Positions 1 through 21,326 of a stretch of 21,326 bases of DNA are shown here, piece by piece. The notes under the pieces were generated by a model. That model did not search any database. It saw nothing but the letters and a program-made list of their open reading frames with translations, and was not told the DNA's origin. Position 1 is the first letter of the stretch. Every line of letters starts with the position of its first letter. Origin of the DNA: an uncultured Cytophagaceae bacterium (GTDB lineage: Bacteria; Bacteroidota; Bacteroidia; Cytophagales; Microscillaceae); contig CAZKBP010000003.1 of assembly GCA_964551015.1 (NCBI GenBank), positions 1 to 21,326 on the forward strand, given 5' to 3'. The position numbers and the translations under genes were made by a program.

Positions 1-63
1 TTTCCCCCCACCATGATTGAAAGCGTGCCATGTTTAGCCCCTTCGGAACCGCCTTTAGCCCCT

Positions 64-1125
64 CTAAATCCATCGTTTGATTCTAAAATAAAAATAAGAG
101 GCCACCATAATACCCACCATGATACCCCACACGATAAAATAGCCATAATGCGTTTGGGTTTCGGGCATATACTCGAAATTCATCCCATAGACCCCTACAA
201 TAAAGGTTAAGGGGAGAAAAATGGTAGACAGAATCGTCAGGATTTTCATTACATCATTGGTCTTATGCCCAATGATACTGAGGTATAAGTCCATCAAATT
301 ACTACAGACATCAATATAAGATTCGGTCATATCGCCTACCTGCATAATGTGATCTTGCAAATCTCGCAGATAGATATTATTGGCGTGCAAGAAGCGATCT
401 TCTTCTCGGATGAGCTGCGTGACAATTTCCCGTAAGGGCCGAACAGCTTTGCGGACGGTAGTCAATTGCCGTTTTTTGTCATAGAGAGCACGGGTAGGAT
501 CATCGATTTGGTCTTCCTTGATCATTTGTTCCTCTAGCTTTTCCAAATCTTCGCCAATATTCTCGATCACTAGGAAATAATTATCCACGATGGTATCCAT
601 CAACAAATAAAACAGGTAATCCACCCCTGAATTCCTCAATTTGCCTCGGGGCTTGTTGCGTAATCGTTGCCGGATAGAATCAAAAACATCGCCCTCGATA
701 TCTTCTTGAAAAGATAAAAGATAACGTTCACCCAGCACCAAACTGACTTGCTCGCTCTCGACTCTTTGTTCTTTTTCGTCATAACTGAGCATTTGTAATA
801 CCACGAAAATATTTTCTTCATAAAAATCTACCTTAGGTCTTTGCTCGGTATCTACAATATCCTCCAGCATCAAGGGGTGGAGATTGAAATAAAGCCCCAG
901 AGTTTTGATGACTCGGGTATTGTGTACGCCGTCAATGTTGATCCAAGAGGCATTTTCTTTTTCTTTATAATCATAAGAATCACGAATGTCTTTGATCGCT
1001 TCTTCGTGGATAAAGCCTTCGCTGTAATCTATCACTTCAATCTTGATAGGCGTATCTTTTTCTTCGCCAATGTAGGTCAGCGTGCCGGGCGGTTGACCGA
1101 TTGTTTGTCTGTATTTTTGAGACAT
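64..1125 (-). CDS. corA: Magnesium/cobalt transporter CorA
   Basis: 353-aa ORF whose start is the ATG at 1125 on the reverse strand. A large acidic cytoplasmic N-terminal domain is followed by two C-terminal TM helices carrying the CorA signature loop YGMNFEYMPE (GMN motif). The domain order matches the CorA/MIT family. Confidence 0.9.
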   Translation of the reverse strand: MSQKYRQTIGQPPGTLTYIGEEKDTPIKIEVIDYSEGFIHEEAIKDIRDSYDYKEKENASWINIDGVHNTRVIKTLGLYFNLHPLMLEDIVDTEQRPKVDFYEENIFVVLQMLSYDEKEQRVESEQVSLVLGERYLLSFQEDIEGDVFDSIRQRLRNKPRGKLRNSGVDYLFYLLMDTIVDNYFLVIENIGEDLEKLEEQMIKEDQIDDPTRALYDKKRQLTTVRKAVRPLREIVTQLIREEDRFLHANNIYLRDLQDHIMQVGDMTESYIDVCSNLMDLYLSIIGHKTNDVMKILTILSTIFLPLTFIVGVYGMNFEYMPETQTHYGYFIVWGIMVGIMVASYFYFRIKRWI

Positions 1126-1352
1126 ATTGATTTTAGAATTAAAAATTAGTGGACAAAGCCACGCGCATAAAGTTTTCTTGAATAAGATTTAAGTTTATAA
1201 GTATTTTGGCGATAAATCAAATGGCAGGGTGAGAAAGCGAAAAATGTCTGCCCCAACCGTAAGGATGAACCTCGAATCCTGATTTGGCTAAACTTTTTGC
1301 TATGCACAAATTGTTAACAGGTAAATAACGATAGACAACCTAGCGATCGAAG

Positions 1353-2441
1353 ATGCTAAAAAATAGATGCTACCTCCTGCTTCTTTATGTGGTTCTGATG
1401 GCAAATCAATGCTCGGAATCTCCTTCTGAGCTAAATCCTCAAGCAGAAGCCTACACCTTCAAAACACCTGCCCACTTTGGCAATAAATATCAAATCCCCG
1501 AAGATAATCCCATGACCCAAGCGGGCATAGCATTGGGGAGAAAGCTTTTTTATGAAAAACGCCTGTCATTAGATTCTTCCATCTCCTGCGGAAGCTGTCA
1601 TCAACAAAAACGCGCCTTTACCGACGGAAGAGCCTTGAGCCAAGGCATTCAAGGGCAACTGGTAGACCGTAGTGCCATGGCGCTGCAAAATTTGCTCTGG
1701 GTAGATCAATTTTTTTGGGATGGGAGAGTCTCTAGCTTGGAAGTTCAGGCCTTGATTCCCATCCAAGACGAACGAGAGATGGGAATCAGCCTAGAAGAAG
1801 CCGTGCAGCGATTGCAAGGCACGAGCTTGTATCCACCACTTTTTCAGGAAGCTTTTGGTACAGAAATCATCAGTTCCGAAAATATAGCCAAAGCACTGGC
1901 ACAGTTCCAAAGAACGCTGATCTCGGCCAATGCCCGCTACGACCAAATCGTGAGAGGCGAAGCAGACCCCAGCGAGCGAGAGCAGAGAGCCATTAATTTG
2001 TTTATGACTCACCCCGTGGCGGAGATCAACCTCAGAGGAGCCAACTGTGGAGATTGCCATGGGAGCCACCTGATTACTCTAAACACTTTTCACGATAATG
2101 GTTTGGATAGCATTCCTCAAGACGAGGGTTTGGCTCTTTTTACAGGAAAGCCACAAGATCGGGGCAAAATGCGTGCTCCTTCTCTCCGTAATATTGCCTT
2201 GACGGCTCCTTATATGCACGACGGCCGCTTTCAGACCCTAAAAGAGGTACTGGACCATTACAATGAGCATATCCAGCCTTCTCCGAACTTAGACCCCCTC
2301 ATCATCGAGGCTACCAACGAACTAGATGGCCAGTCGCTCTTGCTTAGCGAAGAAGAAAAGGAAGACATTATCTTCTTTTTGCATATGCTCACCGATTCTA
2401 CCTTCATTCAAGACGAACGCTTCTCCAATCCTTTCGAGTAA
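1353..2441 (+). CDS. Di-haem cytochrome c peroxidase (bacterial CCP/MauG family)
   Basis: 362 aa with an N-terminal signal peptide. There are two CXXCH haem motifs (CGSCH, then CGDCH about 150 aa later). The first is followed by the conserved F-x-DGR segment, with a Trp-rich linker typical of the bacterial CCP family. ATG at 1353 verified. Confidence 0.85.
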   Translation: MLKNRCYLLLLYVVLMANQCSESPSELNPQAEAYTFKTPAHFGNKYQIPEDNPMTQAGIALGRKLFYEKRLSLDSSISCGSCHQQKRAFTDGRALSQGIQGQLVDRSAMALQNLLWVDQFFWDGRVSSLEVQALIPIQDEREMGISLEEAVQRLQGTSLYPPLFQEAFGTEIISSENIAKALAQFQRTLISANARYDQIVRGEADPSEREQRAINLFMTHPVAEINLRGANCGDCHGSHLITLNTFHDNGLDSIPQDEGLALFTGKPQDRGKMRAPSLRNIALTAPYMHDGRFQTLKEVLDHYNEHIQPSPNLDPLIIEATNELDGQSLLLSEEEKEDIIFFLHMLTDSTFIQDERFSNPFE

Positions 2442-2492
2442 GCAAGGGTCAGCAGTGATGAGAAGCTTATTCCGCTGAATGCGCAAAGCTGC

Positions 2493-3665
2493 TCAGGCTC
2501 TTAAAAGAATCCTAAAAGTGGTACCCTTGCCGGGTTCTGAGTGCTTGATGCTAAGTTTGCCTTTATGGTAATTTTCTACAATTCGCTTGGCGAGGGTCAG
2601 TCCTAAGCCCCAGCCCCGTTTCTTGGTAGTGAATCCGGGGTTGAAAACTTTCTTAATTTGAGATTTGCTCATGCCTTTGCCATTGTCGATAATATCGATG
2701 ATAATATCTCCCTCGGGGATTTCATCCAGACGAATCTTGATCTCACCTCGGGCATTCATGGCGTCTACGGCATTTTTACAAATATTCTCAATCACCCACT
2801 CGAAGAGATAGCGGTTCAAGAGCGCGGATTTGCCACGGGGTAGGTTGCTCTTGATATCCCATTTGACCTTCGTAGAAATACGCCTTTGCAGGTAATTAGT
2901 AATTCCTAATACCAGAAAATACACATCTTCTCGCTTCAAGGTAGGTTCTGAACCAATACTAGAGAAGCGGGCCGTAATCATTTGTAAGCGTCTTACGTCC
3001 TTTTCTAGCTCAACGACCATATCATCATCTTTCATGGGTGGGTCTAGACGCATGTAATCAATCCAGGCCATCAGAGAAGAAATCGGAGTGCCCAGTTGGT
3101 GAGCCGTTTCTTTGGCCAAACCTACCCAAACTCGGTTTTGCTCTGCTCGCTTGGAGTAATTGAAGGCCAAATAGGTGAGAAAGCCGAAGATAGAAATCAC
3201 GGTGAGTTGTACATAAGGGAAATAACGTAATTGATAGAGCAAATCAGAATCACGGTAATAAACGTATTGTTTAAAACCCAAATCAGCATAATCCACGAGG
3301 ATAGGAGCGTGTTGCTCTTTCATCATATTGAGCTCTCGCTTGAGTACCCGACCTTTGCGTTGTTCAGAGTAACGATCAGGAATGCGGATATTGACAAAAT
3401 CTTTGATCTCTTGATCCTGCACCTGAATGACAGGAATGGATTTGTTTGCACTAATCACCTCCTGCACGTAGAAAGATACTTCATCATCCAGTTCAGATTC
3501 CACGGCAAAGCGTAGGGCTTGGGCGTACAGATCAATTAATTTTTCCTCCCTTTCGGCCAACTCTTGCACTAGGTAATTAGTATATAAAAGAGAAGCTCCC
3601 GCGATGACTAAAGCAACGATTACAAAGCCAGCTTTGAAACGTGAGCGATTATGATAGATATCCAT
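2493..3665 (-). CDS. Sensor histidine kinase (two TM helices, periplasmic sensor domain, HisKA + HATPase_c)
   Basis: 390 aa. TM1 is about residues 14-33, followed by a periplasmic domain of about 120 aa, then TM2 about residues 156-175. The H-box is AHQLGTPISSL, the N-box ENICKNAVDA, G1 IDNGKGM and G2 GWGLGLTLAKRI. I see no HAMP or PAS domain and no response regulator gene adjacent. ATG at 3665 (reverse) verified. Confidence 0.85.
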   Translation of the reverse strand: MDIYHNRSRFKAGFVIVALVIAGASLLYTNYLVQELAEREEKLIDLYAQALRFAVESELDDEVSFYVQEVISANKSIPVIQVQDQEIKDFVNIRIPDRYSEQRKGRVLKRELNMMKEQHAPILVDYADLGFKQYVYYRDSDLLYQLRYFPYVQLTVISIFGFLTYLAFNYSKRAEQNRVWVGLAKETAHQLGTPISSLMAWIDYMRLDPPMKDDDMVVELEKDVRRLQMITARFSSIGSEPTLKREDVYFLVLGITNYLQRRISTKVKWDIKSNLPRGKSALLNRYLFEWVIENICKNAVDAMNARGEIKIRLDEIPEGDIIIDIIDNGKGMSKSQIKKVFNPGFTTKKRGWGLGLTLAKRIVENYHKGKLSIKHSEPGKGTTFRILLRA

Positions 3666-3849
3666 AAACTTTTCTTATTCTTAGACGTGTTACCAAGTTA
3701 AGAAATACTTAGAAAAAGTGATGGAAATCATTTTAATAAGGCAGATATTTCGAGATATTTGATCTTGCTAAAATGATAATCCACAATTTAAAATCAATAT
3801 AAATTAAGATATCCCCGATCGGCTAATTCTAATTCTTGTGGATGCATCT

Positions 3850-3857
3850 TAATTTTG
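3850..3857 (+). promoter_or_regulatory. Candidate Bacteroidetes-type -7 box (TAatTTTG) for hemA
   Basis: TAATTTTG matches the Bacteroidetes sigma-A -7 consensus TAnnTTTG exactly. It lies 19 nt upstream of the hemA ATG at 3876. No good -33 TTTG sits at the expected spacing, so this is tentative. Confidence 0.3.
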
Positions 3858-3875
3858 TGTGTCAAAAATCTAACT

Positions 3876-5147
3876 ATGAATCAATTTAAAGCCATAAGTC
3901 TGTCCTATAAAAATACGCCCTTAAAAATTAGAGAAATCATTTCCCTTGATCCTGAAAGTTCTGCGACGCTGATTAACCAAATCAAGGACTGGGAGGAAAT
4001 CTCAGATATATTGGTGCTTTCTACCTGTAATCGAACTGAGGTGTACTATACTTCACCGATTGACTATAGCTACAATATTATCCAAGCCATTTTCAGACTA
4101 AAGGGCATAGATACCCATGCGCATTATCAAGATTATTTTCAGCACATCAATCATCATTCTGAAACCGTCGAGCATCTCTTCCGGGTAGCGATGGGACTGG
4201 ATTCACAGGTGGTAGGCGATATGCAAATCACCAATCAGGTCAAACAAGCCTACCAACTTTCTGCTGATTTGAACGTGGCGGGACCTTTTCTCCATCGCTT
4301 ACTTCATACCATATTCTTTACCAATAAGCGTGTGGTACAAGAAACTCCCTTCCGAAGCGGGGCGGCTTCTACTTCTTATGCGACCGTAGAATTATTAGAA
4401 GAATTTGCTCAGGATATTCATCAGCCCAAGGTATTGGTCATTGGCATCGGAGAAATTGGTGCCGACGTATGTCGACATCTTGGCAATAGTTTTATCGAGG
4501 ATGTCCAAATCACCAATCGGACTCCAGAAAAAGCACAGGCATTGGCGGAGGAATGCCAGTTGCAGGTACTTCCTTTCGACCAAGTAGATGAAGCCATGCA
4601 AGAAGCAGACATTATCATTTGCTCTGTTGCCAAATCAACGCCTTTCATTGACCGAGAACGGATTGCCTCTTTGGATATTTTATCCTTCAAATACTTCATT
4701 GACCTAGCCGTTCCACGCGGTATTCATCCTGATGTAGAAGAAATACCGGGCGTAGTCCTGTATAATATTGATCAAATCCACAATCGTGCTTCTGATGCGC
4801 TAAACAAGCGCTTGGCCTCTATTCCTGACGTAGAAGCCATTATTCAAGACTCTATTGCCGACTTTCACGAATGGTCTAAAGAGATGGAGATCTCTCCAGT
4901 CATTCAAAAGCTAAAAAATGCTCTAGAGCAAATCCGTCAGGAGGAGCTCGCCCGATACACCAAAAAACTGAGCACAGAAGAAGCGGCTAAGCTGGATCAA
5001 ATGACCAAAAATATGATGCAAAAGGTCATTAAGTTGCCCGCACTCCACCTCAAAGCTGCTTGTAAAAGAGGCGAAGCTGAAACCCTGATTGATGTATTGA
5101 ATGATCTATTTAATCTGGAAAATCAACCTGCTAAGGCAAAAGGTTGA
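3876..5147 (+). CDS. hemA: Glutamyl-tRNA reductase
   Basis: The N-terminus carries the HemA catalytic motif LSTCNRTEVY. A central Rossmann NADPH-binding motif (VLVIGIGEIGA) and a C-terminal dimerisation helix are present, and the length is about 420 aa. The ORF-track start at 3855 is TTG and lies inside the candidate -7 box, so I place the start at the in-frame ATG 3876 (MNQFKAIS...). Confidence 0.85.
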   Translation: MNQFKAISLSYKNTPLKIREIISLDPESSATLINQIKDWEEISDILVLSTCNRTEVYYTSPIDYSYNIIQAIFRLKGIDTHAHYQDYFQHINHHSETVEHLFRVAMGLDSQVVGDMQITNQVKQAYQLSADLNVAGPFLHRLLHTIFFTNKRVVQETPFRSGAASTSYATVELLEEFAQDIHQPKVLVIGIGEIGADVCRHLGNSFIEDVQITNRTPEKAQALAEECQLQVLPFDQVDEAMQEADIIICSVAKSTPFIDRERIASLDILSFKYFIDLAVPRGIHPDVEEIPGVVLYNIDQIHNRASDALNKRLASIPDVEAIIQDSIADFHEWSKEMEISPVIQKLKNALEQIRQEELARYTKKLSTEEAAKLDQMTKNMMQKVIKLPALHLKAACKRGEAETLIDVLNDLFNLENQPAKAKG

Positions 5148-5386
5148 ACAAGTCTGCTAAAAAATAATCAATAACTTAGACTTTATTTTGTCTTTTTCTG
5201 TTCTCAAGGAAATGACAAATTTTACAAAAAGCTAACCTTTCCAGTATGTTTTTAAGGCTTTTTTTCTAAATTTAGCCCTAATAACATAAAATAATAAGGT
5301 GAAATAAGGAATTCAGGAAGCTAACTATTGAGTTCCTGACTAATTAAGTACATTATAAAGCAGCCCTAAACCATAAGCAATAGATC

Positions 5387-7420
5387 ATGAATAAATATCT
5401 ACTTTTAGCAGTTTGCTGTTGCTGTTTCGCGGTACCCTCTTTTTCACAAACTGAGGTGCAGTGGGCAAGTAAATTACTGGGAGTATCCTCCGAGTTTGTC
5501 AATTTTGATCGCCCCCAATCCAAGCAATACAAAGCCGTTCAAGTGCTCGGAAAGCCTAATAAACTCCCCGCCAACGGGCAAAGCCCCTGTGCTTGGTCAC
5601 CGGCTTCCATGAGTAACTCCGAGGGAGAATGGGTAAAAGTGGGTTTTGATAAACCCATGGAGATAGAACAGGTCGGTGTAGCAGAGAATTATAACCCAGG
5701 TGCCATTACACATATCTACGTCTATGATATGGCGGATAATCGCAAACTGCTTTATAAAAATATTAATGTGGGACCCATTACCTCCAAAGGGCGGGTCTTT
5801 TCCATCTATGCCCGCACAGATTATAAGGTCAAAGCCGTAGAAGTCTGGTTGAATACCTCCAAAGTTCCTGGATTTAACCAAATCGATGCCATTGCCATTT
5901 CCAATTCTACCGACCCCATTCAAGCCGAAATTAATGTGGCCAAAAACTTAGACCTCAAATCCAAACCAGTTAATCTAGGGCCAAGCATCAATTCCCGTTA
6001 CCAAGAAATAGCTCCTATGGTCACGCCGGATGGGAAAACGATTTATTTTACGCGTTCTCAGCATCCCGAAAATACAGGTAGCCCCGAAAAGCAAGACGTA
6101 TGGTTTGCTAGTATCAAGCCTGATGGGTCTTTTGGCTTGGCACAAAATATTGGAAGACCCATCAACACCCCTCATCATAACTCCTCTTTCTCGATCACAC
6201 CCGATGGTAATACCATGCTCCTCAATAATGTCTACAATGAAGACGGAACCTTAGAAAAAGGCTTGTCTATCACGCAAAGAGAGAGCGAAAATCAATGGTC
6301 AAAACCTAAGAAAGTAGTCATTCAAGATTATTACAACAACAACAATTACTCTGAATTTTGCCTCTCCCAAGATGGCAAAATCTTGCTGATGACCGTGCAA
6401 AGGGGAGATTCTTACGGAGACAAAGATATTTATTACGCACGTTTGCAGAGCGATGGCACTTGGTCAACCCCCAAAAATCTAGGAGGTACGGTTAATACCG
6501 CCGCCAGTGAAACTTCTCCTTTCTTAGCCTCTGATGGAAAAACACTCTATTACTCTACCGCTGGGCTGAGTGGCTACGGACACAATGATATCTTTGTAAC
6601 CCGTCGTCAGGATGCTACTTGGGAAGAATGGAGCGAACCTCAAAACTTGGGTCCTGAGATTAATACACCGCTCTGGGATGCTTATTTTAGTATCTCCGCC
6701 AAGGCAGACTTTGCCTACTATGCTTCTTATGCCAATTCTATCGGAGATAGTGATATCTTCCGAGTTAGACTTTCAGATGACAACAAGCCTGAACCCGTGG
6801 CACTGATTCAGGGAGTCGTGCGGAATGCTAAAACCAACGAACCCATCAAAGCCACTATTGTCTATGAAACACTACCTGACGGAGAAAATGCGGGAACAGC
6901 CGTCTCTAACCCAGAATCAGGAGAATACAAAGTAGTCTTGCCCTTGGATAAAAACTACGCCATTCTTGCCGAAGCTAAAGGTTTTTTATCTGTTGACGAA
7001 AATGTAGACTTAGTAGGAACTACTGATTATCAGGAAATCACCAAAGACCTCTATTTGGTTCCTATTGAGACTGGACAAAAATTTCGCCTCAACAATATCT
7101 TTTTTGAGCGAAGTAAATTTAGCCTTTTACCCGAATCTTTTCCTGAATTGAATCGCCTCATCCGAGTGCTCAAAGAAAATCCTACGCTGGTGATTCGCCT
7201 TGAAGGACATACAGAAGTATTTGGTAAGCGGAGAGATCAATACAAATTGGCCGAGAACCGAGTCAATTCTGTGAAGCGATACTTGGTAGACAATGGTAAC
7301 ATCGACCCCAAGAGAATCAAACTGAAATCCTACGGAGGGAGTCAGCCCATCACGACTGAAACCGACGAAACCGCCCGGGCGTTGAATCGTCGGGTAGAGA
7401 TTAAAATACTCAGAGATTAA
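5387..7420 (+). CDS. OmpA-family outer-membrane protein with TolB-like PD40 beta-propeller repeats, carboxypeptidase-regulatory-like domain and C-terminal OmpA peptidoglycan-binding domain
   Basis: 677 aa with signal peptide MNKYLLLAVCCCCFAVPSFSQ. There are at least five PD40/WD40-like repeats (...PxxSPDGKTIYF..., ...SITPDGNTMLL..., ...LSQDGKILLMT..., ...FLASDGKTLYYS...). Residues about 470-550 form a beta-sandwich CarbopepD_reg-like segment (IQGVVRNAKTNEPI...). The C-terminus has the OmpA motifs NNIFFERSKFSL ... RLEGHTE ... LAENRVNSVKRYL ... NRRVEIKIL. Confidence 0.8.
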   Translation: MNKYLLLAVCCCCFAVPSFSQTEVQWASKLLGVSSEFVNFDRPQSKQYKAVQVLGKPNKLPANGQSPCAWSPASMSNSEGEWVKVGFDKPMEIEQVGVAENYNPGAITHIYVYDMADNRKLLYKNINVGPITSKGRVFSIYARTDYKVKAVEVWLNTSKVPGFNQIDAIAISNSTDPIQAEINVAKNLDLKSKPVNLGPSINSRYQEIAPMVTPDGKTIYFTRSQHPENTGSPEKQDVWFASIKPDGSFGLAQNIGRPINTPHHNSSFSITPDGNTMLLNNVYNEDGTLEKGLSITQRESENQWSKPKKVVIQDYYNNNNYSEFCLSQDGKILLMTVQRGDSYGDKDIYYARLQSDGTWSTPKNLGGTVNTAASETSPFLASDGKTLYYSTAGLSGYGHNDIFVTRRQDATWEEWSEPQNLGPEINTPLWDAYFSISAKADFAYYASYANSIGDSDIFRVRLSDDNKPEPVALIQGVVRNAKTNEPIKATIVYETLPDGENAGTAVSNPESGEYKVVLPLDKNYAILAEAKGFLSVDENVDLVGTTDYQEITKDLYLVPIETGQKFRLNNIFFERSKFSLLPESFPELNRLIRVLKENPTLVIRLEGHTEVFGKRRDQYKLAENRVNSVKRYLVDNGNIDPKRIKLKSYGGSQPITTETDETARALNRRVEIKILRD

Positions 7421-7428
7421 CCTGCTTG

Positions 7429-8280
7429 ATGGATAAAGCCACGTCTGCTTCTCTGGGTATGGCTCATCTGAGCTTGATTCCCGTCCGTACCGAACCCTCG
7501 GACAAAAGCGAACTCTGCACTCAATTGCTCTTTGGAGAAACTTATCAAGTCTTAGAAGAAAGCTCCGATGGGAAATGGCTAAAAATCGAAGGCCACTGGG
7601 ACGCTTACCAAGGATGGATGGATTGGATGCAATTCTGCCAAGCTCCCGAAGGCTCAGCTACTGGCCAAGAACTCGCCCCTCGTAGCACCGATGTAGTAGC
7701 TTGGTTACAAAGCAAAAGTCTTTCTTTTCCCATTCTCTTGGGTAGTAGCCTACCTCAGCATGCCTTCCCTGAAATTTATCTGGGGCAAATGGCCTATAAG
7801 TTTATGGGAAAATATCAAACCAAGCCCTTGACTGAGGCTAGCCAGATTATCGAGATGGCTTTCAAATACCTTCACGCACCTTATCTCTGGGGGGGAAGAA
7901 GCCCGCTGGGGATAGACTGCTCGGGTTTTACGCAACAAGTGTGGAAATTGGCTGGTTATCGTCTGGAGCGAGACAGCAATCAACAGGTAAAAGCAGGGGA
8001 AGCCATTGCCGACTTAGCAGAAACCCGTAGTTTGGATCTAGCTTTTTTTGGAAAAGAAGACAAAGTGGGCATTACCCACGTGGGAATCATCATTCATCCT
8101 GCCGACCTGCCTTCTACATTTATGCCCACTGCTCAACCTAAAATAGAGCGTTATATCATCCACGCTCTTGGCGCTGTGCGCGTAGACCAACTGGATAAAA
8201 GAGGGATTTTTCACCTAGATCAGCAGATATATACTCATCAATTACGAGCCATCAAACGGCTGGAAATTGCTCTTGCCTAG
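7429..8280 (+). CDS. SH3b-NlpC/P60 (C40 family) peptidoglycan peptidase, no recognisable signal peptide
   Basis: An N-terminal SH3b-like segment (LLFGETYQVLEESSDGKWLKIEG...W) is followed by the NlpC/P60 catalytic core YLWGGRSPLGIDCSGFTQQVW (Cys nucleophile), then DLAFFGK and ITHVGIII (His). The start is ATG 7429; the ORF-track TTG at 7426 is one codon upstream. It begins 8 nt after the OmpA-family stop codon. The first 30 residues are polar (MDKATSASLGMAHLSLIPVRTEPSDK), so there is no Sec signal. Confidence 0.8.
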   Translation: MDKATSASLGMAHLSLIPVRTEPSDKSELCTQLLFGETYQVLEESSDGKWLKIEGHWDAYQGWMDWMQFCQAPEGSATGQELAPRSTDVVAWLQSKSLSFPILLGSSLPQHAFPEIYLGQMAYKFMGKYQTKPLTEASQIIEMAFKYLHAPYLWGGRSPLGIDCSGFTQQVWKLAGYRLERDSNQQVKAGEAIADLAETRSLDLAFFGKEDKVGITHVGIIIHPADLPSTFMPTAQPKIERYIIHALGAVRVDQLDKRGIFHLDQQIYTHQLRAIKRLEIALA

Positions 8281-8546
8281 CCTTTCTATTGATTTTTTGA
8301 GGAGAAGAAGCCTGTATTTTGATACCCATATTTGTGGTTAATCTCGCAGAATCACAGACTAGAAAACGATTTGCCCCATAAAATTCGCTAATTTTACGTC
8401 TTAGAAAAACATTTGATCTATTTTGTTTTCCCAGTCAGATACATTATCTTTGTCTGGTTCAATAGCTCGACCTGAATCAGCCCGGGCTATATCTATCATT
8501 TAATGAGACTTGGTTCGAGTAACGAACTCGGAAGTATATATCAACA

Positions 8547-9068
8547 ATGAGTTTACAGGGAAAAAAAGTACTCATATTAAATCAGGATTATCGAGCTTTA
8601 ACCGTCTGTAGTGTACAAAAAGCCTTTATCTTAGTCTATCTTAAAAAAGCAGAAATGGTCGTGGAGGTTCCTGATGGAAAACTAAGAACCGTTTCTAACA
8701 GCTATCCTTTGCCCTCTATCATCCGCCTTTTTCGTTATGTAAACCTACCTTATAAAGGGGTTATGCTTAGTCGCCAGAATATTTTCAAAAGAGATGGTGG
8801 CAAATGCCAATATTGTGGCTCTACCAAAGATTTAACCTTAGATCACGTGATTCCCCGTTCCAAGGGAGGGCGTTCTAGCTGGGATAACTTAGTATCTGCT
8901 TGCAAAAATTGTAACTCCAAGAAAGGCGACTTTACCCCCGAAGAAGCAAACATGCCGCTCAAACGCCGCCCTTTCAAGCCTTCCTTTATCATGTTCCTGC
9001 GCGACTTCTCCGGACCCGTGGAAGAAGACTGGAAACCTTATCTAGGCAAAAAGGTCAAATATTATTGA
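8547..9068 (+). CDS. Stand-alone HNH endonuclease (COG1403/McrA-like small HNH family)
   Basis: 173 aa. The C-terminal HNH/zinc-ribbon motif is CQYCGS...LTLDHVIPRSKGG...WDNLVSACKNCNSKKGD. A conserved N-terminal domain of about 85 aa (VLILNQDYRALTVCSVQKAFILVYLKKAEMV) is typical of the widespread roughly 170-aa orphan HNH proteins. No methyltransferase or mobile-element gene is adjacent. Confidence 0.8.
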   Translation: MSLQGKKVLILNQDYRALTVCSVQKAFILVYLKKAEMVVEVPDGKLRTVSNSYPLPSIIRLFRYVNLPYKGVMLSRQNIFKRDGGKCQYCGSTKDLTLDHVIPRSKGGRSSWDNLVSACKNCNSKKGDFTPEEANMPLKRRPFKPSFIMFLRDFSGPVEEDWKPYLGKKVKYY

Positions 9069-9096
9069 TAATAATTTTTAAATCTGATTTTTTTTG

Positions 9097-9104
9097 TATC
9101 TTTG
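9097..9104 (+). promoter_or_regulatory. Candidate -7 box (TAtcTTTG) upstream of rpsA
   Basis: TATCTTTG matches TAnnTTTG, about 180 nt upstream of the rpsA ATG, which would give a long leader. No clean TTTG -33 lies at 19-21 nt spacing; the nearest TTG is 29 nt upstream. Weak call. Confidence 0.2.
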
Positions 9105-9286
9105 CCTCTCATTTCTAGGGATGCTCAGGAAAAATTTGTGTTTCTCTACCTTTTTTATTAGATTACAAATCTACCGTGAGATTGGCACCCTGTCTTGACA
9201 CATATTCTTAAATCTATTGTATCATCAAAAAAATTTAGTAGCGCTCTGTCCTAAATCACTTAAAAAAAGGAGCTTGGTTCAATCAT

Positions 9287-11065
9287 ATGAATAACATTGA
9301 AGAAGAATTTGACTGGGATAAACTAGAAACAAAAGGCTTTGGAGAAGGATACTCCGAAGAAGAAAGGGCTAAACTTGAACAACTTTACGATAATACCCTC
9401 TCAGAGGTAAACGAAAAAGAAGTAGTAAAGGGTACCGTCGTGGGTATTGCAGATCGAGACGTAATCCTTAATATCGGATTCAAATCAGATGGTTTGGTTC
9501 CTATCTCTGAGTTTCGAGATATGCCTGATTTGAAAGAGGGCGACGAGGTAGAAGTGTTTGTGGAAAATCAGGAAGATGCCAACGGTCAATTGATCCTCTC
9601 TCGCAGAAAAGCGAAAATCCTTACTGCTTGGGAAAAAATTCAGAGTGCCCTAGATAATGATGAGGTAATCGAAGGAGTAGTCAAGCGTAGAACTAAGGGT
9701 GGTCTAATCGTTGATATTTTCGGAATCGAAGCTTTCCTTCCCGGTTCTCAGATTGACGTGAAGCCGATCCGAGATTTTGACATATATGTAGGGAAGAAAA
9801 TGGAGGTCAAAGTTATTAAGATCAACTATGCCAACGATAACGTAGTGGTTTCGCATAAGGTACTGATCGAAAAAGACCTTGAAGAACAAAAAGCACAAAT
9901 CCTCAACAACCTTGAAAAAGGTCAAGTACTCGAAGGCGTTATCAAGAACATGACCAACTTCGGTGTTTTCATTGACTTAGGAGGCGTTGACGGACTATTA
10001 CACATTACAGATATCTCTTGGGGACGAATCAACCACCCCGAAGAATTATTGAATTTAGACCAAAAGGTAAACATAGTAGTACTAGACTTTGATGATGAGA
10101 AAAAGCGTATCTCTCTGGGTATGAAGCAATTAACTCCTCATCCTTGGGAATCCCTACCTGATGATATCCAAGTAGGTACCAAAGTCAAAGGAAAAATTGT
10201 TAATGTAGCTGACTACGGAGCCTTTTTAGAGGTAATTCCTGGCGTGGAAGGTCTAATCCACGTTTCTGAAATGTCTTGGTCACAACACCTGAGAAATCCA
10301 CAAGACTTTATCAATGTAGGGGACGAACTAGAAGCTGTGGTGCTGACCCTAGATCGTGAAGAAAGAAAAATGTCTCTGGGTATCAAGCAATTAATTGAAG
10401 ATCCTTGGACGAAGCCTGATATTCACGACAAATATTCAATTGGTTCCAAGCACACTGGAATCGTACGTAACCTGACTAGTTTTGGTCTTTTCTTAGAGCT
10501 TGAAGAAGGAATTGATGGTTTGGTTCACGTTTCAGATTTATCTTGGACCAAGAAAATCAAGCATCCTTCTGAGTTTGTGAAAGTGGGCGAAAATTTAGAG
10601 GTAGTTGTGTTGGAGTTGGATGTAGAAAACAAGCGCCTTGCCTTAGGACACAAGCAACTCGAAGAGAATCCTTGGGATACCTTTGAAACGGTCTTTACTC
10701 CTGGTTCTCAACATCGTTGTACGATTGTACAGAAAAACGACAAAGGAGCCATTTTGGAGTTGCCTTATGGTATTGAAGGCTTCTGTTCTACCAAATACTT
10801 AGTTAAAGAGGATGGTACAGAACCAGAAATCGGTGAGAGCTTAGATTTCGAAGTAACAGACTTCTCCAAGGATGAAAAGCGTATCATCCTTTCCCATACC
10901 AGAACTTACCGTAAGGAAGAGGCAAAAGAAGCGAAAAAGGCTAAGCCTACTAAGAAGCAACCCAAGAAAGCCACCGAGAAAGAAGAAAACAAGGCTACAT
11001 TGGGTGATCTGGAAGCCCTTTCCGAACTGAAGAAACAAATGGTCAAAGACGCTGACAATGACTAA
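9287..11065 (+). CDS. rpsA: 30S ribosomal protein S1
   Basis: 592 aa with six tandem S1 RNA-binding repeats (recurring G-x-V-x-G-x-V ... FGxFV/LE..GxxGLxHxS motifs). The Lys/Glu-rich C-terminal tail is typical of Bacteroidetes S1. ATG at 9287 is preceded by AAAGGAG 15 nt upstream. Confidence 0.95.
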   Translation: MNNIEEEFDWDKLETKGFGEGYSEEERAKLEQLYDNTLSEVNEKEVVKGTVVGIADRDVILNIGFKSDGLVPISEFRDMPDLKEGDEVEVFVENQEDANGQLILSRRKAKILTAWEKIQSALDNDEVIEGVVKRRTKGGLIVDIFGIEAFLPGSQIDVKPIRDFDIYVGKKMEVKVIKINYANDNVVVSHKVLIEKDLEEQKAQILNNLEKGQVLEGVIKNMTNFGVFIDLGGVDGLLHITDISWGRINHPEELLNLDQKVNIVVLDFDDEKKRISLGMKQLTPHPWESLPDDIQVGTKVKGKIVNVADYGAFLEVIPGVEGLIHVSEMSWSQHLRNPQDFINVGDELEAVVLTLDREERKMSLGIKQLIEDPWTKPDIHDKYSIGSKHTGIVRNLTSFGLFLELEEGIDGLVHVSDLSWTKKIKHPSEFVKVGENLEVVVLELDVENKRLALGHKQLEENPWDTFETVFTPGSQHRCTIVQKNDKGAILELPYGIEGFCSTKYLVKEDGTEPEIGESLDFEVTDFSKDEKRIILSHTRTYRKEEAKEAKKAKPTKKQPKKATEKEENKATLGDLEALSELKKQMVKDADND

Positions 11066-11082
11066 GCACTAGCTGGAAGGTC

Positions 11083-11131
11083 TAAAGGATAGGTGATAGA
11101 ATCTATCCTTTAGGCTTTATTCCACATTTTT
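11083..11131 (+). terminator. Rho-independent terminator candidate downstream of rpsA
   Basis: A perfect 9-10 bp inverted repeat TAAAGGATAG / CTATCCTTTA (11083-11092 and 11103-11112) with a 10-nt loop starts 18 nt after the rpsA stop. It is followed by a T-rich stretch (GGCTTTATTCCACATTTTTT). Confidence 0.5.
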
Positions 11132-11192
11132 TGGCACAGATTTCGGCCTTTCTTCCTAAAAGCCTTATATTTGCCAATCCTAACAATGAAAA

Positions 11193-11263
11193 GGTCGTGT
11201 GGCCGAGTGGCTAGGCAGAGCTCTGCAAAAGCTCGTACAGCGGTTCGAATCCGCTCGCGACCT
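11193..11263 (+). tRNA. tRNA-Cys (anticodon GCA)
   Basis: Folded manually. The 7-bp acceptor stem is GGTCGTG/CGCGACC with one G-U pair. U8 and A14 are present. The D-arm has a 3-bp stem and a GG-containing loop. The anticodon stem GAGCT/AGCTC closes the loop CTGCAAA, giving anticodon GCA with U33 and A37. Variable loop is 4 nt. T-arm is AGCGG-TTCGAAT-CCGCT. Discriminator is U73, the expected base for tRNA-Cys. CCA is not encoded (CC then T). A T-run follows. Confidence 0.85.
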
Positions 11264-11481
11264 CCTTTTTATTGCCACCTTTTCAAGAAATCCTTCCTCA
11301 GTTGTTATCTCTCCCCTCCCTACATCGAGACCCTCGTTGTTTCAATTTATAATCGTTCTATATAAGACTACACTCAGGGAAAGTTCTTGAGAGTACTTGA
11401 GTTTTAGCCACTTCTCCCCGAAATTGCAAGAAATTTCTTAACGTTTAAGAGCGGTTTTTCTTGCACATTCCTCGGCCAAAT

Positions 11482-11512
11482 TTTGCCAAATAAAAAATGT
11501 GTTGTAGTATTG
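11482..11512 (+). promoter_or_regulatory. Candidate Bacteroidetes sigma-A promoter for the act operon (-33 TTTG ... 19 nt ... -7 TAgtATTG)
   Basis: TTTG at 11482-11485 and TAGTATTG at 11505-11512 (7 of 8 matches to TAnnTTTG) are separated by 19 nt, within the 19-21 nt consensus spacing. The predicted transcription start near 11520 would give a leader of about 120 nt before the actA ATG at 11638. Confidence 0.3.
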
Positions 11513-11637
11513 CTCGGAGTCCCACAATTAAACAAACAAAGATCCACTCAGCCCGTTAAGGAATAAAGGAAAATTCAGAAAATTTTGAAAGTATAATTTA
11601 TCATAATTATCAGGAAAAATAAAGAGCTTACAATTAA

Positions 11638-12978
11638 ATGCATACGTTCAATCAAATCACAAAATATTCTATCTCTCCAAAGAGATATTTCTTCCTAACG
11701 CTCTTGTTTCTAGGGTTATCCCTAGGGCTAGCTTGGGCACAAGGAGGTGATACAACTGCTACTGACGGTGAAGGAGAGGCTTCTACCGAAGAAGCCACTG
11801 CCACCGGAGACCAGCCCAGCCCTGAGGTATTAGCCAAAGGGGAGGAGCTTTGGGAAAATAACTGTACTTCTTGCCACGCTTTGACCGAAGAGGTGGTAGT
11901 CGGCCCTGGCTTATACAATGTATGGGAAAGAACGCCTAGTCGCGAATGGCGCATCAACTGGATTAAGAACTCCCAAGCGATGGTACAGGCTGGCGATGAC
12001 TACGCTGTCAAAATCTTCAATGAATACAACCAAAACGTCATGACCAGCTTCCCTTGGCCTACCGAGGATATTGAAGCGGTTTTGGATTACATCAAAGTAG
12101 CCAGCGTTGAGGCGATGAATCCACCCAAGGCTGACGGTGGTGGAGGAGATGGAGAAGAGCCTGTTGTAGGAACCAACCCTGCCCTTGGTAACTATTTCAA
12201 CATTTTACTAGGGGTAATGGTCTTGGTACTTGCCTTGATCGTGGTGGTCTTGATCTTGATGCTTTCTATATTGAAGCGTTTCATTGAGCAGAAAGAAGGT
12301 GGACAAGCGGCCGAAGTAGGAGCAGGTGAGGATGAGGAAAAATCCTCTTTCAATCTGGGCAAACTGGTTCAAAACCGCGCTTTCATCAACGGTGTAGGAT
12401 TAGTTTTTACCTTAGTGGTACTAAAAGCCGTCCTAGATAGCCTGATCGGAGTAGGTATTCAGCAAGGATATGCCCCTACCCAACCCATTCCTTTTTCGCA
12501 CAAGCTACACGCAGGAATGTACGAGATCGATTGTAATTATTGCCATACAGGCGTGAATAAAGGTAAATCTGCCGTGATTCCATCCGCCAATATCTGTATG
12601 AATTGCCACAATGCCATCAAGCGTGAATCTCCATATATCAAGAAAATATACGAGCACATTGAGAATGACGAACCAATTGAATGGGTGAGAGTACACAACT
12701 TACCGGACTTGGCATACTTTAATCACGCCCAACACGTCAACGTAGCAGGGCTTGAATGCGAGAATTGCCACGGTGAAATCAAGCAGATGGAAGTAGTGCA
12801 ACAGAGAGCCCCGTTGACCATGGGATGGTGTATCAACTGCCACCGCCAAACGATTATGGATCATGCCGAAGACAATGAGTATTATGATCGTCTGATTGAA
12901 TACCACGATGCGAATAGCAATAATCCTATGACCGTGGAAAACATTGGTGGCTTGGAGTGTTCAAAGTGTCATTACTAA
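11638..12978 (+). CDS. actA: Alternative complex III subunit ActA, multihaem cytochrome c (six CXXCH: N-terminal class-I cyt c module + pentahaem domain)
   Basis: 446 aa. An N-terminal hydrophobic signal/anchor (FFLTLLFLGLSLGLAWA) is followed by a monohaem domain with CTSCH at residues 76-80. A Gly/acidic linker, TM helix (YFNILLGVMVLVLALIVVVLILMLSIL), charged loop of about 35 aa and a second hydrophobic helix come next. The C-terminal domain has five CXXCH motifs (CNYCH, CMNCH, CENCH, CINCH, CSKCH) in the NrfB/ActA-like pentahaem arrangement. It is the first gene of the actABCDEF cluster. Confidence 0.85.
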   Translation: MHTFNQITKYSISPKRYFFLTLLFLGLSLGLAWAQGGDTTATDGEGEASTEEATATGDQPSPEVLAKGEELWENNCTSCHALTEEVVVGPGLYNVWERTPSREWRINWIKNSQAMVQAGDDYAVKIFNEYNQNVMTSFPWPTEDIEAVLDYIKVASVEAMNPPKADGGGGDGEEPVVGTNPALGNYFNILLGVMVLVLALIVVVLILMLSILKRFIEQKEGGQAAEVGAGEDEEKSSFNLGKLVQNRAFINGVGLVFTLVVLKAVLDSLIGVGIQQGYAPTQPIPFSHKLHAGMYEIDCNYCHTGVNKGKSAVIPSANICMNCHNAIKRESPYIKKIYEHIENDEPIEWVRVHNLPDLAYFNHAQHVNVAGLECENCHGEIKQMEVVQQRAPLTMGWCINCHRQTIMDHAEDNEYYDRLIEYHDANSNNPMTVENIGGLECSKCHY

Positions 12979-13052
12979 TCAAAAACTAATTCAAAAGATA
13001 CTCTATAAGGGCTTGTGTGTGAACCACAAAGCCCATCTTTTCTAGTAAAATT

Positions 13053-16000
13053 ATGGAAAATAACAATAAAAGATATTGGAAAGGCATTGAGGAACTCACC
13101 AATGATATTGATTTTGTAAAGAAGGCAGAAAAAGAGTTTCCCGATTATCTTCCCGTAAAAGAACATAGAGGCGAAACCGAATCTTTTTTGGAAGGCGGAC
13201 GCCGAGATTTCCTCAAACTACTAGGTTTCAGTGTAGCAGCTGTTTCTGTGGCTGCTTGCGACGCTCCCGTCAAGAAGGCAATTCCCTACCTCAACAAACC
13301 AGTTGATGTAGATCCTACGATTCCTAATTACTATGCTTCCACTTATTTCAAAGATGGAGAATATGCCAGCATCTTGGTCAAAACCCGAGAAGGCAGACCT
13401 ATCAAAATTGAAGGTAATAACCTCTCTAAAATTACGAATGGAGTAGGAAGTGCTCGTGTACAGGCATCAGTACTAGACTTATATGACATAAGTCGTTACC
13501 AAGGTTTTGCTAAGAAAGACGGAAAGGTTCCTGAGAAGAAAGAAGACATCCTCGCTCAAAACGAAGCTATCGATAAAGAAATTAAGCAGAAGCTGGCTTC
13601 TTCACGCAATATTCGGATCGTATCTCCTACGATTATTAGCCCTTCTACCAAGGCGGCTATTCAAGAATTTAAAAATAAGTATCCTTCCACGGAACACGTG
13701 ATGTATGATGCTTCTTCCGCCGGGGGAATGCTCAAAGCAAACCAAGCTTCCTTTGGTCAGGCGGTGCTTCCCACTTATGACTTTTCCAAAGCAAAGGTTA
13801 TCGTGAGCTTTGGGGCTGATTTTTTGGGTACTTGGCTCTCACCTACAGAATTTGCTTATCAATATGCTCAAAACCGTAAATTGGGGAAAGATAGCAAGGA
13901 AATGTCTCGCCATTTTCAATTTGAGTCCAATTTGTCGGTAACTGGCGCTAATGCAGATTACCGTGTGCGTATCAAACCCTCCCAAGAGGGTCTGGTGGTA
14001 GCTTCACTTTACAAGAAACTGACTGGCTCTGATAAATTTAAGGATGCTAGAATTGACAAAATGCTAGACAAGGTGGCCAAAGAACTGAAAGCCGCGAATG
14101 GTAAAGCTTTGGTCGTAAGTGGCTCTGATGATCACAATGTACAAACGGTGGTCAATGCCATTAACAATCGCTTGAACAGCTACGGTAACACAATTTCTCT
14201 AGAAACTCCATCTTACACGCATCAGGGAATGCCTGAGCAAATGGACGGCTTCATTGAAGATGTAAAAAGCAACAAGGTAGATGCAGTTATTTTTTATGGA
14301 GTAAATCCAGTTTACTCACACGCCAGAGGAGAAGAATTGCAAAGTGCCCTCAAGAATGTGGCATTAAAAATCTCTTTGGCTCAAACTCCCGATGAAACTA
14401 CTGCTCTTTGTGATTATGTTTGTCCAGACAACCATTACTTAGAGTCTTGGAATGATGCTGAGCCTCGTCGAGGGCATTTTAGCTTGACCCAACCGGCCAT
14501 TACAAATATTTACCAAACTCGTCAAGCACAACAAAGCCTCTTAACTTGGGCAGATAATAAGCAAGATTTTTACGATTATATACGTAATTACTGGAATCAA
14601 AATCTTCTTGGAATCAGTGGTTTTAATTCCTCCGAAGATTTCTGGAATCGTGCCTTACACGACGGAATTTTTCAGGCTACGTCTGCTCCAGTGCAAGTAC
14701 AAACAGAAGAGGGCGATGAAGAAACTCAAGAAGCCGAAGGCGGAACTACCATCGGAGGATTCAGCGGGGATGTTAATGGAGCGATTGCTGACATTAATAA
14801 AGATTATAAAGCCGACTCCAAAGATTTAGAGCTAAGCTTGTATCAAAAAGTAGCGATCGGAACAGGAACTCAGGCCAACAACCCTTGGCTACAAGAAATG
14901 CCTGATCCGATTTCTAAGGCTTGCTGGGGCAATTACTTATGTATTTCTCAGAAAACTGCCAATGAGCTAGACCTAAGTCAGGAAGATGTAGTAAAGGTTG
15001 AGGCCAAAGGCTTTTCCTTTGAAGCACCAGTACTAATTCAACCCGGACAAGCCGAAGGCAGTGTAGCAATTGCACTGGGCTATGGTAGAAAAGTATCCGG
15101 TAAAGTAGGACAAGAGGTAGGAGTAAATGTAGCTCCCTTATCCAACCAATCTTATGTGAGTGGCATCAAGATAACCAAAACTGGTGAACGAGACCGTATT
15201 GCACAGACACAGACGCACCATACAATCATGGGACGTAATATCATTCAAGAGTCTACGCTCAAGCAATACCAGAAAGACCCCGCGGCAGGCAGAGAATATA
15301 CTTATATTCATACTCCCGAAGGACTCAAAAGACCTACCGAAATCACCCTTTGGAAAGGGCATACTTATCCCAATCACTCTTGGGGTATGAATATTGACTT
15401 GAATTCTTGTATCGGCTGTGGAGCTTGTACCATTGCTTGTCAGTCTGAAAATAATATCCCCGTAGTGGGTAAAAAAGAAGTACTGATGCGTCGGGAAATG
15501 CACTGGATTCGCATTGACCGCTATTACAGCTCCGATGCAGAAGAAGGAGACTTGTCTGGTATGGAAGATGCCGCAGAAAATCCTGAGGTTACTTTTATGC
15601 CGATGATGTGCCAGCATTGTAATAATGCTCCTTGCGAAACTGTATGTCCTGTATTAGCTACCACGCACAGCACCGAAGGCTTGAACCAGATGACTTATAA
15701 CCGCTGTATCGGAACACGTTACTGCGCTAATAACTGTCCTTATAAAGTAAGACGATTCAACTGGTTCCACTACGCCGAAGATAAGCGTTTTACAGATATC
15801 AACTACCAACAAACCAGTGATTTGGGTAAAATGGTGTTGAACCCAGACGTAACCGTACGCTCTCGTGGGGTGATGGAAAAGTGTACCATGTGTATCCAAC
15901 GTATTCAGGCAGGTAAGCTAGAAGCCAAGAAAGAAAAACGTGAGGTACGTGATGGGGAAATCAAAACTGCTTGTCAGCAAGTCTGCCCCACTCAAGCCAT

Positions 16001-16247
16001 TACTTTTGGAGATATGAATGATGCTTCTAGCCAATTGACCCAAGCCCTCGGAATTACCGATAAGGTGGAAGAACAAGTGGCTGAGAAAAAACATAATACA
16101 GAAAAAGTTATCAATGAGCCTCGTGCTTATCACGTACTGGATGAAATCAACGTGAAACCTCAAATTACTTATCTGACTAAAATCCGCAACAAGGATGAGG
16201 CAAAAGAAAGTAAAGGAGGCCATAGCGCAGGAGGCCACAGCTCATAA
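13053..16247 (+). CDS. actB: Alternative complex III subunit ActB (fused molybdopterin-oxidoreductase-like B1 and 4Fe-4S ferredoxin-like B2 domains, Tat signal)
   Basis: 1064 aa. A twin-arginine motif GRRDFLKLLGF is followed by a hydrophobic h-region and AAC. A large MopB-like domain without an obvious Mo-bisPGD cysteine ligand fits the ActB family. The C-terminal part has four Cys clusters (CIGCGACTIACQSEN..., CQHCNNAPCETVCP, CIGTRYCANNCP, CTMCIQRI...CQQVCP) typical of the PsrB/NrfC-like Fe-S subunit. Confidence 0.9.
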   Translation: MENNNKRYWKGIEELTNDIDFVKKAEKEFPDYLPVKEHRGETESFLEGGRRDFLKLLGFSVAAVSVAACDAPVKKAIPYLNKPVDVDPTIPNYYASTYFKDGEYASILVKTREGRPIKIEGNNLSKITNGVGSARVQASVLDLYDISRYQGFAKKDGKVPEKKEDILAQNEAIDKEIKQKLASSRNIRIVSPTIISPSTKAAIQEFKNKYPSTEHVMYDASSAGGMLKANQASFGQAVLPTYDFSKAKVIVSFGADFLGTWLSPTEFAYQYAQNRKLGKDSKEMSRHFQFESNLSVTGANADYRVRIKPSQEGLVVASLYKKLTGSDKFKDARIDKMLDKVAKELKAANGKALVVSGSDDHNVQTVVNAINNRLNSYGNTISLETPSYTHQGMPEQMDGFIEDVKSNKVDAVIFYGVNPVYSHARGEELQSALKNVALKISLAQTPDETTALCDYVCPDNHYLESWNDAEPRRGHFSLTQPAITNIYQTRQAQQSLLTWADNKQDFYDYIRNYWNQNLLGISGFNSSEDFWNRALHDGIFQATSAPVQVQTEEGDEETQEAEGGTTIGGFSGDVNGAIADINKDYKADSKDLELSLYQKVAIGTGTQANNPWLQEMPDPISKACWGNYLCISQKTANELDLSQEDVVKVEAKGFSFEAPVLIQPGQAEGSVAIALGYGRKVSGKVGQEVGVNVAPLSNQSYVSGIKITKTGERDRIAQTQTHHTIMGRNIIQESTLKQYQKDPAAGREYTYIHTPEGLKRPTEITLWKGHTYPNHSWGMNIDLNSCIGCGACTIACQSENNIPVVGKKEVLMRREMHWIRIDRYYSSDAEEGDLSGMEDAAENPEVTFMPMMCQHCNNAPCETVCPVLATTHSTEGLNQMTYNRCIGTRYCANNCPYKVRRFNWFHYAEDKRFTDINYQQTSDLGKMVLNPDVTVRSRGVMEKCTMCIQRIQAGKLEAKKEKREVRDGEIKTACQQVCPTQAITFGDMNDASSQLTQALGITDKVEEQVAEKKHNTEKVINEPRAYHVLDEINVKPQITYLTKIRNKDEAKESKGGHSAGGHSS

Positions 16248-16286
16248 AAAGAAATAAATTATCGAATACATAGATTCACTATAAAT

Positions 16287-17741
16287 ATGCAATATACATC
16301 ACCCGTAAGAGAACCACTCGTGGAAAGGCAAAAGCGCGATGGCTATCGTCCCACGACTTATCACGATATTACCAATGATATATGCAGACAGGTAGAAGCC
16401 GCTCCTAATATTCGCTGGATGGCAGGTATGGCCATCTCCCTCATTGTTCTAGGGTGGGGAAGCTATACCCTATACCGTACTTGGTTTTTTGGAATTGGCG
16501 AATGGGGACTCAACAAAACCGTAGGATGGGCCTGGGATATCACCAATTTCGTATGGTGGGTAGGAATCGGGCACGCTGGTACTTTGATCTCTGCCATTTT
16601 GTTGCTTTTCCGCCAGAAATGGAGAACCTCTATCAACCGCGCTGCTGAGGCGATGACGATTTTTGCTGTACTTTGTGCAGGTACTTTTATCCTGATGCAC
16701 ATGGGAAGACCTTGGTTAGCTTACTGGGCTTTACCCCTTCCTAACACGTACGGTTCTCTGTGGGTAAATTTCAATTCACCACTTGTTTGGGACGTTTTTG
16801 CCATTAGCACCTACTTGACGGTTTCTCTCGTGTTCTGGTATATTGGATTGATTCCAGATTTAGCTACGATTCGCGAGAGAGCTAAGAATCCAATCGCTCG
16901 TTTTATTTATGGCTTGTTAAGTTTTGGTTGGACAGGTTCTGCTAAAACTTGGGCACGTTATGAGATGGTTGCCTTGGTACTAGCTGGACTTTCTACGCCA
17001 CTTGTACTTTCTGTACACACCATTGTAAGTTTTGACTTCGCCACCTCGGTCATTCCTGGATGGCACACTACCATTTTCCCTCCTTACTTCGTAGCTGGAG
17101 CTATTTTCTCTGGTTTTGCGATGGTATTGACGCTGATGCTGATTACACGTTATGTTTTCAAGCTTGAAGCTTACATCACGATTGGGCACATCGAGTCTAT
17201 GAACAAGATTATCCTATTGACTGGTTCTATCGTGGGAATTGCTTATTTGACCGAGTTTTTCATTGCTTGGTACTCGGGAGTAGAGTATGAGCAATATGCC
17301 TTCATCAATCGTGCTACTGGGCCTTATTGGTGGGCATACTGGTCTATGATGACTTGTAACGTGATCTCACCTCAGTTCTTCTGGTTCCGCTCTATGCGTA
17401 GAAATATCTACGTTACTTTTGCCCTTTCCATTGTGGTAAATATCGGAATGTGGTTCGAGCGTTTCGTGATTATTGTTACTTCACTACACCGCGATTACAT
17501 ACCTTCTAGCTGGGCCATGTTTTATCCGACTTATGTAGATGTAGGAGATTACCTTTTCACATTTGGTTTCTTCTTTACCGCCTTTTTGCTGTTTGCGAAG
17601 TTCTTGCCTGTTATCAACATGGCAGAAGTAAAAGCGGTATTAAAATCGTCTACGGATGATGCAGCTGCCCAATACGTAAAAGAACCTGCAAAAGAAGAAA
17701 AAGCTGTGCAAGGTGAAGGTCAAACCCTGAAATCAGAATAA
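16287..17741 (+). CDS. actC: Alternative complex III subunit ActC (NrfD/PsrC-like quinol-interacting membrane subunit)
   Basis: 484 aa polytopic membrane protein of about 10 TM helices, Trp/Tyr-rich, following actB; this is the NrfD-family fold and position of ActC. The hydrophilic C-terminal tail is [15 protein letters not shown]. Confidence 0.9.
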
Positions 17742-17766
17742 AATTATAACTAACTAGTCAAAGATT

Positions 17767-18303
17767 ATGGCTGATACAGAAAAGAAAAAATACTTGGTTG
17801 GCATCTTTGATGATGAAGATGCCCTCATTCCAGCCGTGAAGAGTATTCGTAAGAAAGGAATCAAAATTCACGAAGTATATACGCCTTATCCAGTACACGA
17901 CTTAGAGCATTATCTAGGCTACAAGCGTACTCGCTTAGCCAAAGCTGCTTTTATGTTTGGTGCTTTGGGTACTTTCCTAGCCATCTTAATGCAAACCTAC
18001 ATGTTGGGCTTCGCTTGGCCAATGGTCATTGGAGGGAAAGACTTCGTAGCACCACCCGACTTTGTGCCCGTTACATTTGAGCTCACTGTACTTCTATCTG
18101 CTTTGGGCATGGTGGGAACCTTTTTGGTATCCAATGGCTTAGGCCCTGGTCAAAAAGCTAAAATGTTTGACCCTCGTAGTACAGATGACAAGTTTGTGAT
18201 GGCCATTGAGCTAGATCGCAATAAAGATTTCAGCAAAGATGACTTAGAGAAGGTGCTAACAGACCTAGGTGTTTCGGAAAGCCCCAAAGAGAAAGAACTT
18301 TAA
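17767..18303 (+). CDS. actD: Alternative complex III subunit ActD (DUF3341-type membrane protein)
   Basis: 178 aa with a soluble N-terminal domain (YLVGIFDDEDALIPAVKSIRKKGIKIHEVYTPYPVHDLE) and two TM helices. Its position between actC and the monohaem cytochrome gene matches actD. Confidence 0.8.
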   Translation: MADTEKKKYLVGIFDDEDALIPAVKSIRKKGIKIHEVYTPYPVHDLEHYLGYKRTRLAKAAFMFGALGTFLAILMQTYMLGFAWPMVIGGKDFVAPPDFVPVTFELTVLLSALGMVGTFLVSNGLGPGQKAKMFDPRSTDDKFVMAIELDRNKDFSKDDLEKVLTDLGVSESPKEKEL

Positions 18304-18327
18304 GAAACGAAGACTTACAAAGGAAAA

Positions 18328-19065
18328 ATGAAGCAATCAAATTTAAAAATATTAACTACTCTTTTGATACTAGCTGTGGCTTTCACAGCTTGTAAAAAAG
18401 ATACGAACGATCCTGGAACCGAATTTGCTCCGCAGATGTACGTTTCCAAGCCTTACGAGCCTTATTCCCAATTAGATAAGCATCCCATCAATCCCAAGGG
18501 GCTAAACGTGAGAGAACCCGCGCGAGGTACAATCCCGCGCAGAAACTACACGCAAAGTGTGGATGGTACGGACTCTACGGGGCAGTATGCCAGACAAGTA
18601 GGTGTGATGGTATATGACCACATTGCCATTGATGACTACGAGAAAGCGGCCGCTACCCTGACCAACCCTCACAAACCCACAGATAAAGTGTTAGAAGAAG
18701 GAAGAATTCTTTATACCCGTTTTTGCTATCCTTGCCACGGAGGAGGAGGAAAAGGAGATGGTCCAGTAGCTGAACAATACAAAGGGGTGGCTAACCTCTT
18801 AGGTTCTGCTTATACTAGTTTGCCTAGTGGGCATATTTTCTGGGTAATTACTAATGGAAAAGGGAGAATGTGGCCCCACGGTTCACAAGTAAATCCCAAT
18901 GAACGCTGGAAAATAGTAAATTATGTTTTTGAGCTACAAGGCCGGAACGGAAGTGCTGAGCCAGCAGAAGAGGGCGAAGAAGCACCTCAAAATGAAGAAG
19001 AAAAAGCAGACAGTGCCGTGGCACAATCTACCACAGACTCGAAAGCACTAAGTCTCAATAAATAA
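18328..19065 (+). CDS. actE: Alternative complex III subunit ActE (monohaem cytochrome c, probable lipoprotein)
   Basis: 245 aa. A signal peptide ends in ...LAVAFTAC-KKD, a lipobox-like Cys. There is a single CYPCH haem motif, with a distal Met candidate in ...GRMWPHG. The acidic C-terminal tail is AEPAEEGEEAPQNEEEKAD. Confidence 0.8.
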   Translation: MKQSNLKILTTLLILAVAFTACKKDTNDPGTEFAPQMYVSKPYEPYSQLDKHPINPKGLNVREPARGTIPRRNYTQSVDGTDSTGQYARQVGVMVYDHIAIDDYEKAAATLTNPHKPTDKVLEEGRILYTRFCYPCHGGGGKGDGPVAEQYKGVANLLGSAYTSLPSGHIFWVITNGKGRMWPHGSQVNPNERWKIVNYVFELQGRNGSAEPAEEGEEAPQNEEEKADSAVAQSTTDSKALSLNK

Positions 19066-19105
19066 TTTGATTGAAAATCTAACCTAATTTAAAAACAAAA
19101 ATATT

Positions 19106-20449
19106 ATGGCAGAAGGACCCAAATTGACCTTAGCCGATGAAAAGATGCAATACGAGTTTACTGCTAAACTCAAGCGTCAGTTGTTGATTGCTGGTGGTAT
19201 CGGAATTGTAATGCTTTTACTTGGATGCGTCCTTTTGGCATTCGGCGGAGGAGACGCACACGGTGCAGGTGGACACGGAGGAGAACACAGTATGGTCGGC
19301 GGTGGAGGAGAAGAAGCAGGAGGACACGGATACCACTGGACGACACGTTTGTGGGCAAATCTCTGGCTCTGCGCAGTGTATTTTAATGGAATAGCCTTGG
19401 TGGGCGTCTTTTTCGTGGCAGTAAACTATGTAGCTTGGGCAGGTTGGTCTGCGCTGATCAAGCGTATACCCGAAGCATTCGGTTATTTTATGATGTTTAC
19501 AGCACCCATTATTATTCTGGTATTCTTTCTCTCTGGGGATAGTCTTTTCCACTGGAAAGCCGCAGGAATCACTGATCCGACAAGTGCCAATTATGATCCC
19601 ATTATTGCTGGGAAGTCAGGTTATTTGAATCTTCCTTTTTATACCATCCGCATGATTATCTACTTTGCGGCTTGGCTTGGTTTATTCTTCTTCCTAAGAA
19701 AGCTTTCTCTACAAGAAGATCAACTAACCGATTATAAAGGCTATTTAGAAAATCCCAAGATTTACAATAAAATGGTGTATTTCTCGGCGGTTTTTATCGT
19801 GATATTTGCCGTTACAAGTTCTACGGCTGCTTGGGATTGGGTAATGTCTATTGATACACACTGGTTTAGTACGATGTTCGGTTGGTACAATTTCGCCAGT
19901 TGGTTTGTAGCAGGATTGGCAACCGTTACCTTAGCGGTAATCTACTTAAAGGAGCAAGGCTACCTGAAGCTAGTAGGGCAGCATCACCTGCACGATTTAG
20001 GTAAATTTATGTTCGCGTTCAGCATTTTCTGGACTTACATTTGGTTTTCACAATTTTTGCTGATCTACTATGCACATCTTCCCGAAGAAACGATCTATTT
20101 CTATCCTCGTTTGTTTGGTGATTACAGAGGGCTCTTCTTTCTAAATATTATCATCAATTTTGCTTTCCCATTCTTAGCTTTGATGACCAAAGAGTCCAAA
20201 CGGACTATGATCTTTTTGAAAATTGTGGCCATTGCTATTTTGATCGGACATTACTTTGATTTCTATCTGATGATTATGCCTGGCACGGTTGAATCTAATG
20301 CGGGCTTCGGTTTGGTGGAATTTGGCACTTTGTTAATCTTTATCAGTGCTTTCATCTATTTCTTTGCTAGCAACCTAAGTAAAGTACCTTTGATTGCGAA
20401 GAATCACCCTTTCATCAAGGAAAGTATGCATTTTACGCAGTTTAATTAA
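19106..20449 (+). CDS. actF: Alternative complex III subunit ActF (second NrfD-like membrane subunit)
   Basis: 447 aa polytopic membrane protein of about 10 TM helices, paralogous in architecture to ActC and last in the act cluster. It has a His/Gly-rich loop between TM1 and TM2. Confidence 0.85.
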   Translation: MAEGPKLTLADEKMQYEFTAKLKRQLLIAGGIGIVMLLLGCVLLAFGGGDAHGAGGHGGEHSMVGGGGEEAGGHGYHWTTRLWANLWLCAVYFNGIALVGVFFVAVNYVAWAGWSALIKRIPEAFGYFMMFTAPIIILVFFLSGDSLFHWKAAGITDPTSANYDPIIAGKSGYLNLPFYTIRMIIYFAAWLGLFFFLRKLSLQEDQLTDYKGYLENPKIYNKMVYFSAVFIVIFAVTSSTAAWDWVMSIDTHWFSTMFGWYNFASWFVAGLATVTLAVIYLKEQGYLKLVGQHHLHDLGKFMFAFSIFWTYIWFSQFLLIYYAHLPEETIYFYPRLFGDYRGLFFLNIIINFAFPFLALMTKESKRTMIFLKIVAIAILIGHYFDFYLMIMPGTVESNAGFGLVEFGTLLIFISAFIYFFASNLSKVPLIAKNHPFIKESMHFTQFN

Positions 20450-20564
20450 GACTTTAAAAGATATTAAAGATATTTCTTAATTTTCAGTAGATTCGGAAAC
20501 ATTATTGTTCAAATAATCCTTTAGCTACAAAAGGAAAGATAAAGAAAAATATACAACACTAATC

Positions 20565-21326
20565 ATGACGAATATAGTAATCGGATTTATAGGAGTACTG
20601 ATCTTGGTCATACTCTTTATGTTATTCAGAATACAGTCGCTAGTTTCTGTTGCGAAGAAGTCTGACCAAAAGGGTGGAGGGACTAGCAACAAAATTAATG
20701 CGGCTCTTATGCTAATCGTACCTACAGTAGGATTAGCCTTAGCAGTTTGGTATTCTAGTGTCGCCTCAGAATCGTTTCTGCCAGCACCTGCCTCAGAGCA
20801 CGGTATAGTTACTGACAACCTGTTTTGGGTAACCATTGCTGTTATTTCGGCTATGTTTATCATCACCAATGCAGGTTTGTTTTGGTTTGCTTATCGTTAT
20901 CAGTACAAGGAAGGAAGAAAAGCAACTTTCTATCACGATAATCCTAAACTGGAAGTTTTTTGGACAATCGTTCCAGCGGTAATTATGGCCTTACTGGTCT
21001 TTTTTGGATGGAAAGCTTGGACAGATATTATGGAAACCGATCCCCCAGATGAAGCCATGAAAATAGAGATCATGGGTAAGCAATTTGCTTGGTTGGTACG
21101 CTATCCCGGAAAAGACGGACAGCTCGGCGACTATGATTATCGTCTAATTGATGATGCGGCTGGTAATGACTTTGGGATCGACTTTGAAGACAAAGCATCC
21201 TTTGATGACTTTTCACCTCGTGAAATGCACATCCCCGTTAACAAGCCAGTATTATTGAAAATTAGAGCGAGAGACGTGTTACACAGCGTTTTTGCTCCAC
21301 ATTTTCGCCTAAAAATGGATGCAGTA
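20565..21326 (+). CDS. coxB: Cytochrome c oxidase subunit II (caa3-type), 5' partial - runs off the window end
   Basis: Not in the supplied ORF track because there is no stop before the window end. I translated it by hand from ATG 20565: MTNIVIGFIGVLILVILFML... with two TM helices, then ...MGKQFAWLVRYPGKDGQLG...LKIRARDVLHSVFAPHFRLKMDAV, the conserved subunit II periplasmic domain start. It lies 115 bp downstream of actF on the same strand. Confidence 0.9.
   Translation, partial: MTNIVIGFIGVLILVILFMLFRIQSLVSVAKKSDQKGGGTSNKINAALMLIVPTVGLALAVWYSSVASESFLPAPASEHGIVTDNLFWVTIAVISAMFIITNAGLFWFAYRYQYKEGRKATFYHDNPKLEVFWTIVPAVIMALLVFFGWKAWTDIMETDPPDEAMKIEIMGKQFAWLVRYPGKDGQLGDYDYRLIDDAAGNDFGIDFEDKASFDDFSPREMHIPVNKPVLLKIRARDVLHSVFAPHFRLKMDAV

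Follow-up and report, generated by a model that had tools for sequence, protein, structure and literature searches.

How many haems an ActA subunit of alternative complex III (ACIII) carries, and where in the protein it carries them, is the question raised by one gene of the window, by which we mean the whole 21,326-nt stretch of DNA that was analysed. The gene encodes an ActA in which a cytochrome c module and two internal transmembrane (TM) helices stand ahead of the pentahaem domain. An earlier note on this DNA had taken the module for an unusual extra, built into an otherwise pentahaem protein and possibly serving as a tethered donor to an adjoining caa3 oxidase, with the caveat that ActA proteins of Bacteroidetes might normally take this longer form. 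Here, we describe the modules of the protein, compare them with those of ActA proteins of known structure and of related genomes, and then consider which oxidase the additional haem would serve and by which route electrons may reach it.

The gene is a single, uninterrupted open frame (Table 1), whose translation contains six CXXCH motifs that between them account for every one of its 12 cysteines; both the number of motifs and the placing of the first had been given exactly by the earlier note. When the protein was shuffled, more than one CXXCH appeared in none of 20,000 shuffles and exactly one in 192, which rules out chance as the source of the six motifs, and from these binding motifs six covalent haems c are predicted for mature ActA. 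In order, the modules are a signal peptide, a class-I cytochrome c domain, a flexible linker, two TM helices flanking a charged loop, and the pentahaem domain.

Table 1. Features of the actA locus: residues of ActA, nucleotide positions in the window, strand and basis or remark
Feature	Residues	Position (nt)	Strand	Basis or remark
actA, ACIII six-haem cytochrome c subunit	1-446	11638..12978	+	446 aa + stop; 6BTM_A match E 1e-81, residues 24-446; 7939 homologues
Signal peptide (...LGLAWA/Q)	1-34	11638..11739	+	Hydropathy; predicted cleavage before Gln35
Acidic low-complexity spacer	35-62	11740..11823	+	0 K/R, 7 D/E; pLDDT <50 at residues 32-56 (AlphaFold2)
Class-I monohaem cytochrome c domain	63-155	11824..12102	+	PF00034; candidate axial Met135 at nt 12040-12042
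CXXCH motif 1, CTSCH	76-80	11863-11877		In the cytochrome c domain
Flexible Gly/acidic/Pro linker	156-185	12103..12192	+	Contains KADGGGGDGEEP; pLDDT <50 at residues 167-180
TM helix 1, periplasm to cytoplasm (predicted)	186-211	12193..12270	+	Kyte-Doolittle up to 3.6; AlphaFold2 helix 181-220
Charged loop, cytoplasmic (predicted)	212-247	12271..12378	+	36 residues, 6 K/R + 7 D/E
TM helix 2, cytoplasm to periplasm (predicted)	248-272	12379..12453	+	Kyte-Doolittle up to 2.2; AlphaFold2 helix 247-273
Pentahaem ActA domain, five CXXCH	273-446	12454..12975	+	Matches solved ActA chains
CXXCH motif, CNYCH	299-303
CXXCH motif, CMNCH	320-324
CXXCH motif, CENCH	374-378
CXXCH motif, CINCH	398-402
CXXCH motif, CSKCH	441-445
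actB, molybdopterin-like + Fe-S domains, 1064 aa		13053..16247	+	Pfam Fer4 families, Molydop_binding; N-terminal RRDFLK, Tat-like motif
actC, NrfD family, 484 aa		16287..17741	+	Pfam PF03916
actD, 178 aa		17767..18303	+	Pfam PF11821 ActD, E 2.6e-58
actE, monohaem cytochrome c, 245 aa		18328..19065	+	CYPCH at residue 133 of ActE; lipoprotein-like N-terminus ...AFTAC
actF, distant NrfD-like paralogue of ActC, 447 aa		19106..20449	+	Conserved operon position; weak ActC similarity E 0.005
Cytochrome oxidase subunit II, aa3-type		20565..21326	+	First 254 aa inside the window; complete protein 354 aa

The N-terminus of the protein (about residues 18-34) has a weak, signal-peptide-like hydrophobicity in Kyte-Doolittle means over 19 residues, and an alignment of 42 ActA homologues shows no change at Gln35 and next to none at Ala34. 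Because this conservation fits the Q-rule described for signal peptidase I substrates in Bacteroidetes (PMC5837995), this weakly hydrophobic N-terminus is most likely a signal peptide that is cleaved off before Gln35. The acidic spacer that follows occupies the place of an Ala/Pro-rich stretch in the ActA of Flavobacterium johnsoniae, and leads into the domain that the earlier note had set apart as a separate monohaem unit. A Cytochrom_C match, which the note had anticipated, was indeed obtained, with PF00034 covering residues 66-153 at 31.2 bits against a cut-off of 21.3. Across the 42 homologues C76, C79, H80 and M135 are invariant, as are G68, G89, P90, R98, W104, N111, G119 and D120, and since these ligand and core residues are retained in a domain whose identity ranges from 68% down to 37%, the domain is under selection as a haem-binding cytochrome. 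Met135 lies 55 residues beyond the CXXCH motif, in keeping with a class-I cytochrome c; the haem would be held by C76 and C79, with His80 as one axial ligand and Met135 as the probable second.

We know of no experimental structure of the ActA N-terminal domain, and its fold was therefore considered from prediction. The AlphaFold2 model of residues 55-165, made with the homologue alignment, has a mean pLDDT of 93, with helices 8-21 and 88-106, and all of the top 50 matches listed by Foldseek against the PDB are monohaem c-type cytochromes or subunits carrying one, so that the first CXXCH region does model as a cytochrome c fold. The best of these matches is the Rhodothermus marinus monohaem cytochrome c 3CP5 (TM 0.78, rmsd 2.5 Å over 105 columns, 28% identity, E 5e-6), which is also found by sequence (E 7.9e-07 against ActA). 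Unlike the present domain, 3CP5 is a stand-alone protein that is not fused to ActA; the similarity between the two suggests that the fused domain and cytochromes of the 3CP5 type may share an origin.

Behind this domain come the Gly/acidic linker, the TM helix, the charged loop and the second hydrophobic helix that had been read from the sequence earlier, and on which composition, hydropathy and AlphaFold2 agree. TM helix 1 aligns with the corresponding hydrophobic segment of F. johnsoniae ActA (6BTM chain A, 6BTM_A). TM helix 2 is, on alignment, the counterpart of the lone N-terminal anchor of short ActA proteins, because the matches to the short chains 6F0K_A and 8K9E_A begin at query residues 275-276, right past the helix. 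Hydropathy, AlphaFold2 and the 6BTM_A alignment together show the two haem domains to be separated by a hydrophobic hairpin, which would anchor the N-terminal one in the membrane, as in the six-haem ActA of Bacteroidota. The full-length AlphaFold2 model has a mean pLDDT of 63, with low confidence at residues 32-56, 167-180 and 224-234, and is poor in its pentahaem part (pLDDT 33-60), as is expected of a model without cofactors. Haem c is attached in the periplasm, during cytochrome c maturation, and only one topology is consistent with this, in which the cytochrome c domain lies outside, TM helix 1 runs inward, the loop is cytoplasmic, TM helix 2 runs outward and the pentahaem domain is again outside. 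We infer this out-in-out arrangement, including the cytoplasmic placing of the loop, from the need for both haem c domains to be periplasmic, a location that the earlier note had likewise proposed for them.

The pentahaem domain itself is of a familiar kind, with multihaem c7/c3 families of Pfam covering residues 280-445 and all five C-terminal CXXCH motifs invariant among the 42 aligned homologues. Its five motifs had been assigned earlier to the usual pentahaem ActA, and four solved chains agree, with E-values from 1e-30 to 1e-81. The best of them is F. johnsoniae ActA (6BTM_A, 444 aa, E 1.1e-81), to which query residues 24-446 align, an alignment that takes in the pentahaem domain and the two hydrophobic segments as well as the cytochrome c domain, whose motif in F. 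johnsoniae reads CAACH, whereas the short chains 8K9E_A (E 1e-41), 6F0K_A (1.7e-39) and 6LOD_A (7.5e-30) match residues 275-446 only. These short proteins, from R. marinus (6F0K_A, 211 aa) and Roseiflexus castenholzii (6LOD_A, 226 aa) and in the 8K9E structure (8K9E_A, 219 aa), have a homologous pentahaem domain and the TM helix that precedes it; they carry five haems on a single N-terminal anchor and are without the cytochrome c domain, TM helix 1 and loop of the present ActA. The Rhodothermus subunit is thus the single-anchor pentahaem protein that the earlier note had described, and the comparison that it proposed finds the N-terminal module present in 6BTM_A and absent from 6F0K_A. With 446 aa, six CXXCH motifs and two internal helices, the present ActA falls outside that single-anchor type (about 210-230 aa, exactly five CXXCH), its N-terminal 270 residues being extra relative to the R. 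marinus and Roseiflexus proteins.

F. johnsoniae ActA and the present protein are of nearly equal length (444 and 446 aa) and have the same order of modules, and they share a VMTSFP methionine motif and a C-terminal CxKCHY ending; in both organisms an actABCDEF operon is followed by an oxidase without a cytochrome c domain. The differences are those of an orthologue from a different order, with diverged linker and spacer sequences and no functional difference evident. The gene is almost certainly an orthologue of F. johnsoniae actA, encoding the Bacteroidota-type six-haem subunit of ACIII (a menaquinol:cytochrome c/oxidase oxidoreductase), and nothing in the present data was found to contradict this assignment.

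The same architecture is widespread. A homologue search of a large protein collection returned 7939 matches at E ≤ 1e-5, of which the best 120 clusters were characterised: their lengths run from 399 to 544 aa, all have PF00034 together with multihaem families, and 119 of the 120 have exactly six CXXCH motifs, the remaining one (P0038) having seven, with two tandem N-terminal modules. Among species-representative genomes 80 loci were returned, every one with six CXXCH motifs in its ActA and with a match that starts no later than query residue 72 and runs through 446. By title nearly all of these 80 loci are from Bacteroidota (among them Cytophagales, Cyclobacteriaceae, Hymenobacter, Chryseolinea, Emticicia, Arcicella, Chitinophaga, Flavobacteriales), and wherever the contig is long enough the order actA-B-C-D-E-F-coxII is kept. 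The nearest protein cluster is 64% identical and the best genome locus 57%, with the nearest genomes being Cytophagales/Microscillaceae-like; the 446-aa protein itself already has a public database entry, P0001, at 100% identity. Nor is the architecture new to the literature, since F. johnsoniae ActA is a six-haem subunit with its sixth haem in a mobile N-terminal domain that is anchored to the membrane, a domain described although not resolved in the 6BTM cryo-EM map (PMC8552683, Lorencik et al. 2021). In Bacteroidota, ActA is as a rule a membrane-tethered protein with six haems; the earlier caveat was well founded, and the view of the module as an unusual extra does not hold. The present protein is one further divergent orthologue, of use for comparative and modelling work and of low interest as a discovery. 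For many such entries, database names like ‘cytochrome c3 family protein’ or ‘pentaheme cytochrome subunit’ undercount the haems.

On the Pfam signatures of the downstream genes and their order, actA is the first gene of an actABCDEF operon and coxII is the next gene along; ActF, for its part, gave no Pfam match. The window ends within coxII, and a public 7.8-kb contig (L083), identical to the window across the whole 6537-nt overlap, completes it. The full CoxII has the CuA motif CTEVCGRGH, Pfam COX2_TM and COX2 as its only domains, and no CXXCH anywhere in its 354 aa. The adjoining oxidase is an aa3-type and not a caa3-type enzyme, because its CoxII is without a haem c motif, and the same pairing recurs in all 60 related loci, where a six-haem ActA is accompanied by a CoxII lacking haem c (none of the 60 with a CXXCH). 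Upstream of actA lie rpsA and a tRNA-Cys gene. A scan of this upstream region with Rfam gave the tRNA as its sole match, no terminator-like site was found there, and a sigma-70-type promoter scan, a model inappropriate for Bacteroidota, scored weakly above shuffles.

In caa3 oxidases the job proposed for the ActA module is done by a built-in class-I cytochrome c domain of CoxII, which donates to CuA; an example is chain B of the Thermus thermophilus structure 2YEV, with a faint sequence match to the present ActA (E 0.15). That domain sits on the oxidase, whereas the present module sits on the quinol oxidoreductase. R. marinus ActA has no such N-terminal domain, and its partner caa3 oxidase has a haem c of its own (PMC8552683). 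The fused ActA domain would thus take the place of the cytochrome c domain borne by subunit II of caa3 oxidases and absent from the oxidase here.

Could the module nevertheless be something other than a working part of a known protein? Measured against the R. marinus and Roseiflexus subunits, the additional N-terminal 270 residues could be taken for a novel haem module, added to an ActA that otherwise has five haems and one anchor, and feeding an adjoining caa3 oxidase, but the precedent of 6BTM_A, the published description and the recurrence of the architecture in the best clusters and in all 80 loci dispose of the novelty, and a CoxII without CXXCH disposes of the oxidase type, so that we reject this reading, on both counts, as highly improbable. 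Only slightly less improbable is that the module is vestigial and binds no haem, or that it is cleaved off as a soluble cytochrome c. The domain is invisible in the F. johnsoniae cryo-EM map (PMC8552683) and the disordered linkers are possibly protease-sensitive, yet a mobile, tethered domain would also give absent density. The CXXCH, Met135 and several core residues do not vary among the 42 sequences despite the divergence of the domain, which models as an intact class-I fold, and six haems are counted for ActA in the literature (PMC8552683); with ligands, fold and haem count all against it, this reading too was rejected. An assembly or gene-calling artefact that joined actA with an independent cytochrome c gene has next to no probability and is likewise rejected: we found nothing in its favour, the frame is open throughout, contigs of 3.6-4.1 kb from two separate sequencing runs encode exactly this 446-aa protein, and the fusion recurs in 80 independent genomes.

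For the six-haem orthologue, the role of the additional haem is best approached through F. johnsoniae, where Sun et al. (2018), as their work is summarized in PMC8552683 and by Sousa et al. (2018), have the sixth-haem domain take up electrons from ActE and ferry them to cytochrome aa3. Briefly, the ActA precursor would be exported by Sec and lose its signal peptide before Gln35, after which some 30 disordered residues would tether the periplasmic cytochrome c domain to TM helix 1, and the pentahaem domain, back in the periplasm after TM helix 2, would sit on ActB. In the F. johnsoniae model, menaquinol would be oxidized at ActC and electrons would pass from there to the [3Fe-4S] cluster of ActB and on to the five-haem wire of ActA. 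From the wire they would move to the haem of ActE, or straight onward from haem 5, and so to the mobile N-terminal sixth haem, which would then swing to CuA of the adjoining aa3 oxidase. We consider such a shuttle probable for the present protein, on the strength of its homology to F. johnsoniae ActA (moderate identity, E 1e-81) and of the published proposal; orthologue identity and shuttle, taken together as one account, are very probably right. The relay to an oxidase that the earlier note had suggested accordingly agrees with the published F. johnsoniae model, while the caa3 enzyme that it named as the recipient gives way to an aa3 oxidase.

How ActE enters this scheme can be read in more than one way. 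The same protein could be wired differently, with the sixth haem fed directly by haem 5 and ActE bypassed, in which case ActE would buffer electrons or lead them off to other acceptors in the periplasm. In F. johnsoniae deletion of actA abolishes aa3 activity, whereas deletion of actE leaves it unimpaired, and a bypass of ActE was raised on that occasion by Lorencik et al. (PMC8552683); with a spacer of 28 residues on one side and a linker of about 30 on the other, the sixth-haem domain would moreover have a long reach. Against this, no related locus of sufficient extent lacks actE, and deletion of the gene slows growth, so that we regard the direct wiring as rather unlikely. It is a variant of the best explanation and not a different identity for the protein, and both routes fit the sequence.

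The shuttle through a tethered sixth haem also lends itself to an evolutionary reading, which we offer tentatively, as possible rather than probable. Given that in all 60 loci the six-haem ActA goes with a CoxII that has no haem c, the actA of Bacteroidota may have captured a free monohaem cytochrome c of the Rhodothermus type, along with an extra TM helix, and CoxII may in strict exchange have lost its own cytochrome c domain. The central element of this reading, that the ActA module functionally replaces the caa3 domain, has already been published. The tethered domain so acquired could bypass ActE entirely, and lineages with seven CXXCH motifs, such as that of P0038, would extend the relay further.

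Outside the window, P0038, an ActA homologue of 544 amino acids, carries seven CXXCH motifs. Here, two class-I cytochrome c modules lie in tandem (CSACH at residue 54 and CAVCH at residue 173) and are followed by the transmembrane hairpin and then the pentahaem domain, a layout found in this cluster alone (1 of the 120 ActA clusters listed). The homologues with six CXXCH motifs go by a variety of names in their source databases, namely ‘cytochrome c3 family protein’, ‘c-type cytochrome’, ‘mono/diheme cytochrome c family protein’ and ‘pentaheme cytochrome subunit’, the last of which undercounts the haem motifs.

Among the protein clusters listed, the closest to the ActA of the window shares 64% identity with it, while the top locus in a species-representative genome shares 57%, and the source of the window looks like a divergent Cytophagales/Microscillaceae-like lineage. 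Two public runs, SRR6462993 and SRR6462995, contain identical DNA.

The features discussed below are collected in the table. Neither an Rfam match nor a terminator-like site was found in the non-coding stretch that precedes actA. Nothing supports the ORF antisense to actA as a gene. Further upstream, the stand-alone HNH endonuclease-domain ORF is flanked by an NlpC/P60 peptidase gene and rpsA.

Features around the act operon (window coordinates unless stated otherwise)
Feature	Position	Strand	Remarks
HNH endonuclease-domain ORF	8547-9068	+	173 aa; HNH and HNH_5 in Pfam (E about 2e-17)
tRNA-Cys(GCA) gene	11193-11265		between rpsA and actA
Non-coding stretch	11266-11637		~370 nt; between tRNA-Cys(GCA) and the actA start codon
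Antisense ORF	11652-11957	-	101 aa; entirely within actA
ActF	19106-20449	+	
Oxidase subunit I (CoxI)	6897-7838 of L083, a 7.8 kb public contig		just past the window end; same organism

At the other end of the locus, CoxI begins with a His/Asp-rich stretch, MATESHTAHDHDLHIGHDHDHEHHEE, which could constitute a metal-binding extension at the N-terminus of this subunit. For ActF, a Pfam search at E <= 1e-3 returned zero matches; ActF and the NrfD-family protein ActC, described in the literature as homologous, show only weak similarity by BLASTP, with 21% identity over 152 residues (E 0.005).
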